Source of the DNA: Felixounavirus LF110P1
Sequence record: OZ035744.1
Direction: 5' to 3' (one strand)
Length of the DNA: 64,000 nt
Shown here: one piece after another, positions 1-64,000 of the stretch
Numbering within the stretch: position 1 is the first letter of the stretch
Layout of the letters: every line of letters begins with the position of its first letter
Position numbers and translations under genes: made by a program
The notes under the pieces: generated by a model
The model's input: only the letters and a program-made list of their open reading frames with translations
What the model was told of the DNA's origin: nothing
The model's database searches: none

Positions 1-29
1 CTGAATAATTCTATTTGCGGAGGCGCTTA

Positions 30-1631
30 ATGGACTTAAATGCTGTTAAGCAGAAGCGAGTGGAAGATGTTAGGAAAGTCCTAGCTGGAGAGTTGGGGCT
101 TTCTGATGAAGTAAAAGAAATTATTAAATCATTCGGTAAAGACCCCTCTAAATTCCTTCCAACTCAAATTCTGACTTTATTAAGATACACACCAGACCAA
201 GTTCGCCTTATCTTTAAATTGATGACTGATAAGAACTATGTAGCCCCTCAGCCGGGTTCTCAAGAGGTCTTTTTAAATACTAATGCTGACTTGGTTCTCT
301 ATGGTGGTGCTGCTGGTGCTGGTAAGACTGCCGCATTGTTAATGGACTCTTTAAGATTTATTGAAGACCCTAACTATAATGCTGTATATTTCCGTCGAAA
401 TACAACACAGTTACAAGGTGGTTTATGGCCTGCTGCAAAGAAACTATTTGGTAAGTTTGGTGGGATTCCTCACGAGCAGAAAATGACTATCACATTCCCT
501 TCTGGGGCAACTATCAAGTTTACCTACCTAGAACTTGAAAAGCACGCTGAAGGTCATCAGGGTATTGAATACTCAGCTATTTACTTTGACGAAGGTACAC
601 ACTTCTCTGCTTCACAGATTTCATACCTACAAACCCGTCTACGTTCTGGTGCTGAAGGCGATTCATACATGAAGATTTCCATGAACCCAGACAGAGACCA
701 CTTTATTTACGATTGGGTAGAGCCATTCTTAGATGAAGAAGGCTACCCAGACCCTGAAAAATGTGGTCGTATTCGTTGGTATGTTATGAACGATGGTGTG
801 ATGGTTTCTGATTGGGAGAGAGACAAGATTCTTGAAATGTTCCCTCTTGAGATTCCTCAAACATACACCTTCATCTCTGGTACGATTGATGATAACCCAA
901 TTCTTGACTTCTTAGAACCTAAATATCGTGGTAAGTTGGAAAACAACACACCTGTAAACGTTGCAAGACTTCGTTTCGGTAACTGGAAGGCTCGTGCAGA
1001 AGGTTCAAACTATTGGCAAAGACAATGGTGTGAGATTGTTGATTCACTCCCAGAAGATGTGTTTGATGTCAGAGCATGGGACTTAGCAGCAACTTTACCA
1101 TCTGAGATTAACCCTAATCCAGACTGGACAGCAGGTGTTAAGATGGGTAAATCTAAAAAAGACGGTTGCTATTATATCATTGATGTAGTAAGATTTAGAG
1201 ATAGACCCTCTGGAGTCGAAACACAAATTAATTTGACTGCTGAAAGTGACGGTAAGCGAACTGGTATTTTTATCCCTCAAGACCCAGGCGCTGCTGGTAA
1301 ATCCTACGCAACATCCCTCATCAGGAAACTTGCCGAGAAAGGCTATCGTGCAAGAGCTAAACCAACAAATAAAGATAAAGTTACCCGATTTGCGGGGTTT
1401 TCTGCTGCTTCTGAAGCTGGACTTGTAAAAGTCTTGAGAGGTAGTTGGAATGAAGCTTACTTCCAAGAGCTTGAAGGCTTTTGTGGTGATGGTAAAACTA
1501 AAGATGACCAAGTGGATGCTACCAGTGATGCTTTCAACAGTCTTAACGAAGTTAAATTATTCAAGCCACCATCAATGGGTGCTCACACAGACTTAGTGAG
1601 AGGAAACCCATATGAGGGGCTTAGACGTTGA
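30..1631 (+). CDS. terL: Terminase large subunit; start uncertain (TTG at 15 or ATG at 30, the latter with a GGAGG RBS)
   Basis: Walker A P-loop LYGGAAGAGKT near the N-terminus; ~530 aa; first gene of the structural block, followed directly by the portal candidate. Confidence 0.8.
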   Translation: MDLNAVKQKRVEDVRKVLAGELGLSDEVKEIIKSFGKDPSKFLPTQILTLLRYTPDQVRLIFKLMTDKNYVAPQPGSQEVFLNTNADLVLYGGAAGAGKTAALLMDSLRFIEDPNYNAVYFRRNTTQLQGGLWPAAKKLFGKFGGIPHEQKMTITFPSGATIKFTYLELEKHAEGHQGIEYSAIYFDEGTHFSASQISYLQTRLRSGAEGDSYMKISMNPDRDHFIYDWVEPFLDEEGYPDPEKCGRIRWYVMNDGVMVSDWERDKILEMFPLEIPQTYTFISGTIDDNPILDFLEPKYRGKLENNTPVNVARLRFGNWKARAEGSNYWQRQWCEIVDSLPEDVFDVRAWDLAATLPSEINPNPDWTAGVKMGKSKKDGCYYIIDVVRFRDRPSGVETQINLTAESDGKRTGIFIPQDPGAAGKSYATSLIRKLAEKGYRARAKPTNKDKVTRFAGFSAASEAGLVKVLRGSWNEAYFQELEGFCGDGKTKDDQVDATSDAFNSLNEVKLFKPPSMGAHTDLVRGNPYEGLRR

Positions 1632-1648
1632 TAGCTAGGTGAAGAAGA

Positions 1649-3115
1649 ATGGCAGATATTACAGAAACACAAGAAAGCTTACCACCATTTAGAATGGGTG
1701 AAGTAGGTTCTTTGGGTCTGAAGGTTAAGAATGGAAGAATCTATGAAGAACCTCGTCAGGCACTAAGGTTCCCTGAAAGTATTAAAACTTTCCAATTAAT
1801 GATGCGTGACCCTGCTGTAGCAGCATCTGTAAATATTATTAAGATGTTTGTCAGAAAAGTCAACTGGAGATTCGTACCTCCAAAGGGAAAAGAGCAAGAC
1901 CCTAAAATGCTTGAAAGAGCAGACTTCTTTAATTCTTTAATGGATGACATGGAGCATGATTGGGCAGATTTTATTAATTCTGTAATGTCATTCTGCACTT
2001 ATGGGTTCTGTGTTAACGAGAAAGTTTATAAGAAGCGACAGGGTAAAAAAGGAAAGTACCAGTCAAAATTTGATGATGGTCTAATTGGATGGGCTAAATT
2101 ACCAATCAGAAACCAATCAACACTTGATAAGTGGTATTTTGACGAAGACTTTAGAAAAGTTACTGGTGTTAGACAGAATCTGAGAAATGTTTCACATATT
2201 GCTGGAGCAATTAATCTCGGAGAAAGGCCACTAACAAGAAAACTTCCACGAGCTAAATTCATGCTGTTTAAGTATGATGATGAATATGGAAACCCAGAAG
2301 GTCGTTCACCATTACTTAATGCCTATGTACCGTGGAAGTATAAAGTTCAGATTGAAGAGTACGAAGCCGTTGGTGTTTCAAGAGACTTGGTAGGTATGCC
2401 AAAGATTGGTTTACCACCAGATTATCTGGATGAAAATGCAGAACCTGAAAAGAAAGCTTTCGTACAATACTGCAAAACTGTTGTTAACGATATGATTGCT
2501 AATGATAGAGCAGGTTTAATCTGGCCTAGATATATCGACCCAGATACTAAAGAGGATATTTTCGAGTTCTCATTAGTTTCTAGACAGGGTGCTAAAGCAT
2601 ACGATACAGGTTCTATTATTGACAGATATTCCAAGCAGATTATGATGGCATTTATGTCAGATGTTCTTGCTATGGGTCAGTCAAAATATGGTTCATTCTC
2701 TCTTGCAGATTCTAAGACAAGCTTACTAGCGATGTCAGTAGATATTCTGCTGAAGCAAATTAAGAACGTAATTAACCGTGATTTAGTTGCACAGACTTAT
2801 GCTCTTAATATGTGGGACGATGAAGAACATGTACAAATCACATATGATGATATCGAAACTCCAGACCTTGAAGCAATTGGTTCTTATATCCAGAAGACTG
2901 TTGCAGTAGGTGCTTTGGAAGTTGACAAAGAGCTATCTAACAAGCTTAGAGAGCATATTGGTCTTCCTCCTGCTGATGAGTCTCAGCCAGTATCTGAAAA
3001 GCTTTCTCCAAATAGCCAAAGCCGTTCAGGAGATGGTTATAAGACCGCTGGAGAAGGTACTGCAAAGACACCTTCAGCGAAAGACCCAAGCACAGCAAAT
3101 AAGGCAAATAAATAA
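1649..3115 (+). CDS. Portal protein (putative)
   Basis: 488 aa ORF immediately downstream of the terminase in canonical head-module order; acidic, Ser/Thr-rich C-terminus. Confidence 0.6.
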   Translation: MADITETQESLPPFRMGEVGSLGLKVKNGRIYEEPRQALRFPESIKTFQLMMRDPAVAASVNIIKMFVRKVNWRFVPPKGKEQDPKMLERADFFNSLMDDMEHDWADFINSVMSFCTYGFCVNEKVYKKRQGKKGKYQSKFDDGLIGWAKLPIRNQSTLDKWYFDEDFRKVTGVRQNLRNVSHIAGAINLGERPLTRKLPRAKFMLFKYDDEYGNPEGRSPLLNAYVPWKYKVQIEEYEAVGVSRDLVGMPKIGLPPDYLDENAEPEKKAFVQYCKTVVNDMIANDRAGLIWPRYIDPDTKEDIFEFSLVSRQGAKAYDTGSIIDRYSKQIMMAFMSDVLAMGQSKYGSFSLADSKTSLLAMSVDILLKQIKNVINRDLVAQTYALNMWDDEEHVQITYDDIETPDLEAIGSYIQKTVAVGALEVDKELSNKLREHIGLPPADESQPVSEKLSPNSQSRSGDGYKTAGEGTAKTPSAKDPSTANKANK

Positions 3116-3615
3116 TGGCTGAAGTTATCTCTATTTCAAATGCTACACGAGTGCATTCGTATAGAGGTGTTCTTATCATTACTGACAAGTTATCTGTAGA
3201 GGCTGGCTCAAGGGTCAGCCTTTCAGGTTATGTAAGTGATGGTGGAACCTCTGACGTTTTCACTATTTGCAGGTTACTTGATGCTCCAATGAGTGGAAAA
3301 CCGTTTATTTCAGGAAATTGTAGTGAAATTGTTAAAATTCCATTTGACAGTTCATGCCTTTTGGGTGTAAAGTTATATAACTGCGAGAATAAACGTATCA
3401 ATGTTAATAGCATTGAAGCCGCTTTCATTACCCTCGACACTGCATTTCAATCTCCAATGACAGTTAATAAAGAAACAAACAGACTTGAATACATTTTTTC
3501 ACAAAATGATTACAAAGTACTTGTCAAAGGCAAAGTATATGATATGATTGTAAATGTGGTAGATGAATCTGGTAACCATTCAACAGTCCTTAAACAAAAA
3601 GTAAGGTTTAATTAA
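3115..3615 (+). CDS. Hypothetical protein (head-module accessory)
   Basis: 166 aa ORF start-overlapping the portal stop (ATGA-type coupling); no recognisable motif. Confidence 0.4.
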   Translation: MAEVISISNATRVHSYRGVLIITDKLSVEAGSRVSLSGYVSDGGTSDVFTICRLLDAPMSGKPFISGNCSEIVKIPFDSSCLLGVKLYNCENKRINVNSIEAAFITLDTAFQSPMTVNKETNRLEYIFSQNDYKVLVKGKVYDMIVNVVDESGNHSTVLKQKVRFN

Positions 3616-3947
3616 TGGGAACATTAACTATTGATGGTAAGAATAAAATCCTCGCCACGCTAACCCCAACGACTATTATTTTACACAATGTAGACCCAAC
3701 GGCAGACCCTACAGCAAATAAGGTTACTCAGCCAGTGGCTATTTATTTTTCTGAACCGGATAATGGCTTAATTGCCTCAGAAGATACAGTTAATATTACT
3801 GTTCCAGCTTCTGCAACGGTCTCACACTATAGCTTGTGGGATGCTAACGATAAATGCGTGGCAACTGGTGCTCTTAGCAAACCTCAATTCTTTGCTGAAG
3901 AAGGTATCTATGTTATCTCTTCAGTCTCTGTAGATTTAAACAAATAG
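3615..3947 (+). CDS. Hypothetical protein
   Basis: 110 aa ORF, coupled to the upstream ORF; no recognisable motif. Confidence 0.4.
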   Translation: MGTLTIDGKNKILATLTPTTIILHNVDPTADPTANKVTQPVAIYFSEPDNGLIASEDTVNITVPASATVSHYSLWDANDKCVATGALSKPQFFAEEGIYVISSVSVDLNK

Positions 3948-3958
3948 GGTGAGTAAAA

Positions 3959-5305
3959 ATGAGTTCGAATATCTTCAGACTTGCTGATAGATTATTCAAC
4001 CAACCTTTACTAGCCACTGAATCATTAGCTCACTCAGCAGCAACTTATGTGAATAACAGATTGCTGGGTGATGTCCAAGCAGCAGTAAACTTTGATAAAC
4101 CCAAAGGTGAAGCAAGAAGTCTTTTAAAAGTAAAAGATGACATTGCTATTATCCCTATTATGGGTGGTTTAACCCATCGTATGACATTCATTGATGCAAT
4201 GTGTACAGGTGGATTAAGTTCTTATGAAGGTTTGCGTAGAGGCTTTGACGAAGCTTTAGCAGATGAGTCAATCAAGACTATTGTTCTGCACATCGATTCT
4301 GGTGGTGGTGAAGCTTCAGGTTGCTTTGAATTAGCACGTCACATTATGGCTTCAAGAGGCCAAAAGAAAATTATTGCTTATGTAGATGAGTTCGCTTGTT
4401 CCGCTGCATACGCTCTTGCATCTTCTGCTGAAGAAATTATTGCATCACCAGATGCAGATGTTGGTTCTATTGGTGTAATTATGGTTCATCAGGAATTAAC
4501 TAAGGCATTTGAAAAGAATGGCGTAACAATTAACGTCATCAAAGCTGGTGAGTTTAAAGGTATGGGTTCACCATTCCAAGCACTCTCAGAAGAAAGCAAA
4601 GAAAGACTTCAAAAGAGAATTAATGATACCTACGCAACCTTTACAGGTTTTGTAGCCGAATCTCGTAATCTCTCTGAAGAAGCTGTAAAGAATACTGAGG
4701 CGAATGTTTATTCTGCTCAGGAAGCTCTTGAACTTGGTTTAATTAACTCAATCATGTCTCAAGATGATTTCTTAAATTACTTACAAGGTTCTGAAGAGGC
4801 TCCTGTAAGTTTAAACGTTAACAATTCAGGTGAAGAAATGACTGAACAAGAAAAGCAAGAACTAGAAGCTTTGCGTCTTCAGGTTGCTCAAATGAAAGCT
4901 AAAGAACAGGAAGCTGCTTTGTCAGATTTGACTAATAAGATTTCTGCTTCTGCTGAAGCTTTTGGATTTGATGCAAAAGAAGCTGCAACGACTATTTTAG
5001 GTGCTGGTCTTGACAACCCTCTGAGTGTTCTGTTTATGAATGCTATGGAAGGTGCTAACCAGAAACTTAATGAAACTATCGCGTCCCATGCTTCTGCAAT
5101 GGAAGAAAAAGAATCAGAAATCACCAAGCTGAAAGAAACTGCTGGTGCTGTTCTTGAACATTCCAACGCTATGGAAGAAGTGGGTAATGACGGCGAAGCT
5201 GATTTGGTTGAAGAAGAAAAAGAACCAGCTAAGAATGCTTCCGAAGACACCGCTGAACAACGCAAACTGGCTCTCCAGAATGCTCTAAAATCTCTTATCA
5301 AATAA
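3959..5305 (+). CDS. Prohead protease (S49/SppA-like) fused to a C-terminal scaffold-like coiled-coil domain
   Basis: IDSGGGEASG and EFACSAAYALA motifs typical of S49 peptidases; C-terminal ~170 aa is Ala/Glu/Lys-rich and helical. Confidence 0.75.
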   Translation: MSSNIFRLADRLFNQPLLATESLAHSAATYVNNRLLGDVQAAVNFDKPKGEARSLLKVKDDIAIIPIMGGLTHRMTFIDAMCTGGLSSYEGLRRGFDEALADESIKTIVLHIDSGGGEASGCFELARHIMASRGQKKIIAYVDEFACSAAYALASSAEEIIASPDADVGSIGVIMVHQELTKAFEKNGVTINVIKAGEFKGMGSPFQALSEESKERLQKRINDTYATFTGFVAESRNLSEEAVKNTEANVYSAQEALELGLINSIMSQDDFLNYLQGSEEAPVSLNVNNSGEEMTEQEKQELEALRLQVAQMKAKEQEAALSDLTNKISASAEAFGFDAKEAATTILGAGLDNPLSVLFMNAMEGANQKLNETIASHASAMEEKESEITKLKETAGAVLEHSNAMEEVGNDGEADLVEEEKEPAKNASEDTAEQRKLALQNALKSLIK

Positions 5306-5316
5306 GGAACACAATA

Positions 5317-5694
5317 ATGGCATATCAAGGTTTTACTAAGTTAGGTAACAGAGAACCTCTGAATGATATCATTCTTTGGGAACAGATTACCCCAACAGGC
5401 CACTCTCGTAAAGAGTACACTCCACAGGCATCTACAGAATATCGTGTAGGCGAGGTTCTGAAAGCAGATGGTACTAAGGTTACAGCAGGGCAAGAAGCTC
5501 AGGCTGATTCGGTATGTATCGTTAATTTCTACGCAGACCTGCAACTGTCTTACCACGGTCAGTTGAAAGTTGTTGGTATCCACCGTGATGCAGAACTAAA
5601 AGACCTGCTAATTCTTGAATCAAGCGTTAATGCTGATGAAGTCAAGAAAGCTCTGGCTGCTAAAGGTATTGATTTCGTACCAACTGGCCTGTAA
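5317..5694 (+). CDS. Putative head decoration or small head protein
   Basis: 125 aa ORF between the protease/scaffold and the major capsid candidate; assignment by position only. Confidence 0.35.
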   Translation: MAYQGFTKLGNREPLNDIILWEQITPTGHSRKEYTPQASTEYRVGEVLKADGTKVTAGQEAQADSVCIVNFYADLQLSYHGQLKVVGIHRDAELKDLLILESSVNADEVKKALAAKGIDFVPTGL

Positions 5695-5727
5695 TAACAA
5701 TAATAAGACATTCTGGAGAATTTTACA

Positions 5728-6840
5728 ATGTTGACTAATTCTGAAAAAAGCAGATTTTTCCTTGCTGACCTGACTGGTGAAGTCCAGTCTATCCCAAATA
5801 CTTATGGGTATATTTCCAACTTAGGTCTGTTCCGTTCAGCACCAATCACCCAAACTACTTTCCTGATGGACTTGACTGATTGGGATGTTAGCTTGCTTGA
5901 TGCGGTAGACCGTGATAGCCGTAAAGCAGAGACTAGCGCACCTGAGCGTGTTCGTCAAATCAGCTTCCCAATGATGTACTTCAAAGAAGTTGAAAGCATT
6001 ACTCCTGATGAGATTCAGGGTGTACGTCAGCCAGGCACTGCAAATGAACTGACTACTGAAGCTGTAGTACGTGCTAAGAAGCTGATGAAGATTCGTACCA
6101 AGTTCGATATTACTCGTGAGTTCCTGTTTATGCAAGCTCTGAAGGGTAAAGTTGTTGATGCTCGTGGTACTCTGTATGCTGACCTGTACAAGCAGTTCGA
6201 CGTTGAGAAGAAGACTATTCACTTTGACCTCGACAATCCTAATGCTGACATCGACGCTTCTATTGAAGAACTGCGTATGCACATGGAAGATGAAGCTAAG
6301 ACTGGCACTGTAATCAACGGTGAAGAAATTCACGTAGTTGTTGACCGTGTATTCTTCAGCAAACTGACTAAGCATCCTAAGATTCGTGACGCTTATCTTG
6401 CACAGCAGACTCCACTGGCTTGGCAGCAGATTACTGGTTCTCTGAGAACTGGTGGTACTGACGGCGTTCAGGCTCACATGAACACTTTCTACTACGGTGG
6501 TGTTAAGTTTGTCCAGTACAACGGTAAGTTCAAAGACAAGCGTGGTAAGGTTCACACTCTGGTTAGCATTGATGGTGTTACTCAGGATGGAACTGTAGGT
6601 GTAGGACATGCTTTCCCTAACGTTTCTATGCTGGGTGAAGCAAACAACATCTTCGAAGTGGCATATGGCCCATGTCCTAAGATGGGTTACGCGAATACAC
6701 TTGGTCAGGAACTGTACGTATTCGAATACGAAAAAGACCGTGACGAAGGTATCGACTTTGAAGCTCACTCTTACATGCTGCCATACTGTACTCGTCCTCA
6801 GTTGCTGGTAGATGTTCGTTCTGACGCTAAAGGCGAATAA
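5728..6840 (+). CDS. Major capsid protein (putative)
   Basis: 370 aa ORF after protease/scaffold; codon usage rich in highly expressed codons (many GGT, CGT, CTG). Confidence 0.6.
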   Translation: MLTNSEKSRFFLADLTGEVQSIPNTYGYISNLGLFRSAPITQTTFLMDLTDWDVSLLDAVDRDSRKAETSAPERVRQISFPMMYFKEVESITPDEIQGVRQPGTANELTTEAVVRAKKLMKIRTKFDITREFLFMQALKGKVVDARGTLYADLYKQFDVEKKTIHFDLDNPNADIDASIEELRMHMEDEAKTGTVINGEEIHVVVDRVFFSKLTKHPKIRDAYLAQQTPLAWQQITGSLRTGGTDGVQAHMNTFYYGGVKFVQYNGKFKDKRGKVHTLVSIDGVTQDGTVGVGHAFPNVSMLGEANNIFEVAYGPCPKMGYANTLGQELYVFEYEKDRDEGIDFEAHSYMLPYCTRPQLLVDVRSDAKGE

Positions 6841-6861
6841 TATTCTTAAGGAGGGTTATGA

Positions 6862-7311
6862 ATGTGTTATACAGGCGACCCAGCCAATAACCCTCTTGAT
6901 AGAGTAAGAATCCTCTGCACAGACACCAATAATGATGAAATTCTTATTGAACAGTCTGTGCTAGAGTGGTTCTATCTAGAATCTGGAAAGGATGAAAAGA
7001 AAGCAGCCATCAAAGCTCTTAAATATTTACTCTTTCAAGTAGCCAAGATGGGAGATGAGAAGGTTGGTGGTGTTTATTTACGTAACTCTTCCAGATTCAA
7101 ATCTCTGAAAGCTGTTTATGACGACCTTGTTAAAAGCTCTGTTTCAGGACTACCCTATGCAGGTGGTATTAATCAGTGTGATATTGACATGCGTCGTCAG
7201 AATCCTTGCTCTGTCAAGAAATACACAGAATATGGTGATGCTGCCAGATACGAAGGCAGAGATTACTGCAACCGTGTTAATGGCGTATTTATTATCGAGC
7301 GAGATGAATAA
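6862..7311 (+). CDS. Head-tail connector/head completion protein (putative)
   Basis: Position between capsid and tail genes; 149 aa. Confidence 0.35.
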   Translation: MCYTGDPANNPLDRVRILCTDTNNDEILIEQSVLEWFYLESGKDEKKAAIKALKYLLFQVAKMGDEKVGGVYLRNSSRFKSLKAVYDDLVKSSVSGLPYAGGINQCDIDMRRQNPCSVKKYTEYGDAARYEGRDYCNRVNGVFIIERDE

Positions 7312-7793
7312 TGGTTAAAAGGGTTATTCACCCCGCGAGAGCAAAATTAGTCGGGGCTATGAAGAACTTGCAGACGGCTAATGCTCAAGTTGGGTATTTT
7401 CAAGAACAAGGTCAACATAGCTCTGGTTTTTCTTATCCTGCTTTAATGTATTTACAAGAAGTTATTGGGGTTCCTTCAGCTTCTGGTAAAGTATATCGTA
7501 GGTTGTTTGAAATCACTATGATGCTAAACAAACAGACCTTGTTAGAGCAGACTAAGAAGAATCTATATAAGCAACTTAGCAGTCTCAATACAGACCCTTC
7601 AAATACCTTAGAAGCATTTGCAAAGAATACTCAAAAGGCAATTAAAAGGGGGTTTGGTAATTCTGCTATCCTTCCTCCTAACGCACCTTCCACAGTCAAG
7701 AAAAAAGGCTTTAACGCACCTCTTGTTGAGACAGGTGACTTAAGAGATAATCTTGCTTATAAAATTTCTACTAAGAAGGGTATTAAAAAATGA
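7311..7793 (+). CDS. Head-tail joining protein (putative)
   Basis: 160 aa, start overlaps upstream stop. Confidence 0.35.
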   Translation: MVKRVIHPARAKLVGAMKNLQTANAQVGYFQEQGQHSSGFSYPALMYLQEVIGVPSASGKVYRRLFEITMMLNKQTLLEQTKKNLYKQLSSLNTDPSNTLEAFAKNTQKAIKRGFGNSAILPPNAPSTVKKKGFNAPLVETGDLRDNLAYKISTKKGIKK

Positions 7794-8191
7794 GACTCTT
7801 AAACAGACACAGCTTTGTAGTAAAGCGTAAAGTCTCTGAAGATGGTTATTATAATGATGATGGTGATTGGGTAGCTTCGCAAGATATTGTAGAGGTTAAC
7901 TGCAAAGGTAATATCCAGCCATATATCAAAGGTTCTGTAAAGAATGGTACACAGATTGCTTTACCGGAAGGTATTAGGCTTACCGATACAAGAATCCTGT
8001 ATACCACATATAAACTTAGAACTTCAGATGATGTAGAGTGGAATGAGTCTGATATTGTTATGATTGATGGTCATGAGTATGAAGTATTTATGACTATGGA
8101 TTGGTCACAGCAATTAGCCCATACGTCCCATTATGAATATATCATTATTAGAAGGGATAAAATGAATGCAGTTAGAAACAGCAGAACTTGA
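7790..8191 (+). CDS. Neck/tail completion protein (putative)
   Basis: 133 aa, 4-nt overlap with upstream ORF. Confidence 0.35.
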   Translation: MRLLNRHSFVVKRKVSEDGYYNDDGDWVASQDIVEVNCKGNIQPYIKGSVKNGTQIALPEGIRLTDTRILYTTYKLRTSDDVEWNESDIVMIDGHEYEVFMTMDWSQQLAHTSHYEYIIIRRDKMNAVRNSRT

Positions 8192-8765
8192 AAAAGGTCT
8201 AGTTAGAACCTTAGTGGATGTTATTGGTCACAGACTAGCTCGTGATAAAAATAATAGACCGAATGTAATTAGAGCTTACCCTTCTGATAACTCAAATGAC
8301 AAAGGTTTAAAACCTGACCAGCCATTTATTACCGTATATTGTCAAGATGCTGCAACACCTTATGGTTGGGTTCTTGATAAGTTTGTTGAGGATGATGTAG
8401 TTTGCTACAGAATTGCTTTTCAGATTCCAGTATTAATTACGGTGAATGGTAAAGGTGCTCACAGTATTATGCTTGAGCTTAAACAACGATTAGAGATGAG
8501 TTCAGTCAGGGATTTAATTCTTGAAGAGACAGGAGCTACAGTACTAGACACTGGAGCCATCCCAAATGACTACACTTATCTCAATACAGATTTCGAAAAT
8601 TCTGCGCCTCTTGTTGTAACTCTTGTAAAAAATTCAGTCCTGAAAGATGAACGTGGAAGTATTATTGAGCGTGTCATTGTTGATGGTGAGTTGGTTTATG
8701 AAGAAGGACAAGAGCCACCAGAATATACTATCCATCTAGATGTAGACTCCAAAGGGGTAAAATAA
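8166..8765 (+). CDS. Tail completion/terminator protein (putative)
   Basis: 199 aa, position immediately before the sheath candidate. Confidence 0.35.
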   Translation: MQLETAELEKGLVRTLVDVIGHRLARDKNNRPNVIRAYPSDNSNDKGLKPDQPFITVYCQDAATPYGWVLDKFVEDDVVCYRIAFQIPVLITVNGKGAHSIMLELKQRLEMSSVRDLILEETGATVLDTGAIPNDYTYLNTDFENSAPLVVTLVKNSVLKDERGSIIERVIVDGELVYEEGQEPPEYTIHLDVDSKGVK

Positions 8766-10118
8766 ATGTGGAATCCAATTGTTAATGTAGATATTACATT
8801 GAACACCGCAGGAACTACAAGAGAAGGTTTTGGTTTGCCACTATTCTTAGCTTCAACAGATAACTTTGAAGAAAGAGTCCGTGGTTATACTTCCTTAACT
8901 GAAGTTGCTGAAGATTTCGATGAAAACTCTGCTGCATATAAGGCTGCTAAACAACTTTGGAGTCAGACTCCTAAAGTAACTCAGCTTTATATTGGTAGAC
9001 GTGCTATGCAGTACACTGTATCAATTCCTAATGCTGTTACTGAAAGTACAGACTACTCAATTACTGTAGCTGCTGGCGGTGGAATTTCTCAACCATACCA
9101 GTACACAGCAGTGGAATCAGACACTGCTGAGAAAGTTTTGCAACAGTTTAAAACACAGATTGAAGCTGACCCAACAATCAAAGATAAGGTTTCTGTGAAC
9201 GTAACTGGTAGCAATGGCTCTGCCACAATGATTATTACCAAAGCTGGTGATAATGACTTTGTGAAAGTAACAACCACAGCACAGACTGTGTATATTGCAA
9301 GTACAACTGCCGATACAGCATCAACTGCTCTGGCAGCTATCGAAGCTTACTCTACTGACTGGTATTTCATTGCAGCAGAAGACAGAACTCAACAGTTTGT
9401 CTTAGCAATGGCTTCTGAGATTCAGGCTCGCAAGAAAATCTTCTTTACAGCTAACTCCGATGTAACAGCCCTGCAAGGTACAGAATTAGCCAGTGCAAAT
9501 GATGTTCCAGCACAGCTTGCTAAGAGTATGTACACTCGTACAGTTTGCTTGTGGCATCACGCAGCAGCAGAAGACTATCCAGAGATGGCATACATTGCTT
9601 ATGGTGCTCCATATGATGCAGGTTCAATTGCTTGGGGTAATGCTCAGCTAACTGGTGTAGCAGCTTCTCTACAACCATCTAATCAGAGACCTCTGACAAG
9701 TATTCAGAAGTCTGCTTTAGATGTACGTCACTGTAACTTTATTGACCTTGATGGTGGTGTTCCAGTGGTTCGTAGAGGGATTACTTCTGGTGGGGAATGG
9801 ATTGATATCGTCCGTGGTGTTGACTGGTTAGAATCAGACCTGAAAACTTCTCTGAGAGACTTGCTAATTAACCAGAAGGGTGGTAAGATTACTTATGATG
9901 ATACTGGTATTACACGTATTCGTCAAGTCATTGAAACCTCTCTACAAAGAGCAGTCAACAGAAACTTCCTGTCATCTTACACAGTTAATGTTCCTAAAGC
10001 CTCTCAAGTTGCTTTGGCAGACAAGAAAGCTCGTATCCTGAAAGATGTTACCTTCGCAGGTATCTTAGCAGGGGCTATCTTGGATGTTGACTTGAAAGGT
10101 ACAGTGGCTTACGAATAA
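8766..10118 (+). CDS. Tail sheath protein (putative)
   Basis: 450 aa ORF followed by a 148 aa ORF, two chaperone-like ORFs and the tape measure: the usual contractile-tail gene order. Confidence 0.5.
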   Translation: MWNPIVNVDITLNTAGTTREGFGLPLFLASTDNFEERVRGYTSLTEVAEDFDENSAAYKAAKQLWSQTPKVTQLYIGRRAMQYTVSIPNAVTESTDYSITVAAGGGISQPYQYTAVESDTAEKVLQQFKTQIEADPTIKDKVSVNVTGSNGSATMIITKAGDNDFVKVTTTAQTVYIASTTADTASTALAAIEAYSTDWYFIAAEDRTQQFVLAMASEIQARKKIFFTANSDVTALQGTELASANDVPAQLAKSMYTRTVCLWHHAAAEDYPEMAYIAYGAPYDAGSIAWGNAQLTGVAASLQPSNQRPLTSIQKSALDVRHCNFIDLDGGVPVVRRGITSGGEWIDIVRGVDWLESDLKTSLRDLLINQKGGKITYDDTGITRIRQVIETSLQRAVNRNFLSSYTVNVPKASQVALADKKARILKDVTFAGILAGAILDVDLKGTVAYE

Positions 10119-10133
10119 TAGAGGTAAATTGGA

Positions 10134-10580
10134 ATGGCTATGTATCAGCAATATTCCCCTAAAGACGTTGTATGTAGCTGGAATGGTATTGCCATTGAAG
10201 GCTTTGCCCCAGATTCATTCTTGCGTCTACAGAGAACATCACCGCTTGTGACACCAGTTGTTGGTGCAGGTGGTCAAGTTGCTCTGACAAGAAATGCAGA
10301 CAAGACAGGTACTATTGAGATTGAGTTAATGCAGACTTCTCTCTCTAACCAGATGCTTTCTGCAATTCAAGCTAAACAAGACAATATGGAACTTGAAGAA
10401 GATATCTCTTCTAACTTCGTAATCTACGACCCATCAGGCTCTGTTCTGGCAACTGGTATTAATGCTTGGTTGCAGGAATTACCACAGATTGAACTTGGTC
10501 GTGACCAGAACTCTAAAACTTGGATTTTTGGTTGTGAGAAGCTAGACTACACTTCTACAATTCCAGCGTCAAGTGTTTAA
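10134..10580 (+). CDS. Tail tube protein (putative)
   Basis: 148 aa; followed by a strong hairpin plus T-run terminator. Confidence 0.5.
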   Translation: MAMYQQYSPKDVVCSWNGIAIEGFAPDSFLRLQRTSPLVTPVVGAGGQVALTRNADKTGTIEIELMQTSLSNQMLSAIQAKQDNMELEEDISSNFVIYDPSGSVLATGINAWLQELPQIELGRDQNSKTWIFGCEKLDYTSTIPASSV

Positions 10581-10592
10581 TAAATCCTATAA

Positions 10593-10626
10593 GGGGGAGA
10601 CTTTAAAAGGTCTTCCCCTTTTTTGT
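10593..10626 (+). terminator. Rho-independent terminator after the tube gene
   Basis: GGGGGAGAC ... GTCTTCCCC stem followed by TTTTTTGTTT. Confidence 0.6.
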
Positions 10627-10653
10627 TTCTTTTAAAAGTATTAAGGAATCACA

Positions 10654-11052
10654 ATGAAAACAGAATCTAGAGTAATTAATGGTAAGAAAGTAAATATCGT
10701 TCTGCTTGGGGCAAGAGATGGTATTAAGATGTCTATGAAGTTGGGTAAAATTGTTGTTCCAACCTTTGCACAGATGCTATCAAGTCTGACTGACAAGGGT
10801 AAGAAGGAAGCTCCAATGGTTCCATTTAAAGAACTTGTTGAAGCTTGTTTTGACAGAATTGAAGAAATTAACCTTGAAGAGATGGCTACCTTATTATTTC
10901 AAGGGGCAACTGTTGACGACTTCCCACTTAATATTGATACGTACTTCCAAGCAAACTACGGTGAGTTTATTGATTACTTAGCATTTGCGCTGGAGGCAAA
11001 CTTCGGAAGTTTTTTCGAAGCAAGCATTTTCAAAAGCCTAACTTCTCAGTAA
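10654..11052 (+). CDS. Tail assembly chaperone (G-like)
   Basis: 132 aa ORF directly upstream of the tape measure; contains slippery heptamer near its 3' end. Confidence 0.55.
   Translation: MKTESRVINGKKVNIVLLGARDGIKMSMKLGKIVVPTFAQMLSSLTDKGKKEAPMVPFKELVEACFDRIEEINLEEMATLLFQGATVDDFPLNIDTYFQANYGEFIDYLAFALEANFGSFFEASIFKSLTSQ
11010..11016 (+). other. Candidate -1 programmed ribosomal frameshift site (slippery heptamer T TTT TTC)
   Basis: Heptamer sits in the zero frame as agT TTT TTC, 12 codons before the stop; a -1 slip reads through into the 11055..11294 ORF. Confidence 0.5.
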
Positions 11053-11054
11053 AC

Positions 11055-11293
11055 ATGGGTAACACTCTACAGACACCACTAACTGATGCTGCTGTAGAGG
11101 CAACCTATGAAGAAGCAGACGAGATGAAATTTGTGCTTGCTATTTATGGTATGGAAGGGTGTAAAGAAACACTTGACCAACTCTTTGCTATGACATTCTC
11201 TGATTTATTATCATTGAGACAATTTCTTGAAATTCAGAGGTCGTATAAAGAGGAAATTGCTTACAACGAACTTAGAAGAGCAGGAAAAATGTA

Positions 11294-11294
<1 letters not shown>
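11055..11294 (+). CDS. Tail assembly chaperone frameshift extension (GT-like)
   Basis: 79 aa ORF in the -1 frame relative to the upstream chaperone ORF, ends at the tape measure start. Confidence 0.45.
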
Positions 11295-19313
<8,019 letters not shown>

Positions 19314-19315
19314 TA

Positions 19316-20503
19316 ATGGCAGTAGGTGAAATTCAAATTAGTGCCTTGCCTCAAGCAGCCTTACCAATTGACCTTAGTGATATCTTCCATCTTAAGCAGG
19401 GTATTGAGGATAAGAGATGTACTCTTGAGCAATTACTTGCTCCACACTCAAGCCTAAGAAATAACCCTCATGGTGTGACTAAAACACAAATTGGTTTAGA
19501 TAACGTTATTAATGCTCTTCAGTTAGTTGCTGCAAATAACTTATCAGATATTGTTAATGTAGCTGAGGCAAGAGCAAATCTACAGATTATGTCTTCAGAA
19601 GAGGTTAATAACCTTGTTCAACAGCATATTCAGGACAAGAGCAACCCACACAATACAACTAAGGCACAGGTAGGATTGAGTAATGTTCAAAACTGGACAA
19701 CATCTAACCTTTATAATGAAGATGCAGATAAGTATGCTACAGCAAGAGCAGTAAATAACTTGTACAAGGCTGTTCAGGCTTCTTATCCAGTAGGTACTAT
19801 CCATCTTTCCATGAACTCTGCAAACCCTTCTACATATTTAATTTGTGGAGGAACTTGGGAGTTAGTTTCAAAAGGTAGGGCATTGGTTGGTTATGACTCT
19901 GACACAAGACCAGCAGGTTCTGTATTTGGTGCTTCAACTGTTACTTTGTCAGTTAATAACATGCCTCAACATTCACACTCCGTGTCTCTTAGTGGTGGTG
20001 GTCACACTCATAATGCAACTGTGTCAATTTCAGCTTTTGATTATGGAACTAAGACTACCAATTCTTTTGACTATGGAACAAAGACTACTAACACAACTGG
20101 TAACCATAACCATATTGGTAGTGGGTCAACAAGTTCTGCTGGTGCTCATAACCACAGATTGACATATGAAGCAGGCGGTGGCCTATCGGAAAGACCTGCA
20201 ATGGTTTGGTCTACAAGAAATGACCAATCGTGGTACTCAGCAGATGCTGTCTGTGAAGTCGCTGGTGCACATACCCACTCTTTCAGTGTTACCACCAACA
20301 CAACTGGTAACCACAACCATACAGTAGGTATTGGTGCTCACAGCCACACAGTTGGTATTGGTTCGCATACACATAATGGTACTGTAACAGTTTCTTCTTC
20401 TGAACATACGCATAGCGGGAACACTAATAGTGTTGGTGGAGGACAAGCTTTCAACATTGAGCAGCCATCCTTCGTACTGTATGTATGGCAGAGAACAGCT
20501 TAA
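19316..20503 (+). CDS. Tail fibre protein with His-x-His repeats (short paralogue)
   Basis: C-terminal repeats GGHTHNATVS, TGNHNH, AGAHNH, AGAHTHSF, GAHSHTVGIGSHTHNG; conserved C-terminus ...YVWQRTA shared with the next gene. Confidence 0.7.
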   Translation: MAVGEIQISALPQAALPIDLSDIFHLKQGIEDKRCTLEQLLAPHSSLRNNPHGVTKTQIGLDNVINALQLVAANNLSDIVNVAEARANLQIMSSEEVNNLVQQHIQDKSNPHNTTKAQVGLSNVQNWTTSNLYNEDADKYATARAVNNLYKAVQASYPVGTIHLSMNSANPSTYLICGGTWELVSKGRALVGYDSDTRPAGSVFGASTVTLSVNNMPQHSHSVSLSGGGHTHNATVSISAFDYGTKTTNSFDYGTKTTNTTGNHNHIGSGSTSSAGAHNHRLTYEAGGGLSERPAMVWSTRNDQSWYSADAVCEVAGAHTHSFSVTTNTTGNHNHTVGIGAHSHTVGIGSHTHNGTVTVSSSEHTHSGNTNSVGGGQAFNIEQPSFVLYVWQRTA

Positions 20504-20513
20504 TTTCTTTACA

Positions 20514-20533
20514 GGGGCTTGATAGCCCCTTTT
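20514..20533 (+). terminator. Terminator-like hairpin between the tail fibre genes
   Basis: GGGGCT tgata GCCCC followed by TTTT. Confidence 0.4.
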
Positions 20534-20549
20534 AAGAGGAAAATTTATA

Positions 20550-22931
20550 ATGGCAGATTACAAGTTGAGTGAATTAAACTCAATCGATACAATCCGTTCA
20601 GATGACCTTCTTCACGTCAGGGTTAAAAAGAGACCTGAAATGCTTGGTGATGAAGACCGTCGAATGACCTATCAAGACTTCTTAGCATCTTTTAAACTTG
20701 AAAGGTTTGTTCAGATTGCTGGTAGTACTATGACAGGTGATTTAGGGATTGTTAAGTTACTTTATGGTGGTAAGGTAGTCTTTAACCCAACAGGCTCTTC
20801 TGAGGTTACTATTGGGGATGTTTTAAAGACTTTTAAAATCAACGCAAATGGCCTTAAACTGACTATTGCAGATGCTTCAAGGTCGGCAACTGTTTATCAT
20901 ACTCTGAATAAACCAAGCCCTAATGAACTTGGGATGAGAACTAATGAAGAGAATGATGCAAGATATGCAAGGTTGGCTGTAACAAATAACTTCAACATTA
21001 GGCAAGCAATTGTAACTGATGGTGAGCAGTTAACCCTTAAGAAAGCAACTAATGCAGGAGCTTCATATATTCAGGGTAGAGATGCTAATAACCAGCAAAC
21101 GTGGTATGTTGGACAGGGAAATGCAAACAACACTAATGTTTATCTGTACAATCATGCCACTGGCTCAATGTTAACCCTTGACGCAACAGCGTCATTTAAC
21201 AAGACACTAAGAGTCATGGGTCAAGTCCAACCTTCTGACTTCTCTAACTTAGATGCTAGATACTTTACTCAGACAGTAGCTAATCAGAGGTTTGCACAGT
21301 TAGCTGCGAATAATACTTTTAGCGGTGCAAACACATTTAGTAACTATATCAGTGTGAAATCTAATGCTGCTGCTATCGTGCTAAAAAATAAAGCTGTTAA
21401 TGAATCTTTGTTCATCCTAGCAAAAGACACCGAAGATAATAACCTGTGGTATATTGGTAAAGGTGACGCAAATGACAATATCACATTTTACGATTACAAA
21501 GGTAACACTTCTATTGTCTTAAACTCGTCTGGTGCTGCATTCAACAAGCCTGTAAAAATCACTGGTCAAGTTCAACCTTCCGATTGGACTAATATTGACT
21601 CTAGATACATTCCAGCAGCTACTTTGAATAATCTTGCTAAGATTAATGTTGGTAATACATTCACATTCCAGCAAATTATCCAAGCAAATGGTGAAGCTAT
21701 TAGACTAAAAAACTCTTCTGAGAACTCACCGTTGTATATTAGAGGTCAGGACAGCACTGGTGCTAATAGATGGTATGTAGGTAATGGTTCAGGGAATGAT
21801 AATGTTATCATCCACAACTATAAGACAGGCTGTGAAGTGAATCTGTCTAGTGTTGCTGCTATTAATAAAACACTAAGAATCACTGGTCAAGTTCAACCTT
21901 CTGATTGGGCTAACTTGGATGCTAGATACTTTGTTAAGACTCAGTTATTAAATCAATCCTTAATGACTGTATCTGTCGATAACCTTGAAAACCCTTCAGC
22001 ATTTAATCTTGGCTACTCAGGTTTTGTAAGAAATAATAGTGTTACTAGTGGCTTGAAAGAGTTGGCAATTCATGTTGCTCACTCTAGTAAGTCTGCTGCA
22101 CACGCAAGGGGTATCTCTTTTGTATACGGTTCAAACGGTTTGGCAGCATTCACCTATGCCTATGACAAAAATGGTGACTATGCCGGAGAGGCACAGCTTT
22201 ACACAACTGATTTTAAACCAACCCCTTCAGATATCGGTGCATACACTAAAGCTGAGACTGACCAGAAGATTGCACAGGCAGTAAGTGACTCTACAGACCT
22301 TAATAAAATCTATCCAGTAGGTATTGTGACATGGTTTAACAGCAATGTTGACCCTAATACAGCACTTCCTGGTCTAACTTGGACTTACCTGAACAATGGT
22401 GTTGGTAGAACTATCAGAATTGCAGCAGCAAACGGTTCAGATGTTGCTACAACAGGTGGTTCAGATTCTGTGACGTTAGCTGTTGGTAACTTACCATCGC
22501 ACACCCATAGTTTCTCTGCTACCACTTCATCTTTTGATTATGGTACGAAGGGAACTAACAGTACTGGTGGTCATGCTCACTCTGTAAGTGGTACAACAAG
22601 TGCTGCTGGTAACCACGCTCACCACTTAGGTTTGTTATTAGTTAATGGTGGTGATGCTTTGTACGGTTATACAACAGTTGGTAACAATAAGACAAGGACT
22701 CTTGACTGGCTTGACAGAACTGATAACAAGTTCCCTAACACTAACACAACTGGTAACCATACACACACATGGTCTGGTACTACAAGCAACACTGGTGCTC
22801 ACACCCACTCTGTAGGTATCGGTGCTCACACTCATACAGTTAGTGGTAACACTGGTGGTACAGGTTCTGGTTCAGCATTTAGTGTTACTAACCAGTTCTA
22901 CAAGTTAATGGCTTGGGTAAGAACTGCTTAA
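20550..22931 (+). CDS. Tail fibre protein with three internal repeat modules and a His-x-His tip (long paralogue)
   Basis: Three copies of the G-Q-V-Q-P-S-D-(F/W)-x-N-(L/I)-D-(A/S)-R-Y-(F/I) module; C-terminal [41 protein letters not shown] repeats; ends ...AWVRTA. Confidence 0.7.
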
Positions 22932-23010
22932 TCCCTTATTGACTGATTGTTAAGATGGTGTTAATATTCTTTATGGGTATTCTCACCATCTTGGCTGATG
23001 AGGTGATTAA

Positions 23011-23205
23011 ATGCCTACAATCCTAGCAATTCTTCTAAAAAATCTAGGTAGCTTCTTCTGGAAACTCATTTTATCCCTTCTAAGTGAATACATGATTGAG
23101 AAAGTGTTCTTTAAGCTTGCAAGATACCTTGCGAGTAAAACAGACACACCTATTGATGATGAGTTCGTAGATAACTTAGAAAAAGCTTTTAAGGGGGAGA
23201 AATAA
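23011..23205 (+). CDS. Small hydrophobic protein
   Basis: 64 aa, hydrophobic N-terminal half; no recognisable motif. Confidence 0.3.
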   Translation: MPTILAILLKNLGSFFWKLILSLLSEYMIEKVFFKLARYLASKTDTPIDDEFVDNLEKAFKGEK

Positions 23206-23577
23206 ATGAAGTGGCTAGAGGAAGCTTTTAAAAATAATATTGGTGCAATTGTAATTGGTATTTTTAGTGTTATTGGGATGTATACCACTATGCAAGTTTC
23301 AAGTGGTAAACAAGAAGTGTCTGTCACAACAAAGTTACAGCAGCTAGATAATTATTCCAAAAGTAACTATTCAGCTATTCGTGATTTACAGTCTGACATG
23401 AGACTGATTCAGCTAGGGATGGAGAACCAGAAAGTTCAGTTAGAGAATGTTAAGGGTGAAAACGCAAAACTTACCAAAACTCTTGATAAATTCTCTGACA
23501 GTGTGAATAATCTGGCTCAATCAGTATCAGCCCTCCAAGCTATTACTGAAAAGAACACAAAGAATACTGAAAAATAA
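23206..23577 (+). CDS. Membrane-anchored coiled-coil protein (holin-like or assembly factor, uncertain)
   Basis: N-terminal hydrophobic segment IGAIVIGIFSVIGMY followed by heptad-like helical sequence. Confidence 0.3.
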   Translation: MKWLEEAFKNNIGAIVIGIFSVIGMYTTMQVSSGKQEVSVTTKLQQLDNYSKSNYSAIRDLQSDMRLIQLGMENQKVQLENVKGENAKLTKTLDKFSDSVNNLAQSVSALQAITEKNTKNTEK

Positions 23578-23583
23578 AGTTTA

Positions 23584-23610
23584 AGGCTCCTTTTTACGGG
23601 AGCCTTTTTT
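23584..23610. terminator. Bidirectional rho-independent terminator between convergent late (+) and replication (-) blocks
   Basis: AGGCTCC tttttacg GGAGCCT followed by TTTTTT; flanked by the 3' ends of convergent genes. Confidence 0.65.
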
Positions 23611-23613
23611 GTT

Positions 23614-24513
23614 TTACTTACCTACTGACAGAGGTGCTTCAATCTTCCCTGCATGTTGGTAGTTGTTAATGCCACCAATAAAATCACTTGCAGTGAGATG
23701 TTTTAGGTCACTTAAAGTGTTAAGTGGGATACCAATCTCAAAAGTTGGTGCATGGAACTCTTCATTGTTCATCAGTTCATAAACCTGCTTCATATGGTTC
23801 TGATAAATCTGAGTATCTCCAAAGACACCTATCAAATATCGTGGAGTGTATCCAGTCATCTTACAAAGGACTTCCAGAATAAAACCATAAGATGCAATGT
23901 TAAACGGAAGCCCTAAAAAGGTGTCTACAGAACGCTGATACCATTGTAAGTCAACTTCACCCTCGTTGGTGATATAAATCTGAAACAGAACATGACAAGG
24001 TGCTAAAGCCATTGAGTTTGCTGCAATATCTGCTGCATTCCAAGCGTTAACAAGCATGTAACGGTCTGTGATATCACCCTTCATCTTCGCTACTAAGGTC
24101 TCTAACTGGTCTACAACACAACCATCATGACCCTCAAAGTTTCTCCACTGAACCCCGTAGATTCTACCACCTGCATCCTCTAACCAGTCTTGTTCAGAGG
24201 AATAATTAGAGCTTAACCAGCGTTTAAAATCATCTGACCAGATAGTCCAGCGTTCCCCATCATTTTCACCCCAAGTACGGTAACGAAGTTCACCAAGTTT
24301 ATTCTCACCATTCAGGAACCATAAAGCTTCCCCAATAACTTGCCGTGTAAACACCTGTTTAGATGTTAAGAGTGGGAAACCAGTTCGCATATCAAAACGA
24401 AACTGTGGTGGAGCAAATGCAGAGATAACATCTCCAGTTCGTGTAGTACGCAGTTCACCAACGGATAAAACATGGTTCAGGATATTTTTGTAACTCAAAT
24501 CAGCTTGTGACAT
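23614..24513 (-). CDS. thyA: Thymidylate synthase (ThyA-type)
   Basis: Active-site motif MALAPCHVLFQIY plus DLQWYQRSVDTFLGLPFNIASY, characteristic of ThyA. Confidence 0.9.
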   Translation of the reverse strand: MSQADLSYKNILNHVLSVGELRTTRTGDVISAFAPPQFRFDMRTGFPLLTSKQVFTRQVIGEALWFLNGENKLGELRYRTWGENDGERWTIWSDDFKRWLSSNYSSEQDWLEDAGGRIYGVQWRNFEGHDGCVVDQLETLVAKMKGDITDRYMLVNAWNAADIAANSMALAPCHVLFQIYITNEGEVDLQWYQRSVDTFLGLPFNIASYGFILEVLCKMTGYTPRYLIGVFGDTQIYQNHMKQVYELMNNEEFHAPTFEIGIPLNTLSDLKHLTASDFIGGINNYQHAGKIEAPLSVGK

Positions 24514-24514
24514 A

Positions 24515-25060
24515 TCAAAAGTGTCCTTTTACTTGTGGAACATAAATTTCAAAGGTTGCTTTACCATCATCCGATGGCCTTGACTGTACCTTTGCAAATA
24601 CACGGCTATCATACAGCTTCTCAAAGAAGTTTTCAAAAGGTAAATGCACAGTGGCCTCTTCAGTAACTTTATGGAAGACTGTATGGAACACCACACCAGC
24701 ATACGGTAAAGCATTGACAAGGACACCTGCACCACCAATTACAAAGACATCTTCATCAATAGAGCTATCAAGATACTTCAAAAATGCTCCAAATGACTCT
24801 TTACTGGCTTTAGCATACATTACATCATCTTTGCCAAAGTCTATGCCTAAGTATGGTACAGAATTTGTTAAGATTAGGTTTGCACGTTCTGGTAGAGGTT
24901 TACTACCCAGAGTCTTAAAAGTCTCATTACCCATCACTACTAAGTTATTTTTAGTGAGTCTCTTAAACTCTTGCATGTCCTGTTTATGTCGAGGCCACGG
25001 CATACCAGTTGGAGTACCAAACTCACCATTTTCACCACTTGCAAAGATTAATTTAATCAT
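24515..25060 (-). CDS. folA: Dihydrofolate reductase
   Basis: N-terminal MIKLIFASGENGEFG...MPW and VVMGNETFKTLG...PLPERANLILT pattern typical of DHFR; adjacent to thymidylate synthase. Confidence 0.8.
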   Translation of the reverse strand: MIKLIFASGENGEFGTPTGMPWPRHKQDMQEFKRLTKNNLVVMGNETFKTLGSKPLPERANLILTNSVPYLGIDFGKDDVMYAKASKESFGAFLKYLDSSIDEDVFVIGGAGVLVNALPYAGVVFHTVFHKVTEEATVHLPFENFFEKLYDSRVFAKVQSRPSDDGKATFEIYVPQVKGHF

Positions 25061-25317
25061 TTTGTAAATCCTTTCTTAATGAACCAGTTGATAACACTCT
25101 TCACAACTTTACTACGATGGTAGATAAAATGTGGAGAGGGTTGGTATGAACCATAAGCCCAGAAAGCGATAATTTCATTACACCCTGTGCATCGGGTACT
25201 TTCTTCAGCAATATGACCGTTGACTATTTCACTTACCTCACCTTGTAAGTCTGTACACCCGCAATGTGGACAACGGATAGGTGTTCCATCAGACTCATAG
25301 CAGTGTTCAATTTTCAT
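25057..25317 (-). CDS. Zinc-ribbon protein
   Basis: Two Cys pairs, CPHCGC and CTGCNE; 86 aa. Confidence 0.4.
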   Translation of the reverse strand: MKIEHCYESDGTPIRCPHCGCTDLQGEVSEIVNGHIAEESTRCTGCNEIIAFWAYGSYQPSPHFIYHRSKVVKSVINWFIKKGFTK

Positions 25318-25833
25318 CTATTTAACCTCAAAAACTGGTTCAAGAACCAATATAAAGTCTACACAGTCATCTTCTTCATCCAGAATACCATCAAAGTTCT
25401 TAGGTACAAAGTCGAAGAGGCTCATAGAATATCGGTCAGAAGTAACCCTGATAGTGTTCCCTATATTCTCTACAGTTAATATTGTACGGCTTTCTGTTAC
25501 CTCACTTAGAAGATTACTCACAAAGTCATCTAAGAAGTGTTTCATCAGTGACTTGAAGCCTTTAGGGTAATCTGTACCAGAGTATGTTTCAATCTGAGGA
25601 ACAAGCTTAACATTTATACTAGTCTTTGTTAAGAACGTTTTAGAGAACATGCTATCAGGTAGCTTACAAACAGTCTTTCCAGTACCTTCATGTTCAATCT
25701 CAACAAAACCAGCTTCGTCGCCACATGTAACTATTTTAAAAGATGCTTCATTCTCATACTGTGAAGCCATAAACTTTTTAAGCATTTCTTTAAGGAAATC
25801 TGCATGAGCATCTTGTAAGTAGATATCAATCAT
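25318..25833 (-). CDS. Hypothetical protein
   Basis: 171 aa ORF, tightly packed with neighbours. Confidence 0.4.
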   Translation of the reverse strand: MIDIYLQDAHADFLKEMLKKFMASQYENEASFKIVTCGDEAGFVEIEHEGTGKTVCKLPDSMFSKTFLTKTSINVKLVPQIETYSGTDYPKGFKSLMKHFLDDFVSNLLSEVTESRTILTVENIGNTIRVTSDRYSMSLFDFVPKNFDGILDEEDDCVDFILVLEPVFEVK

Positions 25834-25846
25834 AGTTAATCACCTA

Positions 25847-26206
25847 TTATGGGAACAAGCACTTAATGTCATCGTTTTTGAAAACAAAACTTGTGTAGTT
25901 GTGACCATCAACATCCAACCAAACAGCCTGAACATCCACACCATCAAGATTGTGGTAAAGTTCTTTGATGAAGTGGTCTTTCACAATCTGACTGCTAGTT
26001 GTTTCCAGCTTAATGTTCGAGATTGCTGAACCTACAGCCATATAGCCCATGACACGTTTCTTTTCAGTATGCTTAATCTTACCATCTTTGTAAGCCATAA
26101 TGAGACTGGAAAGAATCTTCACACCGTAATACTTTTCAAGGTGAGTAGGTACACCATAAAAGCCTAATGCGAAGTTTTCAGAGTGGATAATGTTTTCACG
26201 TTTCAT
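25847..26206 (-). CDS. Hypothetical protein
   Basis: 119 aa ORF. Confidence 0.4.
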   Translation of the reverse strand: MKRENIIHSENFALGFYGVPTHLEKYYGVKILSSLIMAYKDGKIKHTEKKRVMGYMAVGSAISNIKLETTSSQIVKDHFIKELYHNLDGVDVQAVWLDVDGHNYTSFVFKNDDIKCLFP

Positions 26207-26207
26207 A

Positions 26208-26507
26208 TTAATCTGCCAGCCTTAAATTGAAATTAACACCAAATTTTTCACATACCCCCAACATATACTCAAGGGAAACATTCCCAGTGAGGTGGATTAT
26301 GTTGGATACACGAGCCTGAGAGATACCACAAATTTTAGCAACTTGCTCTTGAGAAAGACCTCTGGATTTAATCTCTCTCTTAAAACGATGTGCAACGAAG
26401 TCTCTCATTTCGTCTACATCCATTGGACAAATATAACTCTCCATTTCAGCCTCTCTATCAGCCTCCCAATCATCTTGTGGGGCATAAGGGTCAAAAACCT
26501 CATTCAT
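26208..26507 (-). CDS. Helix-turn-helix (XRE-like) DNA-binding protein; start at 26507 or 26537
   Basis: C-terminal LSQEQVAKICGISQARVSNIIH helix-turn-helix signature; acidic N-terminal region. Confidence 0.5.
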   Translation of the reverse strand: MNEVFDPYAPQDDWEADREAEMESYICPMDVDEMRDFVAHRFKREIKSRGLSQEQVAKICGISQARVSNIIHLTGNVSLEYMLGVCEKFGVNFNLRLAD

Positions 26508-26712
26508 CTTTCTTCTTCCGTTTGCGTGAAGTGTCAATCAATGAGTCTATGTTAGTAGCCCTGACCTTTTCACGTTCATCGTTAAGATAATCGTCAAGAG
26601 CCTTTTCAATCTGTGAATCATCTTGACAGATAACTGTAAAGACTGTAAAGCCGTCTGTATCGTCAATTATCTTACCATAACCGCTTCTGGGATGTAACTT
26701 TTTAAGAGCCAT
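26500..26712 (-). CDS. Small hypothetical protein upstream of and coupled to the HTH gene
   Basis: 70 aa; 8-nt overlap with the ATG of the HTH ORF; basic C-terminus SRKRKKKDE. Confidence 0.4.
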   Translation of the reverse strand: MALKKLHPRSGYGKIIDDTDGFTVFTVICQDDSQIEKALDDYLNDEREKVRATNIDSLIDTSRKRKKKDE

Positions 26713-26713
26713 A

Positions 26714-27097
26714 TCAAATACCTGTGCAGCTTCTGTTTTCTAAGAAATACTCAACACCATACATAGCTTTTTGCATCAAATCTTCTTTAAACTGGATACG
26801 ATGGTTGAGCATAGCCTGTACATCAATATCATCACGGTGTTTCTCTTTAATGTTTGCAGATTGCAGGAAATACTCTGCAAGAACACGATACTGGTAGTCA
26901 GTCACCTTATCAGTCATCTCTGTTAAAGACTCTTCAGAGATGGGTTTAAGTAACTCACCTTTAGATAACGCAACACCTTTTACAATCTGGCAAGTGTCTT
27001 CTGGAACACCTGATAAGTCCACATTTGGAAGTTCTGTTGCATTGACTGGTAAGTTCATTGCCATAACCATTGCAGTAGCTAATAAAATCTTTTTCAT
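26714..27097 (-). CDS. Secreted/periplasmic protein with signal peptide
   Basis: N-terminal MKKILLATAMVMAMNLPVNA with a likely cleavage site after VNA; 127 aa. Confidence 0.5.
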   Translation of the reverse strand: MKKILLATAMVMAMNLPVNATELPNVDLSGVPEDTCQIVKGVALSKGELLKPISEESLTEMTDKVTDYQYRVLAEYFLQSANIKEKHRDDIDVQAMLNHRIQFKEDLMQKAMYGVEYFLENRSCTGI

Positions 27098-27222
27098 AAT
27101 GACCTCAAAGTTATATTAAATTTTGTATTACATTGAGTATAAAAATAAGCTATAACACCTGACTTGTCAACAGATTTTATAGCTTATTTGGCAGATTTTT
27201 TATAAGGCTACTGCCATCCTTC

Positions 27223-27460
27223 CATACATTACCTAACCAAGCCTAACATCACACAACCAGACCGAGCCGCACCCCGCCTTATTAAAAGACCCTCTTAAAG
27301 ACCTTTTAAAAAGGTAAGTCTCATTTTAATGTAGTTGAGACTAACTACCCATACCATACCTTACACCGCCGTACCACACCGAACATCACCAAACCATACC
27401 AAGCCAGAGCCTACTGTACCATACCGAACATCACTTAAAAACCCTCTTAGAAGACTCTTA
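27223..27460. repeat. Two degenerate tandem copies of a C/A-rich, G-poor element with a 19-bp direct repeat
   Basis: GTACCACACCGAACATCAC (27371-27389) and GTACCATACCGAACATCAC (27416-27434); TTAAAAGACCCTCTTAAAGACC (27282-27303) and TTAAAAACCCTCTTAGAAGACT (27435-27456). Confidence 0.5.
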
Positions 27461-27521
27461 AGTGATGCTGGTGAGTACCCGTTGGTTTATGCTGCTCAGT
27501 ATACTCACCAAATTTTCTATG

Positions 27522-27710
27522 TCAACAACTTTCTAATAAAGTTTTATGAAGACTTTGCTTAACAACCCGCCTCACATGCCTATGCTCTTTCTTAATAAAG
27601 AGTGACCTCTTCTTGACAGAGCGCCTATTCTTGTAAGTATTACTAGGATACTTATCATGAACCGGACAACAACTCCCCGGATTTGTAAACTTGATAATCT
27701 CTCTTTTCAC
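27522..27710 (-). CDS. Small basic protein (possible; coupled to ligase stop)
   Basis: 62 aa, Lys/Arg-rich; ATG overlaps the ligase stop by 1 nt. Confidence 0.3.
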   Translation of the reverse strand: MKREIIKFTNPGSCCPVHDKYPSNTYKNRRSVKKRSLFIKKEHRHVRRVVKQSLHKTLLESC

Positions 27711-28849
27711 TATTCATAATCCCTAATAACTAGCCCTACAGGGAACTGTAAAGACCCCTTACGAGTCATCTTCTGGAACTGAACCGTTAAAGGTTTCCCG
27801 ATAAACTCTTCAGGATGTTCAGCAAGATACTGTTTCTTCTCGTGTGTAGTTTTCCATGAGACATCTACAAAGACGTTAGGAAGAGTCTCTACAACGAACT
27901 TGCCATGACCACGTTTATCGGTCTTTACACCAGTCACTTTAAACTCTTCAGTGTGCATCTTCTTGTGCTTAATCAAGAAGTATGAACGGTGACCACACTC
28001 GTAGAAAGATTCTTCAGAGATTGAGCGGTACATTGCACCTTCAAACTTAGCTTCAACCCACTTATCATGAGCTTCATCAAACTCTTCCCAAGAATTTACA
28101 CGACGAGACTTAACAGGGACAACTTTACAGCCATCTCTAAAGTCATTCAATGGTGAAGTCTCAATAATATCTCTACGCTCAGGCCACGTCTTAGTACTAT
28201 CACAGATATCGTACCAGTAAAACTTAAGTAAATGTCTGTCAGGATTGTCTTCATTTTTAATCATGGAGACAATATCTTCTAAGTCCAACCCATGAGCATA
28301 GATTTCACCATCAAATTCATCAACATCTTTATGGAGCCTTAACATTGCCATAATGTCAGGTATTAGTTCAGTAGGTATTTTGTAAACAGTATTCTCACGA
28401 GAATATGCTGTAAATACACTACCAATGCTTAAGTGCCTTGAAATCCTACAACGGACACCATCAAGTTTCGGTTGAGCATCAGCAGGGAACTTCAGATACT
28501 TTGCATGGCTAACCTTTGCAGCATCATGAGCAAGTTGTACACCAACCTTCTCAGTGTTCTGTGCAGACTCTTTTGTGTAAGCATAACCTTTGCGGTCAAC
28601 TTGCTTTTTATACTTAGCAGCAACTTCAAAGAGAGCTTGCTGTTCAGCATTACGCTCATTCTTTTTACCGATGTTCTTAGTCTCTGCTGTGTACTCTTCA
28701 AACATCATCTTACCATTTTCTTTACCGTAGGTTGTGATAACTTTGTCACCTACAGAAACACATGACCAGACATTGAAAGAGCCATCTTTATTTTGTTTGT
28801 ACAGTATTGTCATTTTATTCCTCTGAGTGATACCAAGTATTGCAAGCAT
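27710..28849 (-). CDS. ATP-dependent DNA ligase
   Basis: Adenylation motif I PKLDGVR (KxDG), motif IV EGAMY, motif V FLIKHKK. Confidence 0.85.
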   Translation of the reverse strand: MLAILGITQRNKMTILYKQNKDGSFNVWSCVSVGDKVITTYGKENGKMMFEEYTAETKNIGKKNERNAEQQALFEVAAKYKKQVDRKGYAYTKESAQNTEKVGVQLAHDAAKVSHAKYLKFPADAQPKLDGVRCRISRHLSIGSVFTAYSRENTVYKIPTELIPDIMAMLRLHKDVDEFDGEIYAHGLDLEDIVSMIKNEDNPDRHLLKFYWYDICDSTKTWPERRDIIETSPLNDFRDGCKVVPVKSRRVNSWEEFDEAHDKWVEAKFEGAMYRSISEESFYECGHRSYFLIKHKKMHTEEFKVTGVKTDKRGHGKFVVETLPNVFVDVSWKTTHEKKQYLAEHPEEFIGKPLTVQFQKMTRKGSLQFPVGLVIRDYE

Positions 28850-29006
28850 TACATGCGTAAAGCTCTAAGTCATTTTTATCCGGTTTATGAAAGCAGTTTG
28901 CTCCGCAGTGGCAACGGAATGGCCTTCCACCAACTGTCAGGATGAAGGATTGAACCTTTCCATCAGGAGTTCGTACAGCATTTTTATGCTTATCTTCTTT
29001 GTTCAT
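28815..29006 (-). CDS. Small Cys-rich zinc-binding protein
   Basis: CHCGANCFHK ... CNACNTWYH; 63 aa. Confidence 0.35.
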   Translation of the reverse strand: MNKEDKHKNAVRTPDGKVQSFILTVGGRPFRCHCGANCFHKPDKNDLELYACNACNTWYHSEE

Positions 29007-29209
29007 TTTCTCTTACCACCAACCTCTACGTCGATAACTTGAACATCGCCAGCAACATCAAACTTATGAATGATGCTTTCCACAGTGTAAGTCCAACCAT
29101 CAATGCGAACCAACTCACCTTCTCGTGGGACGATTGGATTACGTTGAGCTACGGTTGTAGTGGAGTGAACAACATCATAACAATAGATATAGTTTACTAG
29201 GACTTCCAT
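29003..29209 (-). CDS. Hypothetical protein
   Basis: 68 aa ORF, coupled starts. Confidence 0.3.
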   Translation of the reverse strand: MEVLVNYIYCYDVVHSTTTVAQRNPIVPREGELVRIDGWTYTVESIIHKFDVAGDVQVIDVEVGGKRK

Positions 29210-29218
29210 ATCTTCACC

Positions 29219-29473
29219 TTAAAAGAATAAGTCAGATGCTTTTGGGTTGATTAAACTCATGCAGTTTTGAAGCATGGCTTCATTGTACCCATCTTGGCAA
29301 ACTACGTAGAGTTTATCGAAAGTTTCTTTTGATGCTGGGGAGACTGATAACTCTTGGCATACACTAAGATACCATTCGTAATCTAAGCCTCTGCTCCAAG
29401 CGTCAGCGATTAGGGATGTAGCTTTGTCTTTGCTTCTGATAACTTCATCAGACTTTTCAATTTTACTGTTCAC
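29219..29473 (-). CDS. Hypothetical protein
   Basis: 84 aa ORF (GTG start in the track). Confidence 0.3.
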   Translation of the reverse strand: MNSKIEKSDEVIRSKDKATSLIADAWSRGLDYEWYLSVCQELSVSPASKETFDKLYVVCQDGYNEAMLQNCMSLINPKASDLFF

Positions 29474-29618
29474 GATGTTCTACCTCTCTGTACGTTCGTC
29501 GATAGTTTATAATAAGCTGTGCTAACTCGTTGCTTTTAACATCTGAACGTAGCAGTTGCCAATCAAAACCTTTACCGACTCTTCCATATAAGCTAAATAA
29601 TTTTACTTTGCGTTTCAT
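29463..29618 (-). CDS. Small ORF missing from the supplied track (51 aa)
   Basis: Hand translation MKRKVKLFSLYGRVGKGFDWQLLRSDVKSNELAQLIINYRRTYREVEHREQ; GGAG RBS 6-7 nt upstream of the ATG. Confidence 0.3.
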   Translation of the reverse strand: MKRKVKLFSLYGRVGKGFDWQLLRSDVKSNELAQLIINYRRTYREVEHREQ

Positions 29619-29635
29619 TTTGGTACTCCCAATAC

Positions 29636-29848
29636 TCAGAGGCCAATACTAATACGTTCACCCTTGAGGACTCCTGTACGGTCTCTTACAATCTTACCGT
29701 CAACAATAAGGATATGCGCAGACTTTAAAGATTCACTATTAAAACCTTTTACGAACTTACTAGGCATCACCACAATAAGCATCTCTTGAATCAACTCTGG
29801 AGTGTAGCAGTTGTCGTGAAGTTGTTGGATAACGTCTGCAAGTTTCAT
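29636..29848 (-). CDS. Hypothetical protein
   Basis: 70 aa ORF. Confidence 0.3.
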   Translation of the reverse strand: MKLADVIQQLHDNCYTPELIQEMLIVVMPSKFVKGFNSESLKSAHILIVDGKIVRDRTGVLKGERISIGL

Positions 29849-29899
29849 ATAACCTCCTATATCAGATATTGTATAAGGTACTCTTCCATGAGCACCTTG

Positions 29900-30463
29900 T
29901 CAAGATAGTTTTGCAAACTCTCCGTGGAGTTTCACAGCAGCTTCACAGTAAGCTTTATGGGCTTCTTCAGGGGTGTCAAACATACCAAGATGATAGTTTT
30001 TACCTTGTAAACGAATCATTGCTCTAAATCTTACACCTATCTTCTGCACACCTTTTGGCAACCCAGATAGGGACTTTCTTGACCGATTGCAAGAGTTTTG
30101 TGAAGCTGTACAAACCCTTAAATTCAAGTACCTATTGTCCCAACCATCACCATTCTTATGGTCAACCTGTAAGGTTTTATCAGGCAGGTATCCATCCACA
30201 TATAGTATTGCTAGACGGTTAGCTTGGTAGCCTTTACCATCAAGCAATAACTGAACAGACTTGTGACCGTCTGTGTTTATCCTATAATTTCCTGCCTTTT
30301 TACCTCCAAAACGAGAGTTGAAGTTCTTATTGCCTCGTGATACCGGCTCTCTAAACTTCCAAGTAAAGACCCCTGTTTCGGGGTCGTAGTCCAATAGCTC
30401 CTTAAGACGAATTTCTGTAATCATTTCAACACCATCAATGTACTTCCAACCAGCTCTTACCAA
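29900..30463 (-). mobile_element. Free-standing HNH homing endonuclease (NUMOD4-like N-terminus, HNH core, AP2-like DNA-binding C-terminus)
   Basis: LKELLDYDPETGVFTWK (NUMOD4-like); QVDHKNGDGWDNRYLNLRVCTASQNSCNR (HNH); GVRFRAMIRLQGKNYHLGMFDTPEEAHKAY (AP2-like); start overlaps the 3' end of the polymerase gene by 29 nt. Confidence 0.7.
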
Positions 30464-33164
30464 CCTTACCTGTGCCAGTTACAAGTGTCTCACTCTTCAA
30501 ACCTAAATTCTTAGATGCCTGACCATACATCCAGTCAGTTATGGCTTTAACTTCTTGAGTCATACTTTCTGGGCATTCCCAACTGTTTTCATCGTGGTAT
30601 GCCAGCAAAAGCCTAGCACCAATTGCTGGTTTTCGTCCATTTAATTTTGTCAGTCCTTCTTCACATGCTCTTCTACAAGCAAGGTTAATTGCCTCATTTT
30701 GAATCTGAGCCTCCGAACCCATAAGCAAATAATTCAATAACTTATGTGGAGATTTGCACCACAACCAAGCTCCAGCAACTTTTACAAAGCCCCCTTTAGA
30801 GATTGCAGCAGTCTTACCAAATACCTCTTCAAGTGCCTTTTTAGTTGCTTTGTAGTCAGCTTCCAAGTCATCTAGCAGCTTTTTAATTTTAGGCAAACGA
30901 ATAAAGTAAGTCTGTTTAGTCAGCGCACCTTCCTGAGTAGTTGCAGCCTTAATCGTCTTAGCAAACTTCTCATCACCTGCACCGAACAGCAGTGCATAGA
31001 TACCATTCTTAGCTTTCTTACGACCCTTGCTAATCTCATGAAGAAGATTCTCATCCTGAGTAGCTCGACAAGTCAAGATGTCCTGCTCATCGTTCAAGTT
31101 AAAGTAAATACTGTTCAGTGTATGTGCATCAGTCCCTGAATAGACAACGTACAGGTCATTCTCAGAGTCATAGCGAAGGTACTTATCAATCTCTGGGTTG
31201 AGGTACTCATCAAAGTGTTTACAGTAATAGCGTCCATCTTCTTGACGAATGAACTCAATTTCTTCTTTACCTTGCGTTACCGCTTTGGTGAAGTCTTTAT
31301 CACCCATAAAGTTACAAAGAAGAACTAGCTGGGCTGAGTTCATATCTACAGAGACAACGTTAGTACCTTCCTCACAAATCCACACTGCCCTCATTGGTTC
31401 CCCATAGACAGCAGCACCAGATGGTACGTTTACAATACCATACTGTGTCATACGTCCAGTTGAAGTACCAAACACCATTGCACCAGCACTAAGGCGACCA
31501 TCAGGACGAATCTGGTTCAACCAACCTTTTTCATCATCCTTTGAGTTCTCAATAGTTCTGCGTCGGTGCATCAAAGTGTAGTATTTAGCAATCTTCTGTC
31601 CAAGCTCACCTTCAATCGTATCGTAAGATGATTCAGTAAGTTTTGGTGAAGTACGGATTAAGCAAGGCTCAAGCAAATCTGTGTACTTCTTCACAGACCA
31701 GTTATGCTCAATGTACTGGACGCCTTCGTGTTCAACATAACTCAAACCACACCGCTCAACCATTTCCTGCCACTTAGGATGCTTTGTAATCATCTTTTTA
31801 TTGTCTTTGAAACGACAAACTTTGACAGGGCGACCATCAGAGTCTTTCTTGTAGTTCCAGTCATCTGGAATCCAACCAACTGATTTCAAGTAGTCTTTAA
31901 CAACTGCTACCTGAGTCATACGAGAAACTTCAAACTCAATTGGTGTATATGGTGCATCAATCAAACCTGTGTAGCGACTTGACTCAAGTTCAAAGTGGTT
32001 AACAACGTGGCTGTTATAGTACTTCACAGTTTTGACTGTTTTTACTGGCTTCCAGTCTTTGCATTTCTTGCCAATCTTTGCGTTCAACTCATTGCAAATT
32101 GCACGAGCATCCTTCATTGCTACAAAGCCTTCCTTGTACTCTTCACCAGTTACAGTGTTGGTTGGTGTATAGCAATTCCTTTTTTCAATGTTAAAAATCT
32201 TTGTAGTTGGCTTACCAAATGGTTTGATTTCGTATGTCTGCATCTCGCCATTACGTACCTGCTGACGATACTTTGTCTTAGGGTACTTGGTAATTCTTTT
32301 CAGTCCATCTGCATGACCAAATGTTTCAACATACTCATTCCAAGCTTTTGCAAACTCTTCTCCAGTGACTTTACCTTTGGTCTTAATAGTTGGAGGTAGA
32401 TGTGGTTCAACCTCTGAAGCAAGCTCATTAGTCAACTTGTCAAGTTCCTTTACATGGAACTCCATAAGCTCTTTATCAGCTTTCCAACCATTGATAGCTT
32501 GTTGACTCATCCAGAAAGATGTTTCTTTAGCTCGCATGTAGGTTTCATAAGTGTCTATGCCACACTTCTTAAGCTTGAGATACTCATTATCAAGTGCCCG
32601 TTTAGTTTTGGCGTTAATACGGATATCTTCTACAACACGAGTGAAGATTTCTGCATTCCACACACCCCAATGTTCAATCTCTGGTTTACGAACACCGACA
32701 CGAGCACCCCATGCAGCCAAACCATGAGCACCTTTATAACCCTTTGGAGTTGGTCTATCCATCCACTGAACACGAGACTGGATAAGAGAATCCTGAAAGA
32801 AATTACTCCACGGTTTACACTTTGGATTATCAAAGTTCCATAAATCGGGTGCAATGTGATTGAAAACCCACCAGTCATAACCAAGACCATTATGAATGCA
32901 AAGACGTTTTGCCTTTAACGCAAACTCAATACCTTCACGTAAGCCACCCTTAATGTACTTGGTATACTTGTGACCGAGGATAGGCTCATCTGTAAAGACC
33001 CATACAGGTGGCTCTTCATCGTCAGATTTATAGTCTGCGAAAGCCATTACGTGCACTTTAGTGAACTCAAGGAGTAAACCATCAGTTTCTGTATCACCAA
33101 CTAAATGTAAGTTTTTAAAATCTACGTTTTCCATTTTTACTCCCTCTAAAATCATTAACCTCAT
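30435..33164 (-). CDS. DNA polymerase, family A, with 3'-5' exonuclease domain
   Basis: Exo I motif VGDTETDG; VVSVDMNSAQLVLL (motif A-like), KNGIYALLFGAG (motif B-like), LLAYHDENSWE (motif C HDE). Confidence 0.85.
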   Translation of the reverse strand: MRLMILEGVKMENVDFKNLHLVGDTETDGLLLEFTKVHVMAFADYKSDDEEPPVWVFTDEPILGHKYTKYIKGGLREGIEFALKAKRLCIHNGLGYDWWVFNHIAPDLWNFDNPKCKPWSNFFQDSLIQSRVQWMDRPTPKGYKGAHGLAAWGARVGVRKPEIEHWGVWNAEIFTRVVEDIRINAKTKRALDNEYLKLKKCGIDTYETYMRAKETSFWMSQQAINGWKADKELMEFHVKELDKLTNELASEVEPHLPPTIKTKGKVTGEEFAKAWNEYVETFGHADGLKRITKYPKTKYRQQVRNGEMQTYEIKPFGKPTTKIFNIEKRNCYTPTNTVTGEEYKEGFVAMKDARAICNELNAKIGKKCKDWKPVKTVKTVKYYNSHVVNHFELESSRYTGLIDAPYTPIEFEVSRMTQVAVVKDYLKSVGWIPDDWNYKKDSDGRPVKVCRFKDNKKMITKHPKWQEMVERCGLSYVEHEGVQYIEHNWSVKKYTDLLEPCLIRTSPKLTESSYDTIEGELGQKIAKYYTLMHRRRTIENSKDDEKGWLNQIRPDGRLSAGAMVFGTSTGRMTQYGIVNVPSGAAVYGEPMRAVWICEEGTNVVSVDMNSAQLVLLCNFMGDKDFTKAVTQGKEEIEFIRQEDGRYYCKHFDEYLNPEIDKYLRYDSENDLYVVYSGTDAHTLNSIYFNLNDEQDILTCRATQDENLLHEISKGRKKAKNGIYALLFGAGDEKFAKTIKAATTQEGALTKQTYFIRLPKIKKLLDDLEADYKATKKALEEVFGKTAAISKGGFVKVAGAWLWCKSPHKLLNYLLMGSEAQIQNEAINLACRRACEEGLTKLNGRKPAIGARLLLAYHDENSWECPESMTQEVKAITDWMYGQASKNLGLKSETLVTGTGKVGKSWLEVH

Positions 33165-33194
33165 ACATTACTGCAAAAAATTATAAAAAGCAAG

Positions 33195-33223
33195 TTGACA
33201 ATGCACTTGACAAGGTGTTAATC
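33195..33223 (+). promoter_or_regulatory. Candidate sigma70-like promoter(s) in the divergent control region (two overlapping TTGACA boxes)
   Basis: TTGACA at 33195-33200 and 33207-33212; weak -10 TTAATC/TAATCT at 33218-33224; AT-rich region follows. Confidence 0.35.
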
Positions 33224-33330
33224 TTTGCGAAGTGGGTTTTTACTTAAAAGGTTACTTAACAGTTTAACTATACAGATACTTTAAATCTCTTAAAAGATTA
33301 TTTAATAGCTTTTAAAAAGCTTTAAAGTAT

Positions 33331-33347
33331 AACGTATAGAATACGTT
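33331..33347. promoter_or_regulatory. Palindromic candidate operator AACGTAT-aga-ATACGTT
   Basis: 7-bp inverted arms with 3-bp spacer in the AT-rich region between the polymerase and the first plus-strand gene. Confidence 0.3.
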
Positions 33348-33391
33348 AAGATAAAAGATTAAAACTTAATAGTTACTTAAAAGAGGCTTAC

Positions 33392-33814
33392 ATGCAGAAA
33401 ATGTTTGTTCACCCAGACATAGCTGACTTTGTTAGAGCTTTGCAGAAGTTGGAAGAACTTGACATTGCTGCTCAACGGGAATATGCTCACCATCACAGGA
33501 GAATGGTTGATATACAACATGAAATAGAGTTGTCTGAAAACTATGAAGATGACTTAAAATGCTCTGTATTTGAGCATATGAAAGATGTTGCTACAGCAAG
33601 ACGTAAAGCTAAAGACACAGTTGCTTTACTAGATTCTCTTAAAAAGAGGTTGCAAAGTGGTACAGACCTGTGTAATCTAGCGTCACTGATTAACGATGTT
33701 GAAACTTCTTGGGATAGGCACTATTATCCACGTTCTGAAAAGACACTTGACTTTTCTTCATCAGAAAACTTAAAATGTTCTAGAAAGAAACTTAACCAAC
33801 TGAGAGAGAAATAA
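33392..33814 (+). CDS. Hypothetical early protein
   Basis: 140 aa ORF; AAGAGG RBS upstream. Confidence 0.4.
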   Translation: MQKMFVHPDIADFVRALQKLEELDIAAQREYAHHHRRMVDIQHEIELSENYEDDLKCSVFEHMKDVATARRKAKDTVALLDSLKKRLQSGTDLCNLASLINDVETSWDRHYYPRSEKTLDFSSSENLKCSRKKLNQLREK

Positions 33815-33815
33815 T

Positions 33816-34628
33816 ATGAATATCAATGTGGAACAGATGCTTGAAGAGAAAGGTGTTGATGAAGCATTCTTAATCAATGCCGTAGAAAGCATGGCTATGA
33901 TTCTTCGTGGAAATAACTACACAGAACAGTTTATGCCTGCAAGCTACAACTTACCTGAAGACAAGTCTGATAGTAGTGCTTTTGCAGAGCAGGTTAATAT
34001 GATGCTGTGTGACAAAACGCTTGCTTTAGCATCTATCGTTGTAGGTGTCGATGCTCTTGCAGAGTTCATTTTTTATGAGATGCAGAAAAATGACTATATT
34101 GCCATGACATCTGAAGAAAAAGACTCGCTGCTGCTCTTAGATAATGATGAGCTAGTTGGCCTGTTAATTTCTTCAACGAGTGCTGTTATGGCTGCTCTTG
34201 AGAAGCGTATGAATGAGAAGTTGTCACGGTATGAAAAACTTGATTGGGGCGTAGAAGAATTAAACCCACGAATCAAAGAGATTATCCAGCAAACCAAAGC
34301 TTCTTTGGAAGAAGCTGTGAAAGATGATTATGTAGCTGGCATAGAACCACTACAGGTGAAAGTTGCATTGATGATGCCAGCTATCTCTACGATGATGAAT
34401 ATCGTTGCATTAATCCAGCTTTCACAGATGATGGGTACAACCATCGAGTTCATTGAGAGTATGACTGGTGGTGTCAGTATGCAAGCAATCAATGATGTTT
34501 TGGTGAGCATTGGAGCTTCAATCATTGAAGAGAAACTGCGCATTAACTTTGGTGACGATTTTGTGAAGCAAATCGCAGCTATGGCTGAAAAAGAACACTC
34601 ACAGATTACCACTGAACAACTGCACTGA
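33816..34628 (+). CDS. Hypothetical early protein
   Basis: 270 aa helical protein; coupled to the upstream ORF. Confidence 0.4.
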   Translation: MNINVEQMLEEKGVDEAFLINAVESMAMILRGNNYTEQFMPASYNLPEDKSDSSAFAEQVNMMLCDKTLALASIVVGVDALAEFIFYEMQKNDYIAMTSEEKDSLLLLDNDELVGLLISSTSAVMAALEKRMNEKLSRYEKLDWGVEELNPRIKEIIQQTKASLEEAVKDDYVAGIEPLQVKVALMMPAISTMMNIVALIQLSQMMGTTIEFIESMTGGVSMQAINDVLVSIGASIIEEKLRINFGDDFVKQIAAMAEKEHSQITTEQLH

Positions 34629-34689
34629 GTTTTTATAAATATTACAAGCCTCCTTAGTTGGGGGCTTTTTAGTAATTAAGGGAGATAGA

Positions 34690-35433
34690 ATGAGTAATAT
34701 TATCGCATTTACTGGAAAGGCACGCTCTGGAAAAGACACCTCATGTTCTATTGTGAAGAACATCTTAGAGGATGAGTACGGCTACAATGTTGCTGTAATG
34801 GCCTTTGCAGACAACCTTAAAATGTCTGCATCAAAGATATTTGACCTGACTTGGAATGACCTGTATGGTGAAACTAAAGAGACTCCACAGGTATTTGACT
34901 TATCATATCCTGAACTGATGTTTAAAGTTACGGAAGCTATGGAGTTCACCTTCAGAGATGAACGTTACCATATGGACTTCAAGCTTATGTCAGAGTTAAC
35001 CGGACGATTAATCATGGAGCTTAAGAAGGTTGCTAAACCTACCCTATTAACACGTCTGGGATTTAGTAAAAAGTATAAATTCTCATCAAGACAAATTCAA
35101 CAGATTTGGGGTACTGAAGTTGTCCGTAAAGTAATGGGCGACAAGTTCTGGTCTAAAGACCTTGAAAAAAGAATGGTTAGATTCCATGAAATGTGCTCAC
35201 TTAGAAATCAATATGGTTTTGTCTTAATCAGTGATTTAAGATTTGACTCTGAAGCTGAATGGCTGAGTAGATTTGCACACCAAACTATTGAAGTAAAAAG
35301 AGACAATGTGGACAAAGTTTCATCACATGTTTCAGAAAATGGGATTTCTACAAAATATGAGCGTGACATTATTCATAATAATGGTACTCTTGCAGACCTT
35401 GAGAACAAGCTAAGAGCCATCATTAAAGTTTAA
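34690..35433 (+). CDS. Deoxynucleoside monophosphate kinase-like protein
   Basis: N-terminal IIAFTGKARSGKDT P-loop resembling the T4 gp1 dNMP kinase start (GVKRSGKDT); 247 aa. Confidence 0.65.
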   Translation: MSNIIAFTGKARSGKDTSCSIVKNILEDEYGYNVAVMAFADNLKMSASKIFDLTWNDLYGETKETPQVFDLSYPELMFKVTEAMEFTFRDERYHMDFKLMSELTGRLIMELKKVAKPTLLTRLGFSKKYKFSSRQIQQIWGTEVVRKVMGDKFWSKDLEKRMVRFHEMCSLRNQYGFVLISDLRFDSEAEWLSRFAHQTIEVKRDNVDKVSSHVSENGISTKYERDIIHNNGTLADLENKLRAIIKV

Positions 35434-35441
35434 AAGAGAGA

Positions 35442-35642
35442 ATGAAGATGAGAGTAAAAGACAATTTTAAAGTTATTGACCACCGTTTAGTGGAACTCTC
35501 ATCTCTTTCCAATGAGGTAATGATTGAACGTCTTAAGAGAGTTGAATCACGAAGGAAAGAGATTGCAGATGAAATTCATGAACTGGACAAGATTGAAAAT
35601 GGATTGAAGGCAGAACTACAACGAAGAGGTGCTAATGTCTAA
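35442..35642 (+). CDS. Small coiled-coil protein
   Basis: 66 aa. Confidence 0.3.
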   Translation: MKMRVKDNFKVIDHRLVELSSLSNEVMIERLKRVESRRKEIADEIHELDKIENGLKAELQRRGANV

Positions 35643-37620
35643 AGGTCGTAAATTGAAAGAGGCTGGTCAGTTTGTTGGTCATTGCGCATGTCCACGTTGT
35701 GGTTCATCAGATGCTGGTTCAATCTATCATCATGACGATGATTCTTATTCAATGACTTGCTTTAGTTGTAACAAAGGTTTCCCAGAGTGGGATTTTGATA
35801 AAGGACAAATCGTGAGCACTTATTCTACTGGTTCAGACAATAAAAACCGTACTTTCCGTGGAATGGATTTAGACGATGTAAAAGAAAACCTAGAAGCAAT
35901 GGACTTGAAAGATAGGAAGATTCCTGCAAAAGTCCTTGAACGCTTAGGTATCAAGGTTGACATTGACAGTGATGGTGAAATTGACGCGCATTTCTATCCA
36001 ACTTACAAACGTAATGAAGATGGTAAGCTAGAGCACGTTGGCTACCGTGTTCGTCACCGTTACCCAGAAGACCATCCAAAAGAACACCTACGAGGTAAGT
36101 TAAAAGACTTTTCTGGTGGTGTTGGAGACATTAAAGGTGAACTGGCAATGTTCGGTTCATGGATTGCTCCAGAAGGTGGTAACCGTCTATTCATCTGGGA
36201 AGGTGAGATGGAATGTGCGACAGCAATCTATATGACTTCTCTTGCGATTAAGGATAAATCTCGTCGTAAGAATTACTGTCACGTATCTGTTCCATCAGGT
36301 GCAAACATCAAGTCTATCAAAGATAACTATCAGTACATTACATCATTTGATGAGATTTACTTGTGCTTTGATAACGATGAAGCAGGTGCTAAAGCCACTA
36401 AAGAGGCTGCTGGTATCCTACCTATTGAGAAGGTTCGTTTATTCCAGTATCCAGAAGGCGTAAAAGACCTTAACGAGTGGTGGACAAAGTTCTATAAAGA
36501 GAAAGACACAGTTCTGGAAGGATTTAAGCAGCGTATCTACAATGCACCTCGTTACTGTCCTGCTGGTATCAAGAACTTTGCAGATGGTTTTGAGGCAATG
36601 AAGAATCGTGGTCAGATTCCATTGATTCCTTTCCCAGAATCTTTCGGAGATTTGAACAGGCTGACTTATGGTGGTTACGGTTTAGGTGAGATTACAACTA
36701 TTGCAGCACCATCTTCAGTAGGTAAGTCAGCTTACACTCGTGAGATGATTTATTCAGCTTGGAAAGAAACTGATTATAATATCGGTGTAATTCCTGTAGA
36801 AGATACCTATGAAGAGTTGATGGAGATGCTCTGTGCAATCCACCTGAGCAAGCAGATTTCTGAGATTCCTTATGACGAACGTGATTGGGATGAATTGAAG
36901 AAGGCACACGCAGAACTGTCTAAGGGTCGTCGTATCCACATCGTTGACCATCAAGGGGCAATTGACCAAGATAACTTGCTGGAGTTTGTTGACTATCTTG
37001 TTAACAGCTTAGACTGTAAGATTATTATTCTTGACCCTATTACGTTGGCTCTGTCACGTTCAGATACGGATGAAGAGGAAGTTTTATCTGAGCTATTGCG
37101 TCGTTGCAAACGCTACCAGTATGCACAGGTGAACGTCTGTCACGTTCGTAAGAGTGCAGGTGGTCAGAAGGCTAACTCCGAAGGTGGAGATATCTCTGAA
37201 GAGGATATTAAAGGTTCTGGTGCGTATTTCCAGATTTCTATGAACAACATTCTATTAATGCGTAACAAGGTTGACCCAGACCCTGTTAAGAAAAACTTGA
37301 CAAAAATCAAGTTAACTAAATGCCGTCGTCATGGTAAGTCAACAGGTATTGCTGGTCATACTTGGTACAATCCAGATACAGGACGTCTCATTAAAGCCTC
37401 TGGTTGTGGAGTTGACATTGATGGTGCAGCAGAAAATATTCGCCAACAGTTTGGTATTGGTGAAGCTGAAGACCATTACGATGACTCTTTGCCACATTAT
37501 GAGGATGAAGTGTTTGACCGTGAGACTGGTGAAGTCTATACTGAAGAGCAGCGTCAAAGCTCAACGATTCCACCTGTATTAAGTGAGGATGCAGATGACT
37601 GCCCGTTCGAAACTGAGTGA
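35629..37620 (+). CDS. Bifunctional primase-helicase (T7 gp4-like: zinc ribbon, TOPRIM, DnaB-family helicase)
   Basis: Cys4 zinc ribbon CACPRCG...CFSCNKG; TOPRIM acidic motifs FIWEGEME and FDNDEAG; Walker A APSSVGKSAY. Confidence 0.85.
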   Translation: MLMSKGRKLKEAGQFVGHCACPRCGSSDAGSIYHHDDDSYSMTCFSCNKGFPEWDFDKGQIVSTYSTGSDNKNRTFRGMDLDDVKENLEAMDLKDRKIPAKVLERLGIKVDIDSDGEIDAHFYPTYKRNEDGKLEHVGYRVRHRYPEDHPKEHLRGKLKDFSGGVGDIKGELAMFGSWIAPEGGNRLFIWEGEMECATAIYMTSLAIKDKSRRKNYCHVSVPSGANIKSIKDNYQYITSFDEIYLCFDNDEAGAKATKEAAGILPIEKVRLFQYPEGVKDLNEWWTKFYKEKDTVLEGFKQRIYNAPRYCPAGIKNFADGFEAMKNRGQIPLIPFPESFGDLNRLTYGGYGLGEITTIAAPSSVGKSAYTREMIYSAWKETDYNIGVIPVEDTYEELMEMLCAIHLSKQISEIPYDERDWDELKKAHAELSKGRRIHIVDHQGAIDQDNLLEFVDYLVNSLDCKIIILDPITLALSRSDTDEEEVLSELLRRCKRYQYAQVNVCHVRKSAGGQKANSEGGDISEEDIKGSGAYFQISMNNILLMRNKVDPDPVKKNLTKIKLTKCRRHGKSTGIAGHTWYNPDTGRLIKASGCGVDIDGAAENIRQQFGIGEAEDHYDDSLPHYEDEVFDRETGEVYTEEQRQSSTIPPVLSEDADDCPFETE

Positions 37621-38029
37621 TAGCTATAAAAGAGAGGGGTTCACACCCTTATTTGAAGAAAAAAGTTTAAATAAATTTCATGAAGAGTGTTTGACAAAGA
37701 TTGATAGGTTCTATAGAATGCTCCACATGAAATGCGATGGAGAAGTTGAAATAGAACAGCAGTTCCATCAAAGTATGATTACAGTCATCATTACACTGCC
37801 TCAGCATAATATTGGTTGGCTGTTTATAATGAAAGAAAATGTGTTTGAATATCAAGTATATCGGAGAATATCATGAAACACTCTAAAGCATTTGAAAAAG
37901 TTTTTGGGGATTCCTTAAAAGCCACTGCTGGAAAACCAGCAAAATACTATGAAGAAAAACGTGTAAGAACTGGAAAAACTGCACGTAAAGCAGCTTCTAA
38001 AGATAAGCACAACTTCCAGTAATTAGTAT

Positions 38030-38058
38030 TTGACAATAGAGTATCAACAAATTAGAAT
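38030..38058 (+). promoter_or_regulatory. Sigma70-like promoter TTGACA-17-TAGAAT
   Basis: TTGACA at 38030-38035, 17-bp spacer, TAGAAT at 38053-38058, ~35 nt upstream of the SSB-like gene. Confidence 0.55.
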
Positions 38059-38094
38059 TGGTACTCTTCATAAATTGAGATAGAGGTTTAAATA

Positions 38095-38952
38095 ATGTCT
38101 AAAGTTGTTAAAATGAAAGCTCCGGTAGAGAAGTACAACGGTACTGAACGTCAAACTCTGCGTTACCTGCTGAAAGATGTCTGGTTTTATTACCTGAACA
38201 CTTCACCACGTCCGGGAAAAGGTAAGTCTATTGATAAGAAATTCCCAGGCAAGGACTGTAACTACAGCGTATCAATTCTGGCAGAAGACGGTAACAAACT
38301 GTTTAAAGAGTTTACTAAGTCTAAGAAAAACCCAGAGGGTTGGGATAAAGTTACCACTGAAGCAGTTGATGCAGACGACTTCGAAGAGAAGTTTGGTTGT
38401 AAACCACCTTTTGAAGCAGACACTTACTACATCTTGAAAGTAAGTCGTGCAGCAGCTTATAAAGATGGTGCTGTATGGACAGCTAAACAGTCATTCCCTG
38501 TAATGCTGATTGAAGAAGTAAACGGTAAACGTGTAGCTGTTAAACAGCCGATGAAGAAAATCAAAGCTCAAGCATCTGATAAGCATGAAGATGATAAGAA
38601 CTATGATGTAATTCATCCAGATATTGCAGTTGGTAACGGTTCTTTTGGTAGTGTGATTCTTTCTACTCACTTCTACACTTTTGAGAACAATGTTCTGACT
38701 AAACCTATTCAGGAACAGTTTATCATTGATACTCTTGTACCTTACACTGGTGGTAACGGTGCTAATGGTGAACCTGAACTGGATGAAGATGAACTGGCTA
38801 TGCTTGGTCTTGATGGTGTCGAAGATAACGGTGAAATCACTGAAGAAGACGCAACAGACCATAAATCTTCGAATGATTCTGATGATGGTGATGATGAAGA
38901 TTTGCCAGACCCAGATGACGAAGAGGATGAAGACTTCGATACAGAAGATTAA
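38095..38952 (+). CDS. Single-stranded DNA-binding protein (T7 gp2.5-like, putative)
   Basis: 285 aa with a highly acidic C-terminal tail DSDDGDDEDLPDPDDEEDEDFDTED; position within the replication block. Confidence 0.5.
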   Translation: MSKVVKMKAPVEKYNGTERQTLRYLLKDVWFYYLNTSPRPGKGKSIDKKFPGKDCNYSVSILAEDGNKLFKEFTKSKKNPEGWDKVTTEAVDADDFEEKFGCKPPFEADTYYILKVSRAAAYKDGAVWTAKQSFPVMLIEEVNGKRVAVKQPMKKIKAQASDKHEDDKNYDVIHPDIAVGNGSFGSVILSTHFYTFENNVLTKPIQEQFIIDTLVPYTGGNGANGEPELDEDELAMLGLDGVEDNGEITEEDATDHKSSNDSDDGDDEDLPDPDDEEDEDFDTED

Positions 38953-39013
38953 TCTCTAAAGTTACTTTAAAGCCCTGTACTCCGTATGGGGCTTTTTCAT
39001 ATGGAGAGCCATA

Positions 39014-40054
39014 ATGGAGAAGTACACATTAACAAAACTTCCCGATTCAGTTACACATGTTTTTATTGACTCTGACAGTATTGCCTATAAAGGTGCTTGT
39101 GTAGTTGAGAAATCAAAATATAAATACGTCAATAAACTCACAGCAGAAGAATCTGAGCCATTTGATAATGCGAAAGATGCTGCAAGATGGTTAGCAGACC
39201 AGAGAATCCTTGTGGAAGAACTTGGCCTGACATTTGATGAAGATGAATGGGAAAGACAGACTTGGAAAGAAGCTAAGAGTGAAAAAGAAGCTATCATGGC
39301 TACTCAACAGGTGCTTCAGGAATGGCTTAAGATTGTTGGTAAAGAAAGAACTTGGGTAGGCTATTTAACAGAGAAAGGTGTGCATAAACATAAAGACATT
39401 AAAGGTCTTGAGCACCAATATCAAGGTAACCGTAAAGATGCTGTCACACCAACACACTTAGTTGCTTGTCGTGAATACCTTTTATCCAGACCAGAGTTCA
39501 AGCTCTTAAAGGGGGGCTTCGAAGCCGATTCAATCGTAATTGCTAAAGCTGAAAAGATGGGTAAGAAGGCTGCTCTTATGAGTATTGATAAAGACCTTCG
39601 ACAAGCTGAAGGAACTTATTGTATTGATATGACTTATGAAAAATCACCACTAATCTTTATTGCTGATAATAATGTTGGTGATATCTGGGATTGTCCTATC
39701 AAATCAAAACCAAAAGCTGCAAAAACAGTTGGTGTAGGTTTTAAGTTCTTATGCTATCAGGCTGTTGCTGGAGATAATGCAGACAACTACTTCGGACTTA
39801 AAGGTGCTGGTAAAGTAGCTGTGATGAATGCTTTAGATGGTAAAGAGACCTACAAAGAGTGTCTTGATGCTATCTATGAACTCTATGCTAAAAAAGACTC
39901 TTATACCTATGTGTCATGGGATGGACAGACTGTTACAAAGACACCGTTAGAGTTAATGGAACAGCATTTCTGGATAGCATATCAAGAGAGAAATCCAAAA
40001 GACAATTTCTCTTTCAAGAAATATAATTGGGAGCCGTGTATGAATGAAGATTAA
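39014..40054 (+). CDS. 5'-3' exonuclease/flap endonuclease (RNase H-like)
   Basis: HVFIDSDSIAYKGA, GFEADSIVIAKAE, MSIDKDLRQ and GDNADNYFGLKGAGKVAV align by eye with conserved T4 RNase H/FEN blocks. Confidence 0.6.
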   Translation: MEKYTLTKLPDSVTHVFIDSDSIAYKGACVVEKSKYKYVNKLTAEESEPFDNAKDAARWLADQRILVEELGLTFDEDEWERQTWKEAKSEKEAIMATQQVLQEWLKIVGKERTWVGYLTEKGVHKHKDIKGLEHQYQGNRKDAVTPTHLVACREYLLSRPEFKLLKGGFEADSIVIAKAEKMGKKAALMSIDKDLRQAEGTYCIDMTYEKSPLIFIADNNVGDIWDCPIKSKPKAAKTVGVGFKFLCYQAVAGDNADNYFGLKGAGKVAVMNALDGKETYKECLDAIYELYAKKDSYTYVSWDGQTVTKTPLELMEQHFWIAYQERNPKDNFSFKKYNWEPCMNED

Positions 40055-40541
40055 AGGATTTGGCAATTGCCCTACCTACGGTCATTGGGTATCTTTATGT
40101 GGGGAAGTTGACCCCACTAAACATTTTGGCTTTGTCTATTTAGTACACTGTAAGAAGACTGGACAATATTATATAGGAAAGAAACAGCTTAACAGTGTGA
40201 CCAAAAGAAAAGTTGCTGGGAAGACTCGGAAGAAGGTAGTCACTAAGGAAAGTGATTGGATGACTTACGAAACCTCTTCTGAGTATATTAAAAAAGATAT
40301 TGAGAGCTTTGGAAAAGAATTTTTTGACTTTTACATTATTCAGACCTACTACACAAAAGGTGGCCTAGTCTATGGTGAAGCAAACCTTCAACATAAATTC
40401 GATGTAATGACAAAAAGGATTGACTCGAAGCTCAGACTCTTCTACAATGCCAATATTGCAGCAATTAAGTTTATTACTAAAGAAACTTATGAAGATGCTG
40501 AAAAAAGAATCCATAAGGTAATGAAAGCAAATTGTGCTTGA
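40044..40541 (+). CDS. GIY-YIG-like nuclease domain protein (putative)
   Basis: FGFVYLVHCKKTGQYYIGKK matches a GIY-(x10)-YIG spacing; 165 aa. Confidence 0.35.
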   Translation: MKIKGFGNCPTYGHWVSLCGEVDPTKHFGFVYLVHCKKTGQYYIGKKQLNSVTKRKVAGKTRKKVVTKESDWMTYETSSEYIKKDIESFGKEFFDFYIIQTYYTKGGLVYGEANLQHKFDVMTKRIDSKLRLFYNANIAAIKFITKETYEDAEKRIHKVMKANCA

Positions 40542-40547
40542 TAACTA

Positions 40548-40793
40548 TTGAGAGAGAATAAAATGTTTAACAAAAGTAAAGCTGTGAGTCATGTAGCAAA
40601 AGTTGACAGTAAGATTGAAGAACTTGAGCGCATTCTTGCAAATGCTAGAGAGTCAATAATTAAAGAAGTTGAAGCTGTTGAATCACAAATGCAGCATCTA
40701 ATGCTTAAACGCCAAGAGCTACGTGAGCATCTGGAATATATTGAAACACGAGAGCTAAAGGTTAACAGATTTTTAAGGAGTCCAAATGTTTAA
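40548..40793 (+). CDS. Small coiled-coil protein
   Basis: 81 aa. Confidence 0.3.
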   Translation: MRENKMFNKSKAVSHVAKVDSKIEELERILANARESIIKEVEAVESQMQHLMLKRQELREHLEYIETRELKVNRFLRSPNV

Positions 40794-41541
40794 CTCAAGA
40801 GAAGCAGTAAAAAACTGGAATCTTCGTTGTGGAAACACTCAAAAGAAACCTTACAGTGATGAGTATTGGGAATCTTTAAAATCCCAGTCTCTGTGTATGC
40901 TGGAAGAAGCAAAAGAGCTTGTAAAAGCAATTGAAGAGAAAGACCCCATTGAGACACTGGATGCTCAGGCAGATTTGCAATATGTTCTTGACGGTTTGAT
41001 TTACCTGTCACAACATGACCATAACGGTGCTATGAAAGCTGTTTGCCGTAATAATGACCTGAAGTACACAGATGACTATGAAGAAGCTTTAAAACGTCTT
41101 GCAGATATTGAGAAGCGTACTGGTCAAGAGTGTATTATCAGAATGTCAGTAGTTGATGGTAAAGAGTGGTATGCCATTGTTCGTGCAGCAGATGGGAAGA
41201 TTATGAAGCAATCGAATCTCCCTAAAGTACAGCTTGGTGAATACATTGTAGAACTTGAAAGCCAAGAACTTTTTGTGGTAGTATCTGAGACATGCGTTAT
41301 CTGCAAAGGTATTGTAGATAGTTTAAAGGATTTGGGTGTAGATGGTTTTGTAGAAGTTAATCCAATTACCTCTAAAGCAGATAAAGACTTCTGTAAAGAG
41401 AATGGACTATGGATTGCAGATATTGTCTATTATGATGGTGAGCAGTTCCATGTAACCTCATACCCGAAACTGAATTATGATGCTAATAACCTGAAGTGCT
41501 GGTTAAAAGGGGTTGGTTATAATGGATTCACAGAACATTAA
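40786..41541 (+). CDS. Two-domain protein: MazG-like N-terminus and thioredoxin-fold-like C-terminus with a CxxC (putative)
   Basis: N-terminal acidic helical motifs MLEEAKELVKAIEE and DAQADLQYVLDGL; C-terminal FVVVSETCVICKG resembles a glutaredoxin strand-CxxC-helix start. Confidence 0.3.
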   Translation: MFNSREAVKNWNLRCGNTQKKPYSDEYWESLKSQSLCMLEEAKELVKAIEEKDPIETLDAQADLQYVLDGLIYLSQHDHNGAMKAVCRNNDLKYTDDYEEALKRLADIEKRTGQECIIRMSVVDGKEWYAIVRAADGKIMKQSNLPKVQLGEYIVELESQELFVVVSETCVICKGIVDSLKDLGVDGFVEVNPITSKADKDFCKENGLWIADIVYYDGEQFHVTSYPKLNYDANNLKCWLKGVGYNGFTEH

Positions 41542-41845
41542 TAAAGAGGGTGTGGCTCAGAAGAGCCACTTCTCAAACTACAATATTTCTATGACGGTGT
41601 TCATGAATGACCCGTTACTAGAAAAATATGGTGAGACTCCAGATACACTTCTGGACAATGAACAAGTTTTAAAAGCAGTCCTGTACAAATATGGGATTGA
41701 TATTGAGAAAGAATATTCCTTTGAAATCTGCCAACACAGGAATACTTTCGGTAAAGTTGTGATGGCTCCACTCTTTATGGGTGTAGAAAGGACTGACTAT
41801 GGTTGGTTATATCTAAAAAGAAACTTGGAGAAATACCGTGTCTAA
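41513..41845 (+). CDS. Hypothetical protein
   Basis: 110 aa ORF. Confidence 0.3.
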   Translation: MVIMDSQNINKEGVAQKSHFSNYNISMTVFMNDPLLEKYGETPDTLLDNEQVLKAVLYKYGIDIEKEYSFEICQHRNTFGKVVMAPLFMGVERTDYGWLYLKRNLEKYRV

Positions 41846-42176
41846 AGCAAAAAAGCTATCTTATGATGATATTGTCTCAGGTGCTAAGTTAGGCGTTGAC
41901 AGCCTCGGACAAGATGTTAAGCACGGGGACACAGTTATGTACTGTGATGACCGAAGAGGTAGAAGTGCAATCTTGTTTGGAAGAATTGTTTGCAAGATGC
42001 GAGGCAATTACGTTGTTGCAGACATGGATGTGAACGTTACACAAAAACTTGAAACACTTATGGATGATAATACATCATCATGGTTCCCCCTGAACTGTAT
42101 GCACACTTCTTCAGTCACAAAAGTAAGTGATAAGTTTTACGATATGTGGCAGAATGAGCAAATTTTCAAGATTTAA
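41838..42176 (+). CDS. Hypothetical protein
   Basis: 112 aa ORF followed by a strong terminator. Confidence 0.3.
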   Translation: MSKAKKLSYDDIVSGAKLGVDSLGQDVKHGDTVMYCDDRRGRSAILFGRIVCKMRGNYVVADMDVNVTQKLETLMDDNTSSWFPLNCMHTSSVTKVSDKFYDMWQNEQIFKI

Positions 42177-42182
42177 ACTAGG

Positions 42183-42204
42183 GAGCCTCTTCGGAGGCTC
42201 TTTT
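42183..42204 (+). terminator. Rho-independent terminator (TTCG tetraloop)
   Basis: GAGCCTC ttcg GAGGCTC followed by TTTT. Confidence 0.6.
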
Positions 42205-42222
42205 CATCTGTAGGATTCAAAA

Positions 42223-44457
42223 ATGATTAAGACAATTAAAAAATCAAACGGTACAGTAGTAAGCTTTGACCCAGAAAGACTGAATAAGTGGGCATCATGG
42301 GCAGATAAACGTGGAATTATCTGGTCAGAAGTCACTATGGAAGCTATGAAACGTGTCTATGAGGGTTGCACTACAAAAGAGATGCACCAAGCCATGATTG
42401 ATGTTTGTGTTGATAAACAAACTCAAGAGTACTCAGATATGGCTGGACGACTACTTTTGGGTATTATCTACAAAGAAGCATTTGGAGGCTTTACTAAGGT
42501 TCCTACGCTGGTTACCTTCGTTAAAAATATGGAGAGAGCAGGACTTTGGGAGAAGATGGACTACTCACAGGAAGAGCTTGAATACCTGCAAGGTTACATT
42601 GTGCACTCAAAAGATATCTCTTACGGTTATGCAGTCTTGAAACAGTTCAGAGACAAGTATGGTATCCGTGATATTAAAACGGGAAGACTTTTTGAGTCAC
42701 CACAATTTATGTTTATGGGTATGGCTATGAAAGCCTTTGAGAAGCAACCAAAGCACCGTAGATTACAAGATGTTATCAAGCTGTACACTTACCTATCTGA
42801 CCTGAAGATTAACGCTCCTACACCTTATCTGAATGGTTTAAGGGCCACTAAATCAGGTTATGCGTCATGCTGTTTGATTAAGGCAAATGACACTGCCGAA
42901 TCTCTCGGTATTGCTGCAAAGGTTGCTTATGATATGACTACAAAGCAAGCTGGCATTGGGATGCTGATGGAGACTCGTACTATTGGTGATGGTATCCGTC
43001 AAAATACTATTGAGCACATGGGTAAACTACCTTATTACAAGCTTGTACGCTCATCTGTAGAGGCAAACAAACAGAAGAGTCGTGGTGGTTCAGCTAATAA
43101 CTTCTACACTGCTCTAGACCCGCAGATTGAAGATTTACTGCGTTTGAAGCACCCTACAACGGTTCCTTCTAAACGTATTAATGAGATGGACTACTCATTC
43201 GGCACAAACGATTATTTCTGGCAGTGTGTTCAGTATGATACAGATTGGTTGCTATTCTCTTACAAAGATGCACCAAAACTCTATGACATGTTCTACACAG
43301 CATCTGCTGATGAGTTTGCTATGGCAGTTGGTCACGCAGTGCATTCAGGTGTTAAGCACAGACGAGTAAAGGCTCGTGAAATTGCTAAACTGTTTATCCA
43401 GCAGCGTTATGCAACAGGTCGTGTGTACCCATTCTTCACGAATAATGCAAACACACATACACCATTTAAAGAGCCTTTGAAGATGTCAAATCTTTGTATG
43501 GAAATTGTATTGCCAGTGTATGGTTTTGAGAAAGAGACAGACCTTTACAGAGATGATGCTGTGAAAGAGGATGGTGAGGTGGCTCTTTGCTTCCTAGCTA
43601 GTTTGGTTGCAGGGAGAATTTCAGAAGATGAATACGCTGACGTTGCTTATTATGCTCTTGCAATGGTTGACTCCGTTATTGACCTTATGGATTATCCGTA
43701 TCCGTCGATGCGTAACCACGTTCAGAAGCGTCGTTCTGTTGGGATTGGCCTTACAAATGTGGCTCATTACCTTGCGAAGAACTACGTGAACTACTCTTCA
43801 CGAGCAGGTAAAACGAAACTTCATGAACTGGCAGAGATGCACTCTTACTATCTGCATGAAGCCTCTCTGAGACTTGCTAAAGAACGTGGCGTGCCAGAGT
43901 ACATGAAGTTCACTAAGTATCCTGAAGGCTGGGTTCCTCCAAAGACAGCTAACAAGAAGATTGATGAAAAGCATGATGCAAAACTACGATATGATTGGGA
44001 TGACTTAGCACAACGTATCAAAGAAAATGGTGGAATCCGAAACTCTGTATTAGAAGCTTACATGCCTAATGAGAGTTCTTCACTGGCAACCAATACGACA
44101 AACGGCTTGTATCCAATTCGTGACTTTATTTTAACTAAAAAGTCTGCAACTGGTAACGTACTGTTTATTGTTCCAGATTATGAAGAGTTGAAGTATGTAT
44201 ATGAAATTGCTTGGGGTATTGACACCTTTGACCTGATTGATTGTTATGCAATTGTTCAAAAGTTCACTGGTCAAGCTATCTCTTCAGATTTCTATGTTGA
44301 CTACGCAAAAGCTAAGAAGGTATCATTGGCTCAAGCTTTGAAGTACATGATTTATGCCAACTCGGTAGGTATGAAAACCATGTACTACCTTAACAGTCGC
44401 ATTGGTGTAGGTAAATCTGCACTGCAAGATGCTTATTGCGAGGGTTGTGGTGTTTAG
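42223..44457 (+). CDS. nrdA: Ribonucleotide reductase class Ia large subunit
   Basis: 744 aa; N-terminal ATP-cone-like IKKSNGTVVSFDPERL; C-terminal Cys pair CEGCG; followed by nrdB. Confidence 0.85.
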   Translation: MIKTIKKSNGTVVSFDPERLNKWASWADKRGIIWSEVTMEAMKRVYEGCTTKEMHQAMIDVCVDKQTQEYSDMAGRLLLGIIYKEAFGGFTKVPTLVTFVKNMERAGLWEKMDYSQEELEYLQGYIVHSKDISYGYAVLKQFRDKYGIRDIKTGRLFESPQFMFMGMAMKAFEKQPKHRRLQDVIKLYTYLSDLKINAPTPYLNGLRATKSGYASCCLIKANDTAESLGIAAKVAYDMTTKQAGIGMLMETRTIGDGIRQNTIEHMGKLPYYKLVRSSVEANKQKSRGGSANNFYTALDPQIEDLLRLKHPTTVPSKRINEMDYSFGTNDYFWQCVQYDTDWLLFSYKDAPKLYDMFYTASADEFAMAVGHAVHSGVKHRRVKAREIAKLFIQQRYATGRVYPFFTNNANTHTPFKEPLKMSNLCMEIVLPVYGFEKETDLYRDDAVKEDGEVALCFLASLVAGRISEDEYADVAYYALAMVDSVIDLMDYPYPSMRNHVQKRRSVGIGLTNVAHYLAKNYVNYSSRAGKTKLHELAEMHSYYLHEASLRLAKERGVPEYMKFTKYPEGWVPPKTANKKIDEKHDAKLRYDWDDLAQRIKENGGIRNSVLEAYMPNESSSLATNTTNGLYPIRDFILTKKSATGNVLFIVPDYEELKYVYEIAWGIDTFDLIDCYAIVQKFTGQAISSDFYVDYAKAKKVSLAQALKYMIYANSVGMKTMYYLNSRIGVGKSALQDAYCEGCGV

Positions 44458-44512
44458 TTTTAACAACTATGAGGGTCGTAAAAGACCCTCTAAAAATAAC
44501 TTTGGAGAGACC

Positions 44513-44770
44513 ATGAAAGATTTAATAGAAAAACATGAGCGACCAATATACTTGCTCTACAAACCCCGCAAAGCATTGTACTATGTGAGCAGCACAGGTA
44601 TCATGATAAAGCAGAATAATGACTTATGGGTCACTGGAGCCTCTTACATCTCTACAGCAGACGGTAAAATCTACGCAAGACCTTATGAGATGTTCAACAA
44701 AGAAAATTGGGAAGTTTTAGACAGAAAACAAGCCTTAGAAATGATAAAGAAAGGAGAAATCACGCTATGA
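44513..44770 (+). CDS. Hypothetical protein (start chosen at ATG 44513, GGAGAG RBS)
   Basis: 85 aa; stop overlaps the nrdB ATG (ATGA). Confidence 0.3.
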   Translation: MKDLIEKHERPIYLLYKPRKALYYVSSTGIMIKQNNDLWVTGASYISTADGKIYARPYEMFNKENWEVLDRKQALEMIKKGEITL

Positions 44771-45840
44771 TTAACCAGCACCCAATCTTTTTAGGTGGTG
44801 AGAGAAAAACTTTTGACTCACTTAATAAACACTACCCAAAAATCTTTGAACTTTATAAACAACAAAAAGCACAAGACTGGTCAGAAGATGAGTTCCCTTT
44901 TGAACAATCACGTCTTGATTTTGAGAGTGTCCCAGCATCAATGTCAGGTGTAATGCTTGAGATTCTTAAGTGGCAGTGGGAAGCAGATACTCAAGTTGCT
45001 AAGAGCTTGGCATTTGCCTTTGCACCATTTATCTCTGATGACATCTATGCAACTGCAATTATGAAGCAGTCTGAGATTGAAAACCTACATGCCCTTACTT
45101 ACTCAGAGATTGTAAGGCAATGTATTAAAAACCCTGAAACAATCTTAGATGAGATTAACCAGAATATTGCTGTACAAGACCGATTAAAAACTGTGAATCG
45201 TGTTCTTGAAGAATTGCTGGACGAAGGTATAAACTATCGGCTAAGTTATGTCCGTGACTCACTTCTGGATAAAGACCCTTTACACTTCCATAAAGTGATT
45301 CTAAAAGGTCTATTTGCAGTGACTGCACTTGAAGGTATATCCTTTATGGCATCCTTTGCATGTACTTTTGCACTTGATGCTCAAGATAAATTTCAGGGTA
45401 TTGCTCAAGCTGTCCAGAAAATTATGCTTGATGAAATCCTTCACACTAAAATTGATATTGAAGTTTTAAAAGAAACTTTAAGAGATGATGAGTGGCAAAA
45501 AGCTTTCCAACAAATTCTTCCAGAGATTAAAGTAATCTTAGATGAAGTAGTTGAAAGCGAAGAGAAATGGTCGTATTATATCTTCTCCGAAGGACGCGCT
45601 GTAGTTGGATTAAATACAAAGCTTCTTCATGAGTGGGTTTACTATAATGCTGCCCCACTGTATGATATGTTTGGCATTCCCAGAGATTTTGTAGCTCCTA
45701 AAGAACCACCTTTGAAGTATATGATTAAGAAGATGGAAATTGATAAAGAGCAGAATGCTAATCAGGAGCAACAGAACGGTGCGTATTTATTGAATACTGT
45801 TGTAGATGATTTGAATAGTGGATTTTTAGAGGTTCCTTAA
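44767..45840 (+). CDS. nrdB: Ribonucleotide reductase class Ia small subunit (start at 44767, not the track's 44707)
   Basis: ~357 aa helical protein directly downstream of nrdA; GGAG RBS upstream of the 44767 ATG. Confidence 0.8.
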   Translation: MINQHPIFLGGERKTFDSLNKHYPKIFELYKQQKAQDWSEDEFPFEQSRLDFESVPASMSGVMLEILKWQWEADTQVAKSLAFAFAPFISDDIYATAIMKQSEIENLHALTYSEIVRQCIKNPETILDEINQNIAVQDRLKTVNRVLEELLDEGINYRLSYVRDSLLDKDPLHFHKVILKGLFAVTALEGISFMASFACTFALDAQDKFQGIAQAVQKIMLDEILHTKIDIEVLKETLRDDEWQKAFQQILPEIKVILDEVVESEEKWSYYIFSEGRAVVGLNTKLLHEWVYYNAAPLYDMFGIPRDFVAPKEPPLKYMIKKMEIDKEQNANQEQQNGAYLLNTVVDDLNSGFLEVP

Positions 45841-46082
45841 TGACTTATGTAATTTACTCCAAAACTGGATGCCCTCAGTGTGAGACTGCAAAGAATTTTG
45901 CAAAAGCTCGTGGTATTGACCATGTTGTAAGAATGTTAGGACAGGATTATGAACTGTCAGACCTGATGGATATTGCACAGATGCCAGTTCGTCAGATGCC
46001 ATTCATCATGAAAACTGACGGTCAAAACCTAAAACCTGTTGGAACGCTACAGAATTTTATGGCAGAGGTGAATAATGCTTAA
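45840..46082 (+). CDS. Glutaredoxin/NrdH-like redoxin
   Basis: CPQC active site after an N-terminal beta strand (VIYSKTGCPQCETAK); 80 aa; sits between nrdB and nrdD. Confidence 0.7.
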   Translation: MTYVIYSKTGCPQCETAKNFAKARGIDHVVRMLGQDYELSDLMDIAQMPVRQMPFIMKTDGQNLKPVGTLQNFMAEVNNA

Positions 46083-46281
46083 ACGCCTTTGGGAAGGTTT
46101 AGTTGTTGATGCACCAGCTATTGTGATTGGTATGCTTGTTGTTAACCTATTTACTGATTTTGAACAAGGTTCATTGTTTGGAGCCATGTTACTATGGGTT
46201 ATCTTTGAAATATTAGAAATACAGTTAGGCATCACTGAAAAACTAAGAGAACTCTTTTCGAAGTTTTCTAAAAAGATTTAA
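46075..46281 (+). CDS. Small membrane protein (two hydrophobic segments)
   Basis: VVDAPAIVIGMLVVNLF and LFGAMLLWVIFEILEI. Confidence 0.35.
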   Translation: MLKRLWEGLVVDAPAIVIGMLVVNLFTDFEQGSLFGAMLLWVIFEILEIQLGITEKLRELFSKFSKKI

Positions 46282-46288
46282 AATGAAA

Positions 46289-46310
46289 GGGTCTCTTCGG
46301 AGACCTTTTT
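46289..46310 (+). terminator. Rho-independent terminator (TTCG tetraloop)
   Basis: GGTCTC ttcg GAGACC followed by TTTTT. Confidence 0.6.
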
Positions 46311-46329
46311 AGTATGCAAAGGAGCAATA

Positions 46330-48474
46330 ATGAACAAAGTACAGATTATTAAAAAGAATGGCTCACTTGAAGAACCTGATATCAAAAAAGTTTTAGCAGC
46401 AGTCACAAAGTCAGCTAACAGAGTTGGTTATAAAGAGCTTCCACCAGATGTTACTCAAGCTCTTGAGTCAGCATTTATGAGGATTCTGGTAAAGTCCACT
46501 AAGCAGAATAATTTGCTAATTTCGGTAAATGATATTCACAGTATTGTTGAGGGTGCTTTGGCAGAAGTCAATCACGAGATTTATGAGTCTTACTCAACAT
46601 ATAGAAATTACCGTAAAGAGGTTGCTCAAAATTGGGATGAACTCTACCAGAAGACTAAAGATACACTCTTCTTAGGTGACCGAGAAAACGCTAATTTTGA
46701 CAGCAGTTTAATTTCTACAAAAGGTTCAATTATTCGTGGTTATCTGACTAAAGAAATCTTTAAACAGTACCATTTAACACCAGAGGAACTTGAAGCCATT
46801 GAAAAAGGGTTTATCTACATCCATGATTTAAGAGACCTAATTTTTGGTGGTATCAACTGTTGCCTGTTTGACATTGGTAAAGTCCTGAAAGGTGGCTTTG
46901 AAATGTCTGGCATCGAATATTGTGAACCGAAGTCTGTACTGTCAGCCTTACAGGTTATTGGTGATGTAGTTCTTTCAGCAACTGCACAGCAATTTGGTGG
47001 CTTTACTTTAGCAGAGATTGATAAGGTACTTGTACCGTATGCTAAGAAGTCTCTACACTATCATGCTGAGAAAGCAGCATCTTATGGTATTCCTAAAGAA
47101 CATTACCACAATTATGTCATGGAGCAGCTACAGATTGAACTGACTCAGGGTTTCCAGTCACTTGAAATGAAACTAAACACTGTACCTTGTAGTCGTGGGG
47201 ATTTTGCATTCACAACTTTGACATTCGGGTTACTTGACTCAGATATGTCCAATGAAGATAACCGACTGCAATACATGATTGCAAGTACTCTCCTAGATGT
47301 TCGTATGAATGGACAAGGTAAGAGCAAGAAGCCTGTTGTATTCCCTAAACTGGTTTATATTTATGACCAGAAGAGACACGATGAGAATATCTGTCAAGGC
47401 CACCTGTACAGTAAAGCTATTGAGTGTTGCTCTAAAGCAATGTATCCAGACTTCTTAAGTGTATCTGGTCATGGTGCTGTAGCAGAGGCTTTTGAGCGTT
47501 CTGGTAAGGTTATTTCACCAATGGGTTGCAGAGCTTTCTTGTCTCCATATCTTAATGAGGATGGGGAAGAGTTCTACGTTGGTCGTGCTAACATTGGTGC
47601 TGTATCTTTGAACTTACCAATGATTTACCAGTATTCTAAAGAGAATGGATTAGACTTCTGGACAGAACTTGATAAATATCTCGAAATGATTCGTAGCTTC
47701 CATAAGAAACGCTACGAAATGATTGCTAATATGCCAGCAAGTTCTAACCCTCTTGCATTCACACAAGGTGGTCTGTACAAAGGAACTAAGAAACCTACTG
47801 ACAAGGTTGGTTGGGATATTGTGAAGTCCTTCACAGCTTCTTTTGGTGTTACTGCGCTTGATGAGTTGTCTGTTCTTGCTGAAGGTAAACGACTTCATGA
47901 AGTTGGAAGCTATAGTTTTGCATATGATGTTCTGGCATACATCAACATGAAAACCGAAGAGTTTAAAAATGAAGATGGCTTCTTATATGCCGTCTATGGT
48001 ACTCCAGCAGAATCACTATGTGGGACTCAGCTAAAACAGTTCAGAGATATGTTTGGGGTTATCAAAGGTGTTTCCGATAAGGAATACTTTACAAACAGTT
48101 TCCATATGAATGTTGCAGCAGACATCTCGCCATTTGAGAAGCAGGACTTAGAAGAGCCATTCTTCCATATCTGTAGAGGCGGTAGAATCCAGTATGTAAG
48201 AGTAGCTAACCCAGAAAACTTAACAGCACTTAAAAGTTGTATTACAAGAGGGATGTTGAAAGGTTTCTATCAGGGGCTTAACTTTGACTTAGCAATCTGT
48301 GAACATTGTGGTAACAGACCAAAGGCTGATGTTGAAGAATGTGAGGTTTGCCATTCACATGATATCTCTGTGATTAACAGGGTGTGTGGGTATCTTGGAT
48401 GGACTAAGATTAAAGGTGAATCCCGAATGAACGATGCAAAAATCGCTGAGATTCGTGATAGAGTCTCTATGTAA
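46330..48474 (+). CDS. nrdD: Anaerobic ribonucleoside-triphosphate reductase (class III)
   Basis: C-terminal zinc ribbon CEHCG...CEVCHS and glycyl-radical motif NRVCGYLGW; N-terminal ATP-cone-like region. Confidence 0.85.
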   Translation: MNKVQIIKKNGSLEEPDIKKVLAAVTKSANRVGYKELPPDVTQALESAFMRILVKSTKQNNLLISVNDIHSIVEGALAEVNHEIYESYSTYRNYRKEVAQNWDELYQKTKDTLFLGDRENANFDSSLISTKGSIIRGYLTKEIFKQYHLTPEELEAIEKGFIYIHDLRDLIFGGINCCLFDIGKVLKGGFEMSGIEYCEPKSVLSALQVIGDVVLSATAQQFGGFTLAEIDKVLVPYAKKSLHYHAEKAASYGIPKEHYHNYVMEQLQIELTQGFQSLEMKLNTVPCSRGDFAFTTLTFGLLDSDMSNEDNRLQYMIASTLLDVRMNGQGKSKKPVVFPKLVYIYDQKRHDENICQGHLYSKAIECCSKAMYPDFLSVSGHGAVAEAFERSGKVISPMGCRAFLSPYLNEDGEEFYVGRANIGAVSLNLPMIYQYSKENGLDFWTELDKYLEMIRSFHKKRYEMIANMPASSNPLAFTQGGLYKGTKKPTDKVGWDIVKSFTASFGVTALDELSVLAEGKRLHEVGSYSFAYDVLAYINMKTEEFKNEDGFLYAVYGTPAESLCGTQLKQFRDMFGVIKGVSDKEYFTNSFHMNVAADISPFEKQDLEEPFFHICRGGRIQYVRVANPENLTALKSCITRGMLKGFYQGLNFDLAICEHCGNRPKADVEECEVCHSHDISVINRVCGYLGWTKIKGESRMNDAKIAEIRDRVSM

Positions 48475-48483
48475 AACTTGACA

Positions 48484-48525
48484 AGGTGATGTGGGTCTTG
48501 ATAGGCTTACATCACCTTTTTTTTT
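48484..48525 (+). terminator. Strong rho-independent terminator after nrdD
   Basis: AGGTGATGT ... ACATCACCT followed by a run of nine T. Confidence 0.7.
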
Positions 48526-48631
48526 ATTGGATGTTAGATATGGCAGAGAGTATTATTGGGTTGTTCATAGGTTCTGTCTTACTAGGGTTCTTTTTAGGAC
48601 TCTCTTATTGTGAATTGAAAGGTAAGTTAAA

Positions 48632-48832
48632 ATGCTTAAGATATCAAAAGCGTTGATATACATACTCCATATTCTAGTCTTCTTCTTTGGGGTTAGTGTT
48701 ATGGTATGGGGTTTTTCAGACCCACAATGGAGTTTATCATATCATGGTCAGATGGATTTATGGTCATGCTTCAAACCATTTTTAGGGTTAGCTATAGCAT
48801 TCAGTGCATTACCAACTAAGGTGAAATTATGA
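48632..48832 (+). CDS. Small membrane protein
   Basis: 66 aa with hydrophobic segments ALIYILHILVFFFGVSVMVWGF and PFLGLAIAFSAL. Confidence 0.3.
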   Translation: MLKISKALIYILHILVFFFGVSVMVWGFSDPQWSLSYHGQMDLWSCFKPFLGLAIAFSALPTKVKL

Positions 48833-49224
48833 TTAAGTTGAGTCAAAAACAGTTAGAGTGGATTAAAGACTATGCCTCAGAGTGTGGCTCTTGTGAAAAG
48901 AATCACGTAAGATATTCAACATTCCACACGGTCTTCACATTGTATATCGGCGACAATGTTCTAAGTGATTCTGTAGAAGATGGTGTAGCATTGCCTAATG
49001 AATTGCTTGACAAATTAGCTGTAGTCACTGGAACTTGGTCTGAAGAAGACGGTCATGAACTATCTAACGATATTGTCTTCTACAGTCTTGAAAACATCAT
49101 GAATCCAGAGTACATTATGCTAATGACTTGCGCACAAGATTGTGTACCATTACAAAACTTCATTAAAGAGCACTGTGAAGAATTTATTACTAAACAGGTT
49201 CCTTGTCAGGTGGTGTTTGAATGA
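48829..49224 (+). CDS. Hypothetical protein
   Basis: 131 aa, Cys pair CGSCEK. Confidence 0.3.
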   Translation: MIKLSQKQLEWIKDYASECGSCEKNHVRYSTFHTVFTLYIGDNVLSDSVEDGVALPNELLDKLAVVTGTWSEEDGHELSNDIVFYSLENIMNPEYIMLMTCAQDCVPLQNFIKEHCEEFITKQVPCQVVFE

Positions 49225-49520
49225 GTAAAACAATTCGAAGAAAAGGTTTAAAGAACGTTCATGGATTTTATGAGTGGAGAAATGAGGTACGTAACAGAGA
49301 AAATGCTTCAGAGGTCTACTACCACTCTGATATGATGTCCAGAAAAGGTGGCTTTTACGACTTCACAAGTCAGCCTTGTAGAGAGATTAAGAAGGCTACT
49401 AAACGTCTTACAAGAACACAAATAAGGCAGCTTTCTAAGACATCCTTCTTAGATGAAGACTTTGACATTGATAGTAAGTCTCCAAAGAAAGCTGCTAAGA
49501 ACACTTATATGTATTGGTGA
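49221..49520 (+). CDS. Hypothetical basic protein
   Basis: 99 aa. Confidence 0.3.
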   Translation: MSKTIRRKGLKNVHGFYEWRNEVRNRENASEVYYHSDMMSRKGGFYDFTSQPCREIKKATKRLTRTQIRQLSKTSFLDEDFDIDSKSPKKAAKNTYMYW

Positions 49521-49529
49521 GGTAACTAG

Positions 49530-50015
49530 ATGAATTACATGGAGATTAGACCATTTGACACAGCTAATGGTGAAGGGGTTCGTGTAAGCCTCTTCGTAGC
49601 TGGTTGTAAGCATCACTGTGAAGGCTGCTTTAACAGGGAGTCTTGGAAGTTTAATGCTGGTAAAGAGTTTACTTATGCAAACCTTTACGGGATTCTAAGA
49701 CTTTTGGAAGATGATTCTTTAAGTGGTCTATCTATTCTCGGTGGAGAACCACTGGATGACCGTAATGTTGAAGAGGTCACAAAAATTTGCCAGAAGGTAA
49801 AGTCTATCTACCCAGAGAAGTCTATATGGCTCTGGACAGGTTTTCAACTACACGAAAAGATTCACTTAGATGTGATGAAATATGTTGACGTGGTGATTGA
49901 TGGTAAGTATGATTCATCTAAACCAACAGTTAAACCGTATCGTGGTTCTGATAACCAAAACCTCTGGAGAAAAGAGTATGGATGGCAAGGCGATTGTCAG
50001 TGGAGAGCCGAGTAG
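49530..50015 (+). CDS. nrdG: Anaerobic RNR activating enzyme (radical SAM)
   Basis: CKHHCEGCFN (CxxxCxxC iron-sulfur cluster motif); ~160 aa; close to nrdD. Confidence 0.8.
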   Translation: MNYMEIRPFDTANGEGVRVSLFVAGCKHHCEGCFNRESWKFNAGKEFTYANLYGILRLLEDDSLSGLSILGGEPLDDRNVEEVTKICQKVKSIYPEKSIWLWTGFQLHEKIHLDVMKYVDVVIDGKYDSSKPTVKPYRGSDNQNLWRKEYGWQGDCQWRAE

Positions 50016-50042
50016 CGGTGGATTCAAACGCGGTGAGTTTGT

Positions 50043-50298
50043 TATGTCGTACTGTAACATGTCACTATTTGGTAGCTACAAAGTAAATCCAGAAACCATT
50101 GAAGAGTGGAAAGTCTATACTAAAAGTCTGTTTGACTCCACTGGTATGGAAGCATTGAAATGTATTGAGGATGCTGGAGTATTTAAAGTAAAATACAAAG
50201 CACATTTCTCAAATTTTTACGCGACAAACTTACGTGTTGATGATAAAGTTGTCTCAGTTACTGAAGAAGAACTTAATAAGTTCTGTATTAAACTTTAA
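50043..50298 (+). CDS. Hypothetical protein (start chosen downstream of the nrdG overlap)
   Basis: Track ORF 49897..50298 overlaps nrdG; first ATG after the nrdG stop is 50043. Confidence 0.3.
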
Positions 50299-50579
50299 TG
50301 AGAGAGACTAAAATGGGAATTTTAGGTAATATGAAATCTGGCTTCTTGAAGGCACTGGCAAAAGCAGCAGCAATCATTTCTATAACTGGAAAGCAGGTTG
50401 GTGTAGATGCTTCAGCAGTTGCACAAGTTCTTACAAGCCAAATTGAACAGCAACCTTACATCTATGTAGGCCGTGGCAAAGGTGGTAAGAAACAAGCCCA
50501 CCGTCCGTCTGGTGCAGCAGCTATTAAACGAGCAGCTAAGAAAGCTCGTAACCGTAAACGTAATAAGAAGGCTAAATAA
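50298..50579 (+). CDS. Hypothetical protein with a strongly basic C-terminus
   Basis: C-terminal KRAAKKARNRKRNKKAK. Confidence 0.3.
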   Translation: MRETKMGILGNMKSGFLKALAKAAAIISITGKQVGVDASAVAQVLTSQIEQQPYIYVGRGKGGKKQAHRPSGAAAIKRAAKKARNRKRNKKAK

Positions 50580-50581
50580 TC

Positions 50582-50902
50582 ATGAGCAAAGTTTATAACA
50601 CTCGCAAATTACAGATTTTCGTACTGTGCCAGTTTATGGCTAAAGAGTATAACTTCTACTATTGCGGCACAGGTTTTATTAGTGATGATGATGGCTCATA
50701 CCTCCCATTCAAAGAAGCTGTAAAGCTCTTTAATGAAGAGAAAAGCTCTAAGAAAGATATTGAAAAGGTTAAGCTAACCTACAGCAAGAAAGATAAGAAG
50801 ATTATCTGCCTAGATAACTTTGTAAAAGTTACTGGAGAAGCAAAAGAGTTTATGGATGAGAGTGAGATTTCATTCACAAGCATCTTGAAAGTAGCTCAGT
50901 AA
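50582..50902 (+). CDS. Hypothetical protein
   Basis: 106 aa, followed by a terminator. Confidence 0.3.
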   Translation: MSKVYNTRKLQIFVLCQFMAKEYNFYYCGTGFISDDDGSYLPFKEAVKLFNEEKSSKKDIEKVKLTYSKKDKKIICLDNFVKVTGEAKEFMDESEISFTSILKVAQ

Positions 50903-50914
50903 ACAGATACTATA

Positions 50915-50939
50915 AGGGAACTGTAAAGGTTCCCTTTTT
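50915..50939 (+). terminator. Rho-independent terminator
   Basis: AGGGAAC tgtaaag GTTCCCT followed by TTTTT. Confidence 0.6.
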
Positions 50940-50953
50940 ATTTTGGAGATGAT

Positions 50954-51469
50954 ATGTATCTGTCAAACCTAAAACGTTCTGCTGCAATGTCAGTGCTAAG
51001 ACTCAGCTTTGAGGAACGTCAAGAGTTCATTGACTCCCACCAATACGACCCCTCAAACTCCAATCACATGATTCTCTGGAATCGTGAAAGTACTCGTGAA
51101 AGAGCACTATTCCGTTATTACCCACACTACACTATAGATAACCTGTATGAATTGTTTGTTGTGAAGAACACCATTACAGTGCTCAATAAACTTTGCAGAT
51201 ACACAGGCAGTCAATCCTTCACATTAGGCCATCACAAACCTGTTACAAAGGGTGGTGAGCATCACTGTGCAAACTGGTTTATTCAGACTAAACTTGATAA
51301 CCAGAAGCAAGGGGATAACCTTCTAAGCACCCCTAAGATGACCTACGAAGAGCAAGAGAAATATATCAAAAATAATATGCCAGATGTGCTTGACAACCAC
51401 TATACAGATTTGGCAATATCTCTCCTGTTGAAGTTCGAGACAGTTTATAGGGCAACTTACAATGGCTAA
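50954..51469 (+). CDS. HNH-like nuclease motif protein (putative)
   Basis: LGHHKPVTKGGEHHCANWFIQTKLDNQKQGDN resembles an HNH core (HH...N...N). Confidence 0.3.
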   Translation: MYLSNLKRSAAMSVLRLSFEERQEFIDSHQYDPSNSNHMILWNRESTRERALFRYYPHYTIDNLYELFVVKNTITVLNKLCRYTGSQSFTLGHHKPVTKGGEHHCANWFIQTKLDNQKQGDNLLSTPKMTYEEQEKYIKNNMPDVLDNHYTDLAISLLLKFETVYRATYNG

Positions 51470-51740
51470 AGAAAAGTGGGAGATTTTACCATTAGTCAGT
51501 GAAGGTGGTAATGGTTGTGAGATGTACATGATACGTGGTCATGTTCCAGAACCAATTGCGCTTGAGATGGTAAACAACTTTACAGATGGTTCTTACAAAG
51601 ACTTAGGAGAGCCAACTATAAAGCATCAATGGGTAAAGCCTGTACCAGACAGCACAGGTAACTGTAGTGTACTTTACCACGTTGTAGACCCTGTAAAATG
51701 CAAATCTGCAATGGCAGTAACAAACGTAACCTTTGATTGA
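51462..51740 (+). CDS. Hypothetical protein
   Basis: 92 aa. Confidence 0.3.
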   Translation: MAKEKWEILPLVSEGGNGCEMYMIRGHVPEPIALEMVNNFTDGSYKDLGEPTIKHQWVKPVPDSTGNCSVLYHVVDPVKCKSAMAVTNVTFD

Positions 51741-51755
51741 GATAGAGAGAAAACT

Positions 51756-52637
51756 ATGAAAACTGTTATTGAAGCCGTCATCACCGCACAAGAGAAATTC
51801 TTCCACACAGAAAAATTTAACATCATCCAATTCCCATCTGGAGAAATTGGTGGAAACTTCTCTGAAGATTTTGTTAAGTTTGCTGAGCGTAATGCTGGTA
51901 AGATTGATAATGTTATATTTACTGTACAGGGGTATGACAAAGATACACTGTTTGCATTAGCTTTGGCTAAGGATGCCGTTGACAGTCTTGTTCCCCAGAA
52001 ATCAGCGATGAAAACCGTTGTTTTCGGGTTCTTACCAAATGCTCGATATGACCGCCACATGTTCAAAGGTGATGCAGCAGCACTGAAAGTCTTTGCCAAC
52101 CTCGTTAATGCAATGGGTTTTGATGCAGTATGTGCTCTTGACCCTCACAGTAATGTTGCAGAAAACTTATTTAAGTGTTTTCAGAGCATGAAGCAAAAAG
52201 ATGTGGCAGTACACTTTGCAAGTGACCCACGCATTGATTTCTTAGTAGCCCCAGATGCAGGTGCAGCTAAGAAGACTGAAGATGCCGCTAAAGAGGTGGA
52301 TAAACCATATATCACAATGTCTAAAGTGCGTAACCTTAAGACTGGTGAAATTACTGGTATGCGAATCCTTGATGATGTTGATTTGACAGATAAAACCGTC
52401 ATGATTCTGGATGATATTTGTGATGGTGGGCGAACCTTCATAGAGGCAGCTAAACATCTTCGTGAAGCAGGTGCAAAACGTGTGGAACTCTATGTAACTC
52501 ATGGTATTTTCTCTAAAGGTGTTGAAAACTTACTTGACAATGGTATTGACCATATCTACACTACAAACTCTTTGGGTGAAGCTAAAGACCGTGGCTTAAC
52601 ACATTACGCCCAAGTTACTGTAGTAACTATTGATTGA
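51756..52637 (+). CDS. Ribose-phosphate pyrophosphokinase (Prs) family protein; could be canonical PRPP synthetase or an ADP-ribose pyrophosphokinase (Adps-like)
   Basis: PRPP-binding signature VMILDDICDGGRTF, plus FGFLPNARYDRH and LDPHS blocks aligning with Prs FGYARQDRR and DLHA. Confidence 0.8.
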   Translation: MKTVIEAVITAQEKFFHTEKFNIIQFPSGEIGGNFSEDFVKFAERNAGKIDNVIFTVQGYDKDTLFALALAKDAVDSLVPQKSAMKTVVFGFLPNARYDRHMFKGDAAALKVFANLVNAMGFDAVCALDPHSNVAENLFKCFQSMKQKDVAVHFASDPRIDFLVAPDAGAAKKTEDAAKEVDKPYITMSKVRNLKTGEITGMRILDDVDLTDKTVMILDDICDGGRTFIEAAKHLREAGAKRVELYVTHGIFSKGVENLLDNGIDHIYTTNSLGEAKDRGLTHYAQVTVVTID

Positions 52638-52646
52638 AACTTTATA

Positions 52647-52667
52647 GGGGCTTGAAAGCCCCATTTT
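52647..52667 (+). terminator. Hairpin between the Prs-like and NAMPT-like genes (weak terminator or attenuator)
   Basis: GGGGCTT gaa AAGCCCC followed by ATTTT. Confidence 0.35.
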
Positions 52668-52682
52668 GAGAGAGATTAAAAG

Positions 52683-54464
52683 ATGACTAAATCACTTTAT
52701 GCCGTACCAGCAGGTTTAAACGCAGATGCTTACAAATCTGGTCATGTTTACCAGTATCCTAGTGCAACAGAGTACTTGATGTTCAACCTGACACCACGTA
52801 GTGACAAATGGTTTAACAGCCCTTTGGCAATTGACGGTGTAGTGGCTTTTGGTATTCAACGTTTCGTTAAAGATTACTTGATAGACCATTGGAACGCCAC
52901 TTTCTTTGAACGTGACAAAAAAGAAGCAATTGACGAAATCTTAGAAGTCATGAACGGTGTTCTGGGCAAAGATGCTATTGGTCGAGAGCATTGGGAAGCA
53001 CTTCACGACTTAGGTTATCTGCCAGTCGAAGTATACGCTGTAGAAGAAGGCACAGTTGTTCCGATGCGTGTCCCAATGATTGTATTCCAGAACACTGTTT
53101 CAGGTTTCCATTGGGTAGCGGGGTATCTGGAAGATGCTTTCTCTGCTGAGATTTGGAAGGCTTGTACCATTGCAACTATTGCATTGCACTACAAACGTAT
53201 CTGTAAGAAGTGGGCTGACCTCACTTGTGACAACGACTTCCATTTACCTTATCAGTGCCATGACTTTGCTATGCGTGGTATGTCCGGCTTTACTGATGAC
53301 GCATTTAACGCTGTAGGTCACTTAACCAGCTTTAAAGGAACTGATAGCTTCCCTGCTGTATACACTGCTAAACGAATCTATGGTCAGTCTTACCCAATCT
53401 CTGATATTGGTAGTTCTGTACCAGCCACTGAACACTCTGTAATGTGTGCAAACATTGCTTGGGAAGGTGGTAATGAATTGATTGAAGATGAAAGACGCTT
53501 TAAAGGTGAGTTACAAACCTTCCGTCGTTTTTTAACAGAAACTTACCCAACTGGTATTGCAAGTGTTGTTTCAGATACTTATAATTTCTGGAGAACTGTA
53601 TCAGTCATATTACCAGAACTCCGTAAAGAGATTATGGAACGCAATGGCAAACTGGTAATTCGTCCTGATTCTGGAGACCCTGTGCATATTGTCACAGGAT
53701 ACAAAGCAATCCATTTAGAGTGTGCTAAAAAGGCTTATTACGAACACTTAAGCAAGCTTGAAGCCAGCGACACAATGTTGAATGCTGTTCTGAACATGAA
53801 GCTTGAAAACATCAATTATGGTATTGCTGGATGGCTACTGTCAGAAGGCTACGAAATGGTTGTTGACAGAGAAGACTTTGAAGTTGCTGATACAGTACTG
53901 CTGAAGAATGCTTATATGGTTGGTTCTGCAAACGTTGTAACACGTCCTGTAGCAGAGATTGATGGAGCTATTAAGACCCTGTATAACATCTTCGGAGGGA
54001 CTATCAACTCTAAAGGATTCAAGGTACTGGATGAGCATATCGGCCTTATCTATGGTGACTCTATCACGCTGGAACGTGCAAACGAAATCCTGAAGCGCCT
54101 TTATGAAATGGGTTTTGCAAGCTCTAACGTGGTGTTTGGTGTAGGCTCTTACACTTACCAGTACATGACTCGTGACACATTTGCATTTGCTGTCAAAGCA
54201 ACTCTTGCAAGCATTGGTGGTAAAGAGATTATGCTTGCAAAAGACCCTAAAACAGATAGCGGTGTTAAGAAATCTGCCTTTGGTGGTGTAGCGCCTATGT
54301 GGGACGGTGATAAACTGAAAGCTGTAGATGGCTACGGATTCCAGAGTTTTGCAGATGTACTTGACCACCAAGCTTGTGCTTTACGTTTAGTCTTTAGTGA
54401 CTCTGAGCAGTTTGGTTACACAACTCTTGGTGATATTCGAAATAATATTGACAAGCAGCTTTAA
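52683..54464 (+). CDS. Nicotinamide phosphoribosyltransferase (NAMPT/NadV) family protein; possibly Namat-like
   Basis: N-terminal NADAYKSGHVYQYP matches the NAMPT DSYKVTHYKQYP block; 593 aa, longer than I would expect for a typical NAMPT. Confidence 0.75.
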   Translation: MTKSLYAVPAGLNADAYKSGHVYQYPSATEYLMFNLTPRSDKWFNSPLAIDGVVAFGIQRFVKDYLIDHWNATFFERDKKEAIDEILEVMNGVLGKDAIGREHWEALHDLGYLPVEVYAVEEGTVVPMRVPMIVFQNTVSGFHWVAGYLEDAFSAEIWKACTIATIALHYKRICKKWADLTCDNDFHLPYQCHDFAMRGMSGFTDDAFNAVGHLTSFKGTDSFPAVYTAKRIYGQSYPISDIGSSVPATEHSVMCANIAWEGGNELIEDERRFKGELQTFRRFLTETYPTGIASVVSDTYNFWRTVSVILPELRKEIMERNGKLVIRPDSGDPVHIVTGYKAIHLECAKKAYYEHLSKLEASDTMLNAVLNMKLENINYGIAGWLLSEGYEMVVDREDFEVADTVLLKNAYMVGSANVVTRPVAEIDGAIKTLYNIFGGTINSKGFKVLDEHIGLIYGDSITLERANEILKRLYEMGFASSNVVFGVGSYTYQYMTRDTFAFAVKATLASIGGKEIMLAKDPKTDSGVKKSAFGGVAPMWDGDKLKAVDGYGFQSFADVLDHQACALRLVFSDSEQFGYTTLGDIRNNIDKQL

Positions 54465-54477
54465 AAGTATATGATAA

Positions 54478-54499
54478 GAGGCTCCCGTAGGAGCCTCTT
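54478..54499 (+). terminator. Terminator-like hairpin
   Basis: AGAGGCTCC cgta GGAGCCTCT followed by TTAATTT. Confidence 0.4.
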
Positions 54500-54517
54500 T
54501 AATTTCTGGAGAAAACT

Positions 54518-54853
54518 ATGAAAATCAAAGAGATGAACATCAACATTGTCTTAGAAGAACGTTGGGAGAACATCAATAAGCCTGAAGATGGCCATAAGTT
54601 CCTTAACAAAATTTTAGTAGCAGCTAAAGAAGAACTGACTGGTAAGATTGCAGCAGCAATCACAATAAAGGTCTGCGTAAAAGGTCTTCCAGACAATCAC
54701 CAATTTGCACTTGACGAGTTTAAAGGAAGCTTCTACAATCCAAACAAACAGATGCTTGAAAGTAACTTTGCAGTGTCTACAAGTATCGTTCATGACAGAA
54801 GCTTTATCCTTTACAAGAATATGAGAGGTGAGTCATGCAAGCATATTGGATAG
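54518..54853 (+). CDS. Hypothetical protein
   Basis: 111 aa. Confidence 0.35.
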   Translation: MKIKEMNINIVLEERWENINKPEDGHKFLNKILVAAKEELTGKIAAAITIKVCVKGLPDNHQFALDEFKGSFYNPNKQMLESNFAVSTSIVHDRSFILYKNMRGESCKHIG

Positions 54854-55011
54854 AAATTTTGCTGTCACTTGGTAGTGTAGCAGTATTTGTTTACCTCCTT
54901 TGTAAGTACTTTGCAGAGCACAAAAAATGTGACTACTGTAATGGAGAGGGGTACATAAGGGCAGGATGTTGCCCTATGTGTGGTGGTTCTGGTAAAATGT
55001 TTAATAAGTAA
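54835..55011 (+). CDS. Small membrane-anchored zinc-finger protein (DnaJ-like CxxCxGxG repeats); not in the supplied track
   Basis: Hand translation MQAYWIEILLSLGSVAVFVYLLCKYFAEHKKCDYCNGEGYIRAGCCPMCGGSGKMFNK; GAGG RBS 8 nt upstream. Confidence 0.4.
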   Translation: MQAYWIEILLSLGSVAVFVYLLCKYFAEHKKCDYCNGEGYIRAGCCPMCGGSGKMFNK

Positions 55012-55039
55012 TTTAACAGTAAACTGAGAGGAAAGTATT

Positions 55040-57406
55040 ATGCGCATGGTAAATGACCACGCAGAAGTGATTAAGAGTTCAACTTCTTTAGAGACGTCTC
55101 AAGCACAGATTACAATGACACCTGAGATGTTCAGCCTTTTGAGTTCTGGTGTGTATACCTTTAAAGAAAGGGCAGTGATTCGTGAACTGTCATGTAACGC
55201 AGTAGATGCTCAGAAAGAAGCTGGAAAAGAGAACATCCCATTCCATGTGCATTTACCTACTCGTTTTGAGCCTTACTTCGAAGTTCGTGATTTTGGAACT
55301 GGATTGACTCATGATAAAGTTATGAGTTTGTACCTAAACTATGGAGCTTCTACGAAGAATGACTCTAATGACTACATTGGTGCAATGGGTATCGGCTCAA
55401 AGTCACCATTTGCAATTGCTCAGTCATTCACAGTATCTAGTTATGTTGACGGTGTTGTTAATAAGTACTCTGTTTATCTTGAGAATGGTATCCCTCAAGT
55501 AACTAAGCTGACAACTAACCAAACAAAAGAACCTAATGGTTTAGCTGTACGTGTGGCAGTTGCTGACCACCGTATCTCAAAGTTCTTTGAAGAAGCTGGG
55601 AATGTGTACTCATACTTCACTGTAAAACCAGAAAGTAATATTGAGTACGACGATGTATTAGCAGATATGAACGTAATTGCCCGTGAAGAAGGTGTTTATG
55701 AGGCCATGATTCATAAGCACAGCTGGCGTTCTAGTGATAACAGGACAGAGTTTAATGTGGTGATGGGTAACATTGCCTATCCAGTGAACATGGAAGCGTT
55801 ACTTGGTGATGATTTCTTCAAAGTCTTGCCAGAGTTTTTCCGTAGGAGCGTAGACCTTGTAAACATCTACATGCCTATTGGTTCAGTTGCTATTGCAGCT
55901 TCTCGTGAAGCATTGCAGATGAATGACACGACAAAAAATGTTATCATTGAGGCTACTAAAAAGATAACTGAAGCCATTACAAAGGATGTTATCAAGAAAG
56001 TTAATAGCCAACCTACACTCATGGATGCTGCACAGGCTTATGCTGAGTTACGTTTGAACTCACGAGAGATGTTTAATGCTGTGTGTCCAAAGCTAGAGTG
56101 GGGTGGCGTTAAGCTTGATTCTCTGGAAGAAGAATTGCTAAACATTCGTCGTGGAATTATCTACGCAGAAGACGGCTCAGTCATTTACGAACGTGACGGT
56201 AAAGGTAATATTAAGGTTGATAGGAACGGGAACAATATCCCTAAAGTAGATTATCTTTATGACCCAGTTGCTTATGTCAAGTTTAACTCTTTAGAGAGTA
56301 AGATTCGTGCAACAGCACTATCCTACACTCAAGAGGCGAGCATGTTCAACATCTTTGGTGCAATGCGCAAAAGCCAGATTGGACAGTTTTTGTTCGTGAT
56401 TAATGACCGTCGAAATAAAAATGGCACTGAGAAGACTGTTGGGCGTAACCAAATCTTGCGTGGTGCATGTCGAGACTATGCAAGTGAGTCTAGTCTGTTT
56501 CACAGATACAATGGTATTGTCTTTGTATTCTCGACTGAAAAAGAGTTAGATGACTTAATCAATCTGCACAAACTTGATAAAAGTTTGTTAAAGATTGTGA
56601 AAATGTCTGATAAGGAGCACCATTACCAGCGTAAAGAAGCTGTAAGAGGTGTTGTAAAACTCTGGAAAGCTGTTCCAGCAGAAGGTGTAGCTTCCTATAA
56701 AGAGGTTTCAGAAGACTTTGATACAATTGAAGAGCCTCAGCTTTACATTAAGGCAGTTGGTGACACAGTTGATGGCGAATGTTTTTGCTCATCTCCAGAA
56801 GATGTAGCCAAGTCAGTTGCTAATGTTACAGGGAAGACAGTCTATGTTTTCCGAAAAGCAAATTGGAAAAAGATACCAGAAGACTGGATTGAAGTAGATG
56901 AGAAACTCTTGAACGATAGCTTAACTGATGTTCATTGGATTAATCATAACAGGTATATGACACGTATCTATATGAATGGTGTCCTTGACCTTACAAGCAG
57001 TTGGATTATTGCCAGAAACTTTACGTTCAATAACAGGAAGATTTCTCGTGGCTATTGCTATTCACGGGATACAAACAAAACTATCTTCCTAGAAGGTAAT
57101 GAAGAGGCTGTAGAGGCAATGTTTGGTAAAATCCAGTATGTTGCTGCACCATTTGCATACACTTACACTATTAGTGTGTTGAAAACTTTGAAAGATTGTC
57201 TTGACAACGATACAAAGCTTTACAAGAAAATTAAGAAAGCTGGTGACCGTATGGTTATTAAGGTGACAAACTACCTTTCAAAAAGAAAACAAGAAAACTT
57301 CTTGCTTTCCCATTTAGATTGGAATAAAGTGTCACCCATCGAAGTGAGTAAGTTCTTAGGTTTTGATGTGAAGTGTGTTCCAGAAGGAACTACAGTTTAC
57401 GATTAA
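55040..57406 (+). CDS. rIIA: rIIA-like protein (GHKL ATPase N-terminal domain)
   Basis: ERAVIRELSCNAVDAQ, EVRDFGTGL and DSNDYIGAMGIGSKSPFAIAQSFTVSSY closely parallel T4 rIIA blocks as I recall them. Confidence 0.85.
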   Translation: MRMVNDHAEVIKSSTSLETSQAQITMTPEMFSLLSSGVYTFKERAVIRELSCNAVDAQKEAGKENIPFHVHLPTRFEPYFEVRDFGTGLTHDKVMSLYLNYGASTKNDSNDYIGAMGIGSKSPFAIAQSFTVSSYVDGVVNKYSVYLENGIPQVTKLTTNQTKEPNGLAVRVAVADHRISKFFEEAGNVYSYFTVKPESNIEYDDVLADMNVIAREEGVYEAMIHKHSWRSSDNRTEFNVVMGNIAYPVNMEALLGDDFFKVLPEFFRRSVDLVNIYMPIGSVAIAASREALQMNDTTKNVIIEATKKITEAITKDVIKKVNSQPTLMDAAQAYAELRLNSREMFNAVCPKLEWGGVKLDSLEEELLNIRRGIIYAEDGSVIYERDGKGNIKVDRNGNNIPKVDYLYDPVAYVKFNSLESKIRATALSYTQEASMFNIFGAMRKSQIGQFLFVINDRRNKNGTEKTVGRNQILRGACRDYASESSLFHRYNGIVFVFSTEKELDDLINLHKLDKSLLKIVKMSDKEHHYQRKEAVRGVVKLWKAVPAEGVASYKEVSEDFDTIEEPQLYIKAVGDTVDGECFCSSPEDVAKSVANVTGKTVYVFRKANWKKIPEDWIEVDEKLLNDSLTDVHWINHNRYMTRIYMNGVLDLTSSWIIARNFTFNNRKISRGYCYSRDTNKTIFLEGNEEAVEAMFGKIQYVAAPFAYTYTISVLKTLKDCLDNDTKLYKKIKKAGDRMVIKVTNYLSKRKQENFLLSHLDWNKVSPIEVSKFLGFDVKCVPEGTTVYD

Positions 57407-57411
57407 AGTGT

Positions 57412-57441
57412 TTGACAAGGGGCTTCAAAGCCCCTTAGAAT
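57412..57441 (+). promoter_or_regulatory. TTGACA-18-TAGAAT promoter-like element with a palindromic spacer
   Basis: TTGACA 57412-57417; spacer AGGGGCTTCAAAGCCCCT is a perfect hairpin; TAGAAT 57436-57441; lies between rIIA and rIIB. Confidence 0.4.
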
Positions 57442-57485
57442 ATCCTCACAAAATGATTTATTAACTAACAAGAGAGAGTAATAAG

Positions 57486-58595
57486 ATGACTACTAAAACT
57501 AAAGCACAGATTGACGCAGAAATTTACAAACTGGTTAAAGAAGGTAAGCTGACTAAAACAGCTATTGCACAGAAATTTAATACTTCAACCCGTTCAGTCG
57601 GTCGTGCTGTAGAGCGTCATGAAGCAACATTAAAAGGGAATAAGAAGGTAACTTCTACACCAGCTACGAAGACTTTGAAACAAGTTGCTAAGACCTTTAA
57701 GAAGAAAGCTGGAAAACCAGTTGAAAAGGTAGTTAAAGACGCTGTACAGAAAGCTCCAGTAAATAAACTGCACGAAGCTATGCAGAAAGATGACAAGATT
57801 GAGTACATGATTACTGGTGATTCTGTAATTATGACTTATGGTTCAGAATCTGAAATTGTTGAGTCTACTCATCCGAACTATCAAGAGATTGTAGTTCATG
57901 TTGTGAAAGGTGAGTTCAAGAAAGCATTTGAACTGATGAACATTCGTAAGTCTATCGAAAACTTCACGCAGGGAGCTATCACAATCAAAGGTGATAAGCT
58001 ATTCTACGGTGCTGTTGAGATGCGTTCTACTCTGGTTGACCGTATACTTCACATGATGAAGACTGGTGATAAAGGTTTTGAACGACTTGTAATGTTCTTC
58101 GAAAAACTGATGGAAAACCCATCTAAAGATTCTGTAGAACAACTTTGGGGATTCATATCTCACCTTGATGTTGAAATTGATGAAGAAGGCTACATCATTG
58201 GTTGGAAGAAAGTCTCTACTCGTGAAGGCAAGCTGGTTGACTCCCGCACCTGCAAAGTACCTAATGATTTGGGTAACATTGTAGAAATGCCACGTTGGAT
58301 GGTTGATAATAACCGTAACGTGACTTGCTCTCAAGGTCTTCACGTTGGTGCTTGGGATTATGTTCGTTACTTCTCAGGTGATACAATTCTGAAGGTTCGT
58401 GTCCATCCACGAGACGTTGTATCCGTACCAACTGATTACAACGATATGAAGATGCGCTCGTCTCGTTATGAAGTTGCAGCAATCGTTGATAATCAACGTA
58501 AAGTACTGAAAGCATGGGATGGCAAGACTGAAGCTTTGCATGTCATCGTTGGTACTGCTGGAGAACTTATCTCTGAGCGTAAACGTGAAATCTAA
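57486..58595 (+). CDS. rIIB: rIIB-like protein
   Basis: KVRVHPRDVVSVPTDYNDMKMRSSRYEV, GDKLFYGAVEMRSTLVDRIL and CSQGLHV parallel T4 rIIB blocks as I recall them. Confidence 0.8.
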   Translation: MTTKTKAQIDAEIYKLVKEGKLTKTAIAQKFNTSTRSVGRAVERHEATLKGNKKVTSTPATKTLKQVAKTFKKKAGKPVEKVVKDAVQKAPVNKLHEAMQKDDKIEYMITGDSVIMTYGSESEIVESTHPNYQEIVVHVVKGEFKKAFELMNIRKSIENFTQGAITIKGDKLFYGAVEMRSTLVDRILHMMKTGDKGFERLVMFFEKLMENPSKDSVEQLWGFISHLDVEIDEEGYIIGWKKVSTREGKLVDSRTCKVPNDLGNIVEMPRWMVDNNRNVTCSQGLHVGAWDYVRYFSGDTILKVRVHPRDVVSVPTDYNDMKMRSSRYEVAAIVDNQRKVLKAWDGKTEALHVIVGTAGELISERKREI

Positions 58596-58612
58596 TAAGT
58601 AATTTCTTAAAA

Positions 58613-58634
58613 GGCTGCTTCGGCGGCCTTTTTT
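58613..58634 (+). terminator. Rho-independent terminator after rIIB (TTCG tetraloop)
   Basis: GGCTGC ttcg GCGGCC followed by TTTTTT. Confidence 0.6.
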
Positions 58635-58635
58635 A

Positions 58636-58664
58636 TTTGTATTTTGTGCAGAGTGCTGTATAAT
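58636..58664 (+). promoter_or_regulatory. Candidate promoter with consensus -10 TATAAT
   Basis: TTTGTA (58636-58641), 17-bp spacer, TATAAT (58659-58664), upstream of the transglycosylase gene. Confidence 0.4.
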
Positions 58665-58695
58665 TGTTGTCACGATAAACTAAACAGGAGAACCA

Positions 58696-59244
58696 ATGAA
58701 GAAATTGATTCTAGGTTTGTGCTTAATGTTTACAGCACACTTATCTTATGCAGTTGACTGCCCAGAGCTATCAATTAGCCAAAAAGTAAACATGTTAAAA
58801 GCTTACCAGTATGGTGAGAACAACATGGGTAAAGGTTGGGGTATCACTCTAGCTGCTATAGCCTTACAAGAGTCAGAGTTAGGTCTGAAGGTAGAGAATA
58901 AAAAGACACATGATTATGGTATTTTCCAGAATCACTTGAAGACTGTTGTAAAGCGTAACAAAATTAGCCCTAATGTGGCTAAAAAGAAACTCTTAAAAGA
59001 CTTTGACTATGCTGCAAAGGAAACGCACAAAGAGCTTGAGTTTTGGACAAAGGTACATGGTCAGCCAAAGTCAAAGAAGACTTTACAAAAAGTTTTAGCA
59101 TCATATAATGCTGGGTATTCGTACAGAATCCCTAAAGCTAAGAAGTATTCTCAAGATGTCTATAACAACATGAAAGTTATTGCTCAATGTGAATTTGCAA
59201 CAAACATTTCTAAGGTAAATCATGAAAAAATTAAGAAAGTCTGA
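58696..59244 (+). CDS. Secreted lytic transglycosylase (SLT domain), candidate endolysin
   Basis: Signal-like N-terminus MKKLILGLCLMFTAHLSYA; SLT catalytic region AIALQESELG with downstream DYGIFQ. Confidence 0.7.
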   Translation: MKKLILGLCLMFTAHLSYAVDCPELSISQKVNMLKAYQYGENNMGKGWGITLAAIALQESELGLKVENKKTHDYGIFQNHLKTVVKRNKISPNVAKKKLLKDFDYAAKETHKELEFWTKVHGQPKSKKTLQKVLASYNAGYSYRIPKAKKYSQDVYNNMKVIAQCEFATNISKVNHEKIKKV

Positions 59245-59917
59245 TGAAGTACTGTGTCATGCTTATGACTTACATCCTCATGAGTTAGGTCTTAATTCCT
59301 GTGTATGGACTCCAGAACAGTGTAGGGATTTTGAAGACACTGCAAGAGAAGTTGTATGTTCACTCGAAGAGTTCCACACATCAGAGCCAATTGTGAATGT
59401 TGTAGATAAAGAGACTGGACAAACTATAGGCGTAAGTCGTGATAGCTTAGTCATAGTCAATAAAGACCTTGTAGAAAAAGGTAACCTTATCTTAGCAGAC
59501 ATTGATGGTGTTCTTACAAATTTTAATCACGAAGATTGCTCAACGGAATTGATTGATGGGTCATTTTCACAGTACACTAATTTGCTTGACTCTGTAAGTG
59601 CAAAGCCGACGTATGTTTTCAATATCATTGATGCAATTGCTAATCATGCTGCCATTGGACTCTTGACAGCTAGAGGTGAATCTCAGAGAATCCCTACTGA
59701 GATGTTTTTAAGGCATTACATAGAGCATGATTACATGCTTTTTATGCGTGGTTTTGGAACTAACTCTATAAGTGCAGAAAGTTTGAAAGTGAGGATGATT
59801 CAGTCTTGCATTCTGCCTTACTTTAATATAGTATGTTTTATAGAAGACACAGAGAAGAATGTGCAGAAGGTGAACAGAATCCTTCCACACATCAAAACCA
59901 TGTTAGTTAAACATTGA
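59222..59917 (+). CDS. HAD-superfamily phosphatase-like protein (putative nucleotidase)
   Basis: HAD motif I LILADIDGVL; 231 aa with the HAD-like part in the C-terminal two thirds. Confidence 0.4.
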   Translation: MKKLRKSDEVLCHAYDLHPHELGLNSCVWTPEQCRDFEDTAREVVCSLEEFHTSEPIVNVVDKETGQTIGVSRDSLVIVNKDLVEKGNLILADIDGVLTNFNHEDCSTELIDGSFSQYTNLLDSVSAKPTYVFNIIDAIANHAAIGLLTARGESQRIPTEMFLRHYIEHDYMLFMRGFGTNSISAESLKVRMIQSCILPYFNIVCFIEDTEKNVQKVNRILPHIKTMLVKH

Positions 59918-59927
59918 GAGAAAACTT

Positions 59928-60392
59928 ATGAACAATATCATTACGGTAGCACTGGACGTTACGGCAAACAAATCTGAAGTAGTTCGTAACATTATCAAGA
60001 GCAACTTTGAGGGTAAAATCTTCCGTGCTGTCAACGTAAAAGCAGACGGTAACATCCGAGAGTATCGTGCTCTTTTGAATGTTAAGAAACACGTAAAGGG
60101 TTCTGGCTCAACCACAGCACACAAAGAAAACCTGATGACTATCTATGATATGGGGATGGCTTCAGAATTAGGTGCTGAAGGTATCGTTAAAGAAGGTGCT
60201 CCGTATCGCTCTTTCAATCTGGAAACTGCTCTTATGCTTTCCTTTACAAGTGGTTCTAAAACAACTACTTATCTCTTTACTGATGCTGCAACGGTATCTG
60301 CTATCAAGGATAGCACTGTCAAAGCTGGGGTAGCTGCTGCTGCAAAAGCTTCTTCGATGGCTGCAAATGTCCTTGCTAAAGTCCTCGGTTAA
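59928..60392 (+). CDS. Hypothetical protein
   Basis: 154 aa, Ala/Ser/Thr-rich C-terminus; followed by a terminator. Confidence 0.35.
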   Translation: MNNIITVALDVTANKSEVVRNIIKSNFEGKIFRAVNVKADGNIREYRALLNVKKHVKGSGSTTAHKENLMTIYDMGMASELGAEGIVKEGAPYRSFNLETALMLSFTSGSKTTTYLFTDAATVSAIKDSTVKAGVAAAAKASSMAANVLAKVLG

Positions 60393-60403
60393 GGTTAAGA
60401 TAC

Positions 60404-60425
60404 AGGCTCCTTCGGGAGCCTTTTT
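60404..60425 (+). terminator. Rho-independent terminator (TTCG tetraloop)
   Basis: AGGCTCC ttcg GGAGCCT followed by TTTTT. Confidence 0.6.
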
Positions 60426-60444
60426 CATTTCAGGAGATTGTTAA

Positions 60445-60792
60445 ATGACATTTAAAGAGTTCTGTCAAGCTACTTTCATAATTGTTTTCTTAGTTGGGGC
60501 AGGTGTCTGGGGAGGATACTCTTACAGAGACTATCAAGTTGCTGAAACTGAGCTAAACAATCAAAAGCTCATAAGTGTTGCTAAAGATGCTTATCAGGAA
60601 GGATTAGTCACACTGAGCACCAATTACAAAAATGATTTGAAAGATGTGCTTGCTAAGAATAAGCATACAAAAGAGGTACTAACATATGAAAAAACTAAGC
60701 CAGAGTTTTATAATGTTTGTGTTACTGATAACTATGTCAGGGTGTTCAACGAACAAAGTGAACAGTACATTCAAAAACTCCCAAGTAAGTGA
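60445..60792 (+). CDS. i-spanin (Rz-like) candidate
   Basis: N-terminal transmembrane segment FIIVFLVGAGVWGGYSY then a helical periplasmic domain; 115 aa. Confidence 0.5.
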   Translation: MTFKEFCQATFIIVFLVGAGVWGGYSYRDYQVAETELNNQKLISVAKDAYQEGLVTLSTNYKNDLKDVLAKNKHTKEVLTYEKTKPEFYNVCVTDNYVRVFNEQSEQYIQKLPSK

Positions 60793-60955
60793 GAGTGATA
60801 AGTACACTCAAGAAGAGTCACGGTATATCATCAAAGGCAACACAGGCAGCGATGTAGCAGAAGCACTTGAGTTCTACCGTGACGGCTTTTACCAGTGTAC
60901 AATTAAAGCTAATAACCTTATTGACATGATTTTATTAGGGAATAAGCAGCAATGA
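60686..60955 (+). CDS. o-spanin (Rz1-like lipoprotein) candidate, overlapping the Rz-like gene in another frame
   Basis: Lipoprotein-type signal MKKLSQSFIMFVLLITMSGC with Cys after a lipobox-like TMSG; starts inside the i-spanin ORF. Confidence 0.45.
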   Translation: MKKLSQSFIMFVLLITMSGCSTNKVNSTFKNSQVSESDKYTQEESRYIIKGNTGSDVAEALEFYRDGFYQCTIKANNLIDMILLGNKQQ

Positions 60956-61221
60956 CAGAGAATCAAGACACTTTCTATGTAGAAGGTTACTTACTGTTAC
61001 CACGACCAAAAGAAACTTATATGCGAATCGACTTCTTACCAACCATTATGGATAATGTGATGTGTCATATCTTTATGCAAGGTGTCACAGCACAGCTTAA
61101 GCATGTTGGTAAAGAGTGCAAAATAAAGGTTGACACTCATCCAGAAATCAAAGAGAATCACTACACATGGTTCTTACCAGATTCTAAAGAAATCTTAGCA
61201 GTTCTTAAAACGAGGAAGTAA
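60952..61221 (+). CDS. Hypothetical protein
   Basis: 89 aa, coupled start. Confidence 0.3.
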   Translation: MTENQDTFYVEGYLLLPRPKETYMRIDFLPTIMDNVMCHIFMQGVTAQLKHVGKECKIKVDTHPEIKENHYTWFLPDSKEILAVLKTRK

Positions 61222-61223
61222 CT

Positions 61224-61550
61224 ATGCAGATTAATGGAAGAGATTTTGTAGCCGTTTACTACGAGAAAGATAAAGAGGTTGGTGTAGCACAAGTAACTTA
61301 CGGCAATGGTAAGTGGCTATATGGAACAATTGCAGTGGTCGGAACAAGAAGTGACACAAAAACTTTTAAAGATTGTGTTGACCTTCTTGAAGAATCCATT
61401 CAGAATCATTGGTGTCTGATATGGATGACTGACAACGAAGTGATAGAACGCTTCAAAAAGATTGATATCAGCATTGATAGTATTGAGCATGTTGATTTAT
61501 ATGAGCTAACTGAGAAGGTAAACTATGAAAGTAATACTAGCCAGAGATAA
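61224..61550 (+). CDS. Hypothetical protein
   Basis: 108 aa. Confidence 0.3.
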   Translation: MQINGRDFVAVYYEKDKEVGVAQVTYGNGKWLYGTIAVVGTRSDTKTFKDCVDLLEESIQNHWCLIWMTDNEVIERFKKIDISIDSIEHVDLYELTEKVNYESNTSQR

Positions 61551-61752
61551 AAAGACACGAAAGCTTATCAGGTCAGCAGTGTTCATTGGACGAAATGAGG
61601 TCATCCCATTTACAGCAAATGATGTGATAGCTTACAGGAAGAACTTAGTATTCACTGACTGCTTACGTGGCTTCATCTCTGAACCATTGGAAGACTTTAA
61701 AAGTCGTTGTGGTAAAGGTATCATCATTCAAGAGGCAATTATTCATGGCTGA
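61525..61752 (+). CDS. Hypothetical protein
   Basis: 75 aa. Confidence 0.3.
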   Translation: MKVILARDKKTRKLIRSAVFIGRNEVIPFTANDVIAYRKNLVFTDCLRGFISEPLEDFKSRCGKGIIIQEAIIHG

Positions 61753-61945
61753 CTTCTGTAAAGACTGTTCTATCGAAATGTTCGGACGTGATACAGGTGA
61801 CTTAAAAGGTCTTATCACTGAAGATGATTTTAAAGCTGGTTATGCAATGCCAGTAATCTGTGAAGGTTGTGGGTGCATCTGGGTAGACCATGAGGGGCAA
61901 CGTGTAAAACCTTCAGAAGATAAAGAATCTTGGGAGAGATGCTAA
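61745..61945 (+). CDS. Small zinc-binding protein (start at ATG 61745 within track ORF 61667..61945)
   Basis: MADFCKDCSIEMFG...VICEGCGCIWVDHEG: two Cys pairs. Confidence 0.35.
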   Translation: MADFCKDCSIEMFGRDTGDLKGLITEDDFKAGYAMPVICEGCGCIWVDHEGQRVKPSEDKESWERC

Positions 61946-62731
61946 ATGGGTATTGTAAAAATCATCAATGGTGATATCTTTGCTGCATTTGATAAAGGTA
62001 AGTTTGACATCATTGGTCATGGTTGTAACTGCATGAACCTAATGGGCGCAGGTATCGCTGACAAGATTTCTAAACTTTACCCAAAAGCATATGAGACCGA
62101 TACAGAAGTTTATCTCTATGCAGGTGGTATAGGTCACAAACCCTGTGAGAATTTACTAGGTAATTTCTCTGTAGCACGCTTAAAACAAGGTCGTATAGCT
62201 AACCTTTACACTCAGCTTAAGACTGGTAAAGATGCCCGATACAGTGCTTTAGAGTCATCTTTGAAACAGCTTAACAGATACTGTGAAGTTAATCAGTTGA
62301 AGAAAGTTGGTTTACCTATGATTGGTGCAGGTATCGGTGGACTTGACCCTCAAGCCATCACAGTTATCATCAATCAGGTGATGAAGAGTGTAGATGTTTA
62401 TCTGTATGTCTATGAAGGCGAGATGTACCACAAGTTACGCTCAGGTTGGAAGAACTACTGTGAACCAGAATACTTTGCAGGTGTAGCAGTGTTCACAGAT
62501 AACGCAGTTACCCTCTTCAGACGAAGAAAAGGTAAGATACATCAAAGTAACCCTCCGGTTGAAAAGATGTCTCTAAGTAACGCTCTAGTTACCCACCTGT
62601 CAAAGAGCAATCACAGAATTGCTGTAACATTTGGTAGTGATGCAGAAGCTTATATCTATGCAAGAACTGATGAGGATATCGAGGCAATCTTCTCTTCACC
62701 AGAAGTTACCTTCTTAGACGCAAAGAACTAA
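61946..62731 (+). CDS. Macro domain (ADP-ribose binding/processing) protein with a C-terminal extension
   Basis: INGDIF...DIIGHGCNCMNLMGAGIADKI and KVGLPMIGAGIGGL resemble the two macro-domain binding loops (VNAAN...GGGV and PAISTGIYG). Confidence 0.6.
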   Translation: MGIVKIINGDIFAAFDKGKFDIIGHGCNCMNLMGAGIADKISKLYPKAYETDTEVYLYAGGIGHKPCENLLGNFSVARLKQGRIANLYTQLKTGKDARYSALESSLKQLNRYCEVNQLKKVGLPMIGAGIGGLDPQAITVIINQVMKSVDVYLYVYEGEMYHKLRSGWKNYCEPEYFAGVAVFTDNAVTLFRRRKGKIHQSNPPVEKMSLSNALVTHLSKSNHRIAVTFGSDAEAYIYARTDEDIEAIFSSPEVTFLDAKN

Positions 62732-62804
62732 GAAACTCTGTAGTATATTCACAATAGCCTAAGCCTTTCTTATCTGGTAAATTTTTCAGGTAAGGAGGGC
62801 TTTT

Positions 62805-62984
62805 TCATTTTAGAATTGTGCAGGTAGAGTTCTGTAGAGAAATCTGTAGAGAGAATTTTGAACTCCAAAGAGAAAATTCATTTTCAAACTGTGCAGGTAA
62901 TCTCCAAAGAGCTTTTTCATTTTCAAAACGTGCAGACCCCGCTCAGGTCGGGCAAGAAAAATCATTTTAGAATTGTGCAGGTAG
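62805..62984. repeat. Four iteron-like direct repeats, consensus TCATTTT(AG/CA)AA(T/C)TGTGCAGGTA
   Basis: Copies at 62805-62827, 62878-62900, 62917-62938, 62962-62984; also tandem CTGTAGAGA at 62831-62839 and 62843-62851. Confidence 0.6.
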
Positions 62985-63000
62985 GTTTTTATAGACAGCC

Positions 63001-63040
63001 AGCCCAACACCTCTCCCCCTCTTACTCCCCCTCTCCCAAA
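63001..63040 (+). other. Polypyrimidine C-rich tract
   Basis: CCCAACACCTCTCCCCCTCTTACTCCCCCTCTCCC on the plus strand, G-rich on the minus strand. Confidence 0.5.
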
Positions 63041-63159
63041 AAGTCAAGAGAAAAATTTGTAGCGGATTGAAAAATAATTCTTGATTTGCGTTCTGTTTTG
63101 TGGTAGTCGTGCGCACCCGTTTCATTACAGTTTTGCCAAAAATATTTTTAAAATTTTTA

Positions 63160-63188
63160 TTGACTCTTTGAACGTGGTTATCTAATAT
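63160..63188 (+). promoter_or_regulatory. Sigma70-like promoter TTGACT-17-TAATAT
   Basis: TTGACT 63160-63165, 17-bp spacer, TAATAT 63183-63188, preceded by an AT-rich UP-like region. Confidence 0.5.
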
Positions 63189-63251
63189 TTACATCAACGG
63201 GGAGGGAATGACCTTCCCCACTAAATAAAATCCTAAACTGGAGATTCAAAA

Positions 63252-63440
63252 ATGGCATCAAGAAAAATTAAAGTTGGCGATGAGGTTAACATTAAGCACG
63301 AATACTCTTACAAAATGCTAACTATACGCTCTTATAAGGTTTATCAGGTGGAAGCTATCCACAAAGATAATACTTTTTCCTTAAAAGGGTATAGCGAACG
63401 TTTCCCTGCTGAACTCTTTGAGAAATGGAGCGCGAAATAA
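63252..63440 (+). CDS. Hypothetical small protein
   Basis: 62 aa; GGAG RBS. Confidence 0.35.
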   Translation: MASRKIKVGDEVNIKHEYSYKMLTIRSYKVYQVEAIHKDNTFSLKGYSERFPAELFEKWSAK

Positions 63441-63646
63441 TGCTTTACAGTCGTGAATTGATGGTTACAACTAACGTTAACACAAAGGTAAAACGTTTTT
63501 ACATGCAAATTTGTGGCGTATGGTCTAGAATATCAGAAGCTGACTATTGCAACTATGTAGAAACAGCTATAAACTCTAATTGCTACCTTACAAGAAATAC
63601 TAAGAATTTTACAAGGCAAACAGCGATTTACTATTACGATAAATAA
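63425..63646 (+). CDS. Hypothetical small protein
   Basis: 73 aa, overlapping start. Confidence 0.3.
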   Translation: MEREIMLYSRELMVTTNVNTKVKRFYMQICGVWSRISEADYCNYVETAINSNCYLTRNTKNFTRQTAIYYYDK

Positions 63647-63736
63647 AAGTACTTTACATGGGGCTTATAGTTCGATAAAGTAAGCCCCAGATAAAGAGCT
63701 TTACCAAATTAACCCTTAAACTAGGAGATTCAAAAA

Positions 63737-64000
63737 TGGCATATCGTGCACCTAAATTCATCAACAAAGACAACTTTCGCAACGCACTGGAGAAGTCACT
63801 TGATGAAAATTTTAAAGGCAACATTATCGTTGTTCACGCATTCAATTTTAAGTATGATGTAAACGGGAATAGAATCAACCATTACACGGCAACCATGTTA
63901 GATGGCACACTATCAAGTGAAAAAGCCGTACTAAATGCACTGGCAGGACGTGGAAAGGTATTAGTAAGATGTGATAAGAGACGTTATCAGGGCGGTGCAT
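63737..64000 (+). CDS. Hypothetical protein, 3'-truncated by the window end
   Basis: ORF beginning MAYRAPKFINKDNF with an AGGAG RBS; runs off the window. Confidence 0.35.

What the first reader, a model, noticed from the sequence alone, without database searches (positions are those of the whole stretch)
10654..11294. Candidate -1 programmed frameshift (T TTT TTC) joining the two tail chaperone ORFs
The heptamer at 11010-11016 is a canonical X XXY YYZ slippery site in the zero frame of the upstream ORF, and a -1 slip reads without a stop into the downstream 79-aa ORF. This is the conserved G/GT chaperone arrangement upstream of tape measure genes.
Basis: partly seen in the sequence, partly recalled or inferred. 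Interest (0 to 1): 0.45.

Follow-up and report, generated by a model that had tools for sequence, protein, structure and literature searches.

The report
Tail chaperone frameshift site, Felix O1-like phage
The window comes from a Felix O1-like phage, and the flagged T TTT TTC is a real, strongly conserved -1 ribosomal frameshift site that joins the two tail-assembly chaperone reading frames; this is the ordinary "G/GT" arrangement of tailed phages and is already annotated in sister phages.

Summary
The observation and the interpretation both hold. The window is a Felixounavirus (98% identical to many Felix O1-like phages). ORF1 (10654-11052) is a Pfam Phage_TAC_15 tail assembly chaperone. It lies between the sheath and tube genes and the tape measure gene.

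T_TTT_TTC at 11010-11016 is the only in-frame X_XXY_YYZ heptamer in ORF1. A -1 slip there gives a 213-aa G-T fusion ending at 11294.

Among 33 sequence clusters of relatives (down to about 25% protein identity, including Vequintavirinae and GC-rich metagenomic contigs), 33 of 33 keep T_TTT_TT[C/T] at the conserved S/C-F-F motif. Codon usage predicts 6.1. All 33 have a 76-124-codon -1 extension, which in about 30 ends at a long downstream ORF.

Most relatives have no ATG near the start of the T frame. In the window, the ATG at 11055 has no Shine-Dalgarno sequence.

No 3' stimulatory structure is predicted in the window. A GGAGG lies 13 nt upstream of the heptamer, and GAGG is kept there in 28 of 33 clusters (9.5 expected). 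It is a candidate 5' stimulator.

The orthologous frameshift is already annotated or published for the Mooglevirus phages Michonne, Moogle and Mijalis. Nothing has been shown experimentally in this lineage. The finding is ordinary and of low interest.

The parts
8766..10118 (+). Tail sheath gene (context)
   Evidence: phrog_205 tail sheath, E=5e-123; Pfam DUF3383. Annotated as tail sheath in the Felix O1 RefSeq record.
10134..10580 (+). Tail tube / virion structural protein gene (context)
   Evidence: Pfam KPP10_Orf10 and phrog_280. This is Gp64 of Felix O1, detected in virions (PMC3185647).
10591..10620 (+). Terminator-like hairpin (13 bp, then TTTTTGTTTCT) between the tube gene and the chaperone gene
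   Evidence: The same position is annotated 'terminator' in Michonne. It probably lowers transcription of the chaperone and tape measure genes relative to the tube gene (inference).
10654..11052 (+). Zero-frame chaperone gene 'G' (132 aa, 14.8 kDa)
   Evidence: Pfam PF21822 Phage_TAC_15, E=1.7e-19; phrog_1613, E=2.9e-48. Its start has a Shine-Dalgarno-like AAGGA, with an anti-SD duplex of -6.1 kcal/mol.
10992..10996 (+). Internal Shine-Dalgarno-like GGAGG, 13 nt upstream of the heptamer; candidate 5' frameshift stimulator
   Evidence: The anti-SD duplex is -9.3 kcal/mol, stronger than at the 11 neighbouring gene starts tested. GAGG is kept at this spacing in 28 of 33 clusters, against 9.5-12.9 expected. 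The position is invariant in 35 Felixounavirus/Mooglevirus sequences, with reduced synonymous variation. It fits the 6-17 nt criterion of PMC4066793.
11010..11016 (+). Slippery heptamer T_TTT_TTC (X_XXY_YYZ in the ORF1 frame)
   Evidence: Invariant in 35 close relatives. T_TTT_TT[C/T] is present in 80 of 80 IMG/VR loci and in 33 of 33 clusters. H_HH.U_UU.Y is among the most efficient heptamer classes in E. coli (PMC4066793).
11016..11052 (+). Dual-coding overlap: G C-terminal tail (EASIFKSLTSQ) in frame 0 and the start of the T part (RSKHFQKPNFSV) in frame -1
   Evidence: Third-position diversity drops from 0.14-0.36 to 0.037 and then 0.000. The blastn match of 41 nt (10999-11039, spanning the heptamer and the first part of this overlap) is the only nucleotide-level match to Kolesnikvirus phages, at 92.7%.
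11016..11294 (+). -1 frame 'T' segment (92 codons plus stop), expressed as the C-terminal part of the G-T fusion: join(10654..11016,11016..11294), 213 aa, 24.2 kDa
   Evidence: phrog_4963 tail assembly chaperone, E=2.8e-55. Homologous -1 extensions of 76-124 codons occur in all relatives.
11055..11057 (+). ATG used as the ORF2 start in most database records; probably not a significant initiation site
   Evidence: No SD: anti-SD duplex +0.2 kcal/mol, against -5.1 to -7.9 at neighbouring gene starts. It reads ATA in Felixounavirus contig L015. No ATG lies near this position in most clusters.
11294..13522 (+). Tape measure protein gene; its start overlaps the stop of the T frame (ATGTAATGG)
   Evidence: Pfam TMP_3; phrog_4036, 1525 bits.

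Best explanation
This is a programmed -1 ribosomal frameshift site in the tail assembly chaperone gene of a Felix O1-like myophage.

Most ribosomes translate ORF1 to its stop at 11050-11052 and make the 132-aa chaperone G. A minority do something different when tRNA-Phe occupies UUU (11011-13) in the P site and UUC (11014-16) in the A site. Both tRNAs slip back one base and re-pair with UUU/UUU. Translation then continues in the -1 frame to 11294 and produces a 213-aa G-T fusion. The fusion shares residues 1-121 with G and carries a 92-residue T domain.

By analogy with lambda gpG/gpGT and P2 E/E+E', both proteins would coat the tape measure protein through the G part, and the T part would recruit the tube protein. 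Neither protein would end up in the virion.

Stimulation in this phage probably comes from an internal GGAGG 13 nt upstream pairing with the 16S rRNA tail, not from a 3' hairpin.

What is shown: the sequence anatomy, the homology, the synteny and the conservation. What is inferred: that the shift actually occurs, its efficiency, the role of the GGAGG, and the binding partners.
For: Anatomy:
- The heptamer is in phase, the -1 frame is open, and it is the only in-frame heptamer in ORF1.

Identity and synteny:
- The window is 98% identical to Felixounavirus genomes.
- TAC, sheath, tube and tape measure family hits support the gene assignments.

Conservation:
- The same TTTTTTC, with a 92-124-codon -1 extension, occurs in Felix O1, Michonne, phiEa21-4, Yersinia phage P778, Arno162, Av-05, CR3 and phiTE.
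- 80 of 80 IMG/VR loci carry it.
- 33 of 33 clusters carry heptamer-compatible synonymous codons, against 6.1 expected. This includes GC-rich contigs in which TTT accounts for only about 15-30% of Phe codons.
- In about 30 of 33 clusters the -1 ORF ends within -28 to +65 nt of a long ORF.

The T part cannot be made alone in most relatives:
- The first in-frame ATG is at codon 35 or later in most clusters. The T frame of phiEa21-4 is unannotated, and phiEa104 carries only a 37-aa stub.
- ATG 11055 lacks an SD and reads ATA in L015.

Both frames are constrained in the overlap.

Stimulators:
- GGAGG lies at the right spacing, GAGG is kept in 28 of 33 clusters against 9.5 expected, and synonymous variation is reduced upstream of the heptamer, P=0.004.
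- The spacing and motif meet the criteria of PMC4066793, which also places H_HH.U_UU.Y among the best E. coli heptamers.
- GC-rich relatives have a 7-13-bp hairpin 3-7 nt downstream (L073 -26.6 kcal/mol, z -3.1).

Literature:
- 'Ribosomal slippage' is annotated at the orthologous site in Michonne, and the frameshift is reported for Moogle and Mijalis (PMC4319497, PMC5543628).
- P2 E/E+E' uses TTTTTTG without a 3' structure (PMC3091744).
- Felix O1 virion proteomics found Gp63, Gp64 and Gp67 but not Gp65 or Gp66 (PMC3185647), as expected for chaperones.
Against: - No protein, reporter or ribosome-profiling data exist for any Felix O1-like phage, so the frameshift is inferred only.
- No significant RNA structure follows the heptamer in this window (-3.4 kcal/mol, z +1.17).
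- The SD-like element is missing in 5 of 33 clusters, including Kolesnikvirus, so it is not essential.
- The 33 clusters are not phylogenetically independent, so the quoted P values are too small. The loci were also retrieved with a peptide pattern that includes S/C-F-F, so conservation of the amino-acid motif itself is partly by selection. The codon-level tests are not affected by this.
- In Felixounavirus and Mooglevirus an in-frame ATG follows the ORF1 stop closely, so some free T protein cannot be excluded.
- Most database records annotate two separate genes.
Confidence: 0.9

Rival explanations
1. ORF1 and ORF2 are two separate genes. ORF2 is translated on its own from ATG 11055, by termination-reinitiation coupling two bases after the ORF1 stop (TAAacATG). 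The heptamer is then only the codons for a conserved Ser-Phe-Phe motif.
For: An in-frame ATG lies 2 nt after the ORF1 stop. Most GenBank and RefSeq Felixounavirus records annotate two CDSs. Of the 40 members read from the 183-member protein cluster, every one is 132 or 79 aa except CL1. Phe-Phe is conserved at the protein level.
Against: - No SD precedes the ATG: +0.2 kcal/mol, against -5.1 to -7.9 at 11 neighbouring gene starts.
- The ATG reads ATA in a Felixounavirus contig.
- No ATG lies near the start of the conserved T domain in most of the 33 clusters, and the T frame of phiEa21-4 has no usable start.
- Synonymous choice at S/C-F-F is heptamer-compatible in 33 of 33 clusters, against 6.1 expected. 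Protein conservation alone does not explain this.
- The -1 frame peptide between the heptamer and the ATG (R.K.FQKP) is conserved.
Confidence: 0.04
2. Both routes operate in Felixounavirus: the G-T fusion is made by frameshifting, and some free 79-aa T protein is made by reinitiation at ATG 11055.
For: The ATG is kept in nearly all Felixounavirus sequences sampled, and an ATG at a nearby but different position is present in Mooglevirus. The stop-start distance of 2 nt is typical of coupling.
Against: There is no SD. The ATG is dispensable in L015 and absent in other genera. A predicted hairpin at 11054-11109 includes the ATG. No known G/GT system needs free T (established knowledge; not tested here).
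Confidence: 0.1
3. The fusion arises by transcriptional slippage. RNA polymerase adds one extra U in the T6 run, and normal translation of that mRNA gives the same G-T protein.
For: The site is a homopolymer run. 8 of 33 clusters have T7. A DNA version with 7 T (phage CL1) encodes exactly the fused protein. The protein product would be identical, so mass spectrometry cannot tell the two mechanisms apart.
Against: Productive slippage by bacterial RNA polymerase is described for runs of about 9 A or T (PMC5009743), and this run has 6. The conserved upstream SD-like element and the 3' hairpins at a 3-7 nt spacer in GC-rich relatives are signals that act on ribosomes. The run is never extended beyond 7 even though TTT TTT TTx would be easy to encode.
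Confidence: 0.04
4. The shift takes place partly or wholly at the second shift-prone site, the tetramer T_TTC at 11028-11031 (ATT TTC in frame 0). That site leads into the same -1 frame and gives ...FFEASIF-QKPNF....
For: U_UU.C is the second most shift-prone tetramer in E. coli (PMC4066793). The sequence is conserved in Felixounavirus, Mooglevirus and Kolesnikvirus.
Against: Tetramers are about 10-fold weaker than good heptamers (PMC4066793). This tetramer is absent from most of the 33 clusters, whereas the heptamer is universal. Its local conservation is explained by dual coding.
Confidence: 0.03

Closest known systems
Annotated chaperone frameshift of the Felix O1-like Mooglevirus phages Michonne, Moogle and Mijalis (NC_028247 'ribosomal slippage'; PMC4319497, PMC5543628)
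   Same: These are orthologous genes: about 80% nucleotide and 70-75% protein identity. They have the identical heptamer TTTTTTC at the same codon, the same GGAGG upstream, the same downstream 33 nt apart from one base, and the same sheath-tube-terminator-chaperone-tape measure order.
   Different: They belong to a different genus. ORF1 runs 2-3 codons further, and the in-frame ATG of the T frame sits 4-5 codons later. In the genus Felixounavirus the records sampled annotate two separate genes, not a join. In both genera the frameshift is a prediction only.
Phage P2 E / E+E' (-1 frameshift at TTTTTTG, between tail tube gene FII and tape measure gene T)
   Same: Both are contractile-tailed phages, and both have a U6-type heptamer. 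The chaperone pair lies between the tube and tape measure genes, and no 3' structure is predicted (PMC3091744, citing Christie 2002 and Xu 2004).
   Different: No detectable sequence homology was found or sought here. The last base of the heptamer is G in P2, so the A site holds tRNA-Leu on UUG, whereas here it holds tRNA-Phe on UUC. P2 E is 91 aa and E+E' is 142 aa, against 132 and 213 aa here. The P2 frameshift was shown experimentally.
Phage lambda gpG / gpGT (the founding example; conserved across dsDNA tailed phages, Xu, Hendrix and Duda 2004)
   Same: The logic is the same. There are two overlapping ORFs just upstream of the tape measure gene, a -1 slip occurs near the end of the first, the fusion is the minor product, and the chaperones are absent from virions (PMC5009743, Figure 4 legend).
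   Different: Lambda is a siphophage with the heptamer G_GGA_AAG (from memory) and an unrelated protein sequence. The function of its G and T parts has been shown biochemically, whereas here it is only inferred.
E. coli dnaX and IS911/IS3-type -1 frameshift signals with a 5' Shine-Dalgarno-like stimulator
   Same: [quoted passage not shown] It is conserved against codon-usage expectation.
   Different: dnaX and the IS elements also use a 3' hairpin or pseudoknot and A_AAA_AAG. This phage has no predicted 3' element. The function of the SD-like element here is untested.

Membership tests
G/GT-type tail assembly chaperone -1 frameshift (Xu, Hendrix and Duda 2004) | The gene pair lies between the major tail (tube) gene and the tape measure gene | tested here: met
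   The order is sheath 8766-10118, tube 10134-10580, chaperone ORFs 10654-11294, tape measure 11294-13522.
G/GT-type tail assembly chaperone -1 frameshift (Xu, Hendrix and Duda 2004) | The second ORF is in the -1 frame relative to the first and overlaps its 3' end | tested here: met
   The -1 frame is open from 10974 to 11294, and the ORF1 stop is at 11050-11052.
G/GT-type tail assembly chaperone -1 frameshift (Xu, Hendrix and Duda 2004) | A slippery sequence lies in the zero frame within the overlap | tested here: met
   T_TTT_TTC at 11010-11016 is the only in-frame X_XXY_YYZ in ORF1.
G/GT-type tail assembly chaperone -1 frameshift (Xu, Hendrix and Duda 2004) | The slippery site and two-frame architecture are conserved among diverged relatives | tested here: met
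   33 of 33 clusters and 80 of 80 loci keep it, across Ounavirinae, Vequintavirinae and metagenomic contigs.
G/GT-type tail assembly chaperone -1 frameshift (Xu, Hendrix and Duda 2004) | The downstream ORF lacks its own translation initiation signals | tested here: met
   There is no SD before ATG 11055. The ATG is not conserved. An ATG does exist in this genus, so independent initiation is unlikely but not impossible.
G/GT-type tail assembly chaperone -1 frameshift (Xu, Hendrix and Duda 2004) | Two proteins with a common N-terminus are made in a fixed ratio, and both are needed for tail assembly | not testable with these tools
   This needs a western blot or mass spectrometry, plus genetics. 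No such data were found for Felix O1-like phages.
G/GT-type tail assembly chaperone -1 frameshift (Xu, Hendrix and Duda 2004) | The chaperones are absent from mature virions | not testable with these tools
   Published evidence is consistent with this. Felix O1 virion proteomics lists Gp63, Gp64, Gp67 and others, but not Gp65 or Gp66 (PMC3185647).
Pfam PF21822 Phage_TAC_15 (tail assembly chaperone) | The score is above the family's gathering threshold over most of the model | tested here: met
   71 bits against a cut-off of 22, E=1.7e-19, covering model positions 1-124 of 127. Also phrog_1613, E=2.9e-48.
5' SD-stimulated -1 frameshift signals (dnaX / IS911 type) | [quoted passage not shown] | tested here: met
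   GGAGG at 10992-10996 is separated by 14 nt from base 11011. The anti-SD duplex is -9.3 kcal/mol. The criterion comes from PMC4066793.
5' SD-stimulated -1 frameshift signals (dnaX / IS911 type) | The SD-like element is conserved beyond what coding requires | tested here: met
   GAG, not GAA, is used in 28 of 33 clusters, against 9.5 expected in the same context. The element is absent in 5 clusters.
5' SD-stimulated -1 frameshift signals (dnaX / IS911 type) | Mutating the SD-like element lowers frameshift efficiency | not testable with these tools
   This needs a reporter assay.
Canonical heptamer plus 3' hairpin or pseudoknot signal | A stable structure starts 5-9 nt downstream of the heptamer | tested here: not met
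   Window 11017-11076 folds at -3.4 kcal/mol, z +1.17. The nearest sizeable hairpin starts 38 nt downstream of the heptamer. The feature is met in the GC-rich relatives L050, L061 and L073.
Programmed transcriptional slippage | A homopolymer run of about 9 or more A/T | tested here: not met
   The run is 6 T in the window and at most 7 in relatives. The threshold is taken from PMC5009743.

The most novel reading that the evidence does not exclude
In this large chaperone family (Ounavirinae, Vequintavirinae and many uncultured relatives), the tail-chaperone frameshift may be driven mainly by a conserved internal Shine-Dalgarno-like GAGG/GGAGG placed 13 nt 5' of U_UUU_UUY. A 3' hairpin would be added only in GC-rich lineages. 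That would make it a family-wide, dnaX/IS911-style 5' rRNA-pairing stimulator for a phage G/GT signal, a class usually described as having no stimulator.
Probability: 0.4. Interest if true: 0.35.

Novelty: already known. Interest (0 to 1): 0.15.

Why it matters
The practical value is for annotation. Every one of the sampled Felixounavirus records that annotates this region, including the Felix O1 RefSeq record, lists two separate chaperone genes. Some records call ORF2 a 'head closure protein', and one carries a fused CDS. The evidence instead supports one gene with a -1 frameshift product: join(10654..11016,11016..11294).

Scientifically this is one more example of the universal G/GT strategy that sets the chaperone ratio for tail-length determination. 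The only slightly new point is the conserved upstream SD-like element. If it is functional, it would explain how a frameshift signal without a 3' structure reaches a useful efficiency in these AT-rich phages.

Tried and rejected
- **3' stimulatory structure.** I folded 60 and 100 nt downstream of the heptamer and found nothing significant within 37 nt. The hairpin at 11054-11109 (z -2.2 for the 100-nt fold) is too far away to act on a ribosome at the slip site. Only a 9-bp inner part is kept in other genera, with 2 compensatory pairs and a consensus energy of -4.8 kcal/mol. I rejected it as a stimulator.
- **Local hairpin around the heptamer.** A hairpin at 11001-11020 encloses the heptamer, but the fold is not better than shuffles (z -0.29) and it is not conserved outside close relatives.
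- **First synonymous-diversity profile.** Its sequences were selected with a regular expression that covered the very region under test, so I discarded it. I repeated the analysis with blastn-selected sequences.
- **Rfam and tRNA scans.** Neither found anything in the window.
- **Solved structures.** A PDB sequence search with the fusion protein found no relative.
- **Literature.** I looked for experimental proof in Felix O1-like phages, in the Felix O1 genome paper, the Bas63 cryo-EM paper and the PhageMaP preprint. None mentions the chaperone frameshift.
- **The other long -1 extension.** It lies at window 51674-52099 on the minus strand, in an antisense shadow ORF inside a plus-strand gene.
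- **Not attempted.** I did not run structure prediction or the large protein-database searches, because the family assignment was already clear from Pfam and PHROGs.
Full report
**What the window is.** A megablast of 8700-13600 finds 250 phage records that cover at least 80% of the query. The best are 98% identical, and nearly all are Felixounavirus, the Felix O1-like myophages of Escherichia, Salmonella and Shigella. The window is therefore part of a Felix O1-like phage genome. No tRNA gene and no Rfam family is found in it.

**Checking the observation.**
- The sequence at 11010-11016 is TTTTTTC.
- ORF1 starts at 10654, so the local codons are AGT TTT TTC (S-F-F), and the heptamer is T_TTT_TTC in X_XXY_YYZ phase.
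- The -1 frame is open from 10974 to the stop at 11292-11294 and is in phase with the ATG at 11055.
- Re-reading C11016 gives a 213-aa fusion (24.2 kDa) that shares residues 1-121 with the 132-aa ORF1 product (14.8 kDa).
- This is the only in-frame X_XXY_YYZ in ORF1.
- Over all ORFs of at least 100 aa in the window, such heptamers occur at 0.37% per codon, so 0.10 is expected in the 26-codon overlap. The only other heptamer with a long -1 extension lies in an antisense shadow ORF.

**Gene identities.**
- ORF1 matches Pfam PF21822 Phage_TAC_15 (71 bits against a cut-off of 22) and phrog_1613, both tail assembly chaperone families.
- ORF2 matches phrog_4963, also annotated as tail assembly chaperone.
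- 8766-10118 is the sheath gene (phrog_205) and 10134-10580 the tube-type structural protein gene.
- 11294-13522 is the tape measure protein gene (Pfam TMP_3; phrog_4036), followed by a gene for a Dit-like protein.
- A 13-bp terminator-like hairpin with a T-run (10591-10620) separates the tube gene from the chaperone gene. The same element is annotated in Michonne.

**Comparative evidence.**

The same heptamer sits at the same codon, with a 92-94-codon -1 extension ending at the tape measure gene, in:
- Felix O1;
- Citrobacter phage Michonne (Mooglevirus);
- Erwinia phage phiEa21-4 (Kolesnikvirus);
- Yersinia phage P778;
- Pectobacterium phage Arno162.

The Vequintavirinae phages Av-05, CR3 and phiTE also have it, with 123-124-codon extensions, although their chaperone is only 26-27% identical to the one in the window.

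A scan of IMG/VR returned 80 loci. All 80 have T_TTT_TT[C/T] and a -1 extension of 76-123 codons. That scan used the peptide pattern E[AVK]N[FY][GSK][SC]FF, so the presence of S/C-F-F is partly by selection. The codon choice is not.

The sequences collapse to 33 clusters at 85% nucleotide identity. The heptamer needs a T-ending Ser or Cys codon followed by TTT. That combination is present in 33 of 33 clusters, against 6.1 expected from each locus's own codon usage. This holds even in contigs of 55-63% G+C, where TTT accounts for only about 15-30% of Phe codons. In about 30 of 33 clusters the -1 ORF ends within -28 to +65 nt of a long ORF of 317-750 aa.

**The T part is not an independent gene.**
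- In most clusters the first in-frame ATG of the -1 extension is at codon 35 or later. That is well inside the conserved T domain.
- Annotators of phiEa21-4 left the T frame empty. The phiEa104 RefSeq record has only a 37-aa stub.
- Only Felixounavirus and Mooglevirus have an ATG soon after the ORF1 stop.
- In the window that ATG (11055) has no Shine-Dalgarno sequence. Its anti-SD duplex is +0.2 kcal/mol, against -5.1 to -7.9 at 11 neighbouring gene starts.
- One Felixounavirus contig (L015) has ATA there.
- The -1 frame peptide between the heptamer and the ATG (RSKHFQKP...) is conserved across genera.
- The only nucleotide-level match between the window and Kolesnikvirus phages is 41 nt at 10999-11039, at 92.7% identity.
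- Among 35 distinct Felixounavirus/Mooglevirus sequences chosen by blastn, third-position diversity in the ORF1 frame is 0.14-0.36 across 10654-10989. It falls to 0.046, 0.037 and 0.000 from 10990 to the stop. Downstream of the heptamer, this is what dual coding predicts.

**Stimulatory elements.**

No structure better than shuffled controls is predicted in the 60 nt after the heptamer (-3.4 kcal/mol, z +1.17). P2 E/E+E', which uses TTTTTTG, also lacks a 3' structure (PMC3091744). GC-rich relatives do have a 7-13-bp hairpin starting 3-7 nt after the heptamer; L073, for example, folds at -26.6 kcal/mol with z -3.1.

Upstream, the window has GGAGG at 10992-10996, 13 nt before the heptamer. Four observations bear on it:
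- Its duplex with the 16S rRNA 3' end is -9.3 kcal/mol, stronger than at the 11 neighbouring gene starts tested.
- The element arises from the codons xxG GAG Gxx. GAG, not GAA, is used in 28 of 33 clusters, against 12.9 expected from codon usage or 9.5 in the matched context GAR|G.
- Synonymous diversity is already reduced over 10990-11009, where the -1 frame is not translated (0.062 against 0.231, P=0.004).
- Its motif and spacing meet the criterion for stimulatory SD-like elements used by Sharma et al. (PMC4066793).

That paper also ranks H_HH.U_UU.Y among the most efficient E. coli heptamers. I regard the 5' stimulator as plausible but untested. It is absent in 5 clusters, and the clusters are not independent.

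**Mechanism proposed.** With tRNA-Phe on UUU in the P site and on UUC in the A site, both tRNAs slip back one base onto UUU/UUU, where they are still cognate. Translation then continues in the -1 frame. Pairing between the GGAGG and the anti-SD sequence would put tension on the mRNA or pause the ribosome at this point. G is the major product and G-T the minor one. By analogy with lambda and P2, the G part binds the tape measure protein, the T part recruits the tube protein, and both leave the finished tail (PMC5009743, Figure 4 legend). Felix O1 virion proteomics detected Gp63, Gp64 and Gp67 but not Gp65 or Gp66, which are these two ORFs (PMC3185647; one search gives the ORF numbers).

**Rivals.**
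- *Independent translation of ORF2.* This is contradicted by the missing SD, the non-conserved ATG and the codon-level conservation of the heptamer. A small amount of free T by reinitiation in this genus cannot be excluded.
- *Transcriptional slippage.* It would give the same protein, but the run has only 6 T, whereas productive bacterial slippage is described for runs of about 9 (PMC5009743). The conserved flanking signals also act on ribosomes.
- *A second site.* The weak tetramer T_TTC at 11028-11031 could contribute a little.

**Comparison with what is known.** This is the G/GT arrangement of tailed phages. The orthologous site is annotated 'ribosomal slippage' in Citrobacter phage Michonne. 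A chaperone frameshift is also reported for the Felix O1-like phages Moogle and Mijalis (PMC4319497, PMC5543628). Within the genus Felixounavirus, the records I sampled annotate two separate genes. In the 90% protein cluster, the only 213-aa entry among the 40 members read is from phage CL1, whose record has 7 T at the site. The Felix O1 genome paper and the Bas63 cryo-EM paper do not mention a frameshift. No experimental demonstration exists for this lineage.

**Verdict.** The feature is of a known kind and already annotated in sister phages, so interest is low (0.15). I put confidence at about 0.9 that a -1 ribosomal frameshift at 11010-11016 produces a G-T fusion. For the upstream GGAGG being a functional stimulator, my confidence is about 0.4.

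Noticed in passing
L007 (OK040806.1, Escherichia phage CL1) 1357-1363; equivalent to window 11010-11016: This record has TTTTTTT (7 T) at the slip site, so G and T are annotated as one 213-aa 'tape measure chaperone' CDS. It is either a homopolymer sequencing error or a natural fused-only variant. It is the only 213-aa entry among the 40 members read from its 183-member protein cluster.
   Followed up: partly
L015 (IMGVR_UViG_3300045988_004167), equivalent to window 11055-11057: A Felixounavirus contig has ATA where the window has the ATG used as the ORF2 start. The nominal start codon is therefore dispensable within the genus.
   Followed up: partly
window 10992-10996: An internal GGAGG lies 13 nt upstream of the heptamer. 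GAGG is kept at this spacing in 28 of 33 clusters, against 9.5 expected. It is a candidate 5' stimulator.
   Followed up: yes
window 10591-10620: A strong terminator-like hairpin (13 bp plus a T-run) sits between the tube gene and the chaperone gene. It probably attenuates transcription into the chaperone and tape measure genes.
   Followed up: partly
window 11054-11109: A predicted hairpin includes ATG 11055 (the 100-nt fold gives -24.5 kcal/mol, z -2.2). Only an inner 9-bp part is kept in Mooglevirus and Kolesnikvirus, with two compensatory pairs. It is too far from the slip site to stimulate the shift, but it might mask the ATG.
   Followed up: partly
window 11028-11031: A second, weaker shift-prone motif, T_TTC (ATT TTC in frame 0), lies in the overlap and leads into the same -1 frame.
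   Followed up: no
L005 (phiEa21-4) 2070-2305; L093 (phiEa104) 631-744: In Kolesnikvirus records the T frame is either unannotated or reduced to a 37-aa stub, because it has no usable start codon. These records need a frameshift join.
   Followed up: partly
GenBank MG065664.1 'Campylobacter phage A132' (H41); WP_252560994.1 from a Staphylococcus hyicus assembly (P0007): Felixounavirus sequence (98% identical over the query), or the identical chaperone protein, is filed under hosts that are implausible for this genus. Mislabelling or contamination is likely.
   Followed up: no
Records OQ871556/OQ871557 (SUT_S820/S920), OK040807 (C600M2), LR699048 (VpaE1_ev035): A 'head closure protein' is annotated under the chaperone region (ORF1 or ORF2) in these records; for SUT_S820 the name is attached to the 79-aa ORF2 homologue. 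This is an annotation error that is being propagated.
   Followed up: no
L050, L061, L073 and related GC-rich IMG/VR contigs, 3-7 nt after the heptamer: Distant GC-rich members of the same chaperone family carry a clear 7-13-bp hairpin at the canonical spacer, while AT-rich members do not. The type of stimulator appears to track genome composition.
   Followed up: partly
window 51674-52099 (- strand): An in-frame A_AAT_TTT with a 69-codon -1 extension occurs here, but the ORF is an antisense shadow of the plus-strand gene 51756-52637. It is spurious.
   Followed up: yes

Follow-up and report, generated by a model that had tools for sequence, protein, structure and literature searches.

Two side tail fibre genes of Felixounavirus LF110P1 with T4 gp37-like tips, variable heads and apparently exchangeable shaft cassettes

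Introduction

How does a Felix O1-like phage recognise its host with two side tail fibres, and how can that recognition change? The question is raised by a pair of adjacent fibre genes in Felixounavirus LF110P1 (OZ035744.1), studied here in a window of 64,000 nucleotides, which is the whole stretch of DNA that was analysed. The short (STF) and long (LTF) side tail fibre genes set which bacteria the phage attaches to. Felixounaviruses serve as tools for Salmonella diagnostics and for the biocontrol of E. coli and Salmonella. A preliminary description of this DNA saw in the pair two paralogous fibres with metal-binding-like tips, a recombination-prone receptor-binding module and, perhaps, dual receptor specificity.

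The basic finding has already been published, by sequence comparison in 2015 (PMC4690856) and by cryo-EM in 2025 (PMC12609058). The additions made here are modest refinements, namely a cassette map, a transfer between slots 1 and 3 of the LTF shaft, the sharing of heads between STF and LTF, and needle repeat numbers that co-vary on two strands.

Gene order and taxonomic placement

The two side tail fibre ORFs, of 395 and 793 aa, are both encoded on the + strand. The genes and their immediate neighbours are as follows.

19011..19313, + strand: 100-aa ORF 5' of the fibre genes; family of unknown function phrog_4141 (E 5e-62); syntenic in relatives
19316..20503, + strand: STF gene, 395 aa; phrog_2097 tail fibre (E 4e-138); orthologue of Bas63 gp26, Sf14 gp52 and VpaE1 gp74
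20550..22931, + strand: LTF gene, 793 aa; phrog_4277 (1256 bits); orthologue of Bas63 gp27, Sf14 gp53 and VpaE1 gp75
23011-23205 and 23206-23577: two ORFs 3' of the LTF gene; match no chaperone family

The region reads baseplate J (489 aa), wedge (285 aa), 100-aa ORF, STF, LTF, two small ORFs and convergent thyA. This order was identical in the annotated loci of KhF2, FO1a, mio, CL1 and Sf17, and it agrees with the order that marks Felixounavirus (baseplate J, wedge, platform, STF, LTF, small membrane ORFs, thyA). A megablast search matched 239 phage records, Felixounavirus nearly throughout. The closest STF was that of Felixounavirus NRG857CP1 (99.0% identity), with 31 phage records at 95-99%, and identity to NRG857CP1, KhF2, LF110P4 and ECP2307 was 97.7-99.0%. 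For the LTF, public data listed an entry (P0001) of equal length at 100% identity and 100% query coverage, titled 'Phage tail fibers [Escherichia coli]' and located on contigs of up to 87 kb. Identity of the LTF to recognised genus members was 74-83% overall, and 95-100% in the N-terminus and collar. We consider it very likely, as part of the overall interpretation given here, that the locus encodes both side tail fibres, short and long, of a Felix O1-like myophage (Felixounavirus) infecting E. coli.

The 100-aa ORF fits, in position and order, the 'LTF platform' gp25 of Bas63 (PMC12609058), and is a putative counterpart of it. A scan for promoters and terminators within both fibre genes gave nothing exceeding shuffle expectation; the one standout of the scan was a bidirectional terminator at 23583-23606. 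T4 gp37 requires the chaperones gp38 and gp57A. No homologue of either was found adjoining the STF and LTF genes, in the two ORFs at 23011-23205 and 23206-23577, and the authors of the Sf14 study likewise report no fibre chaperone (PMC11821841).

Domain organisation of the short fibre

Downstream of its N-terminal part, the STF was divided into a collar, a needle with a predicted ascending and descending strand, and a head.

19736..19960, + strand: collar, aa ~141-215; Pfam PF21939 Gp10_C (E 1.5e-18), T4 gp10/gp12/gp37 collar fold family
19961..20155, + strand: needle, ascending strand, aa 216-280; HxH at aa 219, 230, 264 and 278; two His-free decapeptide units
20156..20263, + strand: head, aa 281-316; hypervariable, between two HxH arrays; presumed receptor-contact loop
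20264..20503, + strand: needle, descending strand, then C-terminal strand; HxH at aa 319, 333, 342, 351 and 364

Among PDB sequences, the collar matched T4 gp10 (2FKK and 5HX2) as well as the collar of the gp37 tip 2XGF. The C-terminus (...FVLYVWQRTA) would be the strand going back to the collar, and its motif is kept across the Ounavirinae. The head was 100% identical in four close relatives and 6-17% identical in every other relative compared. It aligns with the T4 tip residues that bind LPS and OmpC (PMC6957217).

An AlphaFold2 monomer of the whole STF, built on a 64-sequence alignment, had a mean pLDDT of 65.5 and a pTM of 0.26, with the head below 50. The collar was modelled best (pLDDT 76-90), and long beta-hairpin strands were placed at aa 222-272 and 321-369. 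A Foldseek search of this model against the PDB returned no match at E <= 0.001, and only weak ones to the gp10 collar and to pore-toxin hairpins. Because the modelled single chain would in nature be part of an obligate intertwined trimer, the result says nothing for or against the needle.

Domain organisation of the long fibre

The LTF ends in a comparable tip, preceded by a modular shaft.

20550..20954, + strand: N-terminal region, aa 1-135; 95-97% identity across Felixounavirus relatives
20955..21269, + strand: module 1, aa 136-240; variable body (slot 1) and conserved linker
21282..21614, + strand: module 2, aa 245-355; variable body (slot 2) and linker
21636..21935, + strand: module 3, aa 363-462; variable body (slot 3) and linker
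21936..22229, + strand: variable region 4, aa 463-560; no module copy; weak gp37_C match (PF12604, E 0.003, below the family cutoff)
22230..22484, + strand: collar, aa 561-645; homologous to the STF collar; weak Gp10_C match; 95-100% conserved in Felixounavirus
22485..22931, + strand: gp37-type needle and head; ascending HxH at aa 651, 675 and 689; head aa 693-735; descending HxH at aa 737, 751 and 760

The N-terminal region presumably attaches to the baseplate, a role taken from the published orthologue (PMC12609058). As the preliminary description had proposed, the longer fibre contains three tandem modules with a GQVQPSD core: the motif GQVQPSD(F/W)xN(L/I)D(A/S)RY was present at aa 224, 339 and 446, a purpose-built module HMM found exactly three copies (E 1e-43 to 1e-46, pairwise identity 33-47%), and Pfam PF20744 gp37_trimer covered three stretches (E 2.2e-60, 201 bits vs a cutoff of 21.7). 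The existence of more than three such repeats was considered and rejected, as the module HMM, run with its filters off (--max), gave three copies and no fourth. Module 2 also matched, weakly, the T7 gp17 fibre domain (4A0T/4A0U). By homology, the three ~110-aa modules would form beta-helical shaft domains of the gp37_trimer/gp34-rod type.

Both tips are related to the T4 gp37 tip

A phmmer search against PDB sequences matched the T4 gp37 tip 2XGF to STF aa 146-367 (E 4.8e-26) and to LTF aa 646-772 (E 8e-21). In these alignments, the iron-binding HxH motifs of T4 were paired with HxH in 7/7 cases for the STF and 6/7 for the LTF; the T4 motifs AHSH, GGHTH and GEHSH, for example, align to STF aa 230, 264 and 278. 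The two STF motifs beyond the seven of T4 lie at the collar end (aa 219 and 364). In the STF four HxH motifs precede and five follow a hypervariable segment, and in the LTF three precede and three follow it, the segment being 36-43 aa long. The likeness to the HxH tip of the T4 long tail fibre, first noted from the motifs, is thus true homology. By sequence comparison, both tips are homologues of the T4 gp37 tip, each with a collar followed by two HxH-rich stretches that flank a variable head. The two fibres had been called paralogous, which holds for the C-terminal tips (35% identity over 233 aa, E 2e-21) but not beyond them, the rest being without detectable homology.

The T4 tip contains seven irons, and neither its histidines nor its tip residues are dispensable (PMC6957217). 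From this homology and the published cryo-EM of an orthologue, each LF110P1 fibre would be a homotrimer, in which every chain goes out along the needle, builds the head and comes back, giving a six-stranded needle. One HxH from each of the three chains would place six histidines around one metal ion on the trimer axis (Fe2+ in T4), which predicts nine metal sites for the STF and six for the LTF. The head would touch the receptor, by homology probably the LPS core. In the published maps of Bas63, the fibre densities were too weak for rotamer modelling (PMC12609058).

Apparent cassette exchange in shaft and heads

Comparison of relatives gave a conservation profile in which the head and the module bodies were variable and the collar, the linkers and both termini were conserved, and nucleotide identity changed in sharp transitions at the linkers. 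The conserved GQVQPSD..RY linkers and the flanks coding for HxH contained the breakpoints, and the heads and the LTF module bodies varied as discrete cassettes. Since the breakpoints sit at these joints, host recognition appears to evolve by homologous recombination there. The earlier suggestion of a recombination-prone receptor-binding module is borne out by this comparison of relatives.

Individual bodies of the LF110P1 LTF had near-identical counterparts in different phages. The slot-1 body was 100% identical in P54 and LF110P2 and below 60% in 209/242 records, and the slot-1 module was 97.6% identical to that of VpaE1. The slot-2 body was matched at 98.8% in NBEco005 and at 97.5% in REP5-7. 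For the slot-3 body the best matches (88% identity) lay at the slot-1 position, in LF82P2, LF82P5, KhF2 and ECP2307. Variable region 4 was 99% identical in ECP2307 and about 20% identical in Salmonella phages. Among 132 LTFs, 42 slot architectures were distinguished and adjacent slots showed all four allele combinations, the module typing having drawn on the 120 database hits nearest to the LF110P1 LTF, with biased cassette frequencies. One LTF cassette type was found in both slot 1 and slot 3, and slot-1 and slot-3 bodies from different proteins reached 96% identity.

The heads behaved similarly. The LTF head was 91-95% identical in close relatives and 2-21% in other relatives. Four head types were common to the STF and LTF families, and within a phage the identity between STF and LTF heads was 95% in FO1a (Felix O1), 77% in mio and 26% in LF110P1. 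FO1a and RPN213 had STF heads that were 90% identical and LTF heads that were unrelated. Recombination thus seems, from these patterns, to cover exchange between LTF slots 1 and 3 as well as exchange between the STF and LTF genes. Because heads move between the fibres, a Felixounavirus may carry the same head twice, as in FO1a, or two unrelated heads, as in LF110P1.

We lean slightly towards a more general view, in which the LTF shaft would vary not by gradual mutation but because a restricted repertoire of discrete cassettes of ancient origin is swapped at conserved linkers, with out-of-register transfer between slots 1 and 3 included. On the same view, heads would cross between STF and LTF and be shared with T4-type gp37, and needle length would change only by paired gain or loss of one ascending D-x-G-T-K unit and one descending HxH nonamer.

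One receptor or two

The preliminary description raised the possibility of dual receptor specificity. In LF110P1 the two heads are unrelated (46 vs 53 residues with the flanking HxH included, 26% identity), which makes it most likely that each fibre set recognises a surface structure of its own, and dual specificity is plausible for this phage. Possession of two fibres does not in itself imply two receptors, as the two heads of FO1a are almost identical.

The fibres might instead act in sequence on one host and not widen its range, the LTF as a reversible sensor and the STF as a later irreversible anchor, like the long and short fibres of T4; the apparent dual specificity would then be a two-step receptor pathway. 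We regard this as possible, though rather doubtful. It would suit the presence of both fibre sets, about 630 A and 430 A long, on the virions of Bas63 and Sf14 (PMC12609058, PMC11821841), and the LF110P1-type STF and LTF head alleles always co-occurred in the sampled loci (KhF2, NRG857CP1, LF110P4 and ECP2307), which could reflect co-adaptation to one host. However, the STF has the gp37-type tip of the LTF and not the tip of a T4 gp12-type short fibre, and the near-same head on both fibres of FO1a and mio suits redundancy better than two steps.

Redundancy proper, with both fibres binding one receptor (the LPS core) and no dual specificity, is unlikely in LF110P1. Dependence on the LPS core is generally reported for Felixounaviruses (PMC8594841; PMC4690856), and the FO1a heads fit such a reading, but it sits poorly with two heads that differ in both sequence and length, and with the independent reassortment of STF and LTF heads in some lineages (FO1a/RPN213).

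Needle repeat units and HxH arrays

The ascending strand of the STF needle contains a short tandem repeat.

20036..20095, + strand: two 30-nt units, encoding FDYGTKTTNS and FDYGTKTTNT; needle repeat unit common to T4 gp37

The units are adjacent (20036-20065 and 20066-20095) and identical at 24/30 nt. They had been described as a 27-nt tandem duplication. The pattern given, 26 nt long, is indeed present at 20036-20061 and again at 20066-20091, with a period of 30 nt and not 27. Tandem Repeats Finder, run over the region, did not report the FDYGTK pair, and picked out at 20305-20362 a genuine 27-nt repeat that codes for GxHxHTVGI nonamers. The ascending strand of the LTF needle has one FDYGTK unit.

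The idea that the tandem unit signals a recent duplication did not survive closer comparison. Identical codons were found at 5/9 synonymous positions vs 4.4 expected from codon usage, and T4 gp37 and most Felixounavirus STFs carry the same doublet; as codon identity is not above expectation and T4 shares the doublet, the pair is better seen as an old needle repeat. The number of units ranged from 0 to 4 among Ounavirinae STFs, and in 203/223 sequences the number of descending HxH nonamers equalled that of ascending units plus one. Since the two counts track each other, any change must match on both strands and is therefore rare. It is very improbable, for these reasons, that the pair is a recent slippage or duplication hotspot actively altering needle length in LF110P1, even though the units are adjacent and alike and their number varies within the subfamily.

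The HxH motifs themselves number nine in the STF and six in the LTF, counts that were reached by 0/20,000 residue shuffles, which upholds the original observation of dense arrays at both fibre ends; 8/9 and 5/6 of them, respectively, fit the pattern (G/A/S)xH(T/S/N/A)H. The nearly identical last residues noted for the two fibres (VWQRTA and AWVRTA) are present as well. In 64 STF orthologues, down to 39% identity, H230, H232, H351 and H353 were invariant, and H219, H221, H278, H280, H319 and H321 were at least 90% conserved. Although the region is compositionally biased and BLAST scores are composition-adjusted, the notion that the clusters are an artefact of His/Gly/Thr-rich low-complexity sequence with no structural role is effectively refuted, and has next to no chance of being right, given the shuffles, the one-to-one pairing with the metal-binding motifs of a solved structure and this conservation.

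Implications

Host-range engineering benefits from knowing which segments can be swapped. In these fibres they comprise the three cassettes of the shaft, the rungs of the needle and the head enclosed by the HxH arrays. The cassette map could guide the design of chimeras, and could account for the shaft variability left open by the Bas63 study. Should the shaft cassettes make contact with host glycans as well, several features of the cell surface would be sensed by the fibre at the same time.

Comparison with known systems

Homology to the T4 gp37 adhesin was first noted for both fibres of a Felix O1-like phage in vB_EcoM-VpaE1 (gp74 and gp75; PMC4690856, 2015), where the middle of gp75 was also found to be highly variable (PMC4690856). 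The gp75 tip of that phage is T4-like (54% identity to T4; PMC4690856), whereas the heads of LF110P1 are unlike the T4 head.

Escherichia phage JohannRWettstein (Bas63) belongs to the same genus as LF110P1, and its wedge proteins of 489 and 285 aa match in length the baseplate genes upstream of the LF110P1 fibres; the likeness was drawn from the published description of Bas63. Cryo-EM of its STF (gp26) and LTF (gp27) showed a collar, an HxH needle and a head (PMC12609058, Sci Adv 2025). The Bas63 LTF has six HxH motifs and an extra adjacent His, with a counterpart in the HAHH at aa 689-692 of the LF110P1 LTF, in which a His adjoins an HxH. The reported number of HxH motifs in the STF is seven in Bas63 and nine in LF110P1. 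Five beta-helix domains were described in the Bas63 LTF (PMC12609058), whereas three are detectable as sequence repeats in LF110P1; the other two would not be sequence repeats of the LTF modules. Variable tips and variable beta-helix repeats were reported for Bas63 as well (PMC12609058). Its authors called the module variability unexpected and attributed it to mutation tolerance, host recognition or escape from defence, and recombination is unmentioned in the paper (0 occurrences; PMC12609058).

Shigella phage Sf14, of a different genus (Mooglevirus), has fibres of 391 and 792 aa (gp52 and gp53) in the same gene order (PMC11821841, Commun Biol 2025). Its longer fibre has a gp37-like tip, and different receptors were hypothesised for the two fibres (PMC11821841). 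Compared with Sf17, a Mooglevirus relative of Sf14, identity was 69% for the STF and 49% for the LTF, with no more than four HxH motifs in the LTF of Sf17.

With T4 gp37 itself, the LF110P1 fibres share a homologous collar and needle, the D-x-G-T-K doublet, a variable head at the presumed point of chain reversal and a similar hydrophobic-R-x-A ending (...NYIVRLA in T4). They differ in having heads unrelated to that of T4, no adjacent gp38 or gp57A homologue, and nine and six predicted needle sites vs seven in T4. The setting differs too: the LF110P1 fibres are single proteins placed directly on a simple Mu/P2-like baseplate, whereas T4 gp37 forms the distal quarter of a four-protein fibre.

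Locus and neighbouring genes

The window is part of the genome of a Felix O1-like myophage. By megablast, positions 19316-22931 matched 239 phage records, nearly all of them Escherichia, Salmonella or Shigella Felixounavirus, and the best matches showed 92-95% identity across 76-93% of the query. This region consists of exactly two plus-strand ORFs, for a short (STF) and a long (LTF) tail fibre, in the following setting:

16682-18151, baseplate-J wedge protein (489 aa), upstream of the fibres
18154-19011, second wedge protein (285 aa), upstream of the fibres
19011-19313, ORF of 100 aa, upstream of the STF
19316-20503, plus strand, STF gene (395 aa)
20550-22931, plus strand, LTF gene (793 aa)
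23011-23205, first small ORF 3' of the LTF (64 aa; phrog_402, unknown function)
23206-23577, second small ORF 3' of the LTF (123 aa; phrog_4038, unknown function)
23614-24513, minus strand, thymidylate synthase (thyA), convergent with the fibre genes
24515-25060, minus strand, dihydrofolate reductase (DHFR), convergent with the fibre genes

The gene order was matched in KhF2, FO1a (Felix O1), RPN213, E9, mio, CL1, Sf17 and Mijalis, in all of which both ORFs carry a tail fibre annotation. The nearest STF was that of Felixounavirus NRG857CP1 (99.0% identical), with 31 phage records at 95-99%. An LTF protein listed as 100% identical over its full length (P0001, "Phage tail fibers [Escherichia coli]") is already public, on contigs of up to 87 kb.

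No likeness to a fibre chaperone was found in either small ORF (23011-23205 or 23206-23577). The product of 23206-23577 had weak, sub-threshold Pfam matches to coiled-coil families, and its counterpart is annotated as 'holin' in several relatives. At 23583-23606, where the GC skew also switches sign, lies a perfect hairpin with T-runs beside it on each strand. It resembles a bidirectional terminator, which would separate the late structural operon from the convergent thyA and DHFR genes.

Some annotations of the relatives were unusual. In the KhF2 locus (KT184314.1), two features look like spurious pattern matches: a 'cos site' of 10 nt within the LTF coding sequence (4365-4374) and a 'P22 C1-binding site' within a baseplate gene (1168-1181). 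The E9 LTF (PP886229.1, 4654-7272) has an annotated start that overlaps the STF and lies 69 nt upstream of the conserved MADYKLS start at 4723, and this start codon is probably misannotated.

Fibre tips

Both fibres were described in the preliminary description as paralogous proteins ending in HxH arrays like that of the T4 long tail fibre. The arrays were confirmed, with nine HxH motifs in the STF (aa 219, 230, 264 and 278 ascending; 319, 333, 342, 351 and 364 descending) and six in the LTF (aa 651, 675 and 689 ascending; 737, 751 and 760 descending), counts that were reached in none of 20,000 shuffles. The STF ends in FVLYVWQRTA and the LTF in ten residues that are not shown here. The resemblance to T4 also held, as the gp37 tip (2XGF) was the top phmmer match among PDB sequences for both the STF (E 4.8e-26) and the LTF (E 8e-21). 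Paralogy was detectable for the C-terminal tips only (35% identity over 233 aa, E 2e-21), whereas the rest of the two proteins had no detectable homology.

All seven T4 HxH motifs were paired with HxH in the STF, which has two more at the collar end (aa 219, ascending; aa 364, descending). Six of the seven were paired in the LTF, which lacks a D-x-G-T-K unit as well as a descending HxH and so has a shorter needle. The segment preceding the needle matched the collar family of gp10, gp12 and gp37, through Pfam Gp10_C (E 1.5e-18) and PDB 2FKK and 5HX2. Seven iron atoms sit in the T4 needle, each bound by histidines of its three chains, and binding to LPS and OmpC requires both these histidines and tip residues 933-958 (PMC6957217). 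By homology, we infer a trimeric architecture for both fibres and predict nine metal sites in the STF and six in the LTF. An AlphaFold2 monomer model had a pLDDT of 65.5 and no significant fold match; a poor monomer model is expected for an intertwined trimer and is uninformative about the needle.

Needle length

A 27-nt tandem duplication had been proposed in the STF. Near-identical adjacent units do exist, at 20036-20065 and 20066-20095 (24 of 30 nt identical), but their period is 30 nt. They encode FDYGTKTTNS and FDYGTKTTNT, and T4 gp37 carries a matching doublet. Identical codons were used at five of nine synonymous pairs, against 4.4 expected from codon usage, and the DNA similarity is therefore explained by protein conservation; there was no sign of a recent duplication.

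The number of ascending units was 0, 1, 2, 3 or 4 across Ounavirinae STFs, and that of HxH motifs 6-11. In 203 of 223 sequences there was one more descending HxH nonamer, counted at a spacing of exactly nine residues, than there were ascending D-x-G-T-K units; the set takes in T4 and LTFs and, given kinship, amounts to about five independent classes. Needle length thus appears, from these sequences, to change by matched gain or loss on both strands. In the window the co-varying elements lie at 20036-20095 and 20305-20385, and the relatives compared include CL1, Mijalis and the Kolesnikvirus phages Fifi318 and ST-3. The latter two keep an STF with six HxH and no FDYGTK units, and at least three separate fibre genes (4662-8065), one annotated 'proximal tail fiber subunit', stand where the other phages have a single LTF.

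Cassette exchange

The three tandem modules of about 100 aa proposed for the LTF were recovered in three ways: by the consensus GQVQPSD(F/W)xN(L/I)D(A/S)RY at aa 224, 339 and 446, by three Pfam gp37_trimer matches (PF20744, E 2.2e-60), and by an HMM built from 209 distinct homologue modules, which found exactly three copies (aa 136-240, 245-355 and 363-462). These share 33-47% identity among themselves.

In alignments of relatives (14 STFs and 11 LTFs), the N-termini, collars, linkers and C-termini were conserved. The heads (STF aa 281-316, LTF aa 693-735) and the LTF bodies (aa 141-225, 261-340, 363-445 and 463-560, the last following module 3) were hypervariable, nucleotide identity dropped abruptly at the linkers, and the nearest relative varied by LTF segment.

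Nearest relatives of LTF segments
Slot 1: P54, LF110P2 (100% identity)
Slot 2: NBEco005 (98.8%)
Region 4: ECP2307 (99%)
Head: ECP2307 / NRG857CP1 (95%)

Segment identities were gapped or strongly skewed to low values; for slot 1, 33 records were at ≥80%, 209 at <60% and none in between. Typing of 132 LTFs at four slots, in a sample based on the 120 database matches nearest to the window LTF and hence biased in its frequencies, gave 38 cassette types in 42 architectures, and all four allele combinations occurred between adjacent slots. These comparisons support a recombination-prone module, as had been suggested. Cassette exchange of this general kind has long been known for phage tail fibres.

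The slot-3 body (21636-21884) was closest, at 88%, to slot-1 bodies of LF82P2, LF82P5, KhF2 and ECP2307; the matching KhF2 body lies at about aa 140-222 of its LTF. In the same biased sample, 46 of the 132 LTFs carried this cassette type in slot 1 and 31 carried it in slot 3, and the best cross-slot pair reached 96% identity. This sharing points to out-of-register exchange via the conserved linkers.

Identity between STF and LTF heads was 95% in FO1a (81.5% over 271 nt; genes at 3501-4667 and 4718-7057), 77% in mio and 26% in the window phage. At least four head types were common to the STF and LTF families, one of them T4 gp37-like (database proteins P0136 and P0137 versus P0102 and P0113). 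These comparisons indicate that head cassettes cross between the two genes.

Receptor specificity

Cryo-EM of Bas63 and Sf14 found both fibres on the virion, with lengths of about 430 Å and 630 Å, folded along the sheath (PMC12609058, PMC11821841), and felixounaviruses have been reported to depend on the LPS core (PMC8594841, PMC4690856). The dual specificity raised in the preliminary description is the likeliest reading for the window phage, because its STF and LTF heads are unrelated in sequence. The near-identical heads of FO1a show that a second fibre is not in itself a sign of a second receptor. The pair may serve for different hosts, for successive steps on a single host, or redundantly for related epitopes of the LPS.

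Comparison with published fibres

The two-fibre feature is real and ordinary for the genus Felixounavirus, and both its initial observation and interpretation are correct and already published. Both VpaE1 fibre proteins were reported to be homologous to the T4 gp37 adhesin, with a highly variable middle in the long fibre (Simoliunas et al. 2015, PMC4690856), and different receptors were proposed for the two Sf14 fibres (PMC11821841). For Bas63, a collar, HxH needle and head were described in both fibres, di-histidine motifs were counted, and variable tips and variable beta-helix repeats were noted; the word 'recombination' does not occur, and three other explanations are offered for the module variability (PMC12609058). 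The evidence for cassettes and their transfer between slots is a small addition to these descriptions.

Follow-up and report, generated by a model that had tools for sequence, protein, structure and literature searches.

In toxin-antitoxin modules of the HigB/HigA type, a small toxin gene stands upstream of a gene for an XRE-type HTH antitoxin, and the stop of the first gene overlaps the start of the second. A small gene directly upstream of an HTH gene is also found in acr-aca operons, in which the acr cargo is interchangeable and the Aca protein is a repressor. In Pseudomonas phages, loss of Aca1 is reported to be costly to the phage. Among single proteins, Lar (RalR) of the Rac prophage carries a zinc ribbon, and Spackle (Sp) of T4 is a periplasmic protein of superinfection exclusion. 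In T4-like phages, the PeSL motifs are early-type promoters inside conserved hairpins that recur between small genes and have a T-run behind them; they flank these genes and mark points of insertion and deletion (Comeau et al. 2014, PMC4122927). In Felix O1, ORFs 80, 83, 84, 87, and 88 were shown by RT-PCR to peak 25 min after infection, and temporal control in that phage was stated to be unexplained (PMC3185647).

Here, we analyzed a window of 64 kb, i.e., the whole stretch of DNA under study, taken from a Felixounavirus genome. Six small genes of this window, named A to F below, belong to the replication operon of a Felix O1-like phage, where they form a conserved stretch that is in part critical for fitness; they were compared with each of these systems.

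Organization, conservation, and fitness effects of the six genes

All six genes are minus-strand ORFs that are closely packed, with intergenic gaps of 0-13 nt. In the direction of transcription, they are F (26714-27097; 127 aa, with a signal peptide and two invariant cysteines), E (26500-26712; 70 aa), D (26208-26507; 99 aa from a conserved ATG, an XRE-type HTH protein), C (25847-26206; 119 aa), B (25318-25833; 171 aa), and A (25057-25317; 86 aa, a zinc-ribbon protein). The stop of E and the start of D share 8 nt (ATGAATGA), and the overlap of A with the DHFR gene is 4 nt (ATGA). A longer form of D, starting from a TTG and extending to 26537, was not supported by the homologues. The zinc ribbon, the XRE-type HTH protein, the coupled 70-aa gene, and the signal peptide reported in the initial annotation were thus all borne out. 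The location that it gave, between DHFR and ligase, is right on the DHFR side, but the ligase gene does not adjoin the cluster, since a 424-bp non-coding region (27098-27521) and a 62-aa ORF (27522-27710) intervene.

Bas63, JLBYU32, VpaE1, and Felix O1 carry annotations of all six genes. Compared with four Felixounavirus genomes, their dN/dS values were 0-0.20, and E showed 5-10 synonymous versus 0-1 non-synonymous changes. These results indicate purifying selection and show that the six ORFs are real coding genes rather than chance reading frames. The gene order F-E-D-C-(x)-B-A-DHFR-ThyA was kept across Felixouna-, Moogle-, and Suspvirus, with the order of the F-E-D-C block and of A kept in at least three genera. 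Mordin, SUSP2, EcSzw_1, and two metagenomic relatives also kept the order, together with the overlap or abutment of E and D. E, F, and B were each found in 258 phage records with an identical organism breakdown, and C was found in 300, its wider range also including Ounavirinae of Erwinia, Pectobacterium, and Hafnia.

Fitness data have been published for Bas63, a 93-98% identical relative, from barcoded insertions into g32-g37 on four hosts (PhageMaP preprint, bioRxiv 10.1101/2024.10.10.617714); the values below are thus those of Bas63 and not of the phage studied here. Genes g32, g33, g35, g36, and g37 are the orthologues of A, B, D, E, and F, respectively, and the reference level for neutral genes is about +1. 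Insertions into the C and D orthologues cost about the same as insertions into the ligase gene (-0.9 to -1.5 on all four hosts), with g35 at -1.17 to -1.47 on every host. The mean score of g36 was -0.5 to -1.4, with a variance of 0.8-2.1, and g32 scored -0.7 to -1.25 on three hosts, but -0.12 to -0.17 on DH10B. Near-neutral scores were reported for g33 (about 0 to +0.3) and g37 (about 0) (10.1101/2024.10.10.617714). Effects were milder for the downstream genes g33, g31, and g30 than for g34-g36, and simple polarity therefore does not explain the phenotypes. The term accessory, applied to the whole cluster in the initial annotation, does not suit C and D, in view of these strong defects and of an order kept across genera, but fits the near-neutral B and F.

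The XRE-type protein D and its coupled partner E

D passed the cut-off of Pfam HTH_3 (PF01381) at an E-value of 3.1e-9 (37.1 bits, cut-off 23; residues 53-103 of the 109-aa form), reached 27.2 bits against HTH_37 (cut-off 27), and matched phrog_1373 "transcriptional regulator" at 3.8e-26. Precomputed PF01381 assignments were found on all D homologues save one partial match (P0118), and PF13744 assignments on all save two. In Moogle- and Suspvirus, D is 72-78% identical and the recognition-helix region ISQ(A/S)RVSNI is kept. Each of the 15 database clusters was at least 62% identical, most of the full-length ones were located on contigs of 50-90 kb, and the two that we examined were Ounavirinae. 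As judged from its sequence, D is a candidate sequence-specific XRE-type DNA-binding regulator.

D resembles the C proteins of restriction-modification systems and the Aca repressors in its HTH_3 domain and in its position behind a strong promoter with a nearby quasi-palindrome; it also matched controller-protein models weakly and, as for Aca1, its loss is costly to the phage. Unlike both groups, it has an acidic N-terminal extension of 40 residues, conserved among Ounavirinae (MNEVFDPYAPQDxWEADRE), and no relative of D was found outside Ounavirinae at the sensitivity used. D is absent from the Ounavirinae of Erwinia and Hafnia, and this patchy distribution fits a regulator of its own module as well as a general temporal regulator.

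The partner protein E (phrog_4473) matched 11 clusters in 5.8 billion proteins, and those whose context was checked were Ounavirinae phages. The same sequence is present on more than 1000 contigs, with a dN of about 0. Its N-terminal hairpin region is variable, whereas its C-terminal tail, VRATN(I/L)DSLIDTSRKR(K/R)KKDE, is invariant. This tail and the N-terminus of D are the most conserved parts of the two proteins, and their codons differ synonymously, which argues that selection acts on the peptide. The AF2 model of E consists of a beta-hairpin and one long helix (strands 13-19 and 22-26, helix 32-69), but its pLDDT of 64.6 is low and allows no structural statement on an interaction surface. 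The published scores suggest that E probably also matters for growth in the close relative Bas63. The phenotype of its orthologue is ambiguous, as the variance of g36 is very high and an insertion close to the 3' end of E would interfere with the translation of D as well.

The initial annotation had likened the pair to a HigB/HigA toxin-antitoxin system, i.e., a toxin-upstream type II module in which E would be a growth-arresting toxin and D its neutralizing, autorepressing antitoxin. The HigBA layout is indeed matched, with the small gene first, an 8-nt overlap, and an XRE-type second gene, and D showed weak, sub-threshold matches to models or structures of the HigA, HipB, and PezA antitoxins (E-values from 1e-4 to 0.5). 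Strongly deleterious insertions in D and heterogeneous ones in E are also the pattern expected if loss of an antitoxin were worse than loss of a toxin. However, the mean score of the E insertions is itself negative. In addition, E matched no toxin family in Pfam, NCBIfam, or PADLOC and no PDB entry by sequence or profile, and its model, whose low confidence limits fold comparison, does not have the alpha/beta core of RelE/ParE and gave no Foldseek match at E <= 0.001. A RelE/HigB-like toxin was thus supported by none of the sequence, profile, and fold searches. The E-D pair is not mobile: it is vertically inherited and, in the contexts checked, was confined to a single syntenic position of virulent Ounavirinae and never seen in bacterial chromosomes or plasmids, and the near invariance of E exceeds the expectation for a mobile toxin. 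We consequently regard a toxin-antitoxin module as very improbable. The name "heme-degrading enzyme-like", which orthologues of E bear in databases, was not supported in any library.

Promoters, hairpins, and a candidate operator

The cluster is preceded by two promoters on the minus strand. P1 (27498-27526; GTTGACA-16-TATACT) is the only perfect sigma-70 consensus promoter in the window, and its -10 element lies inside a hairpin (GGTGAGTA...TACTCACC). P2 (27142-27189), detected by a promoter scan and as an inverted repeat, is a composite hairpin/promoter with arms of 19 nt (27143-27161 and 27171-27189) and TTGACA in the loop; TATTTT is located 17 nt downstream of TTGACA and is followed by TTTTTATACT. 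The RNA of an 86-nt stretch that includes a neighboring small hairpin folds at -25 kcal/mol (z -4.9), and in a diverged relative (locus L012) the P2 hairpin carries one compensatory A-T to G-C change and two wobble (G-U-type) changes. These changes, the fold, and the T-run favor a hairpin or terminator over a protein operator. The 19-nt inverted repeat around the -35 element was therefore rejected as an operator for D, as its pairing is kept in the diverged relative, it folds well, and a T-run follows.

These elements recall the PeSL motifs, in that early-type promoters lie inside conserved hairpins that recur between small genes with a T-run behind them and that mark points of insertion or deletion. 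They differ from PeSL (PMC4122927) in belonging to another phage family and having other sequences, in carrying the -35 or the -10 element in a stem or a loop, and in that two of the units are joined to GGTNN repeat arrays. An Rfam scan of the whole window gave no match. Downstream of ThyA, the operon is closed by a bidirectional intrinsic terminator (23583-23606, both strands) that matches the Felix O1 terminators t79/t80 (Whichard 2010). The close packing, the overlaps, the promoters, the hairpins, and this terminator indicate that the genes form one operon.

A candidate operator, the AT-rich quasi-palindrome AATACAAAATTTAATATAA (27111-27129, minus strand), was found between the -10 element and the ribosome-binding site of F. 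Its family consensus is TATAYA-N6-TATATA, and the window contains no second copy of the exact motif. When six diverged promoter regions were aligned, an 18-bp AT-rich block was the sole conserved block besides TTGACA, and its position was kept. The sequence ATANAAAATTT occurs in the window only at the candidate operator and at 27510-27520, within P1, and is absent from the 60-87 kb region of Bas63. The relaxed consensus TATAYA-N6-TATATA occurs 12 times in the window, against an expectation of 15.8, and is thus not enriched. Alternatively, translation or RNA stability could account for the conservation of an AT-rich 5' leader.

These observations are best accounted for by a single operon that D, with its partner E, would regulate, possibly through the conserved AT-rich quasi-palindrome, and in which C, A, F, and B would be separate cargo. 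This reading is tentative, and we give it a probability of about 45%. In the replication arm of this virulent phage, a single polycistronic unit would run F-E-D-C-B-A-DHFR-ThyA, the six genes being those closest to the promoter. Its transcription would be started anew by the host RNA polymerase at the composite hairpin/promoter elements that lie downstream of ligase, and would stop at the 23583-23606 terminator. Through the 8-nt start/stop overlap, E would be produced in a fixed ratio to D. We infer that D binds the quasi-palindrome; a D dimer placed just downstream of the -10 element would limit or time a very strong promoter, which would amount to autoregulation. E would be a partner or modulator of D, possibly through contact of its invariant basic C-terminal helix with the conserved acidic N-terminal extension of D. 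Loss of D would then be costly because expression of the block and of the surrounding replication genes would be mis-set. As to the cargo, C would be a subfamily-wide component without which growth is impaired, A a small zinc-ribbon protein required only where the host retains functions that are deleted in DH10B, F an exported protein, and B a dispensable, fast-evolving one.

Alternatively, the six genes may not constitute a functional unit: they would be unrelated genes sharing the DHFR/ThyA transcript, and D would act on host promoters or on distant phage promoters. In line with this, the six proteins fall into six separate PHROG families, each with its own match (E-values from 1e-26 to 1e-89), and have no domains in common. 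Their evolutionary rates, phyletic ranges (wider for C), and phenotypes differ, other genera carry additional genes between C and B, and the evidence for the operator is purely positional. On the other hand, E, D, and F were never found apart, the E/D junction is preserved, and the AT-rich element is found at exactly the promoter of this operon in six lineages and nowhere else in the approximately 87 kb examined. We therefore consider the absence of a functional unit somewhat unlikely.

The strength of the promoters also bears on an anti-defence operon of the acr-aca type, in which E and/or F would be an inhibitor of immunity and D an Aca-like repressor whose loss leads to runaway transcription. 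The small-protein gene immediately precedes the HTH gene, the two stand behind the strongest sigma-70-like promoters of the window, and the start region is overlapped by the candidate operator. D is required on every host yet missing from some members of the subfamily, and F and B evolve fast. However, unlike interchangeable acr cargo, which is variable and patchy, E is invariant and strictly syntenic, and its disruption costs fitness on laboratory hosts without added defence. No match to a PADLOC-related or known anti-defence family was obtained. In the PhageMaP text on 12 defence strains, g32-g37 do not appear among the validated counters or triggers and, in the two defence-strain datasets covered here, the scores equaled those on plain hosts (10.1101/2024.10.10.617714). 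Taken together, these data make an acr-aca operon improbable.

A bolder version of the regulatory reading is that E and D are the missing temporal switch of Felix O1-like phages, with an XRE repressor/activator set by its 70-aa partner and with C as a further essential factor; we consider it quite improbable. The basic C-terminal helix of E may then dock on the acidic N-terminal motif of D or on a host target. If true, this would be a two-protein transcription-timing device of a kind not known from any virulent phage. With temporal control in Felix O1 described as unexplained, and D, by its sequence, a probable regulator that is important for growth in a close relative, the E-D pair is a concrete entry point into this question. 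General principles are unchanged by these results; all the protein sequences were already public and the knockout phenotypes already published.

Genes A, B, C, and F

C is an Ounavirinae-wide orphan with a strong fitness effect in Bas63. Its alpha/beta model is confident and resembles no solved structure closely, and this combination of a subfamily-wide range, a strong phenotype, and a confidently predicted fold makes it worth attention. The name "nucleoside triphosphate hydrolase", which orthologues of C bear in databases, was supported neither in any library nor by the model. Matches of C to giant proteins in an exhaustive search were regarded as spurious, as the match to one of them, the cadherin-like repeat protein P0100, covered only a short stretch, and so did the others.

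A (phrog_2993, 4.7e-41) contains a zinc ribbon, C16-x2-C19 ... C43-x2-C46 (CxxC-N23-CxxC), whose four cysteines are invariant in six diverged homologues. Like Lar, it has the motif CP(x)CGC ... C(x)GC, with cysteines that align with those of RalR; the Bas63 authors named its orthologue "Lar", and the need for this orthologue varies with the host strain. However, A scored below the cut-offs of both Lar TIGR03655 (18.1 bits, cut-off 39.6) and NCBIfam ECs_2282_CxxC (20.7 bits, cut-off 37). Four of the six members of the A family matched TIGR03655, at E >= 0.0024, and all six fitted ECs_2282_CxxC better than Lar, though still below the cut-off. Identity with RalR/Lar of Rac was 24% over 37 aa, with an hhalign probability of 17.7%. 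A was thus rejected as a true member of the Lar family, and its ribbon is Lar-like at the motif level only. In addition, A bears a conserved C-terminal part of 35 residues (FWAYGSY...NWFIKKGF) that is absent from Lar.

The orthologue of A is needed on three hosts and near neutral on DH10B, which fits a role in counter-restriction or counter-defence. A is thus a host-conditional candidate counter-defence factor, and the suggestion that small genes at this location serve host takeover or anti-defence finds some support for A alone. It could offer an easy way to study a host barrier that K-12 derivatives have and DH10B lacks.

B (phrog_4422) evolves fast, with a dN/dS of 0.14-0.20. It is 36-42% identical in Moogle- and Suspvirus, and is represented by two ORFs in SUSP2. 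No match to B was found in Pfam, NCBIfam, PADLOC, or the PDB with either a single sequence or a profile. Likewise, no match was obtained when the PDB was searched with profiles of the B, F, and E families or when every family member was scanned against Pfam.

F (phrog_4332) is also fast-evolving and gave no family or PDB match in Pfam, NCBIfam, and PDB searches. In common with T4 Spackle, it is small, has a signal peptide and conserved cysteines, and is encoded among replication genes. The alignment with Spackle ends at the signal peptide, with no sequence or profile similarity beyond it; a relationship was therefore rejected and the likeness is an analogy only. By inspection, the signal peptide reads MKK-ILLATAMVMAMNL-PVNA|TE, with a basic n-region, a hydrophobic h-region, small residues at positions -3 and -1, and no lipobox cysteine, and F is predicted to be exported through Sec as a signal peptidase I type substrate. 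In six homologues that are only about 33% identical, M1, K2, K3, A20, C36, and C124 are invariant, and the alanine at position -1 is kept. The mature part of about 107 aa holds both invariant cysteines (C36 and C124), and F is probably disulfide-bonded.

Organization and conservation of the gene block

Six minus-strand ORFs were found between the DHFR and ligase genes, separated by 0-13 nt or overlapping: A (25057-25317, 86 aa), B (25318-25833, 171 aa), C (25847-26206, 119 aa), D (26208-26507, 99 aa), E (26500-26712, 70 aa), and F (26714-27097, 127 aa). E and D have ATGAATGA in common, and homologues favour an ATG start for D at 26507 over an upstream TTG. The six genes are annotated likewise in phages Bas63 (JohannRWettstein, MZ501086; its coordinates are about 116 bp ahead of those of the window), JLBYU32, VpaE1, and Felix O1, and their dN/dS values against four Felixounavirus genomes were 0-0.20, thus corroborating the six-gene cluster of the initial annotation. 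Its placement holds on the DHFR side, which A overlaps by ATGA; the ligase gene does not adjoin F, from which it is separated by 424 bp of non-coding DNA plus a 62-aa ORF. Each gene forms a separate PHROG family, that of D being described as "transcriptional regulator" and the other five as of unknown function. The novelty of the block is modest, since its sequences are already public (all six exact proteins, that of E on more than 1000 contigs) and partly phenotyped.

With a 4.4-kb query over the region, matches of 90-96% identity came from 259 phage records, almost all of them Felixounavirus (Ounavirinae) infecting E. coli, Salmonella, and Shigella. By tblastn, E, F, and B were each found in 258 phage records with an identical organism breakdown, and C in 300, the additional ones being Ounavirinae of Erwinia, Pectobacterium, and Hafnia at 35-39% identity; the Erwinia and Hafnia phages have C and lack D, E, and F. 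E or F was also matched at 96-100% identity in records named Campylobacter phage A126 and A132 (MG065668, MG065664), besides one "Staphylococcus" record; mislabelling or contamination is the probable cause. Mooglevirus (Mordin), Suspvirus (EcSzw_1, SUSP2), and two more distant metagenomic relatives keep the order F-E-D-C-B-A-DHFR-ThyA, with one additional gene of 157-167 aa between C and B. Identity to the Mooglevirus and Suspvirus proteins was highest for D (72-78%), followed by C (66%), A (62-69%), E (56-63%), B (36-42%), and F (31-35%).

Insertion phenotypes are available from a PhageMaP preprint that scored barcoded insertions in Bas63, whose genes 32-37 are orthologous to A-F (bioRxiv 10.1101/2024.10.10.617714, supplementary tables). 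On its scale, neutral genes score about +1, ligase -0.3 to -1.8, and capsid and polymerase genes -2 to -4 on BW25113 and DH10B. Insertions were costly on four of four hosts in g35 (D; -1.17 to -1.47) and g34 (C; -0.87 to -1.34), whereas g33 (B) scored about 0, so that the term "accessory" used initially is only partly apt. The scores of g36 (E) were -0.5 to -1.4 with a variance of 0.8-2.1; g32 (A) scored -0.7 to -1.25 on three hosts and -0.12 to -0.17 on DH10B, and g37 (F) about 0 on three hosts and -0.31 to -0.98 on DH10B. Simple polarity is disfavoured because the downstream g33, g31, and g30 score milder. We read the block as a conserved section of the operon in the replication arm, not as a set of dispensable accessory genes.

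The HTH protein D, its proposed partner E and a candidate operator

D passed the Pfam HTH_3 threshold, in agreement with its description as an XRE-type HTH protein; its closest solved structures are generic XRE proteins (PezA, HigA, HipB, and controller proteins), with E-values of 0.017 or weaker. E had no match in Pfam, NCBIfam, PADLOC, or PDB, and its weak model (a beta-hairpin and one long helix, pLDDT 64.6) returned no Foldseek match. Across genera, its last 20 residues are invariant while synonymous codon sites differ, indicating that the tail peptide itself is under selection, and the four Felixounavirus comparisons gave 5-10 synonymous differences in E against 0-1 non-synonymous. Among 5.8 billion proteins searched, E matched only 11 clusters and D only 15, and all relatives checked were Ounavirinae.

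Most likely, the core of the block is the regulator D, which would be made together with E as a dedicated small partner and would act on the operon's own strong promoter. The coupling of a small protein to an HTH protein had initially been compared with HigB/HigA-like toxin-antitoxin modules. This reading is very unlikely: E matches no toxin family in the libraries searched and its weak model no known fold, the pair was seen only in Ounavirinae among the relatives checked, and the near lack of non-synonymous change in E is likewise against it. An anti-defence operon of the acr-aca type, in which a small protein also accompanies an HTH regulator, is unlikely, as it fits poorly with the invariance of E and with the cost of disrupting E on plain laboratory hosts.

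Only one promoter within the 64 kb, P1 (27526-27498, minus strand), fits the sigma-70 consensus perfectly; its -10 element is inside a hairpin. When the promoter-to-ATG regions of six diverged lineages were aligned, the sole conserved block besides TTGACA was an AT-rich quasi-palindrome of 18 bp, lying after the -10 element and before the ribosome-binding site of F (candidate operator, 27111-27129), which reads AATACAAAATTTAATATA in the window and TATATAGAAAATTATATA in Mordin. The exact motif occurs once in the window, and ATANAAAATTT occurs there at the candidate operator and in P1 only; ATANAAAATTT was not found in Bas63 60-87 kb. The relaxed consensus showed no enrichment in the window, and the case for an operator therefore rests on positional conservation. 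A larger inverted repeat around the -35 element was also considered as an operator and is better explained as a hairpin/terminator. The relaxed pattern also led to overlapping AT-rich palindromes (CATATAACCTCCTATATCAGATATTGTATA) at 29846-29875, just upstream of the gene at 29636-29848.

In Felix O1, RT-PCR showed that ORFs 80, 83, 84, 87, and 88 were maximal 25 min after infection, and the authors stated that the temporal regulation of this phage was unknown (PMC3185647); we inferred the correspondence of these ORF numbers to A-F from the position of terminator t80.

The remaining proteins of the block

The CxxC...CxxC ribbon of A is invariant, which supports the zinc-ribbon assignment. A matched Lar (TIGR03655) and ECs_2282_CxxC, both below cut-off, and shares with RalR/Lar of the Rac prophage 24% identity over 37 residues (hhalign probability 17.7%). 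The PhageMaP authors labelled g32 "Lar" and suggested type IV restriction evasion; among their validated counters and triggers for 12 defence strains, none of g32-g37 is named in the text (bioRxiv 10.1101/2024.10.10.617714). Among the six proteins, A is the strongest candidate for a counter-defence role, as the need for it varies with the host strain. Two allelic lineages of A (25057-25317) exist within Felixounavirus: dS was 0-0.08 against JLBYU32 and VpaE1 and 0.65-0.74 against Bas63 and Felix O1, compared with about 0.1-0.3 for neighbouring genes, a pattern suggesting allelic exchange by recombination.

C is the most intriguing unknown of the block. Its model is confident (pLDDT 91.6, pTM 0.85) and matched only uncharacterised phage proteins in a viral structure library, and profile searching, run exhaustively over 1.84 billion representatives, gave five real clusters. 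B had no match in Pfam, NCBIfam, PADLOC, or PDB, either as a single sequence or as a profile; its SUSP2 orthologue is split into two ORFs of 100 and 68 aa (3847-4364 of the SUSP2 locus), consistent with B being dispensable.

F carries a canonical signal-peptide pattern, retained in homologues about 33% identical, in line with its predicted export, and two cysteines are invariant among them. Its likeness to T4 Spackle is confined to the signal peptide. In a distant relative (L012, 2133-2675), a 180-aa membrane protein encoded upstream of F ends in a motif resembling the C-terminus of F (YGFKFYVDNKSCTGV versus YGVEYFLENRSCTGI; hhalign probability 34%), and may represent a paralogous exported domain.

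The F-ligase spacer and the replication arm

The 62-aa ORF (27522-27710, minus strand) starts at the ligase stop codon and encodes a very basic, Cys-containing protein of a known family (phrog_5428), whose exact sequence was absent from a collection of 15 billion proteins. Read along the minus strand, the spacer contains P1, two units in which a short hairpin precedes degenerate GGTNN pentamers, and an AT-rich hairpin (27189-27143) whose loop carries TTGACA; a T-run and a second promoter, P2, come after this hairpin. At its other end, past DHFR and ThyA, the operon is closed by a bidirectional terminator (23583-23606).

The GGTNN arrays (27212-27272 and 27349-27434, minus strand) comprise about 12-16 degenerate pentamers with a 10-nt super-period. 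The Bas63 counterpart is cleaner, (GGTATGGTTA)n; the arrays differ between close relatives, are absent from Mordin and EcSzw_1, and had no Rfam match. Possible roles include iterons, a G-quadruplex, or an array in RNA or DNA that binds a protein.

The promoter-in-hairpin layout also fills spacers of the Bas63 early region (L011, 4459-10244), where most of the ~90-nt spacers between small early genes carry one motif out of a small set of recurring promoter-like hairpins, most often TTTACA-[GGGGCTTA]-GATAAAGT-[TAAGCCCC]. In both phages this layout is reminiscent of the PeSL promoter-terminator motifs described for T4-like phages (PMC4122927).

In JLBYU32, SUSP2, and one metagenomic relative, a pair of additional genes, encoding 195 and 146 aa, lies exactly between the two repeat/hairpin units (L001 4609-5639, L007 733-1763, and L014 1519-2549), whereas the window has both units and lacks these genes. 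The spacer looks like an insertion/deletion hot spot.

Further along the arm, a 187-aa ORF with an HNH-type motif (29900-30463, minus strand) is likely a homing endonuclease; the Bas63 gene at the matching position is annotated as a putative one, and in the corresponding arm of L012 the gene for DNA polymerase is followed by an HNH_3 + AP2 gene. The ligase itself is annotated as two CDSs in several relatives.

Follow-up and report, generated by a model that had tools for sequence, protein, structure and literature searches.

The DNA analysed here, referred to below as the window, is a stretch of 64,000 nucleotides from the genome of a Felixounavirus (Felix O1-like) phage, LF110P1. Its positions 26700-27900 match 297 phage records, and the best match over the whole stretch is Felixounavirus NRG857CP1, with 94.8% identity. 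A gap of about 420 bp (27098-27521) separates a 127-aa gene from a small ORF and the DNA ligase gene, and all the genes around it lie on the minus strand (Table 1). The original prediction, made from the letters alone, had described this gap as lacking a convincing ORF, and this description held: the only ORF is a 75-aa plus-strand ORF (27335-27562) that reads through the repeats and is, as had been supposed, spurious. The C/A-rich, G-poor character of the plus strand was likewise borne out, the arrays described below containing 43% C and 8% G, with a GC skew reaching -0.52. We also recovered two modules that terminate in a TTAAAAGACCCTCTTAAAGAC-like box (27285-27309 and 27437-27461, respectively; the boxes are 76% alike and 152 nt apart). 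The 19-mer that had been assigned to each of the two repeated units was misplaced, however, because both copies (27371-27389 and 27416-27434) lie within the second array, 45 nt or nine pentamers apart, and correspond to an internal duplication of four units. The region 27098-27530 had no match in Rfam even at E values up to 10, and no gathering score was reached. The PhageMaP paper on the related phage Bas63 is silent on this intergenic region.

Table 1. Predicted features of the gap and its neighbours, with positions in the window.
Feature	Position	Strand	Remarks
DNA ligase gene	27710-28849	-	Neighbour of the gap
62-aa ORF	27522-27710	-	Basic, Cys-containing; between the ligase gene and the vrRNA promoter
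Promoter P1	27498..27525	-	Sigma-70-type, TTGACA-16-TATACT; 11/12 consensus positions; upstream of the vrRNAs
Hairpin over P1 -10 element and start site	27470..27509	-	-12.4 kcal/mol, z -2.8; conserved in SUSP1
boxB hairpin	27429..27467	-	Before the first repeat tract; 18 bp including 4 G.U; conserved in all relatives
vrRNA-B guide tract	27349..27428	-	16 YNNGG units; 17 with TGATG at 27429-27433
vrRNA-B 3' tail	27308..27348	-	32-nt H-type pseudoknot (27317-27348), type T2, then CUUUUU
boxA hairpin	27282..27309	-	Between the two vrRNAs; three G.U pairs
vrRNA-A guide tract	27222..27281	-	12 YNNGG units
vrRNA-A 3' tail	27190..27221	-	32-nt pseudoknot, type T1; S1 AAGG/CCUU, S2 GGCAG/CUGCC
Terminator-like hairpin with U-run	27139..27189	-	19-nt arms; conserved at ≥99% in 172/230 records
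Promoter P2	27142-27170	-	TTGACA-17-TATTTT, for the downstream 127-aa gene; embedded in the terminator-like hairpin
127-aa gene	26714-27097	-	Downstream neighbour of the gap

The gap has a strict period of 5 nt, a feature absent from the original prediction. The motif CCNNA occurs in 12 tandem copies at 27222-27281 and in 17 at 27349-27433, corresponding on the gene-sense strand to YNNGG tracts of 12 and 16-17 units. CC at six or more of 10 consecutive period-5 positions was found only at these arrays in the 64 kb, in which periods of 4, 6 and 7 reached at most 5/10 for CC, and GG at period 5 reached 4. GG at period 6 occupied 6/10 positions at around 11657 and 22815 of the window, probably reflecting glycine-rich coding repeats. 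Tandem Repeats Finder returned fragments only, since the units vary in sequence. We gathered 19 homologous loci from IMG/VR and GenBank, yielding 52 unique arrays and 688 units. Read on the plus strand, position 1 of the unit was C in 98% of cases, position 2 was C in 80% and never G, positions 3 and 4 were unconstrained, and position 5 was A (90%) or G (10%), and therefore always a pyrimidine on the RNA. Array lengths were multiples of 5 without exception in the 19 loci. The arrays were hypervariable, being almost wholly different in sequence, and the flanks and inter-array scaffolds were nearly identical.

Both of the hairpins described in the original prediction were recovered: that at 27314-27346 is stem S2 of the pseudoknot in the tail of vrRNA-B, and the second covers the -10 element of P1. 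Each module also has a box hairpin. As minus-strand RNA, boxB folds with an energy of -17.5 kcal/mol (z -6.3), versus -8.6 kcal/mol for the plus strand, and the corresponding values for boxA are -5.6 and -1.2 kcal/mol; because several of their pairs are G.U, the box hairpins form fully only on minus-strand RNA. The 3' arm of boxB provides the degenerate first unit, TGATG, of the tract that follows it. Four paralogous types of tail were identified, each exactly 32 nt long and sharing a common H-type pseudoknot, modelled with S1 formed by columns 1-4 and 15-18 and S2 by columns 7-11 and 28-32. Over 13 distinct tails, 100% of the cells were paired, with compensatory double changes in eight of the nine pairs, and sliding of the partner by 1-3 columns decreased pairing to 31-42%. 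The stems of the vrRNA-B tail are GUAG/CUAC (S1) and AGUCUCA/UGAGACU (S2). Tail T2 and boxA together constitute a 67-bp direct repeat, which is present twice in full-length loci. The functional strand of the arrays is the minus strand. The earlier proposal of a structured non-coding RNA was right in kind, but the RNA belongs to the opposite, gene-sense strand, and would be a programmable guide RNA with a pseudoknot tail.

VIPR systems were described in April 2026 in two preprints, with SUSP1 as the model phage; they comprise Vipr (about 20 kDa, with a RAMP fold), the accessory protein Vap, and vrRNAs, each with 9-16 YNNGG repeats and an invariable 3' tail of about 40 nt, which forms a pseudoknot in the SUSP1 clade (bioRxiv 10.64898/2026.04.26.720920, 10.64898/2026.04.26.720927). 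One Vipr protomer binds per GGY, which is flipped out, such that the NN dinucleotides are presented and pair with double-stranded DNA, every third target base being skipped; binding of the target by VIPR leads to transcriptional silencing, Vipr being a CRISPR-like phage protein directed by its guides against rival elements, and these systems have been proposed to predate CRISPR (bioRxiv 10.64898/2026.04.26.720920, 10.64898/2026.04.26.720927). SUSP1 vrRNA1 is expressed and functional, and the vrRNAs of about 100 nt originate from the gene-sense strand and co-purify with Vipr (bioRxiv 10.64898/2026.04.26.720920, 10.64898/2026.04.26.720927).

The arrays of the window follow the grammar of vrRNAs, with a conserved GGY, hypervariable NN and strict register. 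SUSP1, which belongs to the same subfamily (Ounavirinae) as the window phage, has its VIPR locus in the equivalent slot, from the ligase gene to the 127-aa gene, in the order ligase gene, promoter and boxB, vrRNA1, vipr, vap1, three more vrRNAs and 127-aa gene. A segment of about 100 nt of the window, comprising promoter, leader and boxB, recurs without change upstream of SUSP1 vrRNA1, and the vrRNA-A tail is identical to that of SUSP1 vrRNA4. The 62-aa ORF is also common to SUSP1, and an unrelated small ORF takes its place in humlepung and UAB_Phi87. On this sequence evidence, the gap very probably contains two genuine vrRNA genes of the type II/SUSP1 clade, transcribed on the minus strand from 27525-27498 and orphaned, their effector being absent. 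From the identity of promoter and leader with those of SUSP1 vrRNA1, we infer that these vrRNAs would be expressed in LF110P1. The window shares with SUSP1 the slot, promoter, boxB, YNNGG grammar and tail types with a 3' pseudoknot, together with the predicted class of targets, E. coli satellites with a tape-measure gene and a baseplate gene. It differs in lacking vipr and vap1 and in having two arrays rather than four, and its longer guide, of 16-17 units, is at or just over the published range of 9-16. The loci do not qualify as CRISPR arrays, having a 5-nt unit with two variable bases, no spacers, and no Cas-family ORFs nearby.

Searches for the effector genes in the window gave no match by tblastn with Vipr and Vap1 (best E value 0.66), and the 146-aa Vap1 had none in NRG857CP1 (best E value 0.93). 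Two Vipr HMMs, one built from 118 members and the other from a second iteration, likewise had no hit, either in the window or in NRG857CP1, whose complete genome is 84,421 bp long. The same models retrieved the Vipr of SUSP1 at about 1e-84 (118-member) and 1e-79 (second iteration), and the 118-member model also recovered Vipr ORFs, with E values of 1e-8 to 1e-81, from 33 unrelated viral contigs with such arrays. The NRG857CP1 genome and the window are collinear, starting at the first base of the former. Judging by this relative, which is 93-98% identical, vipr is probably also lacking from the last ~20 kb of the LF110P1 genome, outside the window. A reader protein non-homologous to Vipr might conceivably act in its place. 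No Pfam family was matched by Vipr or Vap1, nor by the products of the 127-aa gene and the 62-aa ORF.

The lack of an effector is not peculiar to this phage. In the phage collection, the scaffold was present in 230 records and Vipr in 118 (≥90% identity), so about half of the related records are effector-less; the scaffold was found in 75 Salmonella phages and Vipr in 17. Scaffolds at ≥90% identity also occurred in two "Campylobacter" phage records and one "Staphylococcus" phage record, which are probably mislabelled or contaminated. A scan of IMG/VR for (CCNNA)x6 yielded more than 120 viral contigs (loci L024-L142), some of them with plain microsatellites. Heterogeneous YNNGG arrays were present in 48 of these contigs, 32 of which had a Vipr-family ORF within the segment analysed. 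Examples of such arrays include L058 (2230-3410), L044 (4603-5045), L042, L054, L067 and L055 (3756-4055); L058 has at least 11 tandem arrays, separated by ATTAAATTCATTAAACCATT and again G-rich on the gene-sense strand, and L055 contains an unbroken tract of 60 units. The preprint survey was seeded with Vipr proteins and mentions neither Felix O1 nor orphan arrays (bioRxiv 10.64898/2026.04.26.720920, 10.64898/2026.04.26.720927); effector-less loci would not be listed there, as the pipeline begins from these proteins. The element is therefore of a known kind, and what is new is a lytic helper-type phage with guides but no effector, a situation not described in the preprints.

Comparison of the relatives distinguished a short form of the locus, with two arrays in about 415-440 bp, as in the window, from a long form with 4-5 arrays and two minus-strand genes encoding proteins of 200 and 146 aa, the first of which is 97% identical to the vipr product of SUSP1. 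About half of the relatives have this vipr-vap1 cassette, located between their arrays. The short form corresponds to the long form minus everything between the two copies of the 67-bp repeat of tail T2 and boxA. Because the two-array layout equals the long form without its inter-repeat segment, deletion by homologous recombination is the simplest origin, and it is from the geometry of the repeats, rather than from a phylogeny, that we infer loss from a full locus and not insertion of a cassette. Felix O1 itself, the type phage (FO1a; L154, 2620-2770), has a one-array form, with P1, boxB, 11 units and tail T1; its -10 element is weakened (TATGCT) and GG is kept in six of the 11 units, which may reflect decay. 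The vrB array (the guide of vrRNA-B) of the window is wholly different from that of NRG857CP1 (L144, ~27340-27420), between identical flanks. The vrA guide differs from that of NRG857CP1 by a single NN base, and likewise by one of its 24 coded NN bases from that of L016, a phage with Vipr. It appears that guides are exchanged as cassettes by way of the conserved scaffold.

We investigated the targets of the two guides by stringing together their NN dinucleotides, each separated from the next by one wildcard base, according to the published 1-nt skip. Satellites were located through the SUSP1 gene that the preprint describes as shared with its satellite; this family was present in 474 of 5,426 complete E. 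coli genomes. Scoring covered few satellite loci, seven copies and four lower-ranked variants. As a positive control, SUSP1 vr1, vr2 and vr4 matched satellites at 88-91% of coded bases with the 1-nt skip only, other skip rules giving at most 0.77 for guides of at least 10 units. The vrB guide matched a satellite gene in E. coli O177:H21 at 29 of 32 coded bases (91%), without the TGATG unit, which belongs to the boxB stem; the skipped bases there coincide with the third positions of the target gene's codons. This score was reached by direct scoring of the four lower-ranked E. coli variants; in strain PAR, vrB scored 27/34 with TGATG and 27/32 without it. The vrA guide matched at 20 of 24 coded bases (83%), across the start of a small satellite gene, at a site shared unchanged by four E. 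coli strains; here the skipped bases do not coincide with third positions of codons in the annotated gene. The predicted sites are TCGATAACCAATCTTTTCATGTTCGAATCTGTAATTGGTAGCATCAT for vrB and AAAGGCGCGTAACTGTGTGAGTCATTGTAAAAATC for vrA. In a null distribution with permuted unit order (300 permutations per guide), the maxima were 19 for vrA and 24/34 for vrB, and the observed scores were reached in 0/300 cases for each guide. Both guides thus have an NN code with predicted sites in genes of E. coli phage satellites, which the SUSP1 guides target as well.

BLAST with idealised target queries ranked no E. coli variant above the loci already found, and exact 10-unit targets had no match in IMG/VR or in GTDB representative genomes, such that no perfect site was detected there. 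There were no self-targets, and no guide of any relative targeted Felixounavirus genomes. A satellite gene encoding a hypothetical protein of 107 aa (L147, 10895-11218; homologues at L150, 7639-7962, and L155, 227-550) was matched by guides of several phages, and appears to be a favoured VIPR target. The satellite of E. coli GN4751 has its own 14-unit YNNGG array (L152, 4057-4126, minus strand), and no Vipr ORF or homologue was found in the seven satellite loci. Arrays of vrRNAs on SUSP1-targeted satellites have been reported (bioRxiv 10.64898/2026.04.26.720920, 10.64898/2026.04.26.720927). The satellite arrays resemble those of the window in consisting of guides without a vipr gene in the same element, but satellites have a helper phage on which they depend and from which Vipr may come, whereas the window phage is itself a complete lytic helper-type phage, for which a source of Vipr is not guaranteed.

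Other functions had also been considered for the gap. A plus-strand transcript could act as a rut region halting antisense transcription into the early-gene cluster, which corresponds to the Rho-utilisation role suggested originally, and the plus strand does have the classic composition of such sites, being C-rich, G-poor and predicted to be unstructured over 60-85 nt. Nevertheless, no convincing plus-strand promoter feeds into it, and neither the strict 5-nt register nor the purine at each fifth position is required of a rut region. The hairpins on either side depend on G.U pairs formed on the minus strand only, the SUSP1 equivalents are expressed as gene-sense RNAs that co-purify with Vipr, and the NN code matches satellite genes. 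Together with the orientation of the promoter and the synteny with SUSP1, these features point to vrRNAs, and a rut function is very improbable. The same evidence (register, hairpins, promoter, synteny and targets) favours vrRNAs over the suggested packaging site, replication origin or regulator-bound iteron array. Such a DNA-level element would account for a repeated, non-coding and conserved locus adjoining replication genes, but two of the five positions of the unit are hypervariable, unlike protein-binding iterons, the covarying pseudoknot and G.U hairpins indicate RNA, and the number of arrays ranges from one to five among otherwise collinear phages; this reading can hardly be correct. 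The GGY/NN grammar, the matches to targets and the synteny with SUSP1 also led us to drop four further candidates: a TRAP-like protein-binding RNA, an origin based on an R-loop or G-quadruplex, a series of ACCNN sites recognised by primase, and hotspots of recombination on either side of a mobile cassette.

More difficult to judge is whether the vrRNA arrays have any function in their present state. They could be functionless leftovers of a deleted VIPR locus, intact because the deletion is recent or because they are continually overwritten by recombination with Vipr carriers, as would fit the absent effector, the geometry expected of recombination between direct repeats and the degraded appearance of the single array of Felix O1. 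The wholesale swap of one array relative to NRG857CP1, between identical flanks, indicates frequent recombination, and because recombination is frequent, arrays could be refreshed without selection. The prevalence of the effector-less state, in about half of the related records and most Salmonella phages, argues against mere leftovers. Moreover, YNNGG integrity is alike in effector-less (76%) and complete (79%) loci, the pseudoknot pairs are all intact, and satellite matches at ≥80% are equally common, in 6-7 of 13 effector-less guides versus 20 of 39 guides of Vipr carriers. The effector-less UAB_Phi87 even has a guide with a 24/24 satellite match, and the satellites themselves carry effector-less arrays. 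We regard the leftover explanation as evenly poised between right and wrong.

In the mechanism that we propose for the orphaned vrRNA genes, P1 would drive minus-strand transcription of two vrRNAs, each consisting of a YNNGG run and a 3' pseudoknot, and homologous recombination between the 67-bp direct repeats would have removed vipr-vap1 from a full locus. Guides without Vipr are therefore unable to act alone; they would be either loaded onto Vipr from a co-infecting relative, or idle and renewed by recombination with Vipr carriers. We lean slightly towards guides that were recently orphaned and are currently an idle remnant, kept fresh by recombination with Vipr-carrying relatives. Loading onto Vipr supplied in trans by a co-infecting relative is possible, but we would not expect it, and any other fate of the guides is less probable still. 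It seems rather unlikely that effector-less arrays are a maintained strategy in about half of the Felix O1-like phages, most Salmonella-infecting ones included, through free-riding on a competitor's Vipr or titration by decoys.

Orphan or virus-borne mini-CRISPR arrays without cas genes are similar to the arrays of the window in that guide arrays occur apart from effector genes, and those of viruses are thought to use trans-supplied effectors in virus-virus conflicts. They differ in having contiguous spacers between repeats rather than a gapped NN code in pentamers, and in their effector family and pairing rule. If true, maintained effector-less arrays would be the VIPR counterpart of virus-borne mini-CRISPR arrays. 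The TRAP sites of Bacillus trp leaders consist of (G/U)AG triplets with spacers of 2-3 nt, in about 11 or more repeats, each bound by one subunit. They resemble vrRNAs in their repeated fixed triplet with a 2-nt spacer and in the binding of one protein subunit per repeat, but TRAP-site RNA does not serve as a guide, its spacers are devoid of information, and neither the protein fold nor the host is related.

VIPR is a newly described form of RNA-based DNA reading, with a gapped NN code and a RAMP filament, and its guide genes can be recognised from raw sequence through their 5-nt periodicity. The well-studied Felix O1 group, some members of which serve in phage typing and therapy, has vrRNA genes, often without an effector gene, and protein-first surveys miss such loci. 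If the orphan guides are active in trans, guide "parasitism" or decoying would be added to the repertoire of phage-phage conflict, and this would bear on predictions of the interactions of therapeutic Felix O1-like phages, both with satellites and among themselves.
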